Source: Deltaproteobacteria bacterium
GTDB lineage: Bacteria; Myxococcota; JACRCW01
Direction: 5' to 3'
Assembly (NCBI GenBank): GCA_016218805.1
Contig: JACRCW010000136.1
Coordinates: 1 to 64,000 of the forward strand
Length of the DNA stretch: 64,000 nucleotides
Shown: in pieces, positions 1 through 64,000 of the stretch
Position numbering within the stretch: position 1 is the stretch's first letter
How the letters are laid out: every line of letters starts with the position of its first letter
Notes under the pieces: generated by a model
Seen by the model: the letters and a program-made list of their open reading frames with translations, nothing else
What the model was told of the DNA's origin: nothing
Database searches by the model: none
Program-made: the position numbers and the translations under genes

Positions 1-268
1 CCCGGCCGGGACGCCAGCGGGACACCCGTGACGTCGCTATGCACCGGCACAGCCGGGGCGGCTGTGCCACACCACAACGGCTCTTTGGGATCCTGTGGCT
101 GCCCCACCGGCAGGGACCACAACCATGGGCGATCACACCCGATTGGGGCGCAGCCGTTGACATGGGTCTGGACGTGTCGCTGATCGAAGCGGCGCTGCGT
201 CTCAGCGTCGAGAAGCGGCTCGGCTCCAGAGCGGGCTAGGTGCGGGAACGTCAGCAAGAGGAGGGGAC

Positions 269-751
269 ATGCTGGCAATGCGGTTGGTGTGGCTCCTGTT
301 GGTAGCGAACCATGACGGCGTTGCGGACGCACCCGCCGCGGCGTCGGCCGTTTCTGCGGCGCCGGAGCGACAGCTGCCGTGGCCGGTGTTGTTCTCGCCG
401 CTGGGCACGCCGCAGTTCCTGATGGGCCGCTGGGCACGCGGGGCGCTGGCGGCGACGTTGCTGGTCGCGGCGCCGCTTCCCTCGGCGGTGTTCTTTGGCC
501 TGGCCTGGGCCGCCACCCGTGATTGCGTTGCGCCGGCGCAGCTTCTGGCGGGCCGCCCTGCCGTCACGCCAGCGAGCTGCCGACCGTGGGGAGCCGGGAG
601 GATCTTCGCCAGCGATACGCCGCGCAGGGACTTCGTCGTGGGAATGACCGTGCTGCAGTACGCGAGCCTGCTGCTGGTTCCGGCCGCCTACCTGTTTGGC
701 GTGATGGACGCGTTCCTGCTTCGGGAGCGCGAACAACGCCATCGCGTGTGA
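269..751 (+). CDS. Hypothetical membrane protein
   Basis: 160-aa ORF with hydrophobic segments, co-oriented with the downstream gene; no family recognised. Confidence 0.4.
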   Translation: MLAMRLVWLLLVANHDGVADAPAAASAVSAAPERQLPWPVLFSPLGTPQFLMGRWARGALAATLLVAAPLPSAVFFGLAWAATRDCVAPAQLLAGRPAVTPASCRPWGAGRIFASDTPRRDFVVGMTVLQYASLLLVPAAYLFGVMDAFLLREREQRHRV

Positions 752-763
752 TAGGACCACGCC

Positions 764-1549
764 ATGCGCAAGGGGCAGCTCAAAGCAGTGGGGTCACGCG
801 GCGGCATTGTGTGGCCAACGGAGGAGGACGTGGGGGAGCGGTTTGAACAGACACTCATCCTCGAAGTGCTCCGCCCGCTCATCGTGGCGTTTCTGCTGTC
901 ACGGAAGGTGGCGGCGTTTGTCGGGCGGGACCAGTACATCTTCTGGGATCCCAACAATCCACGGCGGTCATTGGCGCCGGACATCTACGTGATGCCCGGC
1001 GTGTCGCCGGACGTGGCACCTGCGTCATGGCGGACGTGGGAGGACGCGGTGGTGCCCGCGTTTGCAGTTGAAGTGGTGGGTGACGACGTCAACAAGGACT
1101 ACGTGGACGGCCCCAAGCTGTACAACGAGCTGGGTGTGGACGAGTTGGTGGTATTTGACCCGCTGGTGGAGCGGCAACCCGGCAGGCGCGTGCAGTGGCA
1201 GGTCCACCGCAGGCTGGGGAAGCGGGGCCTGGTGCGGGTGTTCGCGGGAAACACGGACCGCGTGGAGAGCCGTTGGCTCAAGTGCTGGCTGCGCACGGTC
1301 CCCACACCGCAGGGCCTGACGCTGCGGCTGGCCACGGGAACGCACGGAGATGACCTGGTGCCCACGGACGCTGAGCGCGCCCAGGCGGAGGCCGAACGCG
1401 CCCAGGCCGAGGCGGAACGCGCCCAGGCCGAGGCGGAACGCGCCCAGGCGGAGGCGGGACGCGCCCAGGCGGAGGCGGAACGCGCCCGCAGTGCCGAGAC
1501 GGAGCTCCAGCGCCTGCGCGAAGAACTCGCCGCGCTCAGGCGCCGTTGA
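764..1549 (+). CDS. Uma2 (DUF820) family PD-(D/E)xK endonuclease-like protein with C-terminal coiled-coil repeats
   Basis: LAPDIYV...PAFAVEVV...K..LY..LGVDELVVFDP motifs; AGGA 6 nt before the ATG; AEAERAQ tail. Confidence 0.85.
   Translation: MRKGQLKAVGSRGGIVWPTEEDVGERFEQTLILEVLRPLIVAFLLSRKVAAFVGRDQYIFWDPNNPRRSLAPDIYVMPGVSPDVAPASWRTWEDAVVPAFAVEVVGDDVNKDYVDGPKLYNELGVDELVVFDPLVERQPGRRVQWQVHRRLGKRGLVRVFAGNTDRVESRWLKCWLRTVPTPQGLTLRLATGTHGDDLVPTDAERAQAEAERAQAEAERAQAEAERAQAEAGRAQAEAERARSAETELQRLREELAALRRR
1370..1486 (+). repeat. 21-bp intragenic tandem repeat (~5.5 copies) encoding AERAQAE
   Basis: gcNgaRcgcgcccaggcSgag units read directly from the sequence. Confidence 0.9.
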
Positions 1550-1560
1550 GGCTCCGCGTC

Positions 1561-2403
1561 TTACTTCACCACGTCGGTCCACTTGTCCTTGATGTCCTGC
1601 GGTGACCACATGCCGGAAGGCTTGTGAATGCCCTCGGACACTTCCATCCGGTACTCAAACACCTTGGTCCCCTGCACGCCGATGATCTTCCCGGTGATGC
1701 CCTCGGACAGGTCAGAGGCCAGGAACGCGACGACGGGGCAGATGTGTTGCGGGCCCATCTCATCCGCGCTGGCACCCTGGAACATGGGCAGGTCCTCCGT
1801 CATGCGCGTGAGCGCCACCGGCGCCACCGCGTTCACGCGCGTGTTGAGCTTGGAGAACTCCATGGAGACCGTCTTGGTGAACCCGTAGATGCCCGCCTTG
1901 GCTGACGAGTAGTTGGCCTGCCCGAAGTTGCCGAGCAGCCCGGACAGGCTGGTGGTGTTGACCACGCTGGCGGGGCTTCCCTGCGCCTTCACCGCGCGGC
2001 CGAACGCGCGCGTACATAGGAACGTGCCGCGCAGGTGCACCGCGATGACGGCGTCCCATTCCTCCTCCGTCATGTTCAGCATGGAGCGGTCCCGCAGAAT
2101 GCCCGCATTGTTGACCAGCACGTCCACGCGCTTGAAGCGGTTGATGGCGGCCCACACCAGGTTCTGTGCGCCGTCCAGCGTCGCCACGTTGGAGGTGTCC
2201 GCCACCGCGTCGCCACCCGCCTTGCGGATTTCCTCCACCACCTCGTCCGCGGGACGGGCCGCGCGGCCGCTGCCGTCGCGCGCACCGCCGAGGTCGTTGA
2301 CGACGACGCGGGCGCCTTCGCGCGCGAAGTACAGCGCGTGCGCCTTGCCAATGCCGTTACCTGCGCCGGTGATGATGCAGACCTTGCCGTCCAGCAGCCC
2401 CAT
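1561..2403 (-). CDS. Short-chain dehydrogenase/reductase (3-hydroxyacyl-CoA dehydrogenase-like SDR)
   Basis: TGAGNGIG, NNAGILRD and YSSAK motifs; start trimmed to MGLLDGK after GGAGG. Confidence 0.92.
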   Translation of the reverse strand: MGLLDGKVCIITGAGNGIGKAHALYFAREGARVVVNDLGGARDGSGRAARPADEVVEEIRKAGGDAVADTSNVATLDGAQNLVWAAINRFKRVDVLVNNAGILRDRSMLNMTEEEWDAVIAVHLRGTFLCTRAFGRAVKAQGSPASVVNTTSLSGLLGNFGQANYSSAKAGIYGFTKTVSMEFSKLNTRVNAVAPVALTRMTEDLPMFQGASADEMGPQHICPVVAFLASDLSEGITGKIIGVQGTKVFEYRMEVSEGIHKPSGMWSPQDIKDKWTDVVK

Positions 2404-2567
2404 GGTGCGCCTCCTCCGGAAGCGTCCGCGGTAACACGCTGGAAAAAGACCTTCAAAGGCGGGTGTTTGCCCCAAGGCGCCGCCAGAAATTTGGAGGGCG
2501 CGCGGCTCCGCCGTATTCCAGCGCGCGTCGGTGGTTCCATGCTGGAGCCACCCGGAGCCAGCCACCC

Positions 2568-3224
2568 ATGAAGCACCTGTGCGAACACTGCGGCCAGAAG
2601 TACGCCATCCCCGACGAGCGCGTGAGCCGGAAGATCCTGAAGATCCGTTGCCAGAAGTGCCAGGGCACCATGGTGGTGGACGGGTCCGAGGTGGTGCCGG
2701 GGCGCCAGTCCATCCCGCCGCCGGTGAGCCGCACGCCGGACCCGGTGGGCGCACGCGAGTGGTTTGTGGGCATTGCCGGGCGGCCGCACGGTCCGTACAC
2801 GCGCCACGACGTGCTGGACCTGGTGGACCGCGGCGAAGTCCGCGCGCGCACGTACATGTGGAAGGGCGGCCTGGTGGCGTGGCACCGCGTCAATGAGGGC
2901 GCAGAGCTGGACTGGGTTTACGGCGCCGTGCAGTTCCGCGAGACGCACGCGGACGCGTACGCGTACCGGACGCCCACGCGGGTGTTTGAACTGATGCCGC
3001 CGTCCCTGGTCACCGACGGACGCAGCTACTTCCCGGACCCCACGCTGCACTCCGGCTGGGCGGTGCTCTCTGAAGAGGCGCGCGCGGACCTGGACGCGGT
3101 GCGCCAGCGCGAAGAACGCCACGCGCAGCGCCAGCAGGTGACCCGTTGGGCCGTGCACGCGGCGGTGCTGGCGGCGCTGACCCTGGTGGGCGCGGCCGGC
3201 GCGTGGGCCGCCACGCTGGTCTGA
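2568..3224 (+). CDS. MJ0042-type zinc-finger / GYF_2 domain membrane-anchored protein
   Basis: CEHC-x19-CQKC; WFVGIAGRPHGPY...TYMWKGG..W; C-terminal TM helix. Confidence 0.8.
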   Translation: MKHLCEHCGQKYAIPDERVSRKILKIRCQKCQGTMVVDGSEVVPGRQSIPPPVSRTPDPVGAREWFVGIAGRPHGPYTRHDVLDLVDRGEVRARTYMWKGGLVAWHRVNEGAELDWVYGAVQFRETHADAYAYRTPTRVFELMPPSLVTDGRSYFPDPTLHSGWAVLSEEARADLDAVRQREERHAQRQQVTRWAVHAAVLAALTLVGAAGAWAATLV

Positions 3225-3267
3225 AGGGCTACCGCGGACTGCCCGCCCGCGCTAGAGAGGGCGCCCC

Positions 3268-4581
3268 ATGTCCTGGGCGCTGCTGCTCTCTGCCGTCGTC
3301 GTCGCCGCCGCACTTCCGCCGGCCGGCGAGTGGCGGCTGGACCGCCAGGATACCAAGGTGAAGGTGCTGGCCTGGGGCATGTTCTGCGGGAAGGAACCGC
3401 GGGACGGCCGCGGCCTGCCGGGCGCGCGCTATGTGCTCACCCACGACGGCACGGGGTTTGTGCTCAAGGGGGCGGGCAAGGCGTTTGGGACGGTGGGGTG
3501 CAGCATGGACCCGCCCATCTACAAGCAGCGCCTGGCTGACAAGACGCAGAAGGGCTGGCGCGTGGAGTGCGAAGCCCCGCCCATTGCCGGCACACCGCAG
3601 GTCAATGAGCACGTGTTTGAGGTGGAAGACGCCGCCATCCGCTACGTGACGCGTGGCGAAAAGCGGAAGACCGAGAACCTGGAAGCGTGCCGCTACGCGT
3701 ACGAGACGGAGATGCGGTTTGTGCTGGCCACGGAGTCCGGCCCGTGCGCCAGCCCCGGCCCGGCTGCGCGCCTGGTGGTGGAACCGGGCACCGTGGACGC
3801 GCGCCCCGGCCAGCGCATCTGCTTCAAGGCTTCCGCCACCGACGCGCATGACTGCGCGGTCCCCGCCGGCGCCGTGGCGTACGCCGTGGAACCCAAGGGC
3901 GTGGGCGAACTGGACGGCAACGGCTGCCTGTGGGCGCCCCGCGAGATCAAGGACGCCGTGGTTCTGGCCGTCACCGCCACCGCCGGCGACGTGCGCGGCA
4001 ACAGCGTGGTCCGCGTGGCCCCTGAAGAGGCCGCCCGGACCGAGAGCATTGAACAGACCGCCGCCCGCACCGGCAGTGACGCCGTCAAGCAGATGGTCAG
4101 CCAGGTGCGCGCGGGTGACTTCGTCGTCAAGGCGCCGTTTGAGGAGGAGGAGGAACCCGCCGCGGCCCCGGCTGCGCCTGTCGCGACGCCGCCTGCAGAT
4201 GCTCCCGGCCTGCCGCCCTGGCTCCCCGTCGCCGGCGGCGGGGCGGTTGTGGTGGTTGCCGCGCTGGCCTTTGCGCTGGCGCGCCGGAAGAAGCCCGCCC
4301 AGGTCCCGGCGCCACCGCCCGTGGTGGCGCCTCCCGTGGCGGCGCCCGAAGCGGGTAGGGGCTACAAATGCCCCCAATGCGGGTTTGAGTACGCCGCCGC
4401 CGGGAAGTGCGTCCATGACGGGACGGAGCTGGTCATCAACGAGGCGCGTGGCCGGCAGACGCTGTTCATTCCGCAGGTGGGCGGCATGGTGTGCCCCACG
4501 TGCGGGCAGAAGTACCCCACGCGCGCGCGGTTCTGCGGCAATGACCGCACGCCGCTGGTGCCGGACCTGCCCAAGCTGTGA
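3268..4581 (+). CDS. Exported single-pass membrane protein with tandem C-terminal zinc ribbons
   Basis: Signal peptide, Cys-containing ectodomain, TM followed by RRKK, then CPQC..CVHD and CPTC..FCGND motifs. Confidence 0.75.
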   Translation: MSWALLLSAVVVAAALPPAGEWRLDRQDTKVKVLAWGMFCGKEPRDGRGLPGARYVLTHDGTGFVLKGAGKAFGTVGCSMDPPIYKQRLADKTQKGWRVECEAPPIAGTPQVNEHVFEVEDAAIRYVTRGEKRKTENLEACRYAYETEMRFVLATESGPCASPGPAARLVVEPGTVDARPGQRICFKASATDAHDCAVPAGAVAYAVEPKGVGELDGNGCLWAPREIKDAVVLAVTATAGDVRGNSVVRVAPEEAARTESIEQTAARTGSDAVKQMVSQVRAGDFVVKAPFEEEEEPAAAPAAPVATPPADAPGLPPWLPVAGGGAVVVVAALAFALARRKKPAQVPAPPPVVAPPVAAPEAGRGYKCPQCGFEYAAAGKCVHDGTELVINEARGRQTLFIPQVGGMVCPTCGQKYPTRARFCGNDRTPLVPDLPKL

Positions 4582-4591
4582 CGACGGTGGC

Positions 4592-5149
4592 CTAGGGGAA
4601 AATCTCGCCCTTTTCAGCCTGCACCTTGTCCTGCAGCATCATCAGCGCGTCCAGCACGGCTTCCGGCCGCGGCGGGCAGCCCGGGATGTACACGTCAACC
4701 GGGATGATGTTGTCAATACCCTGCACCACTGCGTAGTTGTCGTAAAACCCGCCCGACGACGCGCACACGCCGAACGCGATCACCCACTTGGGCTCCGCCA
4801 TCTGGTCATACACGCGCTTGAGCGCCGGTGCCTGCTTGTGCGTGATGGTGCCCACCACAAACAAGAGGTCCGACTGGCGCGGGCTGAACCGCGGAAACTC
4901 CGCGCCGAACCGTGCGATGTCATACCGCGGCGCCCACACGCTCATGAACTCCATGCCGCAGCACGCCGTCACGTACGGGTACTGGAAGAAGCTGTACTTG
5001 CGCGCCCAGTTCACCGCCGGCGCGGACTTCTCATTGAGCCAGTCCTTGGGGCCCTGGAGCATCTTGCTGAAGAAGCCCCGGGCCTCATCACGTCGGGTCA
5101 CCAGCACGTCGCCGCCCAGCACCGCGTCGTCGCCCTTGAACTCAGCCAT
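4592..5149 (-). CDS. nuoB: NADH-quinone oxidoreductase subunit B
   Basis: [22 protein letters not shown] and [11 protein letters not shown]2-cluster motifs. Confidence 0.96.
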
Positions 5150-5152
5150 GCG

Positions 5153-5509
5153 TCACTCCCACTCCAGGGCGCCCTTGCGCCACACGTAGGCCAGGCCCAC
5201 GGCGAGGATGGCCATGAACACCACCATCTCCAACAGCCCAAACATCCCCAGCTGCCGGTACAGCACCGCCCACGGGTAGAGAAACACCACTTCAATGTCG
5301 AACACGATGAACAGCAGCGCCACCAGGTAGAAGCGCACCGAGAAGCGCTGGCGTGTGGTGCCCACACTCTCCGTGCCGCACTCAAACGGCGCGCCCTTCA
5401 CCTTGGAGGGCTTGCTGGGGCCGATGAAGATGGCCATGGCAAGCATGCCGCCCGCCACGAGCATCCCCAGGACCATCATGAACGCCACGCCTGCGTAACC
5501 CTGATCCAT
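5153..5509 (-). CDS. nuoA: NADH-quinone oxidoreductase subunit A
   Basis: PFECG, RFYLVALLFIVFDIEVVFLYPWA and KGALEW motifs. Confidence 0.96.
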   Translation of the reverse strand: MDQGYAGVAFMMVLGMLVAGGMLAMAIFIGPSKPSKVKGAPFECGTESVGTTRQRFSVRFYLVALLFIVFDIEVVFLYPWAVLYRQLGMFGLLEMVVFMAILAVGLAYVWRKGALEWE

Positions 5510-5638
5510 GCGCGTCCACCTCCGGGGGGAATGGAACGGCTCCGCCCGAGGGCACGGGCTTCTATCGGGTCATCCTTCCGACGGCAAGGCGGCCCGGCGT
5601 TTGAACGGCGCCCCGCGGACCCCTACAACGCGCCCGTC

Positions 5639-6316
5639 GTGTCCGCGCTGCCTCAAGCTTCCTCCTTGGCCCCAGGTTGGCTGCACGCGCAGGGCCGCCG
5701 CGCCCGGCTGCAACAGGCGCTGGGGCTGTCAGGGCTTGTTGGGCTGGGGCTGTTCACCGTGGTGCACGTAGCGGGGATGCTGCCGGCGGCGGTGGCGGGC
5801 GCGGACGGCTTCAACACCACGCTGCCGTGGCGGCGCAGCGTGGTCGTTGGCGTGCTCACGTGGATGTGGCTCGCGGTGCCGCTTGTGGTGCACGTCGCCG
5901 CAGGCACGTTGCTGGCGCGGCGCTGGCGTTTCTCCGTCGGACGTTGGCCCACGCCGGGAAACTGGGTGCTGGCGCTCCGGCGCGTGTCTGCCGTTGTCGT
6001 GGGCCTGTTTCTGGTTGAGCACGTGTGGGACGTGCGCGTGGCACCGCTGTGGCTGGGGCGCACGGTGGACGGCGCGTACATGCAACGGCACCTCGCGCTC
6101 ACCTGGACACTGGACTGGTACGTGCTCGGCGTGTCGGCAACGTCGTTCCACCTGGCGGCGGGGGCGTGGACGGTGTTGTGCCGCTGGGGTCTGCTCCGAA
6201 GCGCGTGGGCGCAGCGCTGGGGGGCCTGGGCGGCCGCCGCCGCGGGGCTGGCGTTGGCGGCGACGGGCATGGCCGCGGCCGTGGGGCTGCATGACGCCCG
6301 CCTGGTGGTGCCATGA
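5639..6316 (+). CDS. Succinate dehydrogenase cytochrome b558 (Bacillus-type SdhC)-like membrane anchor
   Basis: About five TM segments with His at the four expected heme-ligand positions (VVHV, VVHVAAG, EHVW, SFHL); GTG start uncertain; stop overlaps the next ATG (ATGA). Confidence 0.65.
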   Translation: MSALPQASSLAPGWLHAQGRRARLQQALGLSGLVGLGLFTVVHVAGMLPAAVAGADGFNTTLPWRRSVVVGVLTWMWLAVPLVVHVAAGTLLARRWRFSVGRWPTPGNWVLALRRVSAVVVGLFLVEHVWDVRVAPLWLGRTVDGAYMQRHLALTWTLDWYVLGVSATSFHLAAGAWTVLCRWGLLRSAWAQRWGAWAAAAAGLALAATGMAAAVGLHDARLVVP

Positions 6317-7560
6317 GCGGGGTGGTGGTGGTTGCCGGGGGCGGACCGGCCGCGCTGTGGGTGGCCCTGGAGCTGGTCCACGCGGGACGCCCGGTGGAAC
6401 TGGTCTGCAGCACGCCGCCGGAGCGGGGCACGCGCTTTTCCACGGGATTGCTGACGGGCTCCACCCCGCCAGGAGATGTCGCCCGGTGGACCCCGGTGCT
6501 GGAATCCGCGCGGGCGGTGGCGGTCACGCTGGACCGGCTGGGCGTTCCGTTTGAACGCACCCCGGAAGGCCGTCCGCGCCTCGTGGATGCGCCCGGACGG
6601 GTTCACGCGGGGCCCCACACCGGATTGCACCTCCAGCGCGCGCTGGCATCCCAGGTTCGGGCCGCGCAGTCCGCCGGCCAACTGGTGTTGCACGACCACC
6701 ACGCGCTGCTGGAGGTGACCGTTGTCGACGGTGGCGTGCGCGGCGTGATGGTGGCGGACGCGTGGCGCGGCACGGTGGCGCGGATCCACGCGGACGCGTT
6801 GTGCCTGGCGGAGGAACGCACCGAAGCGCTCCACGACGGAGCGACGGCCGGGCCGGGAGATGCGGTGGGTGCGCTTCACACGGCGCTGCAGGCAGGGGCG
6901 GCGTGGGAGGATCCGGACCTGGCGCGCTGGCACGGGTGCGCACCCGTGGGGGCGTCCTGGTGGCCGGCCTGGGAGGGCGGCGGCCACATGGCGGCGATGG
7001 GATCCGTGGGCGGGCTGGTGACGGATCCGCAGGGGCGGTGCATGGGCGTGACCGGATTGTGGGCGGCGGGCGGCTGCGCCCTGGCGGTGCGCGAGGTGGA
7101 CGCGCTGCCGGGCGCGGCCACGACGTGGGACCTGGGATGCGCGCGGCTTGTGGGGCGGGCCCTGGCGGCCGCGCAAGGCGGCAGCGCCGCGGCACACAGC
7201 GACGACCTCAACGGGTGGCCCGCTCGTCTGGACGCGCTGGGTGATGGCGCCGGGCCGGAGACCGTGGCCGCGGTGCAGCAGCAGGTGGATGCGTTGTGCG
7301 CGCGGGTGCTGGGACGCGCGCGTTCGGGGGAAGCGCTGGCGGCGGCCAGCGAAGAACTCCGCACCCTGGCAGACCGCGCGGCGGCGGCGGCCGTTGGCGG
7401 GCGTGGGTCCCCGGGCGTCATGGCGGCGGAACGGTTGCGCCGGCGCGTGGCCCTGCTGGGGCCCGTCATGACGGCTGCGCGGCACCGCGCGGAAGGCGAG
7501 GGCAGGGCGCGTGTGAAGGCGGTGGACGGCGCGTTCCAACTCGAGTGGGAGCGGGCATGA
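6313..7560 (+). CDS. Degenerate SdhA/FrdA-like flavoprotein (shortened, catalytic motifs lost)
   Basis: VVVAGGGPAA dinucleotide motif, LDRLGVPFERTPEG, AGPHTGLHLQRAL, GGLVTD...GLWAAGGC; lacks the RSHS, ATGG, HY.MGG and NRLG motifs. Confidence 0.75.
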   Translation: MSGVVVVAGGGPAALWVALELVHAGRPVELVCSTPPERGTRFSTGLLTGSTPPGDVARWTPVLESARAVAVTLDRLGVPFERTPEGRPRLVDAPGRVHAGPHTGLHLQRALASQVRAAQSAGQLVLHDHHALLEVTVVDGGVRGVMVADAWRGTVARIHADALCLAEERTEALHDGATAGPGDAVGALHTALQAGAAWEDPDLARWHGCAPVGASWWPAWEGGGHMAAMGSVGGLVTDPQGRCMGVTGLWAAGGCALAVREVDALPGAATTWDLGCARLVGRALAAAQGGSAAAHSDDLNGWPARLDALGDGAGPETVAAVQQQVDALCARVLGRARSGEALAAASEELRTLADRAAAAAVGGRGSPGVMAAERLRRRVALLGPVMTAARHRAEGEGRARVKAVDGAFQLEWERA

Positions 7561-8264
7561 GCGCATCCCTGTTGCTGGCGCTGGCACTGGCCGCACAGAC
7601 CCCACCGGTGGTGACGCCGGCGCCGGAAGCCACCGCAGCCGCGGAGCCCGCGGTGTTCTCCAACGCGTGGTGGGACAGGTGGCGCATCAAGGCCCGCGAC
7701 CGGCTGCCCACCCCGCTGGGCTGGGTGGGCGTGGCCGGCATGATGGCGTCGGGGTTTGTGGTTGCCGGCGGGCTGGCGCTGGCGGGTGCTGCGTCCGTCC
7801 AGATCCTGCGGGGCCGCGCGGCGCAGGATGCGTATGACCGCTCCCATGCTGACACCACGACGACGGAAGGCGAACGCGCACAGCTGGCGCTGCTCAAGGA
7901 CAGCCGCGATGCGTTTGACAGTTCGCGCTGGCTGGCGCTGGCGGGCGGGGCAGTGCTGGTGATCGGGCTGCTCGGGAGCCTGGCCGGGGGCACTGCCGTC
8001 ATCGTCGATGAAACGTTCTTTGTGCCCGCGCTGCGCGCCCGACACCCGCTGTGGGCCATCTTTGGCCCGGCGTTGGGAACGCGCGAGCCGCCGGAGATGT
8101 GGCCGCCCGTTCCCCGCCCGGACGTTCCCGGCGTGTTCACCCCTCCCAGGGACCCTGCTCCCAAACCACCCGCCGCGGCGGTGCCGCCCGCGCCTGTCCC
8201 CGCGCCAGAGCCCGCTCCGCCGCCTCCCGCCCCGGTCACGCCACCCCTGCCGGAGGCCAAATGA
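7557..8264 (+). CDS. Hypothetical membrane protein (signal peptide, 2 TMs, Pro-rich tail) inserted in the sdh-like operon
   Basis: Start MSASLLLALALAA; ATGA overlaps at both ends. Confidence 0.7.
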   Translation: MSASLLLALALAAQTPPVVTPAPEATAAAEPAVFSNAWWDRWRIKARDRLPTPLGWVGVAGMMASGFVVAGGLALAGAASVQILRGRAAQDAYDRSHADTTTTEGERAQLALLKDSRDAFDSSRWLALAGGAVLVIGLLGSLAGGTAVIVDETFFVPALRARHPLWAIFGPALGTREPPEMWPPVPRPDVPGVFTPPRDPAPKPPAAAVPPAPVPAPEPAPPPPAPVTPPLPEAK

Positions 8265-8974
8265 CGACCAACCTGGCAATCCACCGGCGCGACCGCGCTG
8301 GCGAGCGCGTGGATCGCTTTGTCGTGAACCATCCGCCGGACCGGACGCTGTTGGACGTCTTACGCGCCCTCGCTGCTGCCCCGGTGACGTCGGACGGCAG
8401 GACGGTGGCGCCCGTGGTGTTTGAGGACGCGTGCGCCGGGCCGCTGTGTGGCAGCTGTGCCCTGTCCGTGGACGGCTGGCCCGCCATGGCCTGCCGCGTC
8501 CGCGTCGGTGACCTTGGGAGCCAGGCCGTGCTCGGACCACTGCCGGGGTTTCCCGTCGTCGCGGACCTGCTGGTGGACCGCGGCGCTGTGGGGCGTGCGC
8601 TGGTGGACGCGCGGGCATGGCTGGAGTTGGACGGGTGGGCCGGGCCGGAGGCCTCCCCGTGGTCCGCCCAAGCGGCGCAGCACGCCCAGAGCGCGCACGC
8701 CTGCACGGCCTGCGGCGCGTGCCAGGGGGCCTGCCCGGCCATGGGGAGCCGTTCGCCGTACCGGGGACCGCTGGTGATGGCCGCCTGGGAGTTGCTGGAT
8801 TCCACGCCCACCGGCCGCCTTCAGACGGGTGTGCGGCGCGCCCTGGCCGCGTCCGACGGGGGAATCGCGGATTGCGGGCACGCGCGCGTGTGCCGTGACG
8901 TCTGCCCGCAGCGCCTCCCCATGGGCGAACTGCTTGGGTCCCTGTCCGCAGGCGTCATGCGGGGCCGCGAATGA
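8261..8974 (+). CDS. SdhB/FrdB-like iron-sulfur subunit
   Basis: CAGPLCGSC..C (2Fe-2S), CTACGACQGACP and CGHARVCRDVCP cluster motifs; DLLVDR. Confidence 0.85.
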   Translation: MTTNLAIHRRDRAGERVDRFVVNHPPDRTLLDVLRALAAAPVTSDGRTVAPVVFEDACAGPLCGSCALSVDGWPAMACRVRVGDLGSQAVLGPLPGFPVVADLLVDRGAVGRALVDARAWLELDGWAGPEASPWSAQAAQHAQSAHACTACGACQGACPAMGSRSPYRGPLVMAAWELLDSTPTGRLQTGVRRALAASDGGIADCGHARVCRDVCPQRLPMGELLGSLSAGVMRGRE

Positions 8975-9567
8975 GGCGCGCCCGCGTTGTGGTGGTGCGC
9001 CACGGAGAGACGGATTGGAACGTGGCCGGCCGGATGCAGGGACACACGGACACGGACCTCAACGAGCGCGGCCGCGCGCAGGCCCAGGCGCTGGCGGAGC
9101 TGCTCGTCGAGGAGGGCATCGGCCGGATCATCGCCAGTGACCTGGCGCGGGCGCGGCAGACCGCGCAGATCATTGCGGGGCGGCTGGGCCTGGCCGTGGA
9201 GACGGACGCGCTGTTGCGCGAGCGGAAGTTCGGCATCTTTGAAGGGCTGAGTTGGGAGGAGATCGCGGAGCGCCATCCTGATTGGTACGCGCGCTACCGT
9301 GCGGACCACTGGGCGGACATCCCGGGCGCGGAGGCCCTCACGGCGCTGCGCGAACGTTCCTGGGAGGCGCTGGTGCGCCACGCCCGTCACGCCCGGCCTG
9401 GCGCGCCGGTCCTCGTTGTCACGCATGGGGGCGTGCTGCGGTCCATGCTGGTCCGCCTGATGGGGGACAACGCGCCGCGGCCCGTGCTCAACGCGGTGCC
9501 ATACGTGTTCCGCCTGCGCCAGGGCCAGCCTGCCGAGGTGGAGCTTCCCAAACTCCTTCCGCCGTGA
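8971..9567 (+). CDS. Histidine phosphatase (phosphoglycerate mutase family)
   Basis: RHGETDWN, SDLARA.QTA and VTHGG motifs. Confidence 0.92.
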   Translation: MRRARVVVVRHGETDWNVAGRMQGHTDTDLNERGRAQAQALAELLVEEGIGRIIASDLARARQTAQIIAGRLGLAVETDALLRERKFGIFEGLSWEEIAERHPDWYARYRADHWADIPGAEALTALRERSWEALVRHARHARPGAPVLVVTHGGVLRSMLVRLMGDNAPRPVLNAVPYVFRLRQGQPAEVELPKLLPP

Positions 9568-9615
9568 TGGCGCGGGGCTGCCAGGGATGCAGCCACCGAA
9601 AAGTGTCTCACTGGA

Positions 9616-9963
9616 GTGGAAGAACTGGTCCGGCGGACTGGGATACCCAGGGCCAACGTGCACCGCCTGAAGTCCGGGCAGGTCCGCGCCATCCGCCTCT
9701 CCCTGCTCGAGGCGCTGTGCCAGGCGCTCGCCTGCACCCCTGCGGATCTCCTGGCGTACGTCCCAGCGTCGTCGTCGCATGGGCCGCTCCCGGGTGACGC
9801 CCCCCAGCAGGCGGTGCTGGACGCGCTGGGCCACGGGCCCACACATCCTGATGACGTTGGGACCGCGACGGGCCTGCGCGCGCAGGAGGTGAGCGTTGCC
9901 CTGCTGGCGCTGGAGCTTGCTGACCTGGTGGTGAAGACCGGCCCGCTGTACCGGCGCCGGTGA
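9616..9963 (+). CDS. Cro/C1-type HTH protein fused to a DprA-like winged-helix domain
   Basis: KSGQVRAIRLSLLEALCQALACTPADLL (YozG-like HTH) plus VLDALG..PTHPDDV...VSVALLALELADLV (DprA C-terminal wH-like); start uncertain. Confidence 0.65.
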   Translation: MEELVRRTGIPRANVHRLKSGQVRAIRLSLLEALCQALACTPADLLAYVPASSSHGPLPGDAPQQAVLDALGHGPTHPDDVGTATGLRAQEVSVALLALELADLVVKTGPLYRRR

Positions 9964-9969
9964 CGGCGC

Positions 9970-10710
9970 TCAGTCGCGTTCCACGCGGACCAGCTTGGCG
10001 GGGTCCAGCCGCGCCAACAGCCAGTCCGTGGCGCGGGTGACCAGGTCCGCGTCGCGGCTCTCCAGCGTCACGCGCACGCGGTGGTCCGGGTCGTTCATCC
10101 GCGGGTAGCTGCCAATCTCCACGCCGGCATGCGCGGCCAGCGTGGCCTCCAGGTGTTCGGCAAGCTCGGATTCACCCTGCTGCGTGTAGATGCTCTGCAG
10201 GCGGATGGGCGTGCCCTGCAGGCGCGGCGCCAGGCTCTCCAGCATGGACTGGAACAGCGACGGGATGCCTGGCAGCACGTAGACGTTGCGCACAAGCACC
10301 ACGGGGACCCACATGCCGTCGGTATGGACCAGTTCGCACGGGTGGGGGAGGTCCGCCATGCGGAGCCGGACCGCCGTCAACCGCGGGCCGTAGAAGTCCT
10401 CCATGCGCGCGGCCAGCGCGTGGTGCCGGCGCACGGGGAGGTCAAACGCGCGCGCCACGCCCTTATAGGTGACGTCGTCATGCGTGGGACCCACGCCGCC
10501 GCTGGTGAACACCACGCTGCTGCGCGCGCTCTCCTCGGCCACCACCGATCCAATGAGCTCCACGACGTCCGGGATGACCTGGATGCGCTGCAGGTCCACG
10601 CCGCGGGTGCGCAGGAAGCGGGCCAGGTGGTGGGCGTTGGAATCCCGCGTCTTGCCCGAGAGGATCTCGTTGCCTACCACCACGCAGCTGGCGGAAAGGA
10701 CCTGCGCCAC
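9970..10710 (-). CDS. CinA/molybdopterin-binding domain protein
   Basis: GNEILSGKTRDSN, TSGGVGPTHDDVT, LPGIP and IGSYP motifs. Confidence 0.9.
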   Translation of the reverse strand: MAQVLSASCVVVGNEILSGKTRDSNAHHLARFLRTRGVDLQRIQVIPDVVELIGSVVAEESARSSVVFTSGGVGPTHDDVTYKGVARAFDLPVRRHHALAARMEDFYGPRLTAVRLRMADLPHPCELVHTDGMWVPVVLVRNVYVLPGIPSLFQSMLESLAPRLQGTPIRLQSIYTQQGESELAEHLEATLAAHAGVEIGSYPRMNDPDHRVRVTLESRDADLVTRATDWLLARLDPAKLVRVERD

Positions 10711-10814
10711 GGAGCCTCCCCTTGCGGGCTTCCCAGCAGCCCGCTTCCCAACCTAAACAGAGACCGGCCGCTCGCGCCATCACCCGGCGCCCGGGGCCCG
10801 AAGGACTGTCACGC

Positions 10815-11954
10815 ATGGGTTCCCTCAAGGGCGATCTCTCCGTCATGTCCGTGCCAGACATCGTCATCTGGCTCGCGAATCGCACCCGCACGGGGCGGCT
10901 GTCGCTCAGCCGCGGCGGCGTCCGGAAGCATCTCCACGTCGTCCAGGGCCAGGTGGTGCAGTCTTCCTCAGATGACCCGCGCGAACGCCTGGGCCAGCAC
11001 CTGCTCAACTTTGGGTACGTCTCCGAGGCGCAGTTGACGGTGGCTTTTGCCACGCAGACGGAGACCGGTGTGCCGCTGGGACGCGTCCTGGTGATGGGCA
11101 GCGTCATTGACGACGACCGGCTGCACAAGGTGCTCAACTACAAGACGCGCGAGTGCCTGCTGGACGCGTTTGAGTGGGAGCAGGGCGCCTTTGAGTTTGC
11201 GGATGATGTGCAGCGCAACCCCGCGCTGGATGCGCCCACGTCCACGCACCTGGCGGAGATCCACGGCGAGGGCACGTCCCGCCGGGCGATGTGGGAGGAG
11301 ATCCGCAAGCTGCTGCCGGGGCCGCAGTACCAGCTGGAGGTGCTGGCGCAGCCGCCCGGGACGCTCAACCCGTTTGACCGGCGCCTGCTGGAATTCGCCA
11401 TGATGGGGCGCAGCATTGGCGAGCTGGCGCTGGAGGTGCGGGCGCTGGACTTCCACGTCTTTGCCCGGCTGTATGACCTGGCCAAGCGCGGCCTGGTCCG
11501 CGCGCGCGAGCCGTCACGGACGCCCCGGTCCGCGCCGCCGCCGCTGCCGCCGGACGCAGCACCCGGCACGCCGGTGGTCCCCGCCGCGAGGGAAGAACTG
11601 CTGGCCGAGCTGCGCATCCGCCTGGAGGCGCGCGAGCTGGAGCAGGCGTACATTGTGGCGCAGCGGATCCTGGAGCGGGATCCCAACAACGTGGAGGCGC
11701 TGGCGGCGCTGCAGTCCGCGCAGGCGCGCCCCACGGCGCGGGGGGCCGCGCTGTCCGCGCAGAGCATCCCGCAGCTGGCCGTGGCGCGGGACCAACTGGA
11801 TGAGTACCTGCTGACCAGCAAGGAGCGCTACGTGCTCAGCCGTGTGGACGGGAAACGCACGCTGCAGCAGATCATGCAGGTGAGCCCCATCCAGGAAGTG
11901 GAGCTGCTGCGGATTGTGGAGGCGTTTGTGCAACGCGGGTTTGTCACGGTTTGA
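10815..11954 (+). CDS. DUF4388 (PatA-N) domain protein with TPR-like segment
   Basis: LKGDLSVMSVPDIVIWL..TGRL, RLGQHLL and AFEWEQGAFEF motifs. Confidence 0.85.
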   Translation: MGSLKGDLSVMSVPDIVIWLANRTRTGRLSLSRGGVRKHLHVVQGQVVQSSSDDPRERLGQHLLNFGYVSEAQLTVAFATQTETGVPLGRVLVMGSVIDDDRLHKVLNYKTRECLLDAFEWEQGAFEFADDVQRNPALDAPTSTHLAEIHGEGTSRRAMWEEIRKLLPGPQYQLEVLAQPPGTLNPFDRRLLEFAMMGRSIGELALEVRALDFHVFARLYDLAKRGLVRAREPSRTPRSAPPPLPPDAAPGTPVVPAAREELLAELRIRLEARELEQAYIVAQRILERDPNNVEALAALQSAQARPTARGAALSAQSIPQLAVARDQLDEYLLTSKERYVLSRVDGKRTLQQIMQVSPIQEVELLRIVEAFVQRGFVTV

Positions 11955-13566
11955 GCGCGGCCAGCGCGGTGAGACCCGCCGCGTAGATACGCGCAAGTTC
12001 AAACAGCTCCGCCGTGGTGATGGACTCGTCCGGCCCGTGGCGCCGTTCCGCGGCGCCGTCTTCTTCAGGGCCAAAGCTCACGGCGTTGGGAATGGCCTTG
12101 GCGTAGGTGGTGCCCGCCAACGTGACGGGCCGGGCCGGCCGCCCGGTGGCCGCGGTGTACGCGGACAGCAGCGCGGTCACTTCCGGGCGGGCGGGGTCCT
12201 GGTCCAGCGCGGGCAATCCGCCGCCGTCCACCACCAGCCCCAGCGGCCGGCCCCGCTCCGCCGCCCAGGACGCGGCGGCCGCGCGGACACGCTCCACCAC
12301 CTCCACCGGCGTGCGGCCCGGAACAAAGCGGATGTTCAGGCTGGCCACCAGTACGGCACCGTCGTGACGCAGGCGCCCCAGGTTCACCGTGGTGCGCCCG
12401 AACCGCGCGTGCTCCGACGCGATACCCAGCTTTTCGCCGTACAACTCCATGCCCACGCGTGCCGCCAGGAAACGCACCAGCTGGGTCCCGGGCGCGTCCT
12501 CGTCCAGTTGCGCGTGCGTATCCAGCGCAACCATCAGCGCCGCCAGCGCGTTGCGGCCCTGCTCCGGCGTGGAGGCATGCGCGGCCTTTCCCGTCGCGCG
12601 GACCCGCAACCTCCCGGCTCCAGCCGCTTCCACCTGGACGCGCCGCTCGTCGGCCAGGCGCGCGCGCACGGCGTCGGCCGCGCCCGCACAACGCAACTCC
12701 GCCTCCGCGCGGTCCGGGACCACGTTGCCCGCCACCCCGCCGTCCAGCCTGACCACCGCACACCGCCCAGCGGCCGGCTCCCGCTCCGCCCACCGCTCGG
12801 CCACCTTGATGCTCGCCAGCCCCTTTTCGCCCACGCCCACGGGGAAAGACCCGTCAATGACGAACGTGAACGCCGGGGGCGCGTGGCTGGCCAGATAGCC
12901 CTCCATGCACTCCCACGTCGTCTCCTCGGCCATGCCCACCATCAGCCGCGTGCGGAAAGGGCGCGCCGCCCCGGCGTCACGCGTCACCGCCATGGCCACC
13001 AGCGCCGCCACCAGCGGCCCCTTGTCGTCCATGGTCCCCCGCCCCAGCACCTTGCCGTCGCGCACCTCGCCGCTGAACGCCGGAAACGTCCACCCGTCCC
13101 CCGCGGGCACCACGTCGCCGTGCGCCAGGATGCCCAGCTCCCGCGGCGCGCCCGGCGGTTCGCTGTCCAGCGTGATTTCCGCCACCCGCGGCGTGGCCTC
13201 GCGGAAGACCAGGCCCAGCGCGGCCGCCTGCGCCTGCAGCGCGCGGAAGAACGCCGCGCGCTCGCGCGGCTCGTGCGCCGGGTCCTGCTCGTCCACGTAC
13301 GTGCGGTGGACCACCAGCGCGGACAACAGGCCCGGCAGGCGCTCGGCGTAGCGGGAACGCAACAGCTCCTCCACGCGGTCACGCGCGGCCGGGGCATGCG
13401 GGACGGCGCCCTGGCTGCGCTCCTTGAGCGCGTGCGGGTTGGTCTGCGGCGTGCGGCTGAGGGCGTGGTCCGCTTCAGCGGAGGAGGGCGTTTCACACCC
13501 CGCCAGCGCGGTCACAAGCGCGGCCCACACCACCGCTCCACGACGTTCAACGTGCATGGACGCCAT
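11944..13566 (-). CDS. M20 family metallo-dipeptidase (PepV/Sapep-like), probable lipoprotein
   Basis: HGDVVP, GRGTMDDKGP, MAEET, GKAAHAS and GTTYAK motifs; LAGC lipobox; the track ORF extends spuriously across the tRNA. Confidence 0.88.
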   Translation of the reverse strand: MASMHVERRGAVVWAALVTALAGCETPSSAEADHALSRTPQTNPHALKERSQGAVPHAPAARDRVEELLRSRYAERLPGLLSALVVHRTYVDEQDPAHEPRERAAFFRALQAQAAALGLVFREATPRVAEITLDSEPPGAPRELGILAHGDVVPAGDGWTFPAFSGEVRDGKVLGRGTMDDKGPLVAALVAMAVTRDAGAARPFRTRLMVGMAEETTWECMEGYLASHAPPAFTFVIDGSFPVGVGEKGLASIKVAERWAEREPAAGRCAVVRLDGGVAGNVVPDRAEAELRCAGAADAVRARLADERRVQVEAAGAGRLRVRATGKAAHASTPEQGRNALAALMVALDTHAQLDEDAPGTQLVRFLAARVGMELYGEKLGIASEHARFGRTTVNLGRLRHDGAVLVASLNIRFVPGRTPVEVVERVRAAAASWAAERGRPLGLVVDGGGLPALDQDPARPEVTALLSAYTAATGRPARPVTLAGTTYAKAIPNAVSFGPEEDGAAERRHGPDESITTAELFELARIYAAGLTALAALKP

Positions 13567-13594
13567 TGACGCACGTGGGGACTTCCCGTACAAG
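13566..13594 (+). promoter_or_regulatory. sigma70-type promoter for tRNA-Thr
   Basis: TTGACG-17 bp-TACAAG, 16 bp upstream of the tRNA. Confidence 0.55.
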
Positions 13595-13610
13595 GCGCGC
13601 CCTACTGAGC

Positions 13611-13717
<107 letters not shown>

Positions 13718-13746
13718 TGGTTCTTGACGGCGTCATTTTCCGGCCG

Positions 13747-13788
13747 TGACCCACTGAAAAGCGACTTGACCCACTCGGTTGACCCACT
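13747..13788 (+). repeat. Three TGACCCACT direct repeats (putative integrase arm-type sites, left)
   Basis: Copies at 13747, 13767 and 13780. Confidence 0.75.
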
Positions 13789-13801
13789 CTGACGCCCAGT
13801 G

Positions 13802-14322
13802 TCCCGTTCGTTGCTGGCCCGTCTGGCCAAGGCCGGGCCTGCTGGAGCGGGTGGAGCGCGGCGTATACCGCTCTGTGACGGCCCCAGAGGCGTCGGAGGC
13901 GGCCACGCTGGCCCGCGGTGGCCAAGCGGGCGCCCAATGCAACTGTGTGCCTCCTGAGCGCCCTGCAGGCCCACGGCCTGACCACGGAACTCCCGGCAGC
14001 GGTCTGGCTCATGATTGACCGCAAGGGCCGCCCGCCCGCCATACATGCGGTCGCGATTGAGTTGGTCCGCGCCAGCGGCCACGCACGCGCTCATGGCGTG
14101 GAGGCGCGCACAGTGGATGGCGTCCACGTCCGCCTCACCACGCCCGCCAAGACGGTCGCCGACTGCTTCCGCTACAGGAAACGCGTAGGCCTCGACGTGG
14201 CGCTTGCGGCACTCAGGGACTACCTGCGCAGGTACCGAGGCGGTAGGGACGCTCTCGTCGCGGCGGCGCAGGCGGATCGCATATGGCCACTCATGCGGCC
14301 TTACGTCGAGGCGCTGTGCTAG
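13802..14322 (+). pseudogene. AbiEi-family (type IV TA) antitoxin, 5'-truncated with two frameshifts
   Basis: Three frames join into SRSLLARLAKAG/LLERVERGVYR...ATLA/AVAKRAPNATVCLLSAL..HGLTTELP...AKTVADCFRYR; extra bases at ~13838 and ~13914. Confidence 0.75.
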
Positions 14323-14383
14323 GAGCCGGCGGCTTCCTCGGCAGTGTATCGCCAACTTGAGCGTCGGGCGGGCCGTGGGAGCA

Positions 14384-14417
14384 TTGAATCGCCCGCCGGA
14401 TGTGCTAGATTCGCACA
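14384..14417 (+). promoter_or_regulatory. Probable leaderless promoter with overlapping palindromic operator
   Basis: TTGAAT-16 bp-TAGATT with extended TG; TGTGC-N7-GCACA spans the -10; ATG begins 7 nt after the -10 with no SD. Confidence 0.5.
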
Positions 14418-15521
14418 ATGGCAAGCACATGGAAGGGTCTAGGTGAAAGGGTTGCCGCGGCGCGCCGAGCCGCAGGCATCACCCAAGAGGAACTCGCATC
14501 CCGGCTGCGCCTTCAGCGAACATCTGTAACAAGGCTGGAGTCGGGGGACCGGACCGTTGATGCACTAGAACTTGCGGCCCTGGCTGCGGCGCTTCGGCGG
14601 CCAATCGGGTGGTTCGTGGGGCCTTCCGAGAACACCGTTTCCAGCCACCGAGCGGCGGCCGAACAACGTGAAGAAACGCGGTTTGACGGTTCGATGGACC
14701 TTCTCTCCTCAGACGCTCGATTCTTGACGCGACTGAAGCTGCTCCCTCATGTGAAACCATTCCATGCAAGGGTTGAATCCGTCGACCGAGCGGAGGATGC
14801 AGCTACCAGTGCGCGCCAAGCGCTCGGTCTTCCAGTTGAGCCGCTGCGCGAGTTGCCACACGTGGCTGAGCGCCTCGGAGTCTTCGTCGGTTTTGAGGAA
14901 CTGGGAGAGGGCGGGCCCGAGGGCTGTTATCGCACGCATGATGGGGTCAATGTCGCCTTGGTCAACGGGAGTTGGCCAGTCGGCCGGCGACGGTTCACGT
15001 TGGCGCATGAGATCGGGCACCACGTGCTCGCTGATGCCTATGCGGTCGACTGGCCAGAACTCGGCCAAAGCAACGGCGAGCAAATCATCAATGCATTCAC
15101 CATTCATTTTCTGATGCCGCGCGCTGGTGTGAGCAAGCGATGGACCTCGCTCACTGGTGCGGGGTCTGACAAGCGGGACGCAGCAATTGCCATTTCTGCG
15201 GAGTTTGGCGTCAGTTGGAGCGCAGCGTGTGCCCAATTGCGTCGATTCGGACTCATCGACGGCGCCGATCTCGAGCAGTTTAAGCGAAGTACTCCGCGTG
15301 AAGGTGACTACCTTGAACTCGAGGCTGCCGTACCCAACGATGTGCCGACATGTGGATTGTCGCCCTCATTCACGACGGCAGTCCTGAAGGCATTCCGCCG
15401 ATCGAAGATCAGCGAGGATAGGGCCCTTGGGATGCTGCGAGGCGCGCTAGCAGCGGACCAGTTGCCGACGCCTGCGCTTGCTCCTCTGGAGAGCATGGCG
15501 CCAGACTTGGACGCATTCTGA
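14418..15521 (+). CDS. XRE-family HTH / ImmA-IrrE (COG2856) metallopeptidase fusion
   Basis: GITQEELA...SVTRLESGDR HTH; RRRFTLAHEIGH HExxH motif. Confidence 0.92.
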   Translation: MASTWKGLGERVAAARRAAGITQEELASRLRLQRTSVTRLESGDRTVDALELAALAAALRRPIGWFVGPSENTVSSHRAAAEQREETRFDGSMDLLSSDARFLTRLKLLPHVKPFHARVESVDRAEDAATSARQALGLPVEPLRELPHVAERLGVFVGFEELGEGGPEGCYRTHDGVNVALVNGSWPVGRRRFTLAHEIGHHVLADAYAVDWPELGQSNGEQIINAFTIHFLMPRAGVSKRWTSLTGAGSDKRDAAIAISAEFGVSWSAACAQLRRFGLIDGADLEQFKRSTPREGDYLELEAAVPNDVPTCGLSPSFTTAVLKAFRRSKISEDRALGMLRGALAADQLPTPALAPLESMAPDLDAF

Positions 15522-16075
15522 TGGCGCTCCTGGTGTTTGATGCTCCGCCGCTCAGCGCGTTCGCGAGGGCTGGCCGCCTCCCACTGCTCATGGAATTGGT
15601 CGCGGGTCACGACTGCGTTACCACGAACGCCGTCCTTGCTCAGTTGCGGCAAGGTTCAAACTCCTTCCCTACGCTCGGGGATGTTGTCGCGAACCAATGG
15701 CCCCGCGAGGTGAAACTCGGAGCCCCGTCTGAGCTCCTTGCGTTCGCTGGATGCATGGACCACTTCGGCCTCACGGAGCGCGATGTTGCCTGTGCGACGA
15801 CCCTCGCGTGGGCGGAAACCAACAGTGGCATCGTGATCACTGACAATCAGGTTGTTTGCGAGGTGGCCAAGGAGCGGGGCATCCAGTGCCGTCGGAGTCT
15901 CAGCCTCGTCGCGAACGGTCTTCGCAATCGCAAGCTCGACGACGATGGAGCGAGAGACCTGGTTGACGACTTGTTGAGGGCAGGAGCGCGGTTTCCGTAC
16001 GACGGAGCCACCTTCGTCGCCTTTGCCCGGGACCGCGGCGCACTCCAGGCTTGTCCAGATGGACTTGACAGATGA
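15521..16075 (+). CDS. PIN-fold (DUF3368-like) protein, possibly catalytically inactive
   Basis: LLVFDAPPLSAFA, TTNAVLAQL, TLAWA..IVITDN; start overlaps the upstream stop (TGATG). Confidence 0.7.
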   Translation: MALLVFDAPPLSAFARAGRLPLLMELVAGHDCVTTNAVLAQLRQGSNSFPTLGDVVANQWPREVKLGAPSELLAFAGCMDHFGLTERDVACATTLAWAETNSGIVITDNQVVCEVAKERGIQCRRSLSLVANGLRNRKLDDDGARDLVDDLLRAGARFPYDGATFVAFARDRGALQACPDGLDR

Positions 16076-16092
16076 CCCACTCATGACCCACT
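16073..16092 (+). repeat. Two TGACCCACT direct repeats (putative integrase arm-type sites, right)
   Basis: Copies at 16073 and 16084, same orientation as the left set. Confidence 0.75.
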
Positions 16093-16216
16093 CCGTTCCG
16101 TTGTACAGCGTGGTCCAGCGTTGCAGTCCGTGCACTCCTGTTGTCTGCAAGCGTTTGGTTTGACTGCGAAAAAAGCCTGATTTCAACTATGGACAACACA
16201 CCCTGTTTTCGATTCC

Positions 16217-16288
16217 TAATCAGTAGGTCCGCGGTTCGAGTCCGCGTGTCGGCTCCAAGCAAAGCCCCCGAAGTCCGGGGGCTTTTTT
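16217..16288 (+). repeat. attR-like direct repeat, copy 2 (tRNA-Thr 3' half plus terminator)
   Basis: Identical to 13646-13717; preceded by GATTCC versus GATTCG in the tRNA. Confidence 0.92.
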
Positions 16289-16489
16289 CTTGGTCCCTGA
16301 CGTTGTCATTTCTTACCGCGAGTCCAGCGACCGTCACTGAGCGCGGCGTTTCTGCGAGTCCCGGCGCCAACCACACGCGTGCCTGGGAGGCTCGCAGGCC
16401 CGTGGGCGGGCGGCCACGCCGCACGGCCCTTGCCGTGTTGGAGAAACCCTGCGGCTGGCTATAGTCCTCCCCAGCGAGGGAGCACTTTG

Positions 16490-17062
16490 ATGCCCACGAC
16501 CCACCTGCAGCAGGGGTTCAATGTGAACGAGGTCGCCGCGCTCCTCGGGCTTGAGGTGCGGCGCGTCCGGAAGGAGGTCGAGCATGGCCTCTTCGGCTCG
16601 TCGTCGCCGCCGCGCTTCACGTTCGCCGACCTCGTCTATTTCGCCATTCTCGCGAGGGCTGACAGCGGAACGCTGAGTCTGTCCACCCGCAAGAAGCTGC
16701 ATGCTCTTGTCGTCGTAGAGGCACGCCGCAAGCGCGCCTGGCACTCCGTCGAGATCGCCCCGCTGGTTGAGGTCCGCGTTGACCGCGCTGCGAAAGAAGC
16801 GGCAGAGCTGGTGAGGGAGTTCAACCTGTGGCGAAAGAAGCTGGTCACCAAAGACACCATCCTCGGCGGGGAACCCGTGTTCCCGCGCAGCCGGCTGGCC
16901 GTGCGTCACGTCGGCGGCATGTTGCTGAAAGGCCTCCGCCGCGAGGAGATCCGCGAGGACTACCCGTACCTCACCGACGAGGACCTTAGGTTCGCGCTGA
17001 TCTTCACCAGAGCCTATCCAGCCATGGGACGGCCCCCTGAGCACCAAGCTGCTGCTCGATGA
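16490..17062 (+). CDS. DUF433 domain antitoxin-like protein
   Basis: ILGGEPVFPRSRLAV...EEIREDYPYLTDEDL motif; GAGGGAG SD. Confidence 0.88.
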   Translation: MPTTHLQQGFNVNEVAALLGLEVRRVRKEVEHGLFGSSSPPRFTFADLVYFAILARADSGTLSLSTRKKLHALVVVEARRKRAWHSVEIAPLVEVRVDRAAKEAAELVREFNLWRKKLVTKDTILGGEPVFPRSRLAVRHVGGMLLKGLRREEIREDYPYLTDEDLRFALIFTRAYPAMGRPPEHQAAAR

Positions 17063-17414
17063 GAACCTGTCGCCGCGGGTGGCGGAGGAGCTTCGCACCG
17101 CTCATGGTATCGACGCTGTCCACGTGCGGGACCGCGGCGGCTTGGGCACCACCGACCAAGCGGTCTTCGCGCTCGCCTTCAGGGAGGACCGCGTCGTCGT
17201 GACGTCGAACGTGAAGGACTTTGAGCACCTCGCCCGGCACAGCAGCATCCACGGTGGAATCGTACTGATCGCGGAGGGGGACCTGGGGAGGCAGGAGCAG
17301 CTCGCCATTGTCCTCCTCGCCCTGGCGGCTGTGGAGGCACGCGGTGACCTCGTCAACACCGTCCTTCGCATCGGCCTGGCAGGAACGCCACGCTTTGAGC
17401 GTCTGCCTAGGTAG
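17037..17414 (+). CDS. DUF5615 family PIN-like toxin
   Basis: KLLLDENLSPRVA, DAVHVRD, TDQAV and VVVTSNVKDF motifs; no ATG/GTG/TTG before the motif, so CTG at 17037 is proposed. Confidence 0.8.
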   Translation: MSTKLLLDENLSPRVAEELRTAHGIDAVHVRDRGGLGTTDQAVFALAFREDRVVVTSNVKDFEHLARHSSIHGGIVLIAEGDLGRQEQLAIVLLALAAVEARGDLVNTVLRIGLAGTPRFERLPR

Positions 17415-17463
17415 GCGACGGGACAATTCGCTGCACGCTTGTAGTCAACAGGCTTCTGGTTGA

Positions 17464-18672
17464 ATGCGCCTCATCACTCAACACCTGCGCCCCGCGCCCG
17501 CGCTGGGGCGTCCTCCCCGGACGTGGTACCTCGAACCCGTGGCCGAACCGACACCCAGCGTCCCACCCGCGGAGTTGCTGCGCTCGTCGTCGCGCGCGCG
17601 CATGTTCATCCTGGTTGCGTTTCTGCTCACGCGGGTGGCGGTGCTGGGTGCCGCGCACGTAGGGATGGCAACCCATCCGGATCGGTTCAAGGATGAATGG
17701 TCGCAACCGCACGCAGAACCCCGTCCCGCGGCGTGGATGCTGCCGCTGTTGCGTTTTGACGTGTTTTATTACCAGCACATTGCGCGCTACGGTTATGACG
17801 AGGGCGAGAAAGCCACGCTTGGAGTAGCGTTCTTTCCGCTGTACCCGCTGCTGGTGCGCGCGGTGACGTCCGTGGTGGGCGACCTTTTCCTTGCCGCGGT
17901 GCTGTTGTCCAATGCGCTGGCACTGCTGGCCGCGTGGGTGATGCTGCGCCTTGGCACGCGCCTGAAGGATGTGGCCACCGGCACGGCGTGCGCGTTGCTG
18001 CTGCTGCTGGCTCCCGGTTCCGGATTCCTGTCCTACCCGTACACGGAGAGCCTGTTTGCGCTCCTTGTCGCGGTGGCGGTCCTGGCGATTGTCGACGAGA
18101 AGCCCGCAGTCGCCGCGCTTGCCGGCGCGCTGGTGACCGCCACGCGGCCCAATGGCGTTGTTGTTGCGCTGATGCTCGCGCTGGGTGCCTGGCAGCGGCG
18201 CGCGGAGTTGCGCGTGGCGCTCCGGTGGCTGGCTGCGGCGGTGTTCTCCGTCGCCGGGCTCGTTGCGTTCGCGGCGTTCTGCACCGTGCGGTACGGGGAC
18301 CCGCTCGCGTTTTCGCACGTGCAGCAGGCGTGGGGGCGCGAACTCAGCGTATTGGGACCCTTCAAGGCGTTTCTTGCATTTGAGCGGGACCCGGACTTCT
18401 ACGTCGTGGCGCTGGCGGCGTTGGCAATGGCCGTGTGCGCGGTAGGACGGGTTCCGGCCGTGCTGGCGGCGGGCGGCGCGTTCCTGGTGTGGTTGCCGCT
18501 CGCCACCGGCAGCCTCACCAGCATCATCCGCTTTCAATCCGTCAACGTGCCGCTGTTGTGTGCCACCGCGCTGCTCGTGCGGGGGCGTGGGTTGGGCGTC
18601 GTGCTCGGCGTATGCGGCGGATTGATGCTGTATGAGGCGTGCCGGTTCGGCGGCAGCTTCTCCAACAACTGA
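17464..18672 (+). CDS. GT-C mannosyltransferase-like (PIG-V family) membrane protein
   Basis: RFDVFYYQHIARYGY, AFFPLYP, YTESLF and TRPNG motifs; multiple TMs; start uncertain. Confidence 0.85.
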   Translation: MRLITQHLRPAPALGRPPRTWYLEPVAEPTPSVPPAELLRSSSRARMFILVAFLLTRVAVLGAAHVGMATHPDRFKDEWSQPHAEPRPAAWMLPLLRFDVFYYQHIARYGYDEGEKATLGVAFFPLYPLLVRAVTSVVGDLFLAAVLLSNALALLAAWVMLRLGTRLKDVATGTACALLLLLAPGSGFLSYPYTESLFALLVAVAVLAIVDEKPAVAALAGALVTATRPNGVVVALMLALGAWQRRAELRVALRWLAAAVFSVAGLVAFAAFCTVRYGDPLAFSHVQQAWGRELSVLGPFKAFLAFERDPDFYVVALAALAMAVCAVGRVPAVLAAGGAFLVWLPLATGSLTSIIRFQSVNVPLLCATALLVRGRGLGVVLGVCGGLMLYEACRFGGSFSNN

Positions 18673-18693
18673 CCGTGCCCGCGGTCCTGCGCG

Positions 18694-19128
18694 TCAGCGG
18701 CGCCGCCAGGCAACCCAATAGGGAGTGCCCGCGGCATCCCGCAACTTCATCACGTCGTCGCCGCGGCGGACTTCCAGGGCAATGATCGCCGGGCCCATGC
18801 GCGTGTTGGCCTTGGAGCCGGTGACCTCAATGTGGTCTCCGGGGGCCAGCTTGGTCTCCTGATTCTCAATGAACCAATCCGGGCCCAGGTGCAGCGAGAA
18901 TTCGCCGCCCGCGGTGCGGAAGACCGCGTGCATGCCGGTCATGCCGTCCATCATGGACACCTTCTCGACCTTCACGATCTCCCCCTTGAACTCGCCCACC
19001 GTCTTGGGGTCAAACAGGTGCATGTACCGGCCGCCGGCACGGGGCCCGCCGCCCATGGGCTGCCCAATTGCCACCTGGGCCGCGAACACCAGCACCCCCG
19101 TCAACAACGCTCTCTGTAGGTTGATCAT
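18694..19128 (-). CDS. Exported OB-fold-like protein
   Basis: Signal peptide; FDPKTV..GEIVKVE..HLGPDWF..GDHIEVTGS..LRDAAGTPYW; GGAGG SD. Confidence 0.75.
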   Translation of the reverse strand: MINLQRALLTGVLVFAAQVAIGQPMGGGPRAGGRYMHLFDPKTVGEFKGEIVKVEKVSMMDGMTGMHAVFRTAGGEFSLHLGPDWFIENQETKLAPGDHIEVTGSKANTRMGPAIIALEVRRGDDVMKLRDAAGTPYWVAWRRR

Positions 19129-19223
19129 GGAACCTCCTGCCGGCTGGGAGACGCACGGCGGCAGAAGGGTTCAACACGCTGGACGTGAACCGCCGCCCCG
19201 GGCGGGCCAATCAGCCGGGTCGG

Positions 19224-20393
19224 TCAGCACTTGCAGCTTCCGCCTGAGCACAGGGCGGGCGCGGCGGTGGAGTCCTGGACGTCCGCGCCCTTGGTGTCCC
19301 TGGGGTCCCGCAACAGCATGGTCGCGCCGCATGGAAACGGCGGCGCCTGCTCAAGGGGCACCTCCACGCGCGGTTCCACAAAGTCAAAGTGCTCGCGGTA
19401 CGGCGCGCGTGCGTAGATGCGGAAGGTCTTGTCGCAGACGGCCACGCGGGCGCCGCGCCGCAGGACGTGGCCGTCGTCGTCGCGCACCTCCTTGAACGGC
19501 CCGCGGTAGATGACCGCCTGCTTGCGGTCCCAGCATGGTCCTTCCTTCCCGCGGTGGGCAATGACGGTGAGACTCCGGAACTCAATGCCCTCTACGGTGC
19601 GCCAGGGTTTCGCCTGGCGGTCCACGATGGAAATCCCGTAAAACCCGGCGCGCTCAAACGCCTCCAGGAAGCGGTCCTCGCGCATGGCTCCGGAAACGCA
19701 CCCTGTCCACAGGTCCGGGTCCGCCTGCAGGTGTGCCGGCACGTCCTCATCACTGACAATGTCCGAGATGACCGCGCGCCCACCGCGCCTGAGCACGCGG
19801 TGAAGTTCGCCAAACAACCGTCCCTTGTCCTCCCCGCGCACCAGGTTCAGCACGCAATCGGAGACCACCACGTCGACGGACTCGTTGGCGATGAGCGGTT
19901 GCTCCGCGCGCAGCGCTGCCGCGTGGGCCTCCGCGCGCGCGAGGTCGTCGCTGCTGCGCACGGGGTGGTCCCGCAGGTAGGTGTCCATGGCAGAGAGGTC
20001 CAACCGGAGATCCTGGATGCGCGCCTTGTGAAACTCCAGGTTCGAAAAACCCAGCTTCCGGTTGAAGGACGCCAGGTGCCGACGCGCCAGGGCCAGCATC
20101 TCGTCGTTCATGTCCACGCCGATGACGCGGCCGTTGCGGCCCACCACCTGGCTGAGCATGTAGCAGGCCTTGCCCGCGCCTGAGCCCAGGTCGAGCACGG
20201 TCGCGCCCTCGCTGACGTGGCGGGTCGGGTCGCCGCATCCGTAGTCGCGCTCAAGGATCTCGTGCGGAACCGCGGCCAGCAGACCGGGGTTGGACGACGC
20301 CGGGCAGCACAGCCCGACCTCCGCGGAGGTGGCCGCGTGCGTGTACCGGGAGCGGACGGCGTCCTCAACGGAGAGGGCGTGGGTGGTCACCAT
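19224..20393 (-). CDS. Arsenite methyltransferase (ArsM/AS3MT)-like SAM-dependent methyltransferase
   Basis: LCCP, YGCGDP, VLDLGSGAG, VVSDCVLNL and WTGCVSGA motifs; Cys-rich tail. Confidence 0.8.
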   Translation of the reverse strand: MVTTHALSVEDAVRSRYTHAATSAEVGLCCPASSNPGLLAAVPHEILERDYGCGDPTRHVSEGATVLDLGSGAGKACYMLSQVVGRNGRVIGVDMNDEMLALARRHLASFNRKLGFSNLEFHKARIQDLRLDLSAMDTYLRDHPVRSSDDLARAEAHAAALRAEQPLIANESVDVVVSDCVLNLVRGEDKGRLFGELHRVLRRGGRAVISDIVSDEDVPAHLQADPDLWTGCVSGAMREDRFLEAFERAGFYGISIVDRQAKPWRTVEGIEFRSLTVIAHRGKEGPCWDRKQAVIYRGPFKEVRDDDGHVLRRGARVAVCDKTFRIYARAPYREHFDFVEPRVEVPLEQAPPFPCGATMLLRDPRDTKGADVQDSTAAPALCSGGSCKC

Positions 20394-20426
20394 GCACCGT
20401 CAGAGCCACGATCCGCGACGGACGGT

Positions 20427-20837
20427 TCACGCCGCGCGCGCGTAGCGGTCAAAGACGTCCTGCGGCGGTGGGCCCACGTGGTAGGCGGCGACCTTGCCTT
20501 CCACGATCTCCACGGTGCTCGGCGTGGCCATCACTCCCAGCGCCGACGCCACGGCGAGGTCCTGCGACACGTCGACCAGGTGCACGTCAGCATTCTGTTC
20601 GCGCAGGGCGCGCATGCATGGGGTGGTCACGCGGCAGGCGCTGCACGACGGGCTGAAGAAATACAGCAGCGACTGCCGGGCACGGGAAACCTGCGTGCCC
20701 AGGGGGCCCGGCAGGGCGGGCGCGGGCTGCCCGCGGAGTGCCGCAGCGCGACGCCGCACCATGACCTGGGTGACCACCATCAACGCCACCAACGCGCCAG
20801 CGCCCCACACCACAATCTGCTGCAGCCAGTCCATCAT
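20427..20837 (-). CDS. Membrane-anchored thioredoxin family protein
   Basis: N-terminal TM; YFFSPSCSAC; GVMATP. Confidence 0.8.
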   Translation of the reverse strand: MMDWLQQIVVWGAGALVALMVVTQVMVRRRAAALRGQPAPALPGPLGTQVSRARQSLLYFFSPSCSACRVTTPCMRALREQNADVHLVDVSQDLAVASALGVMATPSTVEIVEGKVAAYHVGPPPQDVFDRYARAA

Positions 20838-20899
20838 GCGCGGTGAGAGCCCTGGGAGCGCGTCCGGGTTCAACTCGCCCGTCGGAGATCCGTGCCCGG

Positions 20900-21523
20900 T
20901 CAGCGCTTCTCGGTATCGCGCCGGGGAGACCCGTCGGAGAACGCCATGAGGGCCGCCAGGATGAGCAGGCACGCCACCACCAGCGCCACCATGATCGCGG
21001 TGTTGGTCCGGTACTCCGGCGGAATGGTCTGCAGCGTGGGCACCACGGACGTCCCGCCGGCGTACATCAGCCCCGCAATCACCATGGATGAAATCCCCAC
21101 AATGATGGAACGCGGTGAAACGCGCGTCCGCTGCGACGCCGCTATGGGCGACTCGAATTCCCGCGTCTTGCTCACTTCGTGCATGCCCATGGCGGCGTTC
21201 TGCAGTTGCCGGCGGCGGTCCGGCTCCAGGAACGGGTCGGAAACAATCGCCCGCACCATGTCATCCACCACCTCCTGGAGCCGGGTGCCGGCGCGGCCGG
21301 AAACGCTGTATTCGCGCATGACGCTGCGCATGGTGGCCAGGATGGCGGACGCATTGGGCGGATTGCCCTCCGCCAGCGCAACGGCCAGGTCCCGTAGAAT
21401 GATGTCCTTGGCGGTGTGCCAGCGCGTGCGCCGTGCGCGGCGCTCAGCGAGGAACGACGTGAGCAGGCCAATGGAAATGCTCACCACCGTGCCCACGCCG
21501 CCGCTGAGGAAACTCACGTCCAT
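20900..21523 (-). CDS. Hypothetical membrane protein
   Basis: 207-aa ORF with three hydrophobic segments; AGGAG SD. Confidence 0.6.
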   Translation of the reverse strand: MDVSFLSGGVGTVVSISIGLLTSFLAERRARRTRWHTAKDIILRDLAVALAEGNPPNASAILATMRSVMREYSVSGRAGTRLQEVVDDMVRAIVSDPFLEPDRRRQLQNAAMGMHEVSKTREFESPIAASQRTRVSPRSIIVGISSMVIAGLMYAGGTSVVPTLQTIPPEYRTNTAIMVALVVACLLILAALMAFSDGSPRRDTEKR

Positions 21524-21706
21524 GCACGCTCCTGCCGCGGGTCATCCCGTGTTCTGCTGGATTCCCCGGCATCCTTGCCGCTCCCGCGTTCGCTGTCCAT
21601 CCGGGAGCACCCACGGGTGTGGCGTCGGCAATCTGTGATCCGCGCTGCGTACGGCACCGGCGCGCGGCGGCTTGCCCGGCGGCCTGGTGATGAACACCCT
21701 CATGTC

Positions 21707-22420
21707 ATGGCTATGCGCGCGGCGTTCTCCGCAGCGGGATTGTTCCTCGTGGTGGTGGTGTGCCGCGCCGCGCCACCGGCGGAACAGGAGCACGCCCGCC
21801 GCCAGATGGTGCAGCGTGACCTCAAGGGCCGGGACATTGTGGATCCCGCAGTGCTGGCCGCCATGGGACGCGTGCCACGGCACCTGTTCGTGGAAGACGC
21901 CGTGCGCTGGCTGGCCTACGACGACCGCCCGCTGCCCATCGGGCAGGGGCAGACCATTTCGCAGCCGTACATCGTCGCGTTGATGACGCAGCTCGCGCGG
22001 CCGCAGCCCAGGCACCGCGCGCTGGAGGTGGGCACCGGCTCCGGGTACCAGGCCGCGGTGCTCGCCGAACTGGTGCAGCACGTCTACACGATTGAGATCC
22101 TCTGCCCGCTGGCCGACCGCGCGCGCACCACGCTGGCAGAGCAGGGCTACCGCAACGTGACCGTGCGCTGCGGCAACGGCTACGCCGGGTGGAAGGAGCA
22201 CGCGCCGTTTGACGTCATCCTGGTGACCGCGGCCCCGGACGCGGTGCCACGCGCGCTGCTGGACCAGCTGGCGGTGGGCGGGCGGATGGTGATTCCCGTC
22301 GGCGCGCCCGGTGGAATCCAGCAATTGCGGCTCATCACGCGGCAGGCGGATGGAACGCTGCGCGATGAGGACGTATTGCCAGTGCGTTTTGTTCCCATGA
22401 CGGGCAGCCGCGCACCGTGA
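21707..22420 (+). CDS. pcm: Protein-L-isoaspartate O-methyltransferase
   Basis: VPRHLF, GQTISQPYIVA, LEVGTGSGYQAA, PFDVILVTAA and VRFVPM motifs. Confidence 0.93.
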   Translation: MAMRAAFSAAGLFLVVVVCRAAPPAEQEHARRQMVQRDLKGRDIVDPAVLAAMGRVPRHLFVEDAVRWLAYDDRPLPIGQGQTISQPYIVALMTQLARPQPRHRALEVGTGSGYQAAVLAELVQHVYTIEILCPLADRARTTLAEQGYRNVTVRCGNGYAGWKEHAPFDVILVTAAPDAVPRALLDQLAVGGRMVIPVGAPGGIQQLRLITRQADGTLRDEDVLPVRFVPMTGSRAP

Positions 22421-22425
22421 CGGCG

Positions 22426-23535
22426 TCAATCACCCAGCGCGCGCCGCAGCTCTTGTTGCCATTCCGGCGTGGCAATGACCCGCAGGATTGCCCGGTTCAT
22501 GCGCTCGCGCAGCGGGCTGTCTGAGACCAGGCCAACTGCGTAGTCCTGCCGGTCAAACGTGACCGGTAAGACCTCCAAAACGCCCCCAAACTGCCGGTTC
22601 ACCAGGTGACGCAGCAGCGGTGCGTCATACACAAAGGCATCCAGACCGCCCGCGGCCAGCGCCTGCAGGCCCTCAGCCGGCGTGCCGAACGACCGCCCGG
22701 CCAGCTGGTGTGCGCGGAGGTAGGACTCGCTGGTGGAGGCGGCCACGGTCCCGGTGCGCACGCCCGCCAGCTCCGCGGGGCCGTGGATGGTCCCCTCCAA
22801 CTGGCCCACCGTGAGCGCGGTGGTGATGGTGGCCGTCACGCTGGAAATGAGCACCAGGGACGTTAGCATCCAGATCACCGCCAGCACCCGTCCGCCCGCT
22901 GTGACGGGCGCCTTGTCGCCGTAGCCCACCGTCGTCAACGTGACCGCGGACCACCACACACCTGAGCCTATGCCCTCCGCCAGATTGCCGCCGAATTGCG
23001 ACGCGTTGCGCCGCCGTTCCAACAGCGTCATCAGCGTCCCGGTGGCCAGCAGGACCCCCCCGAGCCACGCGAACAGGCCCAGCATGTCGGGAGAGAACAC
23101 AGCCCGGAGTACCTGGGCGCGCGCACCCGGGCGCACCGGGACGGCAATCGCCAGTCCGGTCGTGTAGAAGGGGTGCGTGAAGTCCATGAAGACCTCGCGC
23201 TCGCCGGTGACAGTGAGCGTGGCCACCACGGCGTCCAGCGTCCCGTCTTTGGCGCCGGCCAGCAGGCCGGGCAGGTCGGCTTCGCGGTATTCAAACTGCA
23301 GCCCCAGTTCCTGCGCCACCTGGTGCCACAAGAAGTGGCTTGCGCCGGCCCAGCGCCCGGCGTCGTCCTTGACGGAGAAAGGCGGGGAAACCTTGGTCCC
23401 AATGACCAGGCTTCGTGCGCCCGGTCCCGCGTCCGGCGCCAGAGCGGTCAACAGCGGTATCACCAGCAGCGTGGTCAGCACGGGCCGCAACGGACCGAAA
23501 CCGCCCGCGGGTGTCAAGGGCAACCTCGGCATCAC
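22426..23535 (-). CDS. GluR0-like ligand-gated K+ channel (split SBP_bac_3 plus pore)
   Basis: S1 ligand-binding half, TM, WWSAVTLTTVGYGD selectivity filter, TM, S2 half. Confidence 0.88.
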   Translation of the reverse strand: MMPRLPLTPAGGFGPLRPVLTTLLVIPLLTALAPDAGPGARSLVIGTKVSPPFSVKDDAGRWAGASHFLWHQVAQELGLQFEYREADLPGLLAGAKDGTLDAVVATLTVTGEREVFMDFTHPFYTTGLAIAVPVRPGARAQVLRAVFSPDMLGLFAWLGGVLLATGTLMTLLERRRNASQFGGNLAEGIGSGVWWSAVTLTTVGYGDKAPVTAGGRVLAVIWMLTSLVLISSVTATITTALTVGQLEGTIHGPAELAGVRTGTVAASTSESYLRAHQLAGRSFGTPAEGLQALAAGGLDAFVYDAPLLRHLVNRQFGGVLEVLPVTFDRQDYAVGLVSDSPLRERMNRAILRVIATPEWQQELRRALGD

Positions 23536-23601
23536 CGTTGCATTTATGGAGGTAACACCGGATAAGCGCGCCTTGCCGGCGCGGGGCCGGATGGACCCAA
23601 C

Positions 23602-24858
23602 ATGAATGCGTTCCTGATTGTACTTCTTGTTACCGCGCTGTTGGAGCAGGTCCCCGCCGCGGACGCCGGGCCGGATGCCGGCAACGCCGTTGAGGTTGAC
23701 GCCGGCAGCGCGCCCGACGCGGCGGTGCCCCCGGCGGAGGACCCTGCTGACGACGAGGATGACGACGCCGAGAGCGACGACGACGACCTCCCGGACGCCC
23801 CGGACGGCGAGGAGGAGCAGGCCGCCGCCGCCGTGCCGGCCCCAGGCGCGCCGGCCCTGAAGTTCACCGGTGACCTAGACGACCCCGCGCTGCTGCAGCG
23901 GTGGAAGGAGGACCCCGCGTCGCTGGGGAGTATTTCCGTGGGTTTTGCGGATGCCGGGAGGATCATCAACGGCGTGCAGTTTCCGCCGGGGCCGTACTGG
24001 TCGGTGGTGGCACCGGAGGTGGCGTGGGGAGTGCAGGAGTCCATTGATTCGGTGATGACCGCCATCACCCAGGTCAACCGGCAGTATCCCGGGTCACCGC
24101 TGCTGCGCGTGAACCACATCAGCCGGCGGGACGGTGGCTACCTGCGCCCGCACCAGAGTCACCAGGCCGGCCGTGACGTGGACCTGGCGTTCTACTACCT
24201 GCGTGAGGTCCCCCCCGGGTACCGCGGCCGCCGCGAGCAGCTCATTGACCCGGCGCGGAACTGGGCGCTCATCAAGGCGTTTGCGACGATGACCGACGTG
24301 CAGGTGATCCTGGTGGACCGGCGGATCCAGAAGGTGCTGTATGACCACGCGCTGGCCTCCGGCGAGGACAAGGCCTACTTGGATGACATCTTCAAGTCCG
24401 GCTCCCGCGCGCTGGTGAAGCACGCGCGCCGCCACCGGGATCACTTCCACGTGCGGCTCAATGCACCGCGCTCCCAGGAACTGGGACGCCGCGTGCAGCC
24501 GCTGCTGGCCCAGCGCCCGGACCAGAACATGATCATCGTCCGGGTGCGCAGTGGCCACACGCTGGGCCACATCGCCGCGAAGTACGACACCAGCGTGCGC
24601 GCCATCATGCGCGCCAACCACATGAAGCGGACGTTCCTGCGCGTGGGGCAGACCCTGGTGGTTCCGCTGCGCGGTCCGTGCACCCAGTGCCCCATGCCGC
24701 CGGAACCCGTGGTGCCTCCCCGTCGCATTCCGCCCGGCTGGGTGGACCCCACCGCTCAGGCCGCTGCGGCCGTGGACGCGGGCGTCCGGCAGCCACCACC
24801 CGCCACCGAGGCCGCACTGGGCGTTGACGCGGGCATTGCCACCACCAGCGAGATGTAG
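23602..24858 (+). CDS. MepA-like penicillin-insensitive murein endopeptidase with LysM domain
   Basis: HQSHQAGRDVD and HRDHFHVR motifs; VRSGHTLGHIAAKY..IMRAN LysM; signal peptide and acidic linker. Confidence 0.85.
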   Translation: MNAFLIVLLVTALLEQVPAADAGPDAGNAVEVDAGSAPDAAVPPAEDPADDEDDDAESDDDDLPDAPDGEEEQAAAAVPAPGAPALKFTGDLDDPALLQRWKEDPASLGSISVGFADAGRIINGVQFPPGPYWSVVAPEVAWGVQESIDSVMTAITQVNRQYPGSPLLRVNHISRRDGGYLRPHQSHQAGRDVDLAFYYLREVPPGYRGRREQLIDPARNWALIKAFATMTDVQVILVDRRIQKVLYDHALASGEDKAYLDDIFKSGSRALVKHARRHRDHFHVRLNAPRSQELGRRVQPLLAQRPDQNMIIVRVRSGHTLGHIAAKYDTSVRAIMRANHMKRTFLRVGQTLVVPLRGPCTQCPMPPEPVVPPRRIPPGWVDPTAQAAAAVDAGVRQPPPATEAALGVDAGIATTSEM

Positions 24859-24903
24859 CCGGCCCCGGCCGGCGCTCACCCACCTCCACCGCGGCGCGCG
24901 TCC

Positions 24904-24949
24904 TTGACTAGGTGTTCATCAGACACTAACGTTCGTGTCAGCTGGACAC
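24904..24949 (+). promoter_or_regulatory. sigma70 promoter overlapped by two NrtR-type operator boxes
   Basis: TTGACT-17 bp-TAACGT; GTGT-N7-ACAC at 24912-24926 and 24935-24949. Confidence 0.7.
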
Positions 24950-24965
24950 AAAACGGAGGTGTGCG

Positions 24966-25934
24966 ATGTTTGGCGTCAACTACGTGAAGGCCAGCCCGAC
25001 GACGTACGTGATGCACTACAAGCGCGGGAAGGTGATGCGCGAAGGCGCGGGGTTGAGTTTCTTCTATTTTGGCCCCAGCTCCACGCTGGTGATGGTGTCC
25101 CTGGCCAGCCGGGATCTCCCGTTTGCGTTCAGTGAGCAGTCCAATGACTTCCAGGCGCTGACCGTCCAGGGACAACTCACATTCCGCGTGGTGCAGCCCA
25201 CCCGCCTGGCGGCACTGCTGGACCACGCGGTGGACAGCAACGGGCGGTACCGGGGGGATGACCCGGATTCGCTGGCGGAACGGCTCACGGCGGTGACGCA
25301 GGTCCACATCCGCGCGGTGGTGGGCCAGTTGCCGCTGCGGGGCGCGCTGCGCGCCGGTGACACGCTGGTGGACCAGGTGCTGGGCACACTCCAGAAGTCA
25401 GACGTGGTGCAGGGACTGGGCGTGGAGGTGATGGGCCTGTCCATTTCATCCCTGGCGCCGGCGCCGGAGATGGCGCGCGCGCTGGAAGCTGAGGCCCGCG
25501 AGTCCCTGCAGCGACAGTCCGACGAGGCGATCTACGCGCGGCGCCGCGCCGCGGTGGAGCAGGAGCGGGTGATCAAGGAGACGGAGCTCAACACGGAGAT
25601 CGCCGTGGAGGAGAAGAAGCGCACCATCCGCGAAACACAGATGGCGGCAGACGTCTCCGTGGAACAGCAACGCGGCGCGCTCATTGACCGCCGCGTGGAG
25701 AATGAACGCAAGGACGCCGACAGCCGCGCGTACGCGCTGGAAGCGACGCTCAAGCCCGTCAAGGACGTGGACTGGCGTACGCTGCTGGCGGTGGGCGGCG
25801 GCGGAAACGATCCGCGGATGATGATTGCGCTCGCGTTCCGCGAGTTGGCCGAGAACGCGCAGAAGATTGGCAGCCTGAATGTGACCCCGGACCTGCTGCA
25901 GGCCCTGCTGGCCCCGGGCGGGAAGAAGCCATGA
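24966..25934 (+). CDS. SPFH/Band-7 domain protein (NrtX-like)
   Basis: SPFH core plus coiled coil (EAIYARR..AVEQER.IKETEL); GGAGG SD. Confidence 0.88.
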   Translation: MFGVNYVKASPTTYVMHYKRGKVMREGAGLSFFYFGPSSTLVMVSLASRDLPFAFSEQSNDFQALTVQGQLTFRVVQPTRLAALLDHAVDSNGRYRGDDPDSLAERLTAVTQVHIRAVVGQLPLRGALRAGDTLVDQVLGTLQKSDVVQGLGVEVMGLSISSLAPAPEMARALEAEARESLQRQSDEAIYARRRAAVEQERVIKETELNTEIAVEEKKRTIRETQMAADVSVEQQRGALIDRRVENERKDADSRAYALEATLKPVKDVDWRTLLAVGGGGNDPRMMIALAFRELAENAQKIGSLNVTPDLLQALLAPGGKKP

Positions 25935-26875
25935 TGGACAAGCTGGTCGTCGTGACGCGCCGCACGCGCCTGGCGGACCTGGTGGCCCGGTTCAACACGC
26001 GGGCGCAGGCGCGCTTCTACATTGAGCACGCGGGCGGAGACTTCCGGGACTACGAGGCGGAGGACGACACCTACCGCCACGCCGTGGACCGCGTGCTGGG
26101 CGAACTGGAGGTGGGCCTCAAGACGCAGGTGCTGGAGCGGGGCCTGGTGCCCACCTACCTGTTTGCGCCCACGGACCTGGTGGTCACGGTGGGCCAGGAC
26201 GGCCTGGTTGCAAACACCGCGAAATACGCGCTGGGCAATACACTGATTGCGGTCAATCCCGACCCGGCGCGGTTTGACGGGGTGCTGCTGCCCTACCAGG
26301 TGGACGGTGTGCGGCGCGCGGCGGAGCGCGTGCTGGCCGGCAAGGCGCGCGTGCGCGAGGTGACACTGGCGGAGGCGCGGCTGGACGACGGGCAGCGGTT
26401 GCTGGGGTTCAACGACCTGTTCCTGGGCGCGCAGAGCCACGTGTCCGCGCGCTACCGCATCCGCTGGGGTGACCAGGAGGAGCCGCAGTCCTCGTCCGGC
26501 GTGCTGGTGTCCACCGGCGCGGGGTCCACGGGATGGATGTCCTCCGTGTTCAACATGGCGGCGTCCATTGCACGGCTGGGCGGGCAGCCGCCCACGCCCT
26601 ACCACGGGTGGCAGTGGGAGGAGCGACGGCTCATGTTTGTGGTGCGTGAACCTTTCCACAGCCGCACCAGCCGCATTGCCCTCACGGCGGGCTGGGTGGA
26701 AGAGGGCGCGGCGCTGCGCGTGGAGAGCCTGATGCCCTCCGGCGGCGTGATCTTCTCGGACGGGGTGGAAGCGGACCGGCTGGCGTTCAACGCCGGTGCC
26801 AGCGCCACGCTGCGCGCGGCCCCGGAGAAGGCGCGGCTCGCGTGGGGTGAAAGCGGGGAGCCTGATCATGCATGA
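25931..26875 (+). CDS. NAD kinase-like protein (NrtY-like)
   Basis: VTVGQDG (GGDG variant), GFND and VSTGAGSTGW motifs; ATGA overlap with the SPFH gene. Confidence 0.82.
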   Translation: MMDKLVVVTRRTRLADLVARFNTRAQARFYIEHAGGDFRDYEAEDDTYRHAVDRVLGELEVGLKTQVLERGLVPTYLFAPTDLVVTVGQDGLVANTAKYALGNTLIAVNPDPARFDGVLLPYQVDGVRRAAERVLAGKARVREVTLAEARLDDGQRLLGFNDLFLGAQSHVSARYRIRWGDQEEPQSSSGVLVSTGAGSTGWMSSVFNMAASIARLGGQPPTPYHGWQWEERRLMFVVREPFHSRTSRIALTAGWVEEGAALRVESLMPSGGVIFSDGVEADRLAFNAGASATLRAAPEKARLAWGESGEPDHA

Positions 26876-26902
26876 ATTGGCTGCTTTCTCCAGCGCCGCG
26901 CC

Positions 26903-27304
26903 TCAGTCCACCCAGCGGAACAATTCCACGCGTTCAAACGCCCCGCCGCAGGCGCACGGCGTGGCCGCGTCTGCCGTCTGGAAAACCCCGCAGGAACGGC
27001 AGACCCAGCCGTCCTTTTCCATGCCGAACATGGAGCCGTCCCGGCGCTTCCGGAACACCAGGATGGCCGTCAGCAAGACCCACACCGCCAACAAGCTCAA
27101 CGCACCCGTGCGGGAGGTGAGGTCCGCCCGGGGTCCCGGGCCGACGTGGCGCCGGCTGACGTGGACACCGGCGACGGACATCAGCGCGGCGATTGCGGAG
27201 GCCACGGTGCTGAACACCACCGGCCCCAGGATGCTCCGGCGGTCACGCTGGCGCCGCGTCAGCGCGTCCCGGGCGTCGTCTTCGTCACGCGGAATCCAGG
27301 GCAT
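26903..27304 (-). CDS. Hypothetical membrane protein with C-terminal zinc ribbon
   Basis: Two TMs; CRSC..CACG; start MPWIPR after GGGGAG. Confidence 0.55.
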   Translation of the reverse strand: MPWIPRDEDDARDALTRRQRDRRSILGPVVFSTVASAIAALMSVAGVHVSRRHVGPGPRADLTSRTGALSLLAVWVLLTAILVFRKRRDGSMFGMEKDGWVCRSCGVFQTADAATPCACGGAFERVELFRWVD

Positions 27305-27457
27305 GCTCCCCTCCGCTGTGCAGCCGACGCGAGCTTCACCCGCCGCCCACGCCACCCGCAAACCCAGGCATTGACTGGCCAGTCAATCCGCGTGGTGACG
27401 TCGGACGGTCAACCGGCGGTGCGTACCCCGCCGGTGGTGGTAGTGTCCGGGCGGTCC

Positions 27458-29407
27458 ATGCCCCGTCTCCGCCGCGTCATCCTTGCCGCGTTGCTGCTGT
27501 GCCCGGAGGCGGCGCACGCGGCGCTGCGGACCGCGGTGCTGGCGCCCTCCGGGGACAAGACGGGCACCAAGCTGGCGGACCAGGTGGAGTTCAACCTGGA
27601 GGACAACGAGGACATCACGCTGGAGCAGCGGGACCGCGTGACCGAAGCGTTGGACAAGCAGAACCCGTTTGGTGAGGAAGCCCTGGCGCAGGCCATGGAC
27701 ACCGCGGAACTGGACGTGCTGGTGCGCGTGGTGAAGTCCGGGAAAGGCTACGCGCTGATCCTGTATGACCGTGACGGTCTGGACGTGGAAACGCTGGATG
27801 CCGGGCCGGTGAAGAGCCCCGCGGACACCAAGGCCGCGGGCGGCAAGGTCACGGTGAAGGTTGTGAAGACGCTGTCCTCCTGGGAGCGCAAGCGGACGGC
27901 CCGGGCGGAGAAGCGTGAGGCGGAGTTGCGGCGCGCGCAGGACCAGCGGCGCAAGGAGGAGGAGAAGGCGGAAGAGGAGCGGCGCAAGAAGGAGAAGCAG
28001 AAGGAGAAGTCACGCACCGCGTGGATGGATGACGAGGGCGGTGACAACGAGCTGCCCGCCCCGCCGGATGCGGCCCCGGAGGACGCACGGTCCGGACGGC
28101 GGGGTCCGGTGGTGGGTGGTGACGACGAGGACCTGGCCCCGCCGCCGCGCAAGGAGGAGCCGCCGCCCAAGAAGCCCGAAAAAAAACCCGCGAACCCCGC
28201 CGCGCGCGCGCCGGAGCCACCCCGGGAAAAGGCCCGGAAACCCGAGGAGGGGCGGCGCGCGCTGGATCCGGATGAGCCCACCGACGACGTGGAGCCCCGC
28301 CCGCGGCGGGGGGCCCCCGCCGATGACGCCGAGGACGGCGGCCGGCCGCAGCCCAAGCCCAAACCGCGGCCCAAATACGGGGAGCCGTACGCGGGCAAGG
28401 AGCCCGGCGGAATTGAGGGATTCGTCAAGGGCCTGTACACGCTGCACGAACCCATCCCGTACTTCTCCGCCAGCGTCGGCCCGTCGGTGTCCGCGTGGAG
28501 CTACACGTTGCGCGAGGCGAGCGGGCGCCGGCGCGCGTCCACCTGCTCGCCCACCGTGTCGCCGTCGTTCTCGTTCTCCTGCATCCCGCACGGGGGCGCG
28601 GACCTGTGGGTGGAAGCCTGGCCCATCCGTTACGTGGGGGTGGACGCCAACGCGCGGTTTGCCGGCACCGTGTACCCCGCCGCCCGCTCCGCGCAGACCG
28701 GCCGGCCGGTGACGGAACCGGCCACCGTGCCGTCGTTCCTGTTGGGTGCGCAGCTGGCCGCCAAGGCGCGCTTTGTCCTGCATTTCACACCCTTGCCTGA
28801 ATCCATGCAGCAGTGGAGTCCCAAGGTGGCGCGGGACCTGCTGCGGGGCATCGGCGCCGGGGTGCGGGTGCGGCTGGGGTATTCGCGCAACCTGGTGGGA
28901 CGGCAGAAGCCGTTCATTGCCATTCCCGGCTACCACGCGGTGCAACTGGCCCTGGGCGTGGAGAGCTATTTCCCCGTGTTCTACAAGACGCTGGCCTTTG
29001 ACGCGCGCGCTGAGGCCATCCCGCTGGTCTATTACCAGGAAATTGCCGGCATTCCCGCGGATCCATCTGAAATCCTCCTGCCGCGCAAGACGCTGAACAA
29101 CCCGGGCGCGTTTGGCCGCACCGTGGGTTGGCGCTTTGACGTTGGTACGCGCCTGGCCGCGCCCACCGGGTTGTTCCTGGAAATACGTGCTTTCCATGAA
29201 GGCTATTTCGCCATGTTCACGGGGAGCGGCAACCGCACGGACATCAACCTGGAGCCCATCCCGGACGGGCGCGTGATCAACCTGACCTTTGGCATCACCC
29301 TGGCGGTGGGCTGGCTGTTCCCCAAGCTGTTTGATCCCTGGTCCGTGGATGACGTGAAGAAGCTCACCGGCCTGGGCGGCGCGGAGCCCGCCACCGCCCG
29401 CCCGTGA
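27458..29407 (+). CDS. Exported protein with charged low-complexity linker and probable C-terminal beta-barrel
   Basis: Signal peptide; K/E/P-rich linker; alternating aromatic/hydrophobic strands at the C-terminus. Confidence 0.65.
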   Translation: MPRLRRVILAALLLCPEAAHAALRTAVLAPSGDKTGTKLADQVEFNLEDNEDITLEQRDRVTEALDKQNPFGEEALAQAMDTAELDVLVRVVKSGKGYALILYDRDGLDVETLDAGPVKSPADTKAAGGKVTVKVVKTLSSWERKRTARAEKREAELRRAQDQRRKEEEKAEEERRKKEKQKEKSRTAWMDDEGGDNELPAPPDAAPEDARSGRRGPVVGGDDEDLAPPPRKEEPPPKKPEKKPANPAARAPEPPREKARKPEEGRRALDPDEPTDDVEPRPRRGAPADDAEDGGRPQPKPKPRPKYGEPYAGKEPGGIEGFVKGLYTLHEPIPYFSASVGPSVSAWSYTLREASGRRRASTCSPTVSPSFSFSCIPHGGADLWVEAWPIRYVGVDANARFAGTVYPAARSAQTGRPVTEPATVPSFLLGAQLAAKARFVLHFTPLPESMQQWSPKVARDLLRGIGAGVRVRLGYSRNLVGRQKPFIAIPGYHAVQLALGVESYFPVFYKTLAFDARAEAIPLVYYQEIAGIPADPSEILLPRKTLNNPGAFGRTVGWRFDVGTRLAAPTGLFLEIRAFHEGYFAMFTGSGNRTDINLEPIPDGRVINLTFGITLAVGWLFPKLFDPWSVDDVKKLTGLGGAEPATARP

Positions 29408-29410
29408 GCC

Positions 29411-29749
29411 TCACATCTCCACCAGCAGGTCCCGCGCGCAGCGGTGCAGCGCCACGCGCGCCTGCCAGGTGGGCGTGGCGGTGGTGGCCAGCAGGACCAC
29501 TGCGTACGTCTCCGTCACCACCTGGATGAACGTGTTGCCCTCCACGCCGTGCACGTGCAGCTGGCGCGGGGCCATGGCGTGCGCCAGCAGCGGCGCCACG
29601 TACGCACCCGCCACCTGCAGGTCGTACGCGGCCAGCGTGGGGTCATGGACCACGTGCTGGATGGCCTCGCCCTCGTGGTCCACAAAGATGGCACCCCGGG
29701 CCCCGGGCACGCTCCGGCACAACTGCGCAAGGACCACGTCAAACGACAC
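29411..29749 (-). CDS. Roadblock/LC7 (MglB-like) domain protein
   Basis: VPGARGAIFVDHEGEAI motif; start uncertain. Confidence 0.7.
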   Translation of the reverse strand: MSFDVVLAQLCRSVPGARGAIFVDHEGEAIQHVVHDPTLAAYDLQVAGAYVAPLLAHAMAPRQLHVHGVEGNTFIQVVTETYAVVLLATTATPTWQARVALHRCARDLLVEM

Positions 29750-29851
29750 GCCCACTGTGTAAGACGGCGGGCGCCCCCGGTTCAACCGCCGCCAGCTTGC
29801 CAATCCGCTTCCTGACGCCTATCTCCGCGCGCCCCCACGACGGGGTGCCGG

Positions 29852-30946
29852 GTGACGAAGGTGCAACGCGATCCGCACTGGTCCGACTGGAAGTGGCAGG
29901 TCCGCCACGCCGTGCGCACTCCGGCCGACCTGGCCGCGCAGCTGACGCTGACGCCGGACGAGGCCGAGGGCGTGCGCCGCACCACCGCCGGTGGCCTGCC
30001 GCTCACCGTCACGCCGTACTTCATGGAACTGGTGGAGCGGGAGGGGCCGGACGGTCCGCTGCGCCGCCAGGTGGTCCCGTCCGCCGCGGAGTGGACCGCC
30101 TCCCCCGGTGAACGTGATGACCCGCTGGGCGAGGAGGCGCTGCTGGCCGCGCCGTCACTGGTGCACCGCTACCCGGACCGCGCGCTGTTGTGGGCCACGG
30201 ACCGGTGCGCGTCCTACTGCCGCTTCTGCACGCGCAAGCGGCTGGTGGGGCAGGGGCCCACGCCCACCGAATCCGACGTGGCGGACGGCATTGATTACAT
30301 CGCCCGGACCCCGTCCATCCGTGACGTGATCATCTCCGGCGGGGACGCGCTGTTGCTGGATGATGACAAGCTGGTGTCGCTGGTGGCGCGCCTGCGCGGC
30401 ATCAGGCACGTGGACGTCATCCGGCTGGCCACGCGCATGGTGGCGTTCTGTCCCATGCGCATCACGCTGGACCTGCTGCACCAGCTGCGCGCGTTCCAGC
30501 CCGTCTATTTCCTGCTCCACTTCAACCACCCCGCGGAGCTCACGCCGGAGGTCACCGCCGCCCTGGCGCGCCTGGCGGACCACGGCTTCCCGCTGCTCAA
30601 CCAGTCCGTGCTGTTGCGCGGCATCAATGACCGCGTGGACGTCCTGGAGGCGCTGTTCCGCACGCTGGCCCGCCTGCGCTGCCGCCCGTACTACCTGCAC
30701 CAGTGTGACGCCATCACCGGCGCGGCCCACTTCCGCACCACGCTGGACAGCGGCCTGGACCTGGTGGACGCGCTGCGCGGGCGGGTGAGCGGACTGGCCC
30801 TGCCCACGTACGTCGTGGACGTGCCTGGTGGCCGGGGCAAGGTCCCGCTGGCGCGTGACCCGCGCGTGAGCCGTGAGGGCGGGTTGGTGCGCCTGCGCGG
30901 CAGCCTGGGCGGCACGGCGGACTACCCGGAGCCTTCGGACAGCTGA
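29852..30946 (+). CDS. kamA: Lysine 2,3-aminomutase (radical SAM)
   Basis: HRYPDR, CASYCRFCTRKR, SGGD, NQSVLLRGIND and PGGRGK motifs; adjacent to kamDE. Confidence 0.9.
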   Translation: MTKVQRDPHWSDWKWQVRHAVRTPADLAAQLTLTPDEAEGVRRTTAGGLPLTVTPYFMELVEREGPDGPLRRQVVPSAAEWTASPGERDDPLGEEALLAAPSLVHRYPDRALLWATDRCASYCRFCTRKRLVGQGPTPTESDVADGIDYIARTPSIRDVIISGGDALLLDDDKLVSLVARLRGIRHVDVIRLATRMVAFCPMRITLDLLHQLRAFQPVYFLLHFNHPAELTPEVTAALARLADHGFPLLNQSVLLRGINDRVDVLEALFRTLARLRCRPYYLHQCDAITGAAHFRTTLDSGLDLVDALRGRVSGLALPTYVVDVPGGRGKVPLARDPRVSREGGLVRLRGSLGGTADYPEPSDS

Positions 30947-31010
30947 CCGTGCACGAACGCGCGCGTTCGGGTACAAGGGCGCCGCCCCTCGGGCCGAGGC
31001 GGAGGAACTC

Positions 31011-32582
31011 ATGGCCACGCTCCCCCTGGACCACGACAAGGTAGCGGACTGCCGGCACCTGGCGCGCGGCATTGCCGCCAATGTCCAGCAATACATTGAC
31101 GGTCACACCACGGTGGCCGTGGAGCGCACCGTGCTGCGCCTGCTGGGCGTGGACGGCACCGGTGAACACGGTGCGCCCCTTGCCAACCTGCTGGTGGAGA
31201 CGCTGCACAAGGCCGGCGTGCTGGGGAAGGGTGCCGCGTGGTGGATGGGCCGCTGTTTCCGCCTGGGCATGGACAGTCCCACCACCATGGCGCTGGAGTT
31301 GCCGCGGCTGCTGGCCGCCGGTGACCGCGGGGTCCCGCCGCTGTCCGCGGAGGACGAGCAGGCCCTGCAGGACGACGTGGCGGCCCTGGCGCGGGACGCG
31401 GTGGAGGAACTGGGCCGCCGGCGCGAACACCGCAAGGCGCTGCGCCGCAGCCTGGGCATCGGACCGGACCCGCAGAAGTACATCATCGTCGCCACGGGCA
31501 ACATCCATGAGGACGCGGTGCAGGCGCGCGCGGCGGCCCAGGCGGGGGCGCAGATCATTGCGGTCATCCGTTCCACCGCCCAGAGCCTGCTGGACTACGT
31601 GCCGCAGGGCGCCACCACGGAGGGTTTTGGCGGTACGTACGCCACGCAGGAGAACTTCCGCATCATGCGGGAGGCCCTGGATGATGAGAGCCGCAAGCTG
31701 GGCCGCTACATCCAGCTCACCAACTACAGCTCCGGGCTGTGCATGCCGGAGATTGCGTACATGGCCGCGCACGAACGCCTGGACATGCTGCTCAATGACA
31801 GCATGTACGGGATCCTTTTCCGCGATATCAACATGCGGCGCACGTTCATTGACCAGTATTTCTCGCGCCGGATCGTCGCGCATGCGGGCATCATCATCAA
31901 CACCGGTGAGGACAACTACCTGACCACCGCGGACGCGGTGGACAAGGGCCACACCGTCCTCACCAGCCAGTTCATCAACGAAGCGCTGGCGCACCTGGCC
32001 GGGATGAAGGACAGCCAACTGGGGCTGGGCCACGCGCATGAGATTGACCCGTGGCTGGAGGACAGCTGGCTGCTGGAGCTGGCCATGGCGCAGCTGGTGC
32101 GGCAGGTGTTCCCCGCGCACCCCATCAAGTTCATGCCCCCCACCAAGCACATGACCGGGGACATCTTCTGGAGCCACGTGTACGACGCCATGTTCAACCT
32201 GGCCACCGTGGCCACCCGGCAGTCCATCCAGCTGGCCGGCGTGATGACGGAGGCCATGCACACGCCGCTGATGATGGACCGGTATGCGGCCATCAAGAGC
32301 GTGAATTACATCTTCAACGCGGCACGCCACCTGGGTGAGGAGATTGAGTTCAAGCGGGGCGGCATCATTGACCAGCGCGCCCGGCTGGTGCTGGACCGCG
32401 CGCACGCGGAGCTGCAGCACGTCTCCCGCGCCGGACTGATGGACGCCATTGGCGAAGGGGTGTTTGCGGACACGCGCCGCAAGCTGGACGGAGGGAAGGG
32501 CCACGACGGCGTGGTGCAGCGTGATGCCGGGTATTTCAACCCGTTCCTGTCCCTGCTGACCCCCGCGGCCGAGCCGTACTGA
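31011..32582 (+). CDS. kamD: Lysine 5,6-aminomutase alpha subunit
   Basis: TTVAVERTVLRLLG, IVATGNI, QSLLDYVP.GAT.EGFGGTYATQENF and NYSSGLCMPE motifs. Confidence 0.95.
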   Translation: MATLPLDHDKVADCRHLARGIAANVQQYIDGHTTVAVERTVLRLLGVDGTGEHGAPLANLLVETLHKAGVLGKGAAWWMGRCFRLGMDSPTTMALELPRLLAAGDRGVPPLSAEDEQALQDDVAALARDAVEELGRRREHRKALRRSLGIGPDPQKYIIVATGNIHEDAVQARAAAQAGAQIIAVIRSTAQSLLDYVPQGATTEGFGGTYATQENFRIMREALDDESRKLGRYIQLTNYSSGLCMPEIAYMAAHERLDMLLNDSMYGILFRDINMRRTFIDQYFSRRIVAHAGIIINTGEDNYLTTADAVDKGHTVLTSQFINEALAHLAGMKDSQLGLGHAHEIDPWLEDSWLLELAMAQLVRQVFPAHPIKFMPPTKHMTGDIFWSHVYDAMFNLATVATRQSIQLAGVMTEAMHTPLMMDRYAAIKSVNYIFNAARHLGEEIEFKRGGIIDQRARLVLDRAHAELQHVSRAGLMDAIGEGVFADTRRKLDGGKGHDGVVQRDAGYFNPFLSLLTPAAEPY

Positions 32583-32594
32583 AGGGAGCTGACC

Positions 32595-33344
32595 ATGCAG
32601 CGGCGCATCCGCCCCTACGGCGACAAGACTGACGACGGCGTCATCCAGATGTCCTTCACGCTCCCCGTGCCCGCGGGACCGCGCGCACGTGAGGCCGCGC
32701 GCCTGCTCCTGGAGCGCGAGATGGGCATGAAGGACGTGAAGATTGCCTCCATGGAGGGCATTGCCACGGATTACACGTATTTTGTGGCCTACGCGTCCAC
32801 GCAGGCCTCCCTGGACTATGACGCCGTGGACGTCCCCATTGTGAAGACGCCCAACTATGGCTTCACCGGCGTGAACCAGCGGATTGAAAGCGAACTCAAG
32901 CGCCACATCATTGTGGTGGGCGGCAACAACGGCTTTGACAGCCACACGGTGGGGATTGACGCCATCATCAACATGAAGGGCTTCTCCGGGGATTACGGCC
33001 TGGAGCGCTACCCGTGGTTCCGCGCGTTCAACCTGGGCGCTCAGCTCAAGGATGACGAGTTCCTGGACCGGGCGGTGGAGGTCAACGCGGACGCGGTGCT
33101 GGTCTCCAAGGTGGTCACGCAGCGGGATATCCACAAGGAGGACGCGCTGGGGCTCATCCAGCGCGCCAAGGACCGCGGCCTGCGGGACCGGTTCATCTTT
33201 GTCATTGGTGGGCCGCGGCTCACGCACAAGGAAGGGCTGGAGTGGGGGTTTGACGCCGGGTTTGGGCCCGGGACCAAGCCGTCTGACGTGGCCAGCTACC
33301 TGGCTGACGAAGTCATCCGCCGCGCCCGCGGCCGGCAGCGTTGA
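32595..33344 (+). CDS. kamE: Lysine 5,6-aminomutase beta subunit (B12-binding)
   Basis: [38 protein letters not shown]. Confidence 0.95.
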
Positions 33345-33358
33345 AACAGGAGGATTCC

Positions 33359-34009
33359 ATGGCGGGTGAACGCAGCGTCCTCAGGCTCCGCATGAGCGCG
33401 CATGACGCGCATTACGGCGGCAACCTGGTGGACGGCGCACGCATGCTGGCGCTGTTTGGGGACGTGGCCACGGAGCTGTGCATCCTCCGGGACGGGGACG
33501 AAGGCCTGTTCCGGGCGTACGACAAGGTGGAGTTCCTGGCGCCCGTGTTCGCGGGGGACTGGATTGAGGCCGAGGGCGAGATCCTCTCCGAGGGCACCAC
33601 CAGCCGGAAGATGCGCTTTGTGGCGCGCAAGGTGATGCAGGCGGTCCCCGGACACCCCAGCCACGTCAACGTCCTCAACCCGCCGGTGACGGTGTGCGTG
33701 GCGTCCGGCACGTGCGTGGTCCCGCGGGACGTCACCCGCGGGCCGCAGCCCACCCCGCAGGTCCCGGACGCGCTGCTGGAATGCCGGGATATCGCCGCGG
33801 TTCGCGGCGACCTGGTGGACACCCTGCACGCCGTGAAGCTGGCGGATGACCTGGTGCGGGTGGGCCGGACGCGCATCCGGCTGGTGGCCGGCGGCGGCAC
33901 CACCACGGTGGTATGCCACGTTGAAGAGGGCCCGGTTGACGGCGCGGTCCACCGCACGCGTGAAGGACACGTCCTGCGCCTGCAGCCGGCGCCCACCGCG
34001 TTGCGGTGA
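33359..34009 (+). CDS. kal: 3-aminobutyryl-CoA ammonia-lyase (hotdog fold) with C-terminal extension
   Basis: [29 protein letters not shown]...[10 protein letters not shown]. Confidence 0.88.
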
Positions 34010-34035
34010 CTCACCCGTTGTTCCGTGGAGGTACC

Positions 34036-34860
34036 ATGCAGCCACTTGTCATCACCGCAGCGCTGGTTGGGGCGGAGACCACGCGCGAGCAGAATCCCCA
34101 CCTGCCCATCCACCCCGAGGAGATTGCTGCGGACGCCGTGAAGTGCTGGAAGGAGGGGTGCAGCCTGGTCCACCTGCACGCGCGCAACCCGGACGGTTCC
34201 CCGTCACAGGCCGCCGCACTGTTCAAGCGCATCGTGGCGCTCATCCGCACCGAGTGCGACGTGATTGTCCAGGTCTCCACCGGCGGCGCCGTGGGCATGT
34301 CCGTGGATGAACGGTGCGGATCACTGGAGTGCTCGCCGGACATGGCCACGCTGTCCTGCGGCACGGTGAACTTTGGTGATGACGTGTTCATGAACAGCTG
34401 GCCGATGATCAAGGACATTGCGGCGCGCATCCGCAAGCGCGGCATCACGCCGGAGATTGAGGCCTTTGACGCGGGCCACATTGACACCATGCTGCGGCTG
34501 GCCAAGGAAGGTCTGGTGGACCTGCCCGCGCACGTGGACCTGGTGCTGGGCGTCCCGGGTGGCCTGTCCGCCGGTGAACGCCAGCTGGAGTTCATGGTGG
34601 GCAGCCTCCCGCCCGGTTGCACGTGGACGGTGGCCGGCGTGGGACGCCACCAGCTGCCCATGGCGTATTACGCGGTGGAACGGGGTGGGAACGCGCGCGT
34701 GGGCCTGGAGGACAACATCTTCCTGAAGAAGGGCGTGCTGGCCCAGGGCAGCGCCCCGCTGGTGGCGGCAGTTGCCGAACACGCGCGCAAGGTGGGCCGG
34801 CCGCTGGCCACGCCCACGCAGGCCCGGGAACTGCTCCGCGTCCGTCCCCGCCCGGAATAG
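34036..34860 (+). CDS. kce: 3-keto-5-aminohexanoate cleavage enzyme
   Basis: VHLHAR, QVSTGG and RVGLEDN motifs; GGAGG SD. Confidence 0.93.
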   Translation: MQPLVITAALVGAETTREQNPHLPIHPEEIAADAVKCWKEGCSLVHLHARNPDGSPSQAAALFKRIVALIRTECDVIVQVSTGGAVGMSVDERCGSLECSPDMATLSCGTVNFGDDVFMNSWPMIKDIAARIRKRGITPEIEAFDAGHIDTMLRLAKEGLVDLPAHVDLVLGVPGGLSAGERQLEFMVGSLPPGCTWTVAGVGRHQLPMAYYAVERGGNARVGLEDNIFLKKGVLAQGSAPLVAAVAEHARKVGRPLATPTQARELLRVRPRPE

Positions 34861-34922
34861 TCCCCGTTTCCGTCCCCGCTGGCGTCCTTGCCGGACACCG
34901 TGGCGCGCAGGAGCATTCACGT

Positions 34923-35870
34923 ATGGCACCCGCGGACCCCACCTTCCGCAGCGACGGGCTGAGTTCCAGCGATCAGCTGCGCGTCGTCGCGGCCGAGCCG
35001 AACGCCGCCGCCGTGTTCGTGGGCCCGCTGCCCACGTTGTTCCGCGGTGTGGTGATTGCCCCCCGCTGGGCGGTGGTGCTGGTGCTGGCGTTGACGTTTG
35101 CGGCGGCCACGCTGGTCCACAACGCGTCCCTGGGCGAACTGGACGTGGGCATGTTCTACCTGGTCCCGCTGGCGCTGGCGACGTGGATGTGGGGTCTGCG
35201 GGGCGGGATTGTGCTGGGGCTGGCGGCGTCAGGGACCACGCTGGCGGTGGACGTGCAGCACCGCGCCGCGTTTGATTCCACCGTGGCGCTCAGCTGGGAC
35301 GGCATTGTGCTGACGGTGCTGTACCTGGGTGGCGCGGTGGTCCTGGCGGAGTTGCGCCGCTCATACCGCCGCATTGCGGACCTGGCGCGGACGGACGGCC
35401 TCACCGGCCTGCTGAACCGCCGCGGGTTCTGGGACCGGGCCGAACAGGAGTTCCACCACGCGCGCCGCGCGCATTGGCCCATCACCGTCATGCACCTGGA
35501 CCTGGACCGCTTCAAGGAACTCAATGATTCGCGGGGACACGCGGAGGGTGACCGCTTGCTGGTCGTGGTCGCGGACATCCTGCGGCGCCTGCGGCGGACG
35601 GACGTGTCATGCCGCATTGGCGGTGACGAGTTTGTGGTCCTCATGCCCAACACCACCGCGGACGCCGCGCGCCTGGTGGTGGACAAGCTGCGCCAGGAGG
35701 TCAGTGCGGCCATGGCGCGCAATGCCTGGGGCGTCACGTGTTCCATTGGCGTGGCCACGTTCCTGCGTGTTCCGGTGACGGTGGAGCAGATGATCCAGGT
35801 CGCGGATTCGGCGATGTACTGCGTGAAGCGGGGCACGCGTGACGGCGTGGAATACGTGACCGTGACCTAG
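34923..35870 (+). CDS. Membrane-bound diguanylate cyclase
   Basis: Four N-terminal TMs; DGLTGLLNRR, DLDRFK, RRTD I-site and GGDEF. Confidence 0.92.
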   Translation: MAPADPTFRSDGLSSSDQLRVVAAEPNAAAVFVGPLPTLFRGVVIAPRWAVVLVLALTFAAATLVHNASLGELDVGMFYLVPLALATWMWGLRGGIVLGLAASGTTLAVDVQHRAAFDSTVALSWDGIVLTVLYLGGAVVLAELRRSYRRIADLARTDGLTGLLNRRGFWDRAEQEFHHARRAHWPITVMHLDLDRFKELNDSRGHAEGDRLLVVVADILRRLRRTDVSCRIGGDEFVVLMPNTTADAARLVVDKLRQEVSAAMARNAWGVTCSIGVATFLRVPVTVEQMIQVADSAMYCVKRGTRDGVEYVTVT

Positions 35871-35933
35871 GACGGCGCGCAGCAGCGTTGCAGGACCGGC
35901 CTCTGTTTCCGGCCCGCGGCCGCTGAAAGCGCG

Positions 35934-36650
35934 CTATTCCCCCAGGTACGCGCGCCGGATCTCATCATTGGCAAGCAATTCCGCGGCGGGACCCTGCAGG
36001 ACCAGCGCACCGGTTTCCAGCACGTAGCCGCGGTGGGCCACCTTCAGCGCGAGATGAGCGTTCTGTTCCACCAGCAGGATGGCGGTGCCGCCGGCATTGA
36101 TCTCCCGCACAATGCGGAAAATGAGTTCCACCACCTGAGGCGCGAGTCCCAGCGAGGGTTCATCCAGCAGCAGCAGCTTGGGGCGGCACATGAGGGCGCG
36201 GGCCACGGACAGCATCTGCTGTTCGCCGCCGGAGAGCGTGCCGGCGGACTGTTTCACGCGTTCCTTCAACCGCGGAAACAGCGCAAACGCGCGTTCAATA
36301 TCCGCCTCAATGGCGTCCTTGTCGGTGCGCAGGAAGGCGCCCAGTTCCAGGTTCTCATGGACGGTGAGGTTCTGGAAGATGCCGCGTCCTTCCGGCGCGT
36401 GCGCCATGCCCAGCGCCACCAGGCGGTCCGCGGGCAGTCCGGCCACGTCCCGTCCCAGGAACGTGATGCGTCCCCGGCTGGGCCGCACCAGCGCGCTCAC
36501 GGCGCGCAGCGTGGTGGATTTCCCGGCGCCGTTGCTCCCCAGCAGGGTGACCACTTCGCCTTCCCCCACGGTGAGGGACAGGCCGCGGAGCGCGTGAATG
36601 GCCCCGTAATGCACATGCACATCCGCCAGTTCCAGCAGCGGGGCGGTCAC
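35934..36650 (-). CDS. livF: Branched-chain amino acid ABC transporter ATPase
   Basis: GSNGAGKST, LSGGEQQML, LLDEPSLGLAP and VEQN motifs. Confidence 0.95.
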   Translation of the reverse strand: MTAPLLELADVHVHYGAIHALRGLSLTVGEGEVVTLLGSNGAGKSTTLRAVSALVRPSRGRITFLGRDVAGLPADRLVALGMAHAPEGRGIFQNLTVHENLELGAFLRTDKDAIEADIERAFALFPRLKERVKQSAGTLSGGEQQMLSVARALMCRPKLLLLDEPSLGLAPQVVELIFRIVREINAGGTAILLVEQNAHLALKVAHRGYVLETGALVLQGPAAELLANDEIRRAYLGE

Positions 36651-37453
36651 GGGGCGGCCCCGGCGGGTGGGGCGTGTTCGCGCGCGTACTCGTCGCCCAG
36701 GTACGCTTCAATCACCCGGATGTTGCGCTGGATATCATGCGGGGTCCCCTCCGCAATGGTCTCGCCGTGGTCCAGCACCATGATGCGCTCACTGATGCCC
36801 ATGATGAGCTGCATGTGGTGTTCAATGAGCAGTATTCCCACGCCAAAGTCATCACGGATGTGGCGGATGAGTCCCAGCAGCGCCTGGGTTTCCATGCCAT
36901 TCATGCCGGCAGCGGGTTCATCCAGGAGCAGGAAATTGGGCCGGGTGGCCAGGGCGCGGGCAATCTCCAGGCGGCGCTGGTCGCCGTACGGGAGGTTGCG
37001 CGCCAGCATGCCGGCCTTGGCCAACAGGTTCACGCGCTCCAGCAGGGCGGCGGCGTCGTGCTCCTGGCGTTGCTCTTCGTCACGGGCGCGGCGGGTCTGC
37101 AGCACCACATCCAGCAGGGAGACGCGGGCGCGCTGGTGAAAGGCGGCCTTCACGTTGTCCAGGACGGTGAGGTCCTTGAACAGCCGGATGTTCTGGAAGG
37201 TGCGCACCACGCCGCGGCGGCAGATGTCATGCGGCTGGCCGCGGAACGGCTGGCCGTCCACCACAATCCGCCCGGTGGACGGGCGGTACACGCCGGTGAG
37301 CATGTTGAAGCAGGTGGTCTTCCCGGCGCCGTTGGGCCCAATGAGACCCACCAGTTCGTTCTTCTGCAGCACCAGGTTGAAGTCTGAGACCGCGGTCAGA
37401 CCGCCGAACCGGATGGTGACGTGTTCGGCGCGGAGGCTGTGCGGATCGGCCAT
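36647..37453 (-). CDS. livG: Branched-chain amino acid ABC transporter ATPase
   Basis: GPNGAGKTT, RTFQNIRLF, LPYGDQRRLEIARAL and LLDEPAAG motifs. Confidence 0.95.
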   Translation of the reverse strand: MADPHSLRAEHVTIRFGGLTAVSDFNLVLQKNELVGLIGPNGAGKTTCFNMLTGVYRPSTGRIVVDGQPFRGQPHDICRRGVVRTFQNIRLFKDLTVLDNVKAAFHQRARVSLLDVVLQTRRARDEEQRQEHDAAALLERVNLLAKAGMLARNLPYGDQRRLEIARALATRPNFLLLDEPAAGMNGMETQALLGLIRHIRDDFGVGILLIEHHMQLIMGISERIMVLDHGETIAEGTPHDIQRNIRVIEAYLGDEYAREHAPPAGAAP

Positions 37454-37514
37454 GGTGCGTCCCGCGAGCGCGGGTCCCCCCCGGAATCAACCCGCGCAGG
37501 CTCGCTGTTGGGAC

Positions 37515-37931
37515 TCAGCCCTTCACGTACCGCGTGCCACGGCCCTTGCCGGAGACCTTGATACGGCCGTCAGCGCGGGCGGTCTTCACCATGCCATTGA
37601 GCTGGGTGGTGGAGACCTTCAGCTTCTTGCGGGCTTCCTGCGGGACCAGTTCGCCGGCGTTCCGCACCATGTCCACCAGGCGGTCCACCTGCGCGGGCGT
37701 CCAGGACGGCTTGCGGCCGGGGCGGCCCGGGATGCCCTTGCCCTTGGCCTTGCCTTTGGCCTTGGCGCCAACCTTCCCGCCAATCTTGCCGGTGCGGGCA
37801 ATGATGTCCGCCAATTCCGCGCGGAGGGATGCATCCACGGCGCGTTTCACCTCACCCACCGCGTCCGCAAAGATGTTTTCCACCCGCTTCCAGAGTTCCT
37901 TGCTTCCCGCCCCACGCTTGCGTGCTGCCAT
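37515..37931 (-). CDS. Small basic DNA-binding protein (nucleoid-associated-like)
   Basis: K/R/G-rich linker, GRPGRKP, C-terminal wHTH-like ..GKGRGTRY; GGAG SD. Confidence 0.7.
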   Translation of the reverse strand: MAARKRGAGSKELWKRVENIFADAVGEVKRAVDASLRAELADIIARTGKIGGKVGAKAKGKAKGKGIPGRPGRKPSWTPAQVDRLVDMVRNAGELVPQEARKKLKVSTTQLNGMVKTARADGRIKVSGKGRGTRYVKG

Positions 37932-38100
37932 CTTGAAGACTCCATTTCCGTGGAACCGTCCGTGCCCTCAGGCACGCGCCGCCGACGTGGCGGATAACCG
38001 CGGACCGGGTCGTGGAAACACGACAAACCACCCAACCCGCTCCAATCGGAAACCGGGCATTAGCAAACCACCCCCACGCTGACAACCGATTTCTTGCGGT

Positions 38101-39186
38101 TCATGATTGGCGGGCTTGCAATGCCCGGCGTGCCAGCCACTGCCGCAGCACCTGCCACGCCTCCTGTTTCCCGAACAACCCACCCGGCCGCGCCAGCATG
38201 AGCACGATCAGCAGCGCCGAATAGATGACCATCCGCAGGTCCTGGCTCAGCACGTAGATGACGGGTTCCACCACGGCGCGGACGGCGTCCGGCCAGCTGG
38301 CCACCTCCAGGCGGGCAAACCCGTCCACCAGCACGCCCTGCACGCTGCGCAGGCCTTCCGGCAGCAGCGTCAGCACCACCGCGGCAATCACCGCGCCGGA
38401 AATGGACCCCATTCCGCCCAGCACCACCATCACCACCACTTCCGTGCTCTTGAGATACGTGAAACTCTTGGGATTCAGGTACGCTTGGCTGTGCGCAAAC
38501 AACGCGCCGGCCACCCCCGCCAGCGCGCTGGACGTGACAAAGGCAATGACCTTGTAGCGCGTTGTATGGATTCCCATTGACTCCGCGGCGATTTCGTCTT
38601 CACGGACGGAGAGGAAGGCGCGGCCATGGGTGGATTCATGCAGGCGGCGGGACAGCTCCACGGCCACCACCACCACCGCAAAAACCCACGCAAAACCCAC
38701 CCGCGGGGGAATGTTGGAATAGCCGGCGGCACCGCCCACGGCGGGGGTGTTTTCAATGAGGACCCGGATGATCTCATTGAATCCCAGGGTGACAATGGCC
38801 AGGTAGTCACCCCGCAGGCGCAGGGACGGCAGGCCCACCAGCAGCCCCACCAACCCCGCAAACGCCCCGCCCAGCAGCATGGCCACCAGGAACACCAGGT
38901 TGTCAGACAGCCACGGCGGCAGGCCCGCCACGTCGTACTGGGACAGGGACTTGGTCAGATACGCGCTCAGGTAGGCTCCCAGCGCCATGAACCCCGCGTG
39001 CCCCAGGGAAAACTGCCCGGTGAAACCGTTGACCAGGTTCAGGCTCACCGCCAGGACAATGTTGACGCCTACCAGCAGCGCCACGGTCACCCCGTAGCTT
39101 TCGCCCGGGGAGGGGAGGAACGCCGCCAGCGCCGCCACCAGCGGGACGCCAACCAGGATGCTCCGCCACGCCCGCAATGCGGCCAA
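38101..39186 (-). CDS. livM: Branched-chain amino acid ABC transporter permease
   Basis: GFTGQFSLGHAGF, LRLRGDYLAIVTLGF and REDEIAA motifs. Confidence 0.95.
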   Translation of the reverse strand: MAALRAWRSILVGVPLVAALAAFLPSPGESYGVTVALLVGVNIVLAVSLNLVNGFTGQFSLGHAGFMALGAYLSAYLTKSLSQYDVAGLPPWLSDNLVFLVAMLLGGAFAGLVGLLVGLPSLRLRGDYLAIVTLGFNEIIRVLIENTPAVGGAAGYSNIPPRVGFAWVFAVVVVAVELSRRLHESTHGRAFLSVREDEIAAESMGIHTTRYKVIAFVTSSALAGVAGALFAHSQAYLNPKSFTYLKSTEVVVMVVLGGMGSISGAVIAAVVLTLLPEGLRSVQGVLVDGFARLEVASWPDAVRAVVEPVIYVLSQDLRMVIYSALLIVLMLARPGGLFGKQEAWQVLRQWLARRALQARQS

Positions 39187-39188
39187 CG

Positions 39189-39386
39189 TCAGCCCCCGTC
39201 CCGGCGCCCGGCGTCGGGCGTGCCCCCGTCAGGCGGCGGCGTACCGTCATGGCAGGTGCCGTCACTGCCGCAGTACATGCCGTCCGGGCAGTGCAGGGCG
39301 GTGCGGCAGGCAATTCCCGTATCCCAATTGAGGCACGCGGAAAGGAAGGCCGCCATTCCAGCGGCAAGCAGCAGGGCGCGCTTCAT
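39189..39386 (-). CDS. Small Cys-rich lipoprotein
   Basis: MKRALLLAAGMAAFLSAC lipobox; C..ALHCPDGMYC....C; ATGA overlap with the upstream gene. Confidence 0.7.
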   Translation of the reverse strand: MKRALLLAAGMAAFLSACLNWDTGIACRTALHCPDGMYCGSDGTCHDGTPPPDGGTPDAGRRDGG

Positions 39387-40586
39387 GGTGTGGATCCGGG
39401 AGCCGGGGCCGGTGCGGGCGGCGCGGCCGTTGATGACGGTGAGGCGGGGCGGGACCCGGACGCGGGCGGCGGCGCGGCGGGCGCCCCGCGGACCTTGGGA
39501 TTGGCCGCCACAATGAGCCCGATTCCGCCTACCAGGCCCGCCACGGTGATCACGGAACCCAGCACACCCAGCAAGCCGCCCCCGCCCAGCAGCAGGAACG
39601 TGGCGCGCTCCAGCCATTGCCCCAGCGTGATGAGCGAACTCAGCGGAAACGCCCCGTTGTTCTTGTGCGGCACGCTCTTGATTTCCGCGTTGATGTTCCG
39701 TGCCGTGGCGTAGGAGGCGATGGACAGCGTGATGCCGGCCATGACGCCGCCCAGCGCCAGCACGCCCAGCAGGATGGCTGGCACCATCACGGCCACGCCG
39801 GCGCCAATGAGGGGCTTGGACCATCCGGTCTCTTCCTGCGCCTGCTGCGCGGCCTGCTGGGCGGCGGCGCGGGCGGCCGGGCCCTCCGGGTCCTGCATGG
39901 CGGTCAACATCCGCGGGTTGGGCGGGTTGAGCAGTTGCACGGGGGGCGTGGGCTGGTCCGGGGGAAGGATGGCGGCCACCTCAGGCGGGGTAGGCGGGGC
40001 GGACGCCGGCGGGGGCGCCACGGGCGGCGGCGCCAGGGGCGTGACGGCTACGGGTGGCGGCGGCGCAGGCTCGGCGGCGGGGGGGCGGCTTGGGGGCCGG
40101 GAACAACACCTCCACGGAGGCGGGCAGCTGGTCCAGCAGCTTGTCCAGCTCCTTCTCCGGCGTCTTGCCGCTCCATTGCGCCACCTGCGCCCCGTCAGAC
40201 GCCTCCAGCAGCGCCAGGTTCAGCACCACCGTGCCGCCCACCCTGGAAACGGACCCCCACAACGCCCGGTCCGCGCTCACCGCCTGCGCCATCTGCGCTT
40301 TGCACGTGGCCATGCTGCAGCGCTTGAGCCGCCCGCGCAGCGCGTCCGGCAGCGCCTGCACCACGTCATCCGGCGCCATGAGGCTCACTTCCGAGCCGCG
40401 CGCCTTGCGCACCTCTCCCAACAGCGCGCCGGAAAACGTGGCCCCCAGCTGCAAATCCATGCCTTTGGCCACGTCAAACGGAAGCACCGCCACCTTCTTG
40501 AGGCGCGCGGGCGCCGCCGCCGGCGCCGGGGGATCACCCGCCAGCGCGACGACACATCCCAGTACCAGAACGACCGTTGCTGCCAT
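39383..40586 (-). pseudogene. Exported/membrane protein interrupted by a one-base frameshift in a G7 run
   Basis: ORFs 39981-40586 and 39383-40021 fuse into one ~400-aa product if one G is removed from 40079-40085; KKVAVLPF N-domain, Pro-rich linker, C-terminal TMs. Confidence 0.65.
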
Positions 40587-40597
40587 GAGTCAGGTCC

Positions 40598-41143
40598 TCA
40601 CTGCGGGAAACACGCGCCCGTACCACCGTCCGCCACCGCCGGGAAACACGTGTATCCCCCGGCGCATTCCAGGTTGATCCCACCGTCCGGCCCGGCAAAA
40701 TGCCCGCACGGCTGCCGGCAGGAGGGCCCACCCCCGTCCTCCGCCACCGCGCACACCAGCGGCAGCAGGCACGGCTCCGGCGCGCACGGGTCCCCCACGC
40801 CGCCCCCGGGGATGCACGCCGCCACCCCCGCATCCGTCCCGCCCAGCACGCGGCACACCGTCCCCGCAGCGCAGCCGCCGTCGTCCAGGCAATAGGCGCG
40901 GCATACGGATCCGTCGGTGGAGGAGACGCATGCTTCGCTGAACAGGCAGGTGTCCGCCCCGCAGCGGCGCGGGTTGGTGGACCCGGAGGAACCGCCGGAT
41001 GAGGACGACAACGACGCGCCGCCGCCCGACGACGAGGACGCGCCACCACCGCCGGCGTCTTCGGTCCCGGGCGGGGACGTGGTGCAGCTGAACACAGCAC
41101 AACCCGCAAGGAACACCAGGGCCGGCAGCGCGCGCATGGTCAC
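40598..41143 (-). CDS. Cys-rich lipoprotein
   Basis: LAGC/VFSC lipobox, Ser/Gly linker, many Cys and DGG motifs; GTGA overlap with the livH stop. Confidence 0.7.
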   Translation of the reverse strand: MTMRALPALVFLAGCAVFSCTTSPPGTEDAGGGGASSSSGGGASLSSSSGGSSGSTNPRRCGADTCLFSEACVSSTDGSVCRAYCLDDGGCAAGTVCRVLGGTDAGVAACIPGGGVGDPCAPEPCLLPLVCAVAEDGGGPSCRQPCGHFAGPDGGINLECAGGYTCFPAVADGGTGACFPQ

Positions 41144-42036
41144 ACCTTCTCCGGGACAAAACGCCCGAATAGACCGGATGGCTTGAAAATCAGGATCAGG
41201 ATCAGCACGGAAAACGCAATGGCGTCCCGGTAGCCGCTGCCGCCGTAGCCGCTGACCAGCGCTTCGGCAAAGCCCAGCACCGCGCCGCCCACCACGGCGC
41301 CCGGAATGTTGCCAATTCCCCCCAGCACCGCCGCCACAAACGCCTTGAGCCCGTAGTTCATCCCCAGCAGAGGATGCACCGCCTTGTACGTTTGCGCGAC
41401 GAGGATCCCCGCCGCCGCCGCCAGCGCGCTCCCCAGCCCGAAGGTCAGCGCAATGATCCTATCCACGGGAATTCCCATGAGCGCGGCCACTTCATGGTTG
41501 AACGAAACGGCGCGCATGGCCTTCCCCATCCTGGTGCGGAACACAATGAGCTGCAGGGCCACCATCAGCAGCACGCCAACGCCAATGACCAGCAGCTGGT
41601 TGCTCATCACCGTCACTTCGCCCGCTTCAAACGTTTCCTCCGGGAACACCGGTTGGAAGAACCGCGGCGCGGCGCCAAAGATGAGCTGCGCGGCATTCTC
41701 AATGAGCAGTGAAACGCCAATGGCGGTGATGAGGCAGGTCAGCCGCGGCCGGTCCCGCAGCGGGCGGTAGGCAAAGCGCTCAACCAGGATCCCAAACCCC
41801 GCACACGCGATCATGGCCGTCAGGGTGACCAGGAACGCGCTCACCAGGTTGGGCTCCGTGCCGCCCGTCCACCGGCCCACGTAATACCCGGCAAACGCGC
41901 CCAGCATGAACACGTCACCGTGCGCGAAATTGATGAGCGACAGGATGCCGTACACCATGGTGTAGCCCAGCGCGATGACGGCGTAGACCGCGCCGAGACT
42001 GAGCCCATTCAGGAGGTGTTGCAGCAGTTCCGCCAT
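41140..42036 (-). CDS. livH: Branched-chain amino acid ABC transporter permease
   Basis: ALGYTMVYGIL.LINFAHG and KAFVAAVLGGIG motifs. Confidence 0.95.
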   Translation of the reverse strand: MAELLQHLLNGLSLGAVYAVIALGYTMVYGILSLINFAHGDVFMLGAFAGYYVGRWTGGTEPNLVSAFLVTLTAMIACAGFGILVERFAYRPLRDRPRLTCLITAIGVSLLIENAAQLIFGAAPRFFQPVFPEETFEAGEVTVMSNQLLVIGVGVLLMVALQLIVFRTRMGKAMRAVSFNHEVAALMGIPVDRIIALTFGLGSALAAAAGILVAQTYKAVHPLLGMNYGLKAFVAAVLGGIGNIPGAVVGGAVLGFAEALVSGYGGSGYRDAIAFSVLILILIFKPSGLFGRFVPEKV

Positions 42037-42043
42037 GCGCCCC

Positions 42044-42541
42044 TCAATCCCGCGGTGCCCCGCGCTCAATCCACCCGCGGATGCCGTGCAACGCCCAGTC
42101 CGGCAGGCGCTGGTCCGTGTCCGGCATGAGGTCACCGTGGCAGGAGCGGTCCAGGTCATGCTGCGTGGCGTTGACCTTCTCCCACAGCAGGCTGGCGTCC
42201 AGGTCTCCGGGAACCACGCGTTTCACCCCACCGTCCATCCCGTCCGGGACCCCGCCGTCCCGGCAGCGGAACGGCGAACGCGCCGGTGCGTTCACCAGCG
42301 CCGCCCAGGACGCGTCCGGCCGCAGGTCCAAGCGGGAGCGCACCCTGGGTCCCCCGTGACAGGTGGAGAACGTGCAGGACGGGCTGAACACGTGCTTCTG
42401 CAGCGCGCTCCAGCTGGCGTCCAGCACAAACGGCCCCGCGGCATCCGGCGCCGGCCCGGCGTCACCCCACGGCGGCGCGCCGGTGCAGCCGGCCAGCGGC
42501 ATCACAAACGCAGGGAAAAGTGTGAGCAACGGGAAGTCCAT
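42044..42541 (-). CDS. Lipoprotein with atypical CxxxxCH (cytochrome c-like) motif
   Basis: LAGC lipobox; VFSPSCTFSTCHG; VVPGD..ASLL..K; MP; IRGWIERGA. Confidence 0.6.
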   Translation of the reverse strand: MDFPLLTLFPAFVMPLAGCTGAPPWGDAGPAPDAAGPFVLDASWSALQKHVFSPSCTFSTCHGGPRVRSRLDLRPDASWAALVNAPARSPFRCRDGGVPDGMDGGVKRVVPGDLDASLLWEKVNATQHDLDRSCHGDLMPDTDQRLPDWALHGIRGWIERGAPRD

Positions 42542-42595
42542 GTCGAGGCGCGGTCATTCGCACGGCAGGCAGCGGGCCGCAACCCGGCGGCGTCG

Positions 42596-43486
42596 TCAGT
42601 GCACGGGCGGTGGCCGGGCGGGCAGCGCCTCCGGCGGGGGCGGCGCCACCTCCCACAGGTCAAAACCCACGTCCTCCACCGGGTCCAGGCGCCGGCCCAG
42701 CGCGCGGTACACCGCCGCACTGACCGCGCCCACCAGAAACCGGGTGGCCCCGCCCGCCGCCAGCGTCCACAGCGCCGCCAGCAGCGGGTGCGCCACCGCC
42801 GCCACCACAAACGCCTGCGTCCACGCTGACTGCAAGGGAGACAGCGGCTGGCCCTGCATCCGCGCCAGCCACGCGGGCAGCAGCAGCAGGCCCCCCACCG
42901 CCAGGCCCGCGCTGGCGGCCAGCAGCGGCGCCGCCACCACCACCCCCAAGAGCAGCCCGGCGCCCACCGCGGCCAGCGCCGGCTGCAACACCGGCCCGCG
43001 CCGCCCCGTGAACAGCGAGCCCACCAGGCTCCCCAGCACGCTGCCCACCGGCACCACCACCAGGCACCCCGGCGCCAGGAACGGAAGGGTGGCCAGCGGC
43101 AGCAGCACCGCCAGCGGCCACGCCGCCGGCACCAGCAGGGCCACCAGCACCCCCACGCCACCCGTGCCGCCGGCCACCGCCGCGCCGGGGACCGCCCAGC
43201 ACGCCGTCATCACGGCGCCGCCCACCGCGGCCTGCGCGGCCAGCCCGGGGAGATCCTGCTCCAGGCCCAGCAGGGACTCCTCGGGGGACGGGCCCAGCGT
43301 GATGGGCACCGGTGCGTCAAACTTGTCGTCGCGGTCCGGGGGCGGCTGATCCCGCGCCGGCGCGGGCGGAGCCGTGGGGGCGGCGGGGGCCGGGACGCGC
43401 CGCTCCGGCTTGATGACGGCGCCTTCGTCATCAGGCGGGGCCGCGGGAACCAGGAGCAGCGCGGTGGCAAACAGGGTGGCAAGCAT
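42596..43486 (-). CDS. Hypothetical multi-pass membrane protein
   Basis: Signal peptide plus several hydrophobic segments. Confidence 0.6.
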   Translation of the reverse strand: MLATLFATALLLVPAAPPDDEGAVIKPERRVPAPAAPTAPPAPARDQPPPDRDDKFDAPVPITLGPSPEESLLGLEQDLPGLAAQAAVGGAVMTACWAVPGAAVAGGTGGVGVLVALLVPAAWPLAVLLPLATLPFLAPGCLVVVPVGSVLGSLVGSLFTGRRGPVLQPALAAVGAGLLLGVVVAAPLLAASAGLAVGGLLLLPAWLARMQGQPLSPLQSAWTQAFVVAAVAHPLLAALWTLAAGGATRFLVGAVSAAVYRALGRRLDPVEDVGFDLWEVAPPPPEALPARPPPVH

Positions 43487-43491
43487 GGGTG

Positions 43492-44436
43492 TCAGCGCCC
43501 GGCGGCTTTCTGCGCCTCTTCCACGGCGCGCACGGCATCCACAATGATGGGGTCCTTGGGGGACAGGTCCCGCGCCAGGAACACAAACTCCGCGGCCTGC
43601 TCCAGCTGACCCAGCGCCAGGTGACAGACGCCCAGGTTGCAGACCACCGCGGCATTGGTGGGATCCGCGTCAAACGACGCGCGCGCGTGCGGCAGGGCGG
43701 CGGCGGCGTTGTTGCCGTGGAAGTACAGACCGGCCAGCTCCTTGTGGGCGGGCACGCACGCCGGGTCCACCTCCAGCGCCTTCTGCAGGGACGCCACCGC
43801 CCCGGGCAGATCCTTGCCCGCGCGCTTGAGCACGCCCACCGCCCAGTGCAGCTCCGCCCGCGCCGGCTCGCGCTCCATCACCGCGGCCAGGCGCTGCAGC
43901 GCGTCCGCGCGGGCGTTCTCGTCAGAGTCCGCCGCGTGCTCCGCCACCGCCAGGCCCACCCGCGCGTGCTCCAGCAGCAGCGCCTTGTCCGTGACCTCCA
44001 CCAGCATCTGCTCCACGCGTTCGCGGTGGGGATCCTGGGCGTCCGCCGCCTCCAGGTAGCGCGCAAAAGCGTCCCGCGCCTCCACGTAGTTGCCCAGCGC
44101 GCGCTCCACGTGGCCCAGCGCCCGCAACCCGGGCGTGAGCCGCGGATCCAGCTCCAGCGCCCGCCGCAGGTGATCCGCCATCAGGGCAAACCGCCCGGTG
44201 CTGTCCGCCTCCGTCAGGCCCTCCCGGTCCGCGTTGTAGAGATCCTGCAGCGCCAGCGCGACGTTCAGGTGCGCCAGCGGATAGGTGTCATCCGCGGACA
44301 GCGCTTTCTGGTAGCAGGCCAGCGCGGCCGGCAGGTCACCCGCCCGGGCGGCCACCACGCCCTCGGCCACCAGGTTGGCGGCCCGCCGGGGATCGCGCAT
44401 GCCGAACAGCCGCTTGAGGAATCCGGGTGTTTCCAT
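43492..44436 (-). CDS. Tetratricopeptide repeat protein
   Basis: Repeated TPR-like units (AHLNVALAL, ALELDP, NLGVCHLALG). Confidence 0.85.
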   Translation of the reverse strand: METPGFLKRLFGMRDPRRAANLVAEGVVAARAGDLPAALACYQKALSADDTYPLAHLNVALALQDLYNADREGLTEADSTGRFALMADHLRRALELDPRLTPGLRALGHVERALGNYVEARDAFARYLEAADAQDPHRERVEQMLVEVTDKALLLEHARVGLAVAEHAADSDENARADALQRLAAVMEREPARAELHWAVGVLKRAGKDLPGAVASLQKALEVDPACVPAHKELAGLYFHGNNAAAALPHARASFDADPTNAAVVCNLGVCHLALGQLEQAAEFVFLARDLSPKDPIIVDAVRAVEEAQKAAGR

Positions 44437-44844
44437 TCGGGTCCGTGGGGCGGGGTGGTCCCGCGCGGTGACGCACACGTTGCCCCAAGTGGGACCCGCG
44501 TGCTAGTGCGCCGGCACCCTGTGGAAGAAGAACCATCCACGGGCTCGGGCGGCGCGCGCCCACCCCTCGGGGAAGGGCGCGTTGTTTGGTTTGCTGTCCG
44601 GGGCCGCCAGGCGCGGCGGGAAACGGGTGCCGTGTGCCCCGGAGGGGGCGCGTACCCACGTCGTGACGGCCGCGAGGCAGCAATTCCGCTGTCCGGCCGT
44701 CCCTCCCCGTCGTCTTCCTGGCTGGATTCCCGGGCATTCCACCTCGGGATGCTGCGGCGCCTTGGAGTGCGCCCCTTCCCGGCCCCTGCGGGTGCGCCGC
44801 TGCCTGGCGCCCGCACGGGGCAACTTACGATTGGTTGGACCATC

Positions 44845-47604
44845 TTGAAGAGAATGCTCATCAACGCCAGCGCGGCGGAAGAAGTCCGCATGGCGCTCGT
44901 GGAAGACGGCGTGCTGACGGACCTGGACGTGGAGACCGCGTCCCGGGAGAAGACCAAGGGGAACATCTACAAGGGCATCGTTGCCAACGTGGAGGCCAGC
45001 CTGGGGGCGGCCTTCATTGAGTTTGGCCACGCCAAACAGGGTTTCCTGGCCTTTGATGACCTGCGGCCGGAGCTGTGGGACCCCTCCTGGCAGGGCGAGG
45101 GCCGCCCCCGCATCACCGACGTGCTCCACCGCAAGCAGGAGATCATTGTCCAGGTGACCAAGGAGGAGATGGGCAGCAAGGGCGCCGCCGTCACCAGCTA
45201 CCTGTCACTCCCCGGCCGCTACGTGGTGCTCATGCACTCCGGCGGCGGGCGCGGCGGCGTGTCCCGCAAGATTGAGGACGAGCGCGAGCGCGCCAAGGCC
45301 AAGGAGGTGCTGGACAAGCTCAAGCTCCCTGAGGGGCTGGGAACCATCATCCGCACCGCGGGCACGGGCAAGAACCGCGCGGAGCTGCAGAAGGACCTCA
45401 ACAACCTCATGCGGCAGTGGAACAAGATCCATGAGACCGCCCAGATAGCCCGCGCGCCCAGCCTGTTGTACCGGGAACCGGACCTGGTGGTCCGCACCAT
45501 CCGCGACTACCTCACGCCCGACGTGGACGAGGTCATCATTGACGACCGCGACGAGTACGAGGAGGCGCTGGACTACTTCAAACAGGGCGAAACGGAGGTG
45601 GAGAAGCCCGCCGCGCCCCCGGAGGGCGAGGCCCCCGCGGAGGGAGCCCCCCCGCCGCCGCCGCCCCCGCCACACGACGAGGAGGACGACCTCATCCGGC
45701 TGTACCAGGGGCGCCTTCCGCTGTTTGAGAAGTTTGACGTGGAGGAGCAGATTGAGGCGCTGTACAAGCGCACCGTGCCGCTGCCCTCCGGCGGCTACCT
45801 GGTCATTGACCAGACTGAGGCGCTGGTCTCCATTGACGTCAACAGCGGCAAGTCCACGCGCGAAGACGACCACGAGTCCACCGTCTACAAGACCAACCTG
45901 GAGGCGGTGACCGAGGCCGCCCGCCAGCTGCGCCTGCGCGACATGGGCGGCATCATCGTCGTGGACCTGATTGACATGGCGTCGCGCAAGCATGAGCGCG
46001 ACGTGGAGAACCGGTTCAAGGAGGTCATCAAGAGCGACAAGGCGCGCATCAAGTTCAGCCGCATCTCAGACAACGGGCTGCTGGAACTGACGCGCCAGCG
46101 CCTGCGGCAGGCACACCGCCTGGTCTCCCACGTCCCCTGCCAGGCGTGCAGCGGCACCGGCGTGGTGCGCGCGGTACCCGGCCAGGCCGTGGCGGCCCTG
46201 CGCGAACTGCAGCGCCGCGCCGCGGCGGGGCAGGGCCTGCTGGCGCGCCTGGCGGCCCGGTTGCCGCTGGACGCCGCCAACCACCTGGCCAACCACAAGC
46301 GGCTGGAGCTGGATGCGCTGGCCAAGCAGTATGACCTCAAGGTGGAGGTGCTGGCGGACCCCACGCTGGCCACCGGTGACAGCAAGTTTGATGAGGAGAA
46401 GCGCGGCCGCGCGGCCATGCAGGCGCCGGCGCTGCCCATGGTCAAGGAGGAGGAGTGGCGCACGCGCCGCCGGCCGCGCCGCGAGGAGCGGCGTGACGAG
46501 CGGCCTGCCGCCGAGGCCCCCGTGTCGATCGAGGATCGGCAGGAGGCGAGCTTTGAGGCGGACCGCGGGCGGCAGGGACGGCATCACCGTGACCGCGGCG
46601 GAGACCGCGGGGCCGAGCGCGGCAGGCATGAGCGCGGGCGCCGCGGTGGTGGCGAAGCGCGCGCCGCACCCGCGCCGCTGGGCCCGGACGGGCGCGCGCT
46701 GGTGGCGGAGGACATCCGCGGTGCGCCGCCCCCGCGCCCGCACGCCGCACAGAACGAAGGGCCCCGCAACTACCCGGACGATGCCCTGATGCAGGTCCTG
46801 TTTGGGGATCCGCCGCCGCTGGCACTGGAGGCCGCGCCGCCTGCGCCGCCACCGGGTGCCGTGGCCCCGCCACCGCTGCCGCCGGACGCCGTGGAGCCGG
46901 GAATGGAAGGTGCGCCACCGCCGGTGGCCGCCGCGCCGGGAGAGGGAGCCACCCCCGCGGTTCCCGCCGCGCCGGGTATGGACGGTGGCCTGCCGGGAAA
47001 GAAGCGCCGTCGGCGTCGCCGTCGTCGCCGTAAGGGCGGGGCGGTGATGATTGACCCGTTGACGGGACAGCCCATCCCGCAGCCGCTTCAGGCGGCGGGA
47101 GGCGCGCCCGGCACCGCCGCGGAAGGCGCGGAGGACGACGAGGGTGAGGAGGGCGACGAGGAAGAGGTGGAGGAGCATGACGTGCTGGAGGCGCGCGCGC
47201 TGAGCCACCCCCCCGCGCCGCAGCCCACCCCGGGCGTGGCGGCTGACCTGGTGGCCGCCGCCACCCAGGCCATCCTGAGCGCGCCCCCACCGTACGAAGC
47301 CCCCACCACCCGCGAGTTGCCCCGCCCCAGCGAGGTGCTGGACGCAGCGGAGGTGCGGGCGCACCTGGACGCGGAGGCGGCCAGCAACGGCGAAGACGAG
47401 GACGACGAGGACGAGGAGGCCGACGAACTCCCGCCCATGCCGCCACCCGGGCCGCCGGCGCCGGACGCGGTAGCCCGTTCTGACGAGCCGACCGTTGCGG
47501 CCAAGCGCAATGCGCGCAAGCCGCGCACCGGGAAGCCGCGTGCGGCGGCCGGCGCCAAGAAGAAGGCCGCGCCCCGCAAGAAGGCCCGCCCCCGCAGCGA
47601 GTGA
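44845..47604 (+). CDS. rne: Ribonuclease E/G (Rne/Rng family) with long disordered C-terminus
   Basis: TTG start gives MKRMLINA; GNIYKG S1 domain, IDVNSG, DLIDM and CQAC Zn-link motifs. Confidence 0.93.
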   Translation: MKRMLINASAAEEVRMALVEDGVLTDLDVETASREKTKGNIYKGIVANVEASLGAAFIEFGHAKQGFLAFDDLRPELWDPSWQGEGRPRITDVLHRKQEIIVQVTKEEMGSKGAAVTSYLSLPGRYVVLMHSGGGRGGVSRKIEDERERAKAKEVLDKLKLPEGLGTIIRTAGTGKNRAELQKDLNNLMRQWNKIHETAQIARAPSLLYREPDLVVRTIRDYLTPDVDEVIIDDRDEYEEALDYFKQGETEVEKPAAPPEGEAPAEGAPPPPPPPPHDEEDDLIRLYQGRLPLFEKFDVEEQIEALYKRTVPLPSGGYLVIDQTEALVSIDVNSGKSTREDDHESTVYKTNLEAVTEAARQLRLRDMGGIIVVDLIDMASRKHERDVENRFKEVIKSDKARIKFSRISDNGLLELTRQRLRQAHRLVSHVPCQACSGTGVVRAVPGQAVAALRELQRRAAAGQGLLARLAARLPLDAANHLANHKRLELDALAKQYDLKVEVLADPTLATGDSKFDEEKRGRAAMQAPALPMVKEEEWRTRRRPRREERRDERPAAEAPVSIEDRQEASFEADRGRQGRHHRDRGGDRGAERGRHERGRRGGGEARAAPAPLGPDGRALVAEDIRGAPPPRPHAAQNEGPRNYPDDALMQVLFGDPPPLALEAAPPAPPPGAVAPPPLPPDAVEPGMEGAPPPVAAAPGEGATPAVPAAPGMDGGLPGKKRRRRRRRRRKGGAVMIDPLTGQPIPQPLQAAGGAPGTAAEGAEDDEGEEGDEEEVEEHDVLEARALSHPPAPQPTPGVAADLVAAATQAILSAPPPYEAPTTRELPRPSEVLDAAEVRAHLDAEAASNGEDEDDEDEEADELPPMPPPGPPAPDAVARSDEPTVAAKRNARKPRTGKPRAAAGAKKKAAPRKKARPRSE

Positions 47605-47607
47605 CCC

Positions 47608-49521
47608 TCAACGCGGAGCGGGTTCCTCGTCCTCGCCGCGCAGGACCTCGCGCTCTGTGGAGACCACGGCGTCCCGCATGGACACCGGCACGTCCGTGGT
47701 CTCTCCCGCCACCACGTACCGCTCAAACGTCATGGTCTCCTTGCCCTTGCGCTGCAGCGTGATGGTCACCGGCATGCGCCATTGCAGCTCCGGCAGCGGC
47801 ACCAGGATGGGCGTCCGCGCGGATTCGGACGCGGTGCCCTTGTAGACGCCATTGAGCTCCACATCCGGGTTGTCCGGGCATTGGATGACCACGTGCGCGG
47901 GCTTGGCCCGGTGCAGCGTGACGCTCAGCTCCAAGGGTCCCTCCGGCCCCAGCGGCAGCTCCCGCTCCTCCGTCTGCGCGTAGGTGTGCAGGAAGCGCAG
48001 CTTGTGGTTTCCGTCGGGGAGGTCCAGCTCGTAGGCCTTCTTTCCGCGCCCCACCACCTCGCCGTCCACCTCCAGGTCCGCCCAGGGATCCGCCCGGACC
48101 ACCACGTGCCGCCGCGCCACAGGAAGCGCCGCAGCCAACTGCGCGGGCGGGGCCAGCGGCTGAGCCACCAACGGCGCCGCCGGCTTGGCCACCCGTTCCG
48201 GCCGCCCTCCACCCCTTAGGCCCGGCGCGGAGGGCCGGCGCGGTGCGGGCGCCGCCGCCTTGGCCTGCGAGGGCGGGGCCGCCGGCGCGGCCACCGTGGC
48301 CGGGTCCACCGGCGCGGGCGCGTCCGCCGCCACCTGCTCATCCACCAGCCGCGTCACGCCCACCGCGGATCCCGCCACGCCCAGCACCGCGGCAAACCCC
48401 AGCACAATCCGGATCCGCCCCGCTGTGCGGCTGCGCTGCTCCAGGCGGCGCATCAGGCCCGCCGCGGAGGGGTGCTCCGGACGCAACGCCAGCACGCGGT
48501 TCACCGCGGAGAGCGCCTTCACCCGGTCCCCCGCCGCCAGGTGCTGGTCCGCCGTCGTCGCAAACCGGTTGGCCGCGCGCTCCGCCCATTCCGTGCGGCA
48601 GCGGTCCGGTGCCTTGAAGAACAGCGGCAGTGACACCGCCGGATCCTCCAGGCCGCCCTCCTCCCAGACCGCCTGCAGCGCGTCCCGCAGGTCCGCCGCG
48701 CTCATGAACCGGTCCGCCGGATCCCGCGCCAGCAGGCGGCGGATCACCGCCGCCAGGCGGTCAGGAATCTCTGGGTTGAGGCGCTGCGGTTCCGTGTAGC
48801 GGCCTTCCACAATGCGCTTGAGCAGCGCGTGCGGGCTCTTGGCGGTGAACGGCAACTGCGCGGTGGCCAGCCAGAACAGCACCGTCCCCAGCGAAAACAG
48901 GTCCGCCCGCGCGTCGACGTCCAGGCCTTCAATCACCTCGGGGGCCATGTGCGCGGGGCTGCCCTGCAGCGTGCCGGTGATGGTCAGGTTGGCCGCGTCC
49001 ACCACGTGCGCAATCCCAAAGTCCATCAGCTTGAGCGCGCCGTCCTGCCGGATCATCACGTTCTCCGGCTTCACATCGCGGTGGACCACGCCGTTCTCAT
49101 GCGCGTGCTGCAGCGCGCCGGCCACTACCCAGGCCACCGCGGCGGCCACTTCGGAGGGGTAGAACTTCTCGCGCTCGCCAAAGGCCTTGAGCGTCTCCCC
49201 CCGCACCATCTCCATGGCAATGTAGCCCTGCGGGGCGTCCTCACCCGAGAAGCCGTAGACCTCCAGGATGTTGGCGTGGCGCAGCTTGGCCACCGCGCGC
49301 GCCTCCCGGGCCAGGCGGCGCCGGGCGTCCGGGCGGTCCGCCAGGAAGGGGTGGAGGACCTTGATGGCCACGTCCCGCTGCAGGACCTGGTCCCGCGCCC
49401 GGTAGACCACGCTCATGCCCCCCTGGCCCAGCTCCTCCTGCAGCACGTAGTGGTCAAGTTGCCGCCCCACCATGCCGGGGGGCACGGAGCGGGGCGGAGT
49501 GCCCTCCGCCGGCTGGGTCAT
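47608..49521 (-). CDS. Ser/Thr protein kinase with TM and PEGA-like C-terminal domains
   Basis: GQGGMS, VAIK, HRDVKPEN, DFG and APE motifs. Confidence 0.93.
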   Translation of the reverse strand: MTQPAEGTPPRSVPPGMVGRQLDHYVLQEELGQGGMSVVYRARDQVLQRDVAIKVLHPFLADRPDARRRLAREARAVAKLRHANILEVYGFSGEDAPQGYIAMEMVRGETLKAFGEREKFYPSEVAAAVAWVVAGALQHAHENGVVHRDVKPENVMIRQDGALKLMDFGIAHVVDAANLTITGTLQGSPAHMAPEVIEGLDVDARADLFSLGTVLFWLATAQLPFTAKSPHALLKRIVEGRYTEPQRLNPEIPDRLAAVIRRLLARDPADRFMSAADLRDALQAVWEEGGLEDPAVSLPLFFKAPDRCRTEWAERAANRFATTADQHLAAGDRVKALSAVNRVLALRPEHPSAAGLMRRLEQRSRTAGRIRIVLGFAAVLGVAGSAVGVTRLVDEQVAADAPAPVDPATVAAPAAPPSQAKAAAPAPRRPSAPGLRGGGRPERVAKPAAPLVAQPLAPPAQLAAALPVARRHVVVRADPWADLEVDGEVVGRGKKAYELDLPDGNHKLRFLHTYAQTEERELPLGPEGPLELSVTLHRAKPAHVVIQCPDNPDVELNGVYKGTASESARTPILVPLPELQWRMPVTITLQRKGKETMTFERYVVAGETTDVPVSMRDAVVSTEREVLRGEDEEPAPR

Positions 49522-49627
49522 CTCCAAGTTGGAACCCACGGGGACGTCCCTTGGCCGCGGGGCGGTCGCCCCGGGTAACCCCTTATCCTTCCAAATCTCC
49601 GCGCCCGTGGAAAGGCAGTCCGCCGCC

Positions 49628-50374
49628 TCACGGGGAGGGTGCCGGCGCCTGGGGCGGGCCGCTGGCAAGAGCCTTGGCGGCACCCGCCACCCGGTGCGCA
49701 AACCCCGTGTTGTCCGGCCGGTCCCGCAGGCGCACCCACCCGTCCGCGTCAATGATGAACGTGGTGAAGGAGCTGATGCCCAGCGGCCGCACCAGGGCGC
49801 CACCGCTGGGGTCCAGCACCAGCCGGTCATCCAGTCCGTTGTCCATGGCCCAGGCCAGCCGCGCGCCGCCAAAGGCCACGTTGACCACCGGCAGCCCCGC
49901 CAAATCCAGCCCGCCCTGTTGCACCAGCCCACGCCACGCATCCACGGCGGCCTGGCAGTCCGCACAGCCCTCCAGCCACACGTTGACCACCACCGGCGTG
50001 GACATGGGGAGGGTCACCTGGCCGCGGGGGCCGTCCAGCGTGATGGGCCCGGCAATCCGCTGCGCCGTGGTGCGGGCCGTCACGGCGGGATGCTTGGGCG
50101 CCAGCCAACCGGACCGCTGCACCGCCGAATGCAGCACCGCCCCCGTCGCCACCGACCCGGCAATGAGCAGCACCGTGCCCCAGCGGGCGAGGAACCCCGG
50201 CCGGCGGCGGTTGAAGATGGCGGCGGGGGCGCTGGGGGCGCGGTGGTGGGCGCTGGCCGCGGGTTCCGCATCCGCGCGCAGCAGGGCGGCGGCCTCCGGG
50301 GAAACGTCCCGGATGCCGTCAGGCGCCTGCGCCGTGCGTGGTCTTTCCGCAGTCCGGGTCTCCATGGCGGGCAT
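49628..50374 (-). CDS. TlpA-like thioredoxin-fold membrane protein
   Basis: VVNVWLEGCADC; TTFIIDADG; one TM. Confidence 0.75.
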   Translation of the reverse strand: MPAMETRTAERPRTAQAPDGIRDVSPEAAALLRADAEPAASAHHRAPSAPAAIFNRRRPGFLARWGTVLLIAGSVATGAVLHSAVQRSGWLAPKHPAVTARTTAQRIAGPITLDGPRGQVTLPMSTPVVVNVWLEGCADCQAAVDAWRGLVQQGGLDLAGLPVVNVAFGGARLAWAMDNGLDDRLVLDPSGGALVRPLGISSFTTFIIDADGWVRLRDRPDNTGFAHRVAGAAKALASGPPQAPAPSP

Positions 50375-50408
50375 GATGCTAGCAAAACGCGCGGCCCCCG
50401 GGGGCGGT

Positions 50409-51320
50409 CTATGCCCGGCGCAGCACCGTCCCCAGCACCACCAGGCCGGCGGCCACCACGCCCAGCAGCAACACCACCGCCAGGCTCACCCCCACGCCGG
50501 CGGCATCCATCCAGAAGGCGCGCATGTACGGCTGGCGGCACTCCGCGTAGCTGTTGCACCCGTTGGGGAGCTTGTCCCCGCGGGTCTCCGCCCGGTCCAC
50601 CGCCAGGATCATCCGCTGCGCCATGGCCAGGTCCACCGCAAACAGCACCACCCCCAGCCCCGCAACCAGCGCCCCCAGCAGGGATGCCGCCGCGCCAATG
50701 AACAGGACCGCGCTGCTGCCCCCGCCGACGATGGGGACCCCGCAGCACTCCACCACGCGCTCGGTGCGCGCCTTGCGGCGGGGTGCGCGGCTGGTCCCCT
50801 CTGCGCGGTCCGGGTCCGCGCGGCCACGCTTGCTGCCGGTTGCCGCGGGCGGGTGCGGGGCCTTGCGCGGCGCGGGCTCCGGCGCCGCCTCGTCCGACGA
50901 CGACGAGGGGGGCAGCGGGGCGGGCAGGGCGGCGGCGGGACCCTCCGGGACGGGAGGCGCCTCCGGGCCCCAGGTGAGCGGCTGGTCCGGGCTGGCGCGC
51001 GTGGCTGTGGCACCGGACAGGTCCCGCGCCTCCACGTAGAACGCAAACGGCCGCGCCTGCAGTACCGCCGGCACCGCGGCCACCAGCGTGTTCTCTTCCA
51101 GGCCGGCAACCAGTTCCACCGGTTCAAACGTCCCCCCGGCGCGCGCCAGGAACACGCGCCCGGACACCGGCCCGGAAGCGCCCGTGTGGCGCACCTCTAC
51201 GGTGGAGGCGGTGCCCGCTTCAGAGAGGGTCACGCGCGCGTCAGTGAGGGTGAAGCCGTCAGCGCGGGCAGCCGCGGGGACGAGCAGCACGGCCGCAACG
51301 GCCAGGGAGAACCTCATCAT
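50409..51320 (-). CDS. Hypothetical exported/membrane protein
   Basis: Signal peptide MMRFSLAVAA; FYVEARD beta domain; C-terminal TMs. Confidence 0.6.
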   Translation of the reverse strand: MMRFSLAVAAVLLVPAAARADGFTLTDARVTLSEAGTASTVEVRHTGASGPVSGRVFLARAGGTFEPVELVAGLEENTLVAAVPAVLQARPFAFYVEARDLSGATATRASPDQPLTWGPEAPPVPEGPAAALPAPLPPSSSSDEAAPEPAPRKAPHPPAATGSKRGRADPDRAEGTSRAPRRKARTERVVECCGVPIVGGGSSAVLFIGAAASLLGALVAGLGVVLFAVDLAMAQRMILAVDRAETRGDKLPNGCNSYAECRQPYMRAFWMDAAGVGVSLAVVLLLGVVAAGLVVLGTVLRRA

Positions 51321-51390
51321 GGCGGGCGCACTGTACACGGTGCTGTCGACCTCCGGCACTGGGACGCCGGTGGTGGGCGGCCTATTGCCT

Positions 51391-52392
51391 TCAGCGCGTT
51401 CGTCGGCGCGTGCGGGCGCGGGCGCGCTCTTCCGGCTCGCGCGTGGGCTCCAAGGCCACGCCCATGGCGCGGTACTTGGCCCGCCGGTCCGCAATGCGCG
51501 TCTCCGCGTCCATGGACAGCAGCTGGTCCAGCTGGCGGTTGATCACGCGCTCCACGTTGGCCGCCGTCAGGCCCGGGTCGCGGTGGGCCCCGCCGCGGGC
51601 TTCGTCAATGACCTCGTCAATGATGCCCAGCTTCACCAGGTCCGGCGCCGTCAGCCGCATGGCCTCCGCCGCCTTGTCCGCATTGGCCGCGTCACGCCAC
51701 AGGATGGACGCGCAGCCCTCCGGCGTGATGACGGAATACGTGGTGTAGCGCAGCATGTTGATGCGGTCGGTCACGCCCAGGGCCAGCGCGCCGCCGCTGC
51801 CGCCCTCCCCAATGACGGTGGAGATGACCGGCACCCGCAGCTTCATCATCTCCTCCAGGTTCTCCGCAATGGCCTGGCTCTGCCCGCGCTCCTCCGCGCC
51901 AATGCCGGGATACGCGCCGGGCGTGTCAATGAACGTGATGATGGGGCGGTCAAACCGCTCCGCCAGCTTCATCAGGCGCAGCGCCTTGCGGTAGCCCTCC
52001 GGCCGCGGCATGCCGAAGTTCCGCCGCAGGTTCTCCTTGGTCCCGCGCCCCTTCTGCTGGCCAATGACCATCACGCGCACGTCGTCCAGCCGCGCAAAAC
52101 CGGCCACAATGGACTCGTCGTCCGCGAAGCGGCGGTCACCGTGGAATTCCTGGAAATCGGTGAAGATGCGGCTGATGTAATCCAGGCTGTAGGGACGCCG
52201 CGGGTGGCGGGACAGCTGCACCATCTGCCAGCGCGTCAGCCGGCTGAAGATGTGGTCCCGCAGCGCCTCCGCCTTGTCCTCCAGGGCGCGGATCTGGTTC
52301 TCCAGGCGGGGGCCGCCCATCCGCCGCAACTCGGCAATGCGGTGGTCCAACTCGGCAACGGGCTTTTCAAAGGGGAGGGTTGCAAGTGCCAT
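51391..52392 (-). CDS. accA: Acetyl-CoA carboxylase carboxyltransferase alpha subunit
   Basis: [24 protein letters not shown] and IGEGGSGGA motifs. Confidence 0.96.
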
Positions 52393-52408
52393 GGTGAGTG
52401 GAACGGGC

Positions 52409-53545
52409 TCAGCGCTGGTCCACGCGCAGCATCTGGTTGCCCACGAGAATGAAGTCGTCCTGGGCCAGCGGGCGTTCGCCGCGGACGCGCAGGTAGGTGC
52501 CGTTGGAGGAGCCCAGGTCCCGCACAAACGCGCGGCCGGACTTGAACAGCACCACGCAGTGCTGCGCGGAGACAAACCCGTCCGCCGGGTAGGTGATCTC
52601 GCCCACCTCACGGCCCAGCTTGGTCTCCGGGGCGCGCATCAGGCGGACCTCGCCCTGGCGCCCGTCATCCAGCAGCTGCACCAGCCGGCCCCACGGCGCC
52701 GGCTCCGCGGGCGAACCCCACGTCTTGCTGTCATCATCCGGGGCGCGCGCCTGCGCCTCGCGCGGCAGCGCATCCGCCAGCTCAAAGCGCAGCAGCTGGC
52801 GCCCCATCCGCAGAACGTCACCCGCGGCCAGCTCCACTTCGCCACGCAGGCGCACAAAGACGCCGTTCACGCTGCCCGTGTCCACCACGGACAGCCGGCT
52901 GCCCTGGAAGCGGAACGTGCAGTGCGTGGGCGAAACGTACGGGTCCTCCAGCAGGATGATGCCGTTGAGGCGCCCGCACACCGTGTCCACGCCGGGCTTG
53001 AGGTTGAACGACATTCCCTCCTTGCCCGCGGGGTCAATGCAGATGAGCTTTGCCTTGGGCTGCATGATCTGCTGCACGTCCGCGGCGTGCAGGAACATGG
53101 TCTGCTTGGCCACCGCGGCCGCCTGGGATTGCGGGTTGGGCATGGGGGCGTTGGTGTCCAGGCGGGCGCCGCATTCGCCGCAGAACTTCATGGCCGCGGG
53201 AACCGGGTTCTTGCAGATGGGACACGGCTGGCTGCCAGCGGGCGCTGCGGCGGCGGGGGCCGGGGCCGCCGCGGGAGGCGACCACGGGGCCGCCGCCACC
53301 GCCTGCGCCGTCCGGGCAGGGGCCGCCGGTGCGGGCGCGGGCGCTGGGGCAACCACCGGAGCGGGCTGGGGAGCCACGGCGGCGGGCGCCACCACCGGGG
53401 GCGCTGCAAACGCCACGGCGGGCGTGGCCACAGGCGCGGCGACGGGGGCGGCAGCCGGAGCGGCGCGCGGAAGCTCGGTGCCGCAGTCCAGGCAGAAGTT
53501 GAAGTGACCGGCGTTGTCTCGACCGCAGTTGGGGCAGATGACCAT
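52409..53545 (-). CDS. Double zinc-ribbon / tandem FHA domain protein
   Basis: CPNC..FCLDC and CPIC..FCGEC; two FHA domains (GR..S..H..D.GS.NG). Confidence 0.9.
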
Positions 53546-53746
53546 GGGTCGCGCCCTCCGGGATGCGCGGGTGGGGCGCGGGGCGTAGCCCGCGTGCTGG
53601 CGCGGCGTCAAACCCGGCAGCCGTCGAGGAAATGCGGCACCGCGCGCGCGGACGTCCGTGGGCTTGCCAATGCGCGCGCCTGTGCAGCAGGGTGCGCGGC
53701 CCACGCTCCATGGGCTTGGGCGTGGCCAACCGGAGGAGTCCCAACC

Positions 53747-54937
53747 ATGCGAGCGTTGAAGGTGGCGGGCCTGCTGGCCCTGGGCGTGATGGCGGGTTGT
53801 GTGGAGAAGAAGAAGGACGGCGGCGGCACCACGCCACCCGCCCCGGCCCCGGCCTCTGCGGCGGCGCCCGCGCCGGCAGAGGAGACCGTGCTCTTTGGCG
53901 TGTACGGCTCCATGACCGGCGCCGAGGCCACCTTTGGCATCTCCACCAAGCAGGGGATTGACCTGGCCGTGCAGGAACTCAACGCGGGCGGCGGGGTGCT
54001 GGGCAAGAAGGTCAAGACCATCGTCTATGACGACCAGGGCAAGCCGGAAGAGGCGGTCACCACGGTGACCAAGCTGGTGACGCAGGACAAGGTCCACGTC
54101 GTGCTGGGCGAAGTCGCCTCCAGCCGGTCGCTCGCGGCGGCGCCCATCTGCCAGAACAACAAGGTCCCGATGATCAGCCCGTCCTCCACCAATCCGCGGG
54201 TGACCGAGACGGGCGACTACATCTTCCGCGTGTGCTTCATTGACCCGTTCCAGGGCACGGTGATGGCGGAGTTTGCCGCGGCGCACCTCAAGGTGAAGAA
54301 CGTGGCCATCTTCCGTGACAAGGGCAGTGACTACTCCATGGGCCTGGCGGACTACTTCCAGAAGGCGTTTGAGGTGCGCGGCGGGAAGATCGTGGCGGAT
54401 GAGAGCTATTCGGCGAATGACCAGGATTTCAAGTCCCAGCTGACGGCGATGAAGGGCAAGAAGCCGGAGGCCATCTTTGTTCCCGGCTATTACACGCAGG
54501 TGGCGACGATCATCCGCCAGGCGCGCGAACTGAAGATGGAGATGCCATTCCTGGGCGGTGACGGGTGGGAGTCCAGCAAGTTGTTTGAAATTGGCGGCAA
54601 GGCGCTGGACGGCTGCTACTTCTCCAACCACACCAGCAATGACGACCCGCGGCCGGAGTTGCAGGCGTTCATCAAGAAGTACACCGAGCAGTTCAAGGAG
54701 CCGCCGGACAGCCTGGCGGTGTTGGGGTACGACTCGGCGATGCTGGCGGCGGACGCCATCAGGCGCGCGGGCAAGCTGGACCGCACGGCCATGCGCGACG
54801 AGCTGGCCAAGACCAAGGGCTACAAGGGTGTCAGCGGCACGGTGAACATTGACGAGCAGCGCAACGCGACCAAGCCGGCGGTGGTGCTGAAGATCCAGGA
54901 CGGCAAGGCCAGCTTTGTCACGTCCATTGCGCCCTGA
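53747..54937 (+). CDS. Branched-chain amino acid ABC transporter substrate-binding lipoprotein (LivK/LivJ-like)
   Basis: MAGC lipobox; GEVASS, SPSSTNP, FRVCFIDPFQG and GGDGW motifs; GGAGGAG SD. Confidence 0.92.
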   Translation: MRALKVAGLLALGVMAGCVEKKKDGGGTTPPAPAPASAAAPAPAEETVLFGVYGSMTGAEATFGISTKQGIDLAVQELNAGGGVLGKKVKTIVYDDQGKPEEAVTTVTKLVTQDKVHVVLGEVASSRSLAAAPICQNNKVPMISPSSTNPRVTETGDYIFRVCFIDPFQGTVMAEFAAAHLKVKNVAIFRDKGSDYSMGLADYFQKAFEVRGGKIVADESYSANDQDFKSQLTAMKGKKPEAIFVPGYYTQVATIIRQARELKMEMPFLGGDGWESSKLFEIGGKALDGCYFSNHTSNDDPRPELQAFIKKYTEQFKEPPDSLAVLGYDSAMLAADAIRRAGKLDRTAMRDELAKTKGYKGVSGTVNIDEQRNATKPAVVLKIQDGKASFVTSIAP

Positions 54938-54941
54938 CACG

Positions 54942-54990
54942 CCTCCACCCGGGCGCCAGCCCGGGGGGAGGTCGGCGACGCCAGTCGCCG
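54942..54990. terminator. Twin GC-rich hairpins between convergent genes
   Basis: Hairpins at 54942-54971 and 54973-54990, both closed by C-GCCA-G; no U tract. Confidence 0.4.
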
Positions 54991-55000
54991 GGTGGGGGGA

Positions 55001-55924
55001 TCAACGGCCTCCCCGCCTTCTCTTGGGCACTTCCACGGTATCCAGGTCCATGAGCGCCACCACATCCGGGTGCACCGCGCGCGCCTCTTCCAAGAGCGGC
55101 GTGACGTCGTCATAGCGCTGCGAGAAATGCGTGAGCGCCAGGCGCCGCGCACCGGCCTCAACCGCCATGCGCGCGGCCTGGGCGGCGGTGCAGTGGGCGT
55201 ACTGGCGCGCTTCGTCCTCGTGCGCGGTGGCAAACGTGCTTTCCATGACCGCCAGGTCCGCGCCGCGCGCCAATTCCACGGCATTGCGGCACGGGCGGGT
55301 ATCCATGACAAACGCAAACGCCTGACCCGGCCGCGGGTGGGACACGTCTTCACGCCGCACGGTGGTCCCGTTCACCCGCAGCGTCCCGTCCCGCTCGAGG
55401 TCGGCCACGCGGGGTCCGCGCACGCCGGCCTGCTCCAGCAGCGCCGCATCAAAGCTGACGCCGTCATGTTCCTGCAGGCGGTAGCCAAAGCAGTCCACGC
55501 GGTGCTCCAGCCGCCGGGTGGTCAGCGTGAATCCCTCCGTCCGCAGCAGCACGCCCTCCCGCTCCACCGGGTGCGGGTGGATGACCGCATTCTCCGCAAA
55601 GATGGACGCAAAACGCAGCTTTTCAAAGAACCGCTGGCCGCTGCCCGGGTAATACACGTGAATGGGATGGGCGGCGCGGTCCAGGTTGAGCCGCTGCACC
55701 ACGCCGGCCAGGCCCAGGCAGTGGTCGCCGTGGAAGTGCGTGATGCAGATGTGCGTGATGGCGGAGGCGTTGAGGTTGGCAAAGGCCAGCTGGCGCTGGG
55801 TTCCTTCGCCGGGGTCAAACAGGATCCCCACGTCATCCCAGCGCAGGAACGCGCCGTGGTGGTTGCGCTTCTTGGTGGGCGCCTGGCTCTGCGTCCCCAG
55901 CGCAATGAACTCCCGCTTGCTCAT
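55001..55924 (-). CDS. rnz: Ribonuclease Z
   Basis: LGT..P..RN, DPGEGTQRQ, THFHGDH, DTRP and THFSQRY motifs. Confidence 0.93.
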   Translation of the reverse strand: MSKREFIALGTQSQAPTKKRNHHGAFLRWDDVGILFDPGEGTQRQLAFANLNASAITHICITHFHGDHCLGLAGVVQRLNLDRAAHPIHVYYPGSGQRFFEKLRFASIFAENAVIHPHPVEREGVLLRTEGFTLTTRRLEHRVDCFGYRLQEHDGVSFDAALLEQAGVRGPRVADLERDGTLRVNGTTVRREDVSHPRPGQAFAFVMDTRPCRNAVELARGADLAVMESTFATAHEDEARQYAHCTAAQAARMAVEAGARRLALTHFSQRYDDVTPLLEEARAVHPDVVALMDLDTVEVPKRRRGGR

Positions 55925-56430
55925 CCCGCCTCCGGGCGCCGCTTCACAAACAGCACTTCGCCATGCTGCGGGACAATCATCCCCGCCACCTCACCCACAC
56001 GCGCGTAACCCAGCCGCGTGTAGAACGCCTGCCCGCGCGGGTTGAAACTGGAGCAGAACAGGAACAGCAGCGGCACGTGGCGGAACACCAGTTCCTCAAC
56101 GTGGCGGACCATGGCTTCACCCACCTTCTGGCCGCGCGCTTCCGGCGCCACCGCCACGGTTCGGATGTACGCGGAATAGCCTATGAACCCGCGCGGCTCA
56201 TACCGCACAAACCCCAGCAACCGCCCGCCCGGTTCCTCCTCCGCCACAATGCCGGGGATGGGGTGCTCCATGAGCGAGCGCAGCGCGTGCTCCTCGGTGA
56301 CCCCCAGGGTGACCCACGGGTCGCTCCCGGCCATCAGGGTGGCGACGTCCCCGTAGTGGTGGGGCGCCAGCGGCCGGAGGTGGAAGGCGGGGGTGGGCGG
56401 CATGATTCGCGACGGGGTGGGGGACGGCAT
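55921..56430 (-). CDS. GNAT family acetyltransferase
   Basis: VAVAPEARGQKVG and N..GQAFY.RLGY motifs. Confidence 0.88.
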   Translation of the reverse strand: MPSPTPSRIMPPTPAFHLRPLAPHHYGDVATLMAGSDPWVTLGVTEEHALRSLMEHPIPGIVAEEEPGGRLLGFVRYEPRGFIGYSAYIRTVAVAPEARGQKVGEAMVRHVEELVFRHVPLLFLFCSSFNPRGQAFYTRLGYARVGEVAGMIVPQHGEVLFVKRRPEAG

Positions 56431-56478
56431 GCTACCGCTACGGGCGGGTGACCGTTAGCACCCGGGGCAAATCGGGCC

Positions 56479-58350
56479 GTGACCAAGTTCACCCCAACCG
56501 CCGCCGCGGGCGCGCTGCTCGGCGGCCGATATCGCGTAGAAACCGAGCTGGGGCGCGGTGGCATGGGCGTGGTCTACGCGTGCCTGGATGAGCCGCTGGG
56601 CCGCAAGGTGGCAGTCAAGACGCTGTCCGTGGGCCTGCTGGGCCGGGACCGTGAAGCGCGCATGCGGCGCTTCCAGCGCGAGGTGCAGGCGCTGGTGCAG
56701 CTGGACCACGGCGGCATCCTGCACATCTACGACGCGGGCGAGGCGGACGACCCCTCCGTGGGATGGGTGCTGTACTACGCCATGGAGCTCATTGAGGGTG
56801 AGACGCTGTCTGAGCGCCTCATCCGCGGCGGCGCCATGGAGCGCGGCCAGGCGTGCGCCGTGGTGCTCAAGTGCGCCGAAGCGCTGGGCACCGCGCACAA
56901 CCGCGGCATCGTCCACCGGGACGTGAAGCCGGCCAACATCTTCCTGGCCGAGGGCGGCCGCGTCGTCGTGGCGGACTTTGGGGTGTGCAAGATTGAGGGC
57001 GGCACGGAGATCACGCGCAAGGACCAGATGGTGGGCACACCGTCCTACCTGGCGCCCGAACAGATCCTGGGGCTGCCGGTGGATCCGCGCACGGACGTGT
57101 TTGCGCTGGGCGCGCTGTTGTACGTGCTCATCACCAACAGCGCGCTGCGCCCGCAACTGGACCGCGCGGGCCTGTCCCGCCTGGCCGCCACCGACGACGC
57201 CGCCAACCGCGCACGCGCCATCAAGGGCGCGCCGGATGGCTTGCCGCAGATCATTGCGCGGGCGCTCGCGCGGGATCCCAAGGACCGCTACCCCAGCGGC
57301 ACGGAGCTGGCTGAGGCGTTGGAGGCGTTTGCCACGCGCGTACCGCAGCCCTTTGAGGACGCGGCGGCATCCGCGGCGGCGGACGTCCCGCGCGCGGCGC
57401 TGGGCGGCGGGACCATGTCCGCGTTCACCAGCCAGCGGGAGTCCAGCACGCCCGGCGCCGGCGCCCCCGCCCGCCTGCCCGTGGACGCGGACCCGGACAC
57501 CCTGGCTGAGGGCGGCCTGCCGCCCTCACTGTCTGAAACGTCCAACCCCGTGGAAACCGCCGGCTACGCCCCGGAGGATGACGACGACCACGAGGTGACC
57601 GACCCGGTGCGCGCCGCGCCGCCCATGGAGGAGGCGGAGCAGACGGACCGCCGCGCGCAGGCGCCTGAACCGGTGCGGCCTGCCATGCAGACTTCGGGTC
57701 CGGGCGTGCGGGTGTCCACGTCACACGGGGTGCTGAAAGCGGAGGTCAACCGCGCTTCCAGCGTGCAGGCGGCGCCCGTGCAGGAGCGCGTGCGGACGCC
57801 GTCCACGCCCGCCGCGCCGGTGGCGTCCCCTGCGCCGGACCTGGAGAAGACAGACCGCACGCGTGAGCGCCGCCGGCCTCCAGCGCTGTTGATGCGTGCG
57901 CTGGCGGCCCCGCCCTGGATGCTGATGGCGGGCGCGTTTGCGGCGGTGTTCCTGGTGGGGGGACTGGTGGCGCTGCTGACCCGGACGGCTCCCGCGGCGC
58001 CCCCGGTGGCCGCGGTGGCGCCGGTGGAGCCGGCTGCCGCACCCGCGGCGCCCGCGGAACCGGTGCCGGCGGTATGCCTGCGCAAGGCGGAGGGCACCCC
58101 CAACTACCGCGAAGTGCAGGCCCTGGTGGAGCGGGCCGGCGCGCTGGACAAGAAGGAGCCCCGCAAGGCGCAGCCGTTGTGGGAGAAGGCGCTGGCCATG
58201 GACCCGCAGGACTGGCAGGCGCACCGCGGCCTGGCGCGCACGCTCAAGAAGACCGGTCACGCGGACAAGGCGCGCGTCCACCTGCTGTGCGTCGTCGCCA
58301 TCCGGCCCGGCACGGCGGAAGCGGATGAAGCGCAGGCTGAGCTGCGCTGA
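56479..58350 (+). CDS. Ser/Thr protein kinase with TM and C-terminal TPR
   Basis: GRGGMG, VAVK, HRDVKPAN, DFG and GTPSYLAPE motifs. Confidence 0.93.
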   Translation: MTKFTPTAAAGALLGGRYRVETELGRGGMGVVYACLDEPLGRKVAVKTLSVGLLGRDREARMRRFQREVQALVQLDHGGILHIYDAGEADDPSVGWVLYYAMELIEGETLSERLIRGGAMERGQACAVVLKCAEALGTAHNRGIVHRDVKPANIFLAEGGRVVVADFGVCKIEGGTEITRKDQMVGTPSYLAPEQILGLPVDPRTDVFALGALLYVLITNSALRPQLDRAGLSRLAATDDAANRARAIKGAPDGLPQIIARALARDPKDRYPSGTELAEALEAFATRVPQPFEDAAASAAADVPRAALGGGTMSAFTSQRESSTPGAGAPARLPVDADPDTLAEGGLPPSLSETSNPVETAGYAPEDDDDHEVTDPVRAAPPMEEAEQTDRRAQAPEPVRPAMQTSGPGVRVSTSHGVLKAEVNRASSVQAAPVQERVRTPSTPAAPVASPAPDLEKTDRTRERRRPPALLMRALAAPPWMLMAGAFAAVFLVGGLVALLTRTAPAAPPVAAVAPVEPAAAPAAPAEPVPAVCLRKAEGTPNYREVQALVERAGALDKKEPRKAQPLWEKALAMDPQDWQAHRGLARTLKKTGHADKARVHLLCVVAIRPGTAEADEAQAELR

Positions 58351-58397
58351 GCCTGTTGGTGAACCCCTCACACGCCCAACGGCGATTTCGCGGCCTC

Positions 58398-59417
58398 ATG
58401 CCTGAAAACCCTCACGACGCGCTGTTTCGCCAGACGTTCTCGGTACCGGAGCAGGCGGCGGGCTTGTTCCGCTCCGTGTTGCCGCCTGCGGTTGTGCAAC
58501 GGCTGGACCTTGCCACCCTGACGGCGCTGCAGGACAGCTTTGTGGACGCCGCGCTGAAGGACCGCGAGACTGACCTGTTGTTCTCGGTCGCGCTCGCGGG
58601 CCGGCCTGCGCTCATCTACCTGTTGCTGGAGCACCAGAGCACCGTGGACGCGCGCATGCCGTTCCGGTTGCTGCGGTACATGGTGCTGGCCTGGGAGGCG
58701 TTCCTGGCGCGCGAGCCCAAGGCGACGCGGCTGCCCGCCATCATCCCCGTGGTGGTTCACCACAGCCGCGCCGGATGGACGGCGCCGCGGTCGCTGCAGG
58801 GGCTGCTGGATGTGGACGCCGCGACGTTGGCGGCCGTGGGGGAGCACGTGGTGCGCTTCACCATGGTGCTGGATGACCTCGGGGCGGTGGATGACGCGGC
58901 ATTGCAGTCTCGCGCGTTGGCGGCGTTGGGGCGGCTGGTGTTGCTGTGTCTCAAGCACGCGCGGGATGCTCAGGACCTGGGCCAGCATCTGGTGCGGTGG
59001 GCGGCCCTGGTGCATCAGGTGCTCGCCACCCCACATGGTCAGGCGGCCCTTGTCAGCGTGCTGCGCTATGCTCTGGCGGTGAACAATCAGACGTCTGCCC
59101 AGGAGCTGCGGAGACGCGTGGCGGAGTTGGGCCCAAAAGCGGAGGCATCCATGGTCACGGCGGCCGACCTGTTGCGGCAGGAAGGAAGGAAACAGGGGTT
59201 GGAGCAGGGGTTGGAGCAGGGGCGGCGCGCCGTGTTGCGGGAGCTGCTGGCGGACCGGTTTGGTGAGCTGCCTGCCAAGGCGGAGCGTCACCTCCAATCC
59301 GCCGACGAAGCCGAGTTGAGAGCGATGGCCCACCGCGTGCTCACCGCCGCGTCCCTGGCGGAGGTTCTGCAGGGTCGGTCCGGCGCGCCGGGCAAGGGAA
59401 GGCGGCGTCGCCTGTAG
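58398..59417 (+). CDS. Rpn/YhgA-like recombination-promoting nuclease (Transposase_31 family)
   Basis: PHDALF, SFVD..L, TDLLFS, LLEHQS, RLLRY and LP.IIPVV motifs; GxEQG repeats; DUF4351-like tail. Confidence 0.92.
   Translation: MPENPHDALFRQTFSVPEQAAGLFRSVLPPAVVQRLDLATLTALQDSFVDAALKDRETDLLFSVALAGRPALIYLLLEHQSTVDARMPFRLLRYMVLAWEAFLAREPKATRLPAIIPVVVHHSRAGWTAPRSLQGLLDVDAATLAAVGEHVVRFTMVLDDLGAVDDAALQSRALAALGRLVLLCLKHARDAQDLGQHLVRWAALVHQVLATPHGQAALVSVLRYALAVNNQTSAQELRRRVAELGPKAEASMVTAADLLRQEGRKQGLEQGLEQGRRAVLRELLADRFGELPAKAERHLQSADEAELRAMAHRVLTAASLAEVLQGRSGAPGKGRRRRL
59151..59417 (+). CDS. Putative nested in-frame RpnS-like antitoxin (88 aa)
   Basis: GGAGG (59141-59145), 5-nt spacer, ATG of MVTAADLLRQEG, at the position where small Rpn isoforms are known to start. 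Confidence 0.6.
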   Translation: MVTAADLLRQEGRKQGLEQGLEQGRRAVLRELLADRFGELPAKAERHLQSADEAELRAMAHRVLTAASLAEVLQGRSGAPGKGRRRRL

Positions 59418-59481
59418 CACCGGCCGGCTTGACGGGTGGCGATGCGCCACCGTAACGCTCGGCGCATCACCGGAGTTGCCC

Positions 59482-59979
59482 GTGCGCTGCCCCTTCTGCC
59501 GGAGCCTGGATAACCACGTTGTTGACAGCCGCACCACGGAGGACGGCGGAGCCATCCGCCGCCGCCGCCAGTGCCACGGCTGCCAGAAGCGCTACACGTC
59601 CTATGAGCGCGTGGAGGAGGTGCTTCCCGTGGTGGTCAAGCGGGACGGCCGCCGCGAGCCCTTTGACCGGCGCAAGCTGCAGGCGGGCCTCACCCGCGCG
59701 TGTGAAAAGCGCCCGGTGGGGACGCTGGCGGTGGACCGCGTGGTGGAGAAGCTGGAGCGCCGGCTGGTGGAGGACGGGGACCGGGAGGTCAGCTCCGTCA
59801 CCCTGGGCGAATGGGTGATGGAGCACCTGCGCGAACTGGACGAGGTGGCCTACGTGCGGTTTGCCTCCGTGTACCGCAGCTTTGCCGACGTGACGGAGTT
59901 CACCGCGGAGGTGGAGCGCCTGCGCCGGGAGGCCTCCGTTCCGCCGCCGCCGCGGCCGCCCAAGGTGGCGGACGCATGA
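59482..59979 (+). CDS. nrdR: Transcriptional repressor NrdR
   Basis: MRCPFC, DSR, RRRRQC, ATP cone and VAYVRFASVY motifs. Confidence 0.96.
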   Translation: MRCPFCRSLDNHVVDSRTTEDGGAIRRRRQCHGCQKRYTSYERVEEVLPVVVKRDGRREPFDRRKLQAGLTRACEKRPVGTLAVDRVVEKLERRLVEDGDREVSSVTLGEWVMEHLRELDEVAYVRFASVYRSFADVTEFTAEVERLRREASVPPPPRPPKVADA

Positions 59980-61112
59980 GCGGGCCGCTCCGGGCCGACC
60001 ATCCGCGGCACCGGGAGCTGATGCAGGTCGCGTTGAGGCGGGCGGTGCGCGCGCTTGGCCGCACGCGCCCCAACCCGTGCGTGGGCGCCGTGGTGGCGCG
60101 GGACGGGCACATCCTGTCCGTGGGCCACCACGCGCGCGCCGGCACCGCCCACGCGGAGGTCATTGCGCTGCGGAAAGCCGGTCCAGCCGCGCGCGGCGCA
60201 GACCTGTACGTGACCCTGGAGCCGTGCAACCACCACGGCCGCACGCCGCCGTGCACGGACGCGGTCCTGCAGGCGGGAATCGCCCGGGCGTTTGTTGCCA
60301 TCCCGGACGACAACCCACGTGTGACCGGGGGAGGGATTGCCCGGTTGCGCGCGGCGGGCGTGGAAGTGCACGTGGGCCTGTTGGCCGGGCCAGCGCGGGA
60401 CCTGGTCAGCGGCTTCTTCATGCGATGCGCAGCGGACCGGCCGGAGGTCATCCTCAAGGCCGCGGTTTCTGTCGACGGGCGCCTGGCCACCGCCGCGGGT
60501 CAGAGCGCGGGCTTGTCCGGCCCACGCGCGCACGCCTGGCTGCACCGGCTGCGGGACCGCGTGGATGGGATCCTCGTCGGCGCGGGCACCGTGGCGGCGG
60601 ACAGCCCGCGGCTCACCGCGCGGCGCCCACCGCTGGGCGCCCGCGGCCGGCGTGACTGGGTGCGCATCATCGTGGACTCCGCGCTGCGCACCGCCGGAAA
60701 CCCGGGTGTGTGGTCGGATCCGTCGGCTCCCGCACCCTGGTTTCTGTGCGCTGTGGATGCGCCGCAGGATGCCGTGGACGCACTGCGTACGCGCGGTGCC
60801 ACCGTGCACGCTGTGCCGCGGACCGCGCGCGGTCTGGACCTGCGCCAGGCCCTGGGCTGGCTGGGCGCACAGGGCCTCACACGCCTGCTGGTTGAAGGCG
60901 GCGCGCAGATCCACGGCAGCCTGCTGGCGGACCGCTTGGCGGATCGGGTGGCGCTGGTGGTCACGCCGCGCCTGTTGGGGGATTCCGCTGTGCCCATGGC
61001 ACGTTGGAGCGGCCCGGACCAGTTGGACCACACCATTGTGCTGGAACATCCCACTTGGCGCCGCCTCGGCGAAGACACACTCTTGGAAGGGATGGTCCGA
61101 TATCGAGAATGA
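59976..61112 (+). CDS. ribD: Riboflavin biosynthesis deaminase/reductase RibD
   Basis: PNPCVGAV, HAEV, TLEPCNH.GRTPPC and LLVEGG motifs; ATGA overlap with nrdR. Confidence 0.95.
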   Translation: MSGPLRADHPRHRELMQVALRRAVRALGRTRPNPCVGAVVARDGHILSVGHHARAGTAHAEVIALRKAGPAARGADLYVTLEPCNHHGRTPPCTDAVLQAGIARAFVAIPDDNPRVTGGGIARLRAAGVEVHVGLLAGPARDLVSGFFMRCAADRPEVILKAAVSVDGRLATAAGQSAGLSGPRAHAWLHRLRDRVDGILVGAGTVAADSPRLTARRPPLGARGRRDWVRIIVDSALRTAGNPGVWSDPSAPAPWFLCAVDAPQDAVDALRTRGATVHAVPRTARGLDLRQALGWLGAQGLTRLLVEGGAQIHGSLLADRLADRVALVVTPRLLGDSAVPMARWSGPDQLDHTIVLEHPTWRRLGEDTLLEGMVRYRE

Positions 61113-61364
61113 AACCACGGCGACGCGTCACTCCCTGACAGCGTTGCCGCAGGCAGAGCAGGAGGTGGGCAGCAGTAGGACGTCATGGCGCACCGCAGAA
61201 TGGCCGCAGGCATCACACAGTCCGTTTTTGCCACTCCACGTGCAGCCGGGTAAGAATGAATGGCGTGGTTGGTGCGTACAAGAGAAGGAGGGCACGAATT
61301 GAGGCCTGGCTGGGAATCGGGAGACGCGCTGGGTCGTTGGAAGGGGTGAGGGCAGGAGGATGTC

Positions 61365-61580
61365 ATGTTGAGCGTGGAGGTCATTGACGCGTTGAGGCGC
61401 GAGGAAGAGCAGCGGCGCGAGGAAGCTGAGCGCTCCATCGTGCGTGTCCCCGTGGACAGGCCTGAGGAGCAGGAGCGTCCCCGCGAAGAGGCCGCCGCAT
61501 CCGAACAGCCCAGCCGTGGGGTGCTCGTCTTGGACATGAGCCGGGATGACACCGAAGAGTTCCGCATCGCCTCCTGGTGA
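61365..61580 (+). CDS. Small acidic/charged hypothetical protein
   Basis: AGGAGG SD; 71 aa; ..IDALRRE.. and RGVLVLDM segments. Confidence 0.65.
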   Translation: MLSVEVIDALRREEEQRREEAERSIVRVPVDRPEEQERPREEAAASEQPSRGVLVLDMSRDDTEEFRIASW

Positions 61581-61883
61581 AGGGCGACGCGGATTGGCAG
61601 CCAGGTTGCGCGTTTGATCGCGCGGGTTGTCGTCGCCTCAGAAATCCCCGCTGACCTCCGCAAGGCGCCCCCAGGGCGCCTTGTTCCGTTCCGGGGGCCC
61701 GCACGCCCACGTTCCAGCGCAAACGGTTCGCGGTGTGAAATGCGACCCCGCGGCCTGCGGCTGTTATGGTCCGGCTCCCATCAAGGGGGGCGTGCGCGGG
61801 ATCACGGGCCGGGGTTTCGGCCTGCGGCGGCGACGGGGTCAGTCTTCTGGCAGCAGGAGACGGACCGTGAGGGCGTGGAAGCC

Positions 61884-62411
61884 GTGACGGACCAGGAGCT
61901 CCTCAGGAAGCTGTACGAAGCGTACGGGGCCACCGTCTACCGCCGGTGCGTCTACCTGCTGCGTAACGACGAGGACGCACGGGACGCCATGCACGACGTG
62001 TTCATCAAGGTGTCAAGAAGTCTGGACCAGTTCCGCGGGGAAGCCAGCCCGCTCACCTGGATCACGCGGATTGCCACCAACCACTGCCTGAACATCATCC
62101 GGGCCCGCAAGGCAGCGTGGCACGAACAGTTCCGACGGTTCGTGGAGCACAAGGCCCAGGAGAATGGTCCGTCCCAGCGGCTGGTGGACAGAAACCAGTT
62201 TGTCCAGGTGGTGTTGGCGCTGTGCGACAAGGAAACGCAGGAAGCCGCCATCTACTACTTTGTGGACGAGATGACGCAGGAGGAAGTTGCCGGCGTCCTG
62301 GGTATTTCCGTCCCCACGCTGCGAAAGCGCCTGCGGAGCTTCATCGACACCGCGCGGCGCGAGCTCCTCAAGATTGACCCGGACCTGAGGCTCCGGGCCG
62401 CGCCCATCTGA
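61884..62411 (+). CDS. ECF RNA polymerase sigma factor
   Basis: Region 2 (DARDAMHDVF, TWITRIATNHCLN) and region 4 (MTQEEVAGVLG). Confidence 0.92.
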   Translation: MTDQELLRKLYEAYGATVYRRCVYLLRNDEDARDAMHDVFIKVSRSLDQFRGEASPLTWITRIATNHCLNIIRARKAAWHEQFRRFVEHKAQENGPSQRLVDRNQFVQVVLALCDKETQEAAIYYFVDEMTQEEVAGVLGISVPTLRKRLRSFIDTARRELLKIDPDLRLRAAPI

Positions 62412-62420
62412 GGAGGAACC

Positions 62421-63242
62421 ATGGAACCCCTCGAATTCGATCTGGCCGACCCGGCGGTTCCTCCTTGCGGGCGCACCCGTCACACGCTGCGCCGCCACTT
62501 TGCCGGCGAGCTGGACGCCGCCGCCCGGGCGGACCTGGACAATCACTTGAAGGAATGCCTGGACTGCCAAGCCGTGCTTGCAGAATTGAAGAGCGATGAA
62601 GCGGCCTTCAAGGTGCACATCCCGTTTGCCCGGTTTGCGGACCAGCATGAGAAGCGGCTGGCGGCGGCAAGCCCGGTTCGCACGGGGCTCTCCAACTTCT
62701 GGAAGACGGTCTTTGGCGGCGGGGTTGCGCTGGCCGCGGCCATGACCGCGGCGGCGTTTCTCCTCATCCCGGCACCCCGCCCCGAAGACCAGCTCACGGA
62801 ACGCATCAAGGGCGGCGGCATTGGCTTCCTGTTGCGCACCTCAGACGGCGTGCGTGCCGGGCGGGACGGCGAAACGCTCAAGCCGGGCGACCAGATCCAG
62901 TTCTTTGTGAAAGCGCCGGAAGACACGGAGGTCGTCGTCGTCGGCGTGGATGGGAAGGGTGCGGTGAGCGTGTACCACGTGGGCCGCGTGGTGGCGGTGG
63001 ACGGGCGCGCGGCACCGCTGCCGGACAGCGTGGTGCTGGATGATGCGGTGGGACCGGAGCGGTTCTTTGCCGTGTACGGGCGCGGGTTTGCGGCGGGTGA
63101 GCTCAAGGCGCTGGTGCAGAAGGCGGCGGAGAAGATGGTGGCTGACGGGGCGGACCTGCGGGCGGTGGAGACGCTGCCGCTGGACCTTCCGGCGGACAAG
63201 GCGCAGCAGAGCAGTGTCCACATTGTGAAGCTTGCCCGGTGA
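62421..63242 (+). CDS. Zinc-binding anti-sigma factor (zf-HC2) with TM and DUF4384-like domain
   Basis: HLKECLDC; TM; RIKGG; L.PGD.IQF; LPDSVVLDDAVGPERF. Confidence 0.85.
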   Translation: MEPLEFDLADPAVPPCGRTRHTLRRHFAGELDAAARADLDNHLKECLDCQAVLAELKSDEAAFKVHIPFARFADQHEKRLAAASPVRTGLSNFWKTVFGGGVALAAAMTAAAFLLIPAPRPEDQLTERIKGGGIGFLLRTSDGVRAGRDGETLKPGDQIQFFVKAPEDTEVVVVGVDGKGAVSVYHVGRVVAVDGRAAPLPDSVVLDDAVGPERFFAVYGRGFAAGELKALVQKAAEKMVADGADLRAVETLPLDLPADKAQQSSVHIVKLAR

Positions 63243-63245
63243 CCC

Positions 63246-64000
63246 ATGGCGGCCGTGGGCACAGCGGGCGCGCGGGCAGGGCCAGGTGGGTGCTGGCTGC
63301 TGGCGCTGGTGATGACGGGGTGGGTGCTGCCGGCCACGGCCCGGGCAGACGTGGTGCGGCGCGCGCTGCTCATCTCACACGCGGACGGCGGCAAGGGCCT
63401 GCAGAAGCTGCGTTACGCGGACCGCGATGTTGCCAAGGTCAAGGACACGCTGGTGGACCTGGGCGGCTTCCTCCCCGGCGACGTGGACGTGGCCAAGGAC
63501 GAGGACAGCCCGGGCGTGCTGCGCCGGCTGGCGGTCATTGAGGAGCGGATCCGATCCGACAAGGCGGCGGGGCGGGAGACGCTGCTGCTGGTCTACTATT
63601 CGGGCCATTCCAAGGACGGGTTCCTGCGGTTGGGCGCCACGCGCCTGGACCTGGACCTGCTGCGCGGCCTGCTGCAGGACAGCGGCGCGGATGTGCGCAT
63701 TGCGGTGCTGGACAGCTGCGGCGCCGGTGAACTCACGCGCGAAAAAGGCGGCTCCCGCGCCCCGCCGCTCGTCGTCAGCGTGGATGACGCGCTCACCGCG
63801 CGCGGCCAGGTGATCATTGCATCGTCGTCCGAGACGGAGGCCAGCCAGGAGTCCGACGAGATCCAGGGATCCTTTTTCACGCATTACTGGGTCAGCGGGC
63901 TGCGCGGGGACGCGGACCGCAGCGGCGATGGGCGGGTCACCCTGGAGGAGGCGTATGCCTACGCGTACGAACGCACCGTCTCCGCCACCCTGCACACGCG
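63246..64000 (+). CDS. Secreted caspase-like (peptidase C14) protein, runs off the window end
   Basis: Manual translation gives a signal peptide, LRYADRD, YYSGH (catalytic His), LDSC (catalytic Cys), SQES..GSFFTHY and LRGDAD..GDG.VTL.EAY; absent from the ORF track because it has no stop. Confidence 0.88.
   Translation, partial: MAAVGTAGARAGPGGCWLLALVMTGWVLPATARADVVRRALLISHADGGKGLQKLRYADRDVAKVKDTLVDLGGFLPGDVDVAKDEDSPGVLRRLAVIEERIRSDKAAGRETLLLVYYSGHSKDGFLRLGATRLDLDLLRGLLQDSGADVRIAVLDSCGAGELTREKGGSRAPPLVVSVDDALTARGQVIIASSSETEASQESDEIQGSFFTHYWVSGLRGDADRSGDGRVTLEEAYAYAYERTVSATLHT

Follow-up and report, generated by a model that had tools for sequence, protein, structure and literature searches.

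A five-gene operon in the window, by which we mean the whole 64,000-nucleotide stretch of a Myxococcota contig analysed here, is, judged from its sequence, a lineage-restricted paralogue of the Bacillus-type complex II and not a succinate dehydrogenase. Its predicted flavoprotein, going by the residues at its active site, cannot oxidise succinate or reduce fumarate by the known route. As the parts that handle succinate are lost while the haem and Fe-S sites are kept, the products probably perform another electron-transfer job, and the operon most likely encodes a module that transfers electrons to or from quinone and whose head is vestigial or has been repurposed. To the reading as a whole, a fast-evolving type B complex II paralogue that has lost succinate chemistry and would serve in electron transfer, we assign a probability of about 0.5. 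The succinate dehydrogenase reaction is available to the source organism from an ordinary sdhCAB, and what is new in this Myxococcota operon is an added membrane protein, orf3, which is absent from known families.

The operon and its conserved members

The five open reading frames occupy positions 5639-9567 of the plus strand and are joined by four ATGA overlaps at 6313, 7557, 8261 and 8971 with all frames intact, a layout proposed in the initial annotation and confirmed here in its coordinates. GC3 of each gene in its named frame amounts to 0.82-0.87. As the local G+C of about 75% also yields an antisense frame of 650 aa overlapping the operon region, the long open frames of the operon are weak evidence, and the case is therefore built on family matches and on conservation across lineages. 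Outside the operon, and considered as context only, two divergent neighbours lie on the minus strand, putatively named from reading the sequence as nuoB (4592..5149, 185 aa) and nuoA (5153..5509, 118 aa). The 129 bp between nuoA and the first operon gene (5510..5638) presumably hold divergent promoters; this region is scarcely alignable among the three lineages described below, no sigma-70-like site was found in positions 5300-10100, and none of the RNA runs checked for this stretch contains it.

The operon was found next to nuoAB in two further lineages, G001, a Myxococcota MAG of the same family as the source, and L055, a metagenome contig, and its distribution rests on these three lineages, all uncultured. 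Common to all three is the arrangement of nuoB-nuoA and sdhC-like, with syntenic identities of 83% (L055) and 82% (G001) for nuoB and of 80% and 81%, respectively, for nuoA. L055 reads nuoB, nuoA, sdhC-like, sdhA-like, orf3, sdhB-like, one extra gene and the phosphatase, and likewise keeps start/stop overlaps; the G001 operon is divided between two contig ends, the first with nuoB, nuoA, sdhC-like and sdhA-like, the second with a partial orf3, sdhB-like and the phosphatase.

The first gene, sdhC-like (5639..6316, plus strand, 225 aa, GTG start), encodes a predicted dihaem cytochrome b, a b558-type membrane anchor matched by TIGR02046, the b558 family, at 56.7 bits, under the cut-off of 96. Its His43, His85, His128 and His171, placed in the first four hydrophobic stretches, are invariant in a seven-sequence alignment that includes canonical SdhC, and align by profile match with the haem-ligand motifs of chain 9lay_C, motifs that hold the four axial ligands named in PMC12663545 as His32/81/135/188. 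This bears out the earlier proposal that four haem-ligand His are kept; among the three lineages five His are invariant, the four ligand positions among them. Identity reaches 45% to L055 (z 8.7 over shuffles) and 40% to G001 (z 5.5).

The sdhB-like gene (8261..8974, plus strand, 237 aa) encodes an iron-sulfur protein that scores 90.1 bits with the general dhsB model TIGR00384, over the cut-off of 88, and 152.7 with PRK08640, under the cut-off of 244. It holds full ligand sets for the [2Fe-2S], [4Fe-4S] and [3Fe-4S] clusters, and C58/63/66/78, C148/151/154/158 and C205/211/215 are invariant in seven sequences, four canonical SdhB included, so that the claimed retention of all three Cys cluster motifs stands. 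These are all the Cys of the protein, and 11/11 are invariant across the three lineages, against 26% of all columns; at that rate, 11/11 would arise by chance with a probability of 3e-7.

Between the flavoprotein and iron-sulfur genes lies orf3 (7557..8264, plus strand, 235 aa), a predicted two-helix membrane protein conserved in L055 and G001, with hydrophobic stretches at residues 52-86 and 122-156, a conserved acidic, aromatic and Pro-rich segment after helix 2 and then a Pro-rich tail. No family of Pfam or NCBIfam matched it, and a search of 5.8 billion clusters recovered a single other protein. Judged on the window-L055 pair only (56% identity, z 9.6), orf3 is, by this comparison, the best conserved of the five operon genes; the G001 protein is 42% identical across residues 72-231, and the invariant residues include D151, E152, H163, W166, R176, M181 and W182. 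The last gene (8971..9567, plus strand, 198 aa) encodes a histidine phosphatase of branch 1 of the superfamily (PF00300, 181.6 bits), with TIGR03162 (alpha-ribazole phosphatase) as the best NCBIfam match at 131.2, under the cut-off of 162.9. Its RHGETDWN and THGG motifs are conserved in the three lineages (51% identity, z 9.2-9.7), and it accompanies the operon in 3/3 of them, in agreement with its initial assignment to the operon.

The reduced flavoprotein

The sdhA-like gene (6313..7560, plus strand, 415 aa) encodes a putative flavoprotein shell, recognised by PF00890 at 33.3 bits (cut-off 20.4; E 4e-8). Its best NCBIfam matches are of Bacillus type, TIGR01811 at 47.4 bits (cut-off 541) and PRK08641 at 41.3 (cut-off 855), and both Bacillus-type SdhA motifs noted previously, LDRLGVPFERTPEG and AGPHTGLHLQRAL, were found in the protein. 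The FAD-binding-domain core and the helical/C-terminal part are retained and the capping domain is gone, as had been suspected: about 120 capping-domain columns are absent from the alignment, and in a pairwise match the jump of E. coli FrdA from 237 to 358 falls between residues 211 and 231. The AlphaFold2 model (pLDDT 87.7, pTM 0.91), with disorder limited to residues 211-220, resembles FrdA/SdhA with Foldseek TM-scores of 0.80-0.86, and the protein is thus confidently predicted to adopt the complex II flavoprotein fold minus the capping domain.

Catalytic stripping, the central claim of the initial annotation, is seen in the same alignment. The covalent-FAD position and the HYxMGG position are without His, LATGG has become LAEER, HPT has become WHGC and HGANRLG has become REVDALPG; neither the catalytic His nor the catalytic Arg is conserved, and no polar residue is left in the active site of the window protein. 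Among the FAD motifs GxGxxA is kept, and changes are seen in RSHS/AQGG, ATGG, GANRLG and the Glu of GLFAAGE. In the G001 protein (549 aa) the cap is still present, as are the two catalytic His (HPxG and HxxxGG positions), and Arg286 is replaced by His and Arg399 by Met (E. coli SdhA numbering, read off the alignment); the protein of L055 (about 400-430 aa) is uncapped like that of the window. As G001 still has the cap and both catalytic His, the stripping was stepwise within the lineage. These alignments support the view that the window protein has lost all residues and the domain required for succinate/fumarate chemistry.

What is still conserved is confined to part of the protein. Five relatives share 28 invariant columns, against 5.8 +/- 2.7 (maximum 11) in shuffles, which cluster in residues 1-120 and 216-270; residues 1-60 hold seven (V6, V7, G9, A14, G25, V28 and L30, the beta-alpha-beta dinucleotide fingerprint) against a shuffle mean of 0.88. 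In residues 271-415 the four invariant columns do not differ significantly from shuffles (mean 1.84, maximum 4). Pairwise identity is scarcely above the shuffled control (z 3.9, 2.5 and 1.7), and the real pN of 0.476 compares with 0.520 +/- 0.021 once the partner is shuffled and re-aligned.

Origin, evolutionary rate and competing readings

The initial annotation had called for a search for a canonical sdhCAB elsewhere in the genome, and an ordinary one is present on a separate contig, C29. It is of the PRK07573/PRK07570 type, and its SdhA (637 aa) has all catalytic motifs. The operon matches the Bacillus-type PRK08641 and PRK08640, the latter with 313.9 bits for the G001 SdhB-like protein, over the cut-off of 244; these matches and the separate canonical copy uphold its designation as a complex II paralogue, and since the subfamily differs it is not a recent duplicate of the housekeeping genes. 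Between G000 and G001, housekeeping SdhA is 82% and the paralogue 31-32% identical, and the corresponding values for SdhB are 73% and 38-40%; the paralogue, by these identities, evolves several-fold faster than the housekeeping copy.

The three operon lineages have diverged to saturation at synonymous positions, with pS at 0.89-1.04 of the codon-shuffle baseline and pN at 0.47-0.73 of its baseline for the five genes. Given the saturated dS, the apparent NG86 dN/dS of 0.64-0.83 carries no information; the same method gives 0.68 for the bona fide canonical SdhC. Over re-aligned shuffles, identity gives z 5.5-8.7 for the SdhC-like and 6.4-6.7 for the SdhB-like protein. By these comparisons the haem-ligand His, the cluster Cys, orf3 and the phosphatase are under purifying selection across the three lineages. 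The entire operon is fast-evolving and its composition governed by G+C: the SdhA-like protein consists of 1% K+N+I+F+Y where canonical SdhA has 24%, and GARP accounts for 40-49% and K+N+I+F+Y for 1-8% of the four Sdh-like and orf3 proteins, a composition that looks mutation-driven.

A redundant operon heading for loss, with the flavoprotein most decayed, the complex functionless and all genes drifting under G+C pressure, is unlikely, even though an acquired or duplicated Bacillus-type sdhCAB would be dispensable because a PRK07573-type housekeeping enzyme is present in the same genome. Such decay would fit the near-saturated flavoprotein, its shrinkage from a capped 549 aa in G001 to uncapped proteins in the window and L055, the extreme composition, and the operon not being found in two sister-family genomes queried with orf3 and the SdhB-like protein. 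It would also fit family scores that are lower in the window than in G001 (152.7 against 313.9 for the SdhB-like, 56.7 against 95.4 for the SdhC-like and 41 against 376 for the SdhA-like protein); in the window, the three Sdh-like proteins lie under the specific NCBIfam cut-offs, the general dhsB model (90.1 against 88) being the exception. However, despite saturated synonymous sites no frame is broken in 5 (window), 5 (L055) and 5 (G001, one of them cut by a contig end) genes, the G001 and L055 orthologues being free of the stops and frameshifts of sporadic decay, and overlapping starts and stops are retained. Moreover, 11/11 Cys and 4/4 ligand His are invariant where about 74% of other columns have changed, SdhC-like constraint is near that of a working canonical SdhC (pN/baseline 0.54-0.61 against 0.46), and the best conserved genes, orf3 and the phosphatase, have no role in classical complex II.

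In the preferred reading, that of an electron-transfer module, the products would assemble complex II-style, the two-haem membrane cytochrome b bearing the three-cluster Fe-S subunit and orf3 forming an additional membrane subunit. Electrons would run, in one direction or the other, through the Fe-S chain, whose cytoplasmic end would thereby be linked to the menaquinone pool, and the shrunken flavoprotein would dock there as a shell covering the [2Fe-2S] end. A non-covalent flavin may be retained, because the dinucleotide-binding core is the sole part still conserved, and as the cap is absent the site would then be accessible to redox partners that are not small dicarboxylates; if flavin is gone, the FAD motifs being largely degraded, the Fe-S chain would be without an obvious entry point.

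That the SdhA-like protein still works as a flavoenzyme, oxidising or reducing a new substrate that exceeds a dicarboxylate in bulk or is a protein or quinone-like carrier, and feeds the Fe-S/haem wire from non-covalent FAD in an open, uncapped site, is quite unlikely. In its favour, five relatives conserve the fingerprint together with the GGL and GLxAAG elements, the Fe-S chain is complete including the [2Fe-2S] cluster adjoining the flavoprotein, the Arg replacements in a G001 protein that keeps cap and His resemble a substrate change more than simple loss, and specificity has changed in other FAD_binding_2 enzymes (bioRxiv 10.1101/2022.01.20.477176). Against this stand the active site devoid of polar residues, the replacement of several FAD-contact motifs and the absence of the GLxAAG segment from the L055 protein as well; 46/55 invariant columns of the three operon lineages are Gly, Ala, Leu or Val, and no conserved new motif was seen in the flavoprotein. 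Very improbable is a translated spacer of irrelevant product that preserves translational coupling and spares the three genes downstream of it (orf3, sdhB-like, phosphatase) a polar effect, the SdhB-like, SdhC-like and orf3 proteins functioning without it: ATGA or similar overlaps at both sdhA-like ends in the window and L055, near-saturation in pairwise comparison and the lack of significant conservation in residues 271-415 would suit it, but local conservation in residues 1-120 and 216-270 is significant over five lineages, Pfam and AlphaFold2 recognise the SdhA fold, and a mere spacer could vanish entirely, whereas exactly one domain was trimmed.

Comparison with known systems

The nearest known system is the type B (dihaem, single-anchor) succinate:menaquinone oxidoreductase SdhCAB of the Bacillus kind (PRK08641/PRK08640/TIGR02046), and the nearest solved anchor to the SdhC-like protein that of Chloroflexus aurantiacus SDH (PDB 9lay). 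Shared with the Bacillus kind are the C-A-B gene order, a b558-type anchor with five hydrophobic stretches (in relatives) and four axial-ligand His, an Fe-S subunit with three cluster motifs and the FAD-domain plus helical-domain fold of the flavoprotein. In contrast, the capping domain, the His for covalent FAD and the catalytic His and Arg are all missing from the window flavoprotein; the operon has one more conserved gene, that of the two-helix protein, between its A and B genes and a histidine phosphatase gene coupled to its 3' end, and the window proteins score under equivalog cut-offs. The housekeeping sdhCAB shares superfamily, three subunits and cofactor ligands with the paralogue. NadB, encoded in this genome on contig C77, and soluble FAD_binding_2 reductases have the same flavoprotein fold, but are soluble, keep capping domain and catalytic residues, and have no SdhB/SdhC-like partner genes.

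A precedent for an added membrane subunit, for which orf3 is only a candidate, is SdhF, a lineage-specific small membrane subunit on the dihaem complex II Sdh2 of Mycobacterium smegmatis (PDB 6lum; PMC7447783, PMC12663545). SdhF, a 3-kDa protein with one helix, belongs to a normal succinate dehydrogenase, whereas the 235 aa of orf3 comprise two helices and a soluble segment that is conserved. Yeast Sdh3 (SDHC) and the SDHD paralogue Tim18 set a precedent for paralogues of complex II subunits at work in a complex without succinate chemistry, the TIM22 translocase (PMC10238741). There the membrane pair has lost its haem and moved out of redox chemistry; the window operon, unlike this pair, keeps its redox cofactor ligands and loses the catalytic head.

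The operon, its neighbours and the housekeeping enzyme

Five plus-strand genes in the window at 5639-9567, joined by ATGA stop/start overlaps at 6313, 7557, 8261 and 8971, encode an SdhC-like protein of 225 aa, an SdhA-like protein of 415 aa (P0002), the orf3 product of 235 aa, an SdhB-like protein of 237 aa (P0004) and a histidine phosphatase of 198 aa. The initial annotation described this sequence accurately and the feature is real; all operon genes are free of frameshifts and stops in the three lineages that carry them, namely the window, the metagenome contig L055 and G001, a Myxococcota metagenome-assembled genome of the same family. The G+C content is about 75% in the operon versus 70% in the genome, GC3 in the annotated frames is 0.82-0.87, and GC2 of the first four genes (products P0001-P0004) is about 0.57-0.62 versus 0.39-0.41 for nuoA and nuoB. 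Gly, Ala, Arg and Pro make up 40-49% of the Sdh-like and orf3 proteins, and the sum of Lys, Asn, Ile, Phe and Tyr amounts to 1% in the SdhA-like, 3% in the SdhB-like, 4% in the SdhC-like and 8% in the orf3 protein of the window, while the housekeeping SdhA, SdhB and SdhC contain 18-24% and the G001 paralogue copies, at 9-18%, are less extreme. Opposite sdhC-like and sdhA-like runs an Arg/Pro/Ala-rich antisense open frame of 650 aa (5653-7605, minus strand), presumably an artefact of high G+C content and coding-strand GC3; its presence on the same DNA means that open frames by themselves prove little here.

Divergently oriented upstream of the operon lie nuoA and nuoB (4592-5509, minus strand), named from a reading of their sequences, and this arrangement towards sdhC-like is kept in all three lineages. 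As nuoA and nuoB stand alone, with the gene downstream of nuoB on the opposite strand, the other complex I genes must be located elsewhere. Further upstream, two plus-strand genes encode a GYF_2 and Zn_ribbon_4 zinc ribbon protein (2463-3224) and a 437-aa protein with a weakly matching C-terminal double zinc ribbon (3268-4581). A scan of 5300-10100 returned no promoter-like sites and two terminator-like sites versus a shuffle mean of 1.2, and the nuoA/sdhC-like intergenic region, aligned across the lineages, contains no clear common motif. Beginning 49 bp past the phosphatase gene, a 115-aa protein (9616-9963, plus strand) fuses a Cro/C1-type helix-turn-helix (HTH_26, 57.7 bits) to a DprA winged-helix domain (57.2 bits); no such gene was seen at the corresponding place in L055 and G001. 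Two genes away from the flavoprotein operon, a 246-aa protein (9970-10710, minus strand) matches MoCF_biosynth (104.9 bits) and FLAD1_M, the 'FAD synthase middle domain' (66.9 bits). Since inspection of the open frame lists revealed no similar gene after the phosphatase in L055 and G001, its association with the operon is probably coincidental and it was dropped as a member of the system.

The initial annotation regarded the operon as a complex II paralogue, and a canonical sdhCAB is indeed present on contig C29 of the same genome (SdhC 219 aa, SdhA 637 aa, SdhB 259 aa; assembly of 6.4 Mb in 170 contigs, 92% complete). The housekeeping copy is of the PRK07573/PRK07570 type (1187 and 421 bits) and the window genes are nearest to the Bacillus-type PRK08641/PRK08640; as the two fall into different subfamilies, the paralogue did not arise by recent duplication of the housekeeping genes. 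The other strong FAD_binding_2 genes of the genome are the canonical SdhA, which stands beside its own SdhB and SdhC, NadB on contig C77 and, as a third gene, a 457-aa open frame on contig C28 (54164-55447, minus strand; 78.8 bits). On the basis of this list, the idea that the window SdhB/SdhC-like pair uses a full-length flavoprotein from elsewhere was dropped.

Maintenance of the anchor, iron-sulfur subunit, orf3 and phosphatase

The SdhC-like protein resembles complex II anchors of the cytochrome b558 family, with TIGR02046 scores of 56.7 bits in the window, 95.4 in G001 and 52.2 in L055, below the cut-off of 96. The heme ligands recognized in the initial annotation are retained: His43, 85, 128 and 171 are invariant in a seven-sequence alignment with canonical SdhC, the profile of which finds SdhC of Chloroflexus aurantiacus (chain 9lay_C, E 9.5e-44), and the four residues coincide with the axial haem ligand motifs of that chain, His32/81/135/188 as given in the excerpted text of PMC12663545. 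The protein is thus predicted to ligate two haems b axially through four histidines, spread over helices 1 to 4. Five histidines are invariant in the three lineages, the four ligand positions among them. By hydropathy, the L055, G001 and canonical SdhC proteins each show five hydrophobic stretches; in the window protein the fourth is below the threshold used.

Equally preserved, as had been claimed, are the three cysteine motifs of the SdhB-like protein that supply ligands for three iron-sulfur clusters (CxxxxCxxC...C, CxxCxxCxxxCP and CxxxxxCxxxCP), with C58, 63, 66, 78, 148, 151, 154, 158, 205, 211 and 215 invariant in seven sequences. All 11 cysteines are invariant in the three operon lineages, where invariant columns overall account for 26%, a coincidence with a chance of 3e-7. 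The protein reaches the general family TIGR00384 (90.1 bits, cut-off 88) but not the Bacillus-type equivalog PRK08640 (152.7 versus 244), which its G001 counterpart exceeds with 313.9 bits. The phosphatase, of branch 1 (PF00300, 181.6 bits versus 21.7), possesses the RHG...H catalytic core, with RHGETDWN and THGG kept in the three lineages, and reaches no specific equivalog (best TIGR03162, 131.2 versus 162.9). The orf3 product, a new membrane protein, is without a family match; in the ESM Atlas its best feature score of 0.88 and best TM of 0.48-0.50 are all below the bar of the tool, and its relatives among 5.8 billion clusters consist of one other protein, from L055. Two genomes of the sister family contain no orf3 match and, with the SdhB-like query, only canonical-level matches at 31% identity. 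Complex prediction with SdhA-like 4-413, SdhB-like 1-232 and SdhC-like 28-225 and orf3 45-198 as partner scored 0.00 in two runs, a result neutral on binding.

The three lineages are about equally distant (NuoB identity 82-85%), and synonymous differences in the operon genes reach 0.89-1.04 of a codon-shuffle baseline. As synonymous sites are saturated, NG86 dN/dS ratios (0.33-0.83), which the initial annotation had proposed as a criterion, are unreadable and were rejected as a selection test; the working canonical SdhC itself gives 0.68. Relative to the baseline, non-synonymous differences are 0.47 for orf3, about 0.50 for the phosphatase, 0.54-0.61 for sdhC-like, 0.59-0.64 for sdhB-like and 0.69-0.73 for sdhA-like, with 0.46 and 0.17 for canonical SdhC and SdhA respectively. 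Because the proteins are so rich in four amino acids, a control by re-alignment to shuffled partners was added, in which chance identity is 28-32%. The z-scores over shuffles are 8.7 and 5.5 for sdhC-like, 6.4 and 6.7 for sdhB-like, 9.6 for orf3 and 9.2 and 9.7 for the phosphatase; together with the invariant cysteines and histidines and the unbroken frames, they indicate that anchor, iron-sulfur subunit, orf3 and phosphatase are clearly maintained. For sdhA-like the values are 3.9, 2.5 and 1.7, and pairwise divergence is nearly saturated.

Between the window genome and G001, identity of the canonical proteins is 82% for SdhA, 73% for SdhB and 54% for SdhC, and of the paralogues 31-32% for SdhA-like, 38-40% for SdhB-like and 40% for SdhC-like. 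Judged from these comparisons, the order of constraint is reversed with respect to the housekeeping enzyme, with anchor, iron-sulfur subunit and orf3 kept and the head stripped. That the operon is a redundant paralogue in decay, which would suit the near-saturated flavoprotein, is unlikely when set beside the maintenance of the other four products.

A stripped flavoprotein and its relatives

The SdhA-like protein contains an FAD-binding domain and a helical/C-terminal domain, according to PF00890 (33.3 bits, cut-off 20.4) and its predicted fold, and scores far below Bacillus-type SdhA (TIGR01811 47.4 versus 541.35 bits; PRK08641 41.3 versus 855). The AlphaFold2 model from a 40-row alignment is confident (pLDDT 87.7, pTM 0.91), resembles FrdA/SdhA chains in Foldseek (query-normalised TM 0.80-0.86) and matches best a 487-residue FrdA chain, shorter than the other FrdA chains listed. 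Disorder is limited to residues 211-220, a 10-residue loop exactly at the expected place of the capping domain. The loss of this domain, suspected in the initial annotation, is evident as about 120 missing columns in an alignment with the canonical SdhA (P0007) and other homologues; in the phmmer match to E. coli FrdA, query residues 211-231 bridge a gap between FrdA positions 237 and 358. The reported absence of catalytic residues is likewise confirmed. The histidine for covalent 8-alpha-FAD attachment is gone, with a non-His residue at the aligned position and no His in residues 33-55; LAEER aligns with LATGG, WHGC with HPT, AAMGSVGG, without His, with HYxMGG and REVDALPG with HGANRLG, and the position of Arg286 (E. 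coli SdhA numbering) is lost along with the cap. The FAD-contact motifs ATGG, AQGG, GE and GANRLG are altered, with GxGxxA and the beta-alpha-beta core conserved. From the missing residues and the missing domain, it is judged very unlikely that the operon complex would couple succinate oxidation or fumarate reduction to quinone.

The 549-aa G001 protein (P0006) retains the cap and, with respect to E. coli SdhA, His242, Glu255, His354 and ESRG(A/V)H, and has Arg at His45, His at Arg286 and Met at Arg399. In the window and L055 proteins neither the cap nor any of these residues is left, so that the flavoprotein head was stripped stepwise. Of the 55 columns invariant among the three operon lineages, 46 consist of Gly, Ala, Leu or Val. 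Across five relatives, 28 columns are invariant versus 5.8 +/- 2.7 (maximum 11) in shuffles, concentrated in residues 1-60 (7 versus 0.88; V6, V7, G9, A14, G25, V28 and L30 of the dinucleotide-binding beta-alpha-beta), 61-120 (8 versus 0.68; the LDRxGVPF...EG...AG region) and 216-270 (4 versus 0.56; GGL and GLxAAG), with residues 271-415 at chance level (4 versus 1.84, maximum 4). This localisation indicates that the core of the FAD domain is still constrained and the rest unconstrained. An active flavoenzyme with a new substrate, to which the constrained core would be suited and the altered contact motifs would not, is less probable still than decay of the operon. That the open frame is kept solely for translational coupling, as its overlaps with both neighbours might suggest, is improbable beside the localised constraint.

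When 1.84 billion representatives were searched exhaustively with the SdhA-like protein, 44 proteins matched at E <= 0.001 and four, the query included, at E <= 1e-10; the nearest relatives are the G001 protein, P0009 of L055 (430 aa), P0011 (490 aa) and P0017 (400 aa). Among 41 related genomes, G001 alone contains more than a weak match. In 401 genomes of the phylum, a tally that takes in the unpublished genome G195, a five-sequence profile scored 622.8 bits in G001 and 321 and 191 bits, in two pieces, in the window genome; the other matches listed, at <= 265 bits in open frames of about 620-1080 aa, are taken to be ordinary flavoproteins. In G001 one contig end carries nuoB, nuoA, sdhC-like and sdhA-like and another a partial orf3, sdhB-like and the phosphatase gene. 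The order in L055 is nuoB, nuoA, sdhC-like, sdhA-like, orf3, sdhB-like, an inserted Temptin_C gene and the phosphatase gene, with overlapping stops and starts. The inserted gene (L055 12820-13434, plus strand) encodes a secreted-looking 204-aa protein (Temptin_C 55.2 bits) with one CxxCH and a hydrophobic C-terminal end; it has seven matches elsewhere in the G001 genome and none in the window genome.

Word-indexed protein searches recovered self only with P0002 and, at E <= 1e-10 among 8000 candidates scored, an uninformative outcome, also with P0004. A contig scan with P0009 yielded 10 weak loci (25-30% identity over about 115-190 residues) in one Gammaproteobacteria and nine Solirubrobacterales metagenome-assembled genomes, which are not counted as members. 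The stretch is present in four groundwater metagenome runs of one study, one of which may be its source; no RNA run is listed among those containing it. In Logan contigs over 4500-9700 the operon is identical to the window, and the differences listed are confined to nuoB/nuoA, where they stem from short pieces that differ at many letters.

Other metagenome SdhA-like proteins also deviate from the catalytic pattern. P0012 and P0015 (587-588 aa) keep the cap and have GANALSGN or GANALDGN, with the Arg lost, and no covalent His; the 90% cluster of P0012 contains 17 members named 'FAD-binding protein [Acidobacteriota bacterium]'. P0022 and P0030 (485-493 aa) are capless and keep ESRG(V/G)H. The motif FAKRH(L/I)GGL marks a further group of short proteins, P0010, P0013, P0018 and P0019. 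A wider undescribed superfamily branch is possible from these sequences.

Possible function and known complexes

The functional interpretation of the initial annotation, an electron conduit, redox sensor or pseudo-enzyme, appears plausible. With a probability of roughly one half, the operon encodes a working, quinone-linked electron-transfer complex that does not use succinate. Its products would form an assembly resembling type B complex II, with the wire still connecting the menaquinone pool to the cytoplasmic [2Fe-2S] end. That the [2Fe-2S] and [4Fe-4S] ligands are fully kept suggests that electrons still reach the flavoprotein side, the main reason to consider a non-covalent flavin in the shell or another docked partner, although the alteration of most FAD-contact motifs speaks against flavin retention.

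More speculative, and doubtful in its entirety, is a new respiratory-type membrane complex composed of the haem/iron-sulfur wire of complex II, a non-catalytic head shell and an orf3 site. Here orf3, as a newly invented two-helix subunit, would supply a new docking or reactive site through its invariant segment rich in Asp, Glu, His, Trp, Arg and Met, and the wire would run between the menaquinone pool and some partner that is not succinate. In a variant of this idea, it would serve to report how reduced that pool is, and the co-transcribed histidine phosphatase would deliver the output. On this reading, capless or Arg-less SdhA-like proteins in other phyla would point to a wider undescribed branch of the complex II superfamily.

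Complex II belongs to the best-known enzymes of respiration, and the flavoprotein is normally its most conserved subunit. The reversed order of constraint, the added subunit and a head loss traceable in steps are unusual for the specialist; the tiny, uncultured distribution and the signs of relaxed selection detract from the weight of the case. Full-text searches of a library with few subscription journals brought up no complex II operon whose flavoprotein is capless and stripped of its residues. If the complex is made, the haem/iron-sulfur wire of complex II would be selectable by itself for a non-succinate job, and the lineages would form a natural gradient in which to study the non-catalytic contribution of the flavoprotein. 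Should the operon be no more than a paralogue in decay, its interest would hardly go beyond a neat illustration of slow operon erosion under G+C pressure.

Among known systems, the operon descends from type B complex II and would work like it, but the window SdhA-like protein falls short of the definition of an SdhA. A lineage-specific extra membrane subunit, as orf3 may be, has a precedent in SdhF of Mycobacterium smegmatis Sdh2, according to the excerpted texts (PMC7447783, PMC12663545). Recruitment of complex II subunit paralogues into a non-succinate complex is exemplified by yeast Sdh3-Tim18 in TIM22, as described in the excerpt of PMC10238741.
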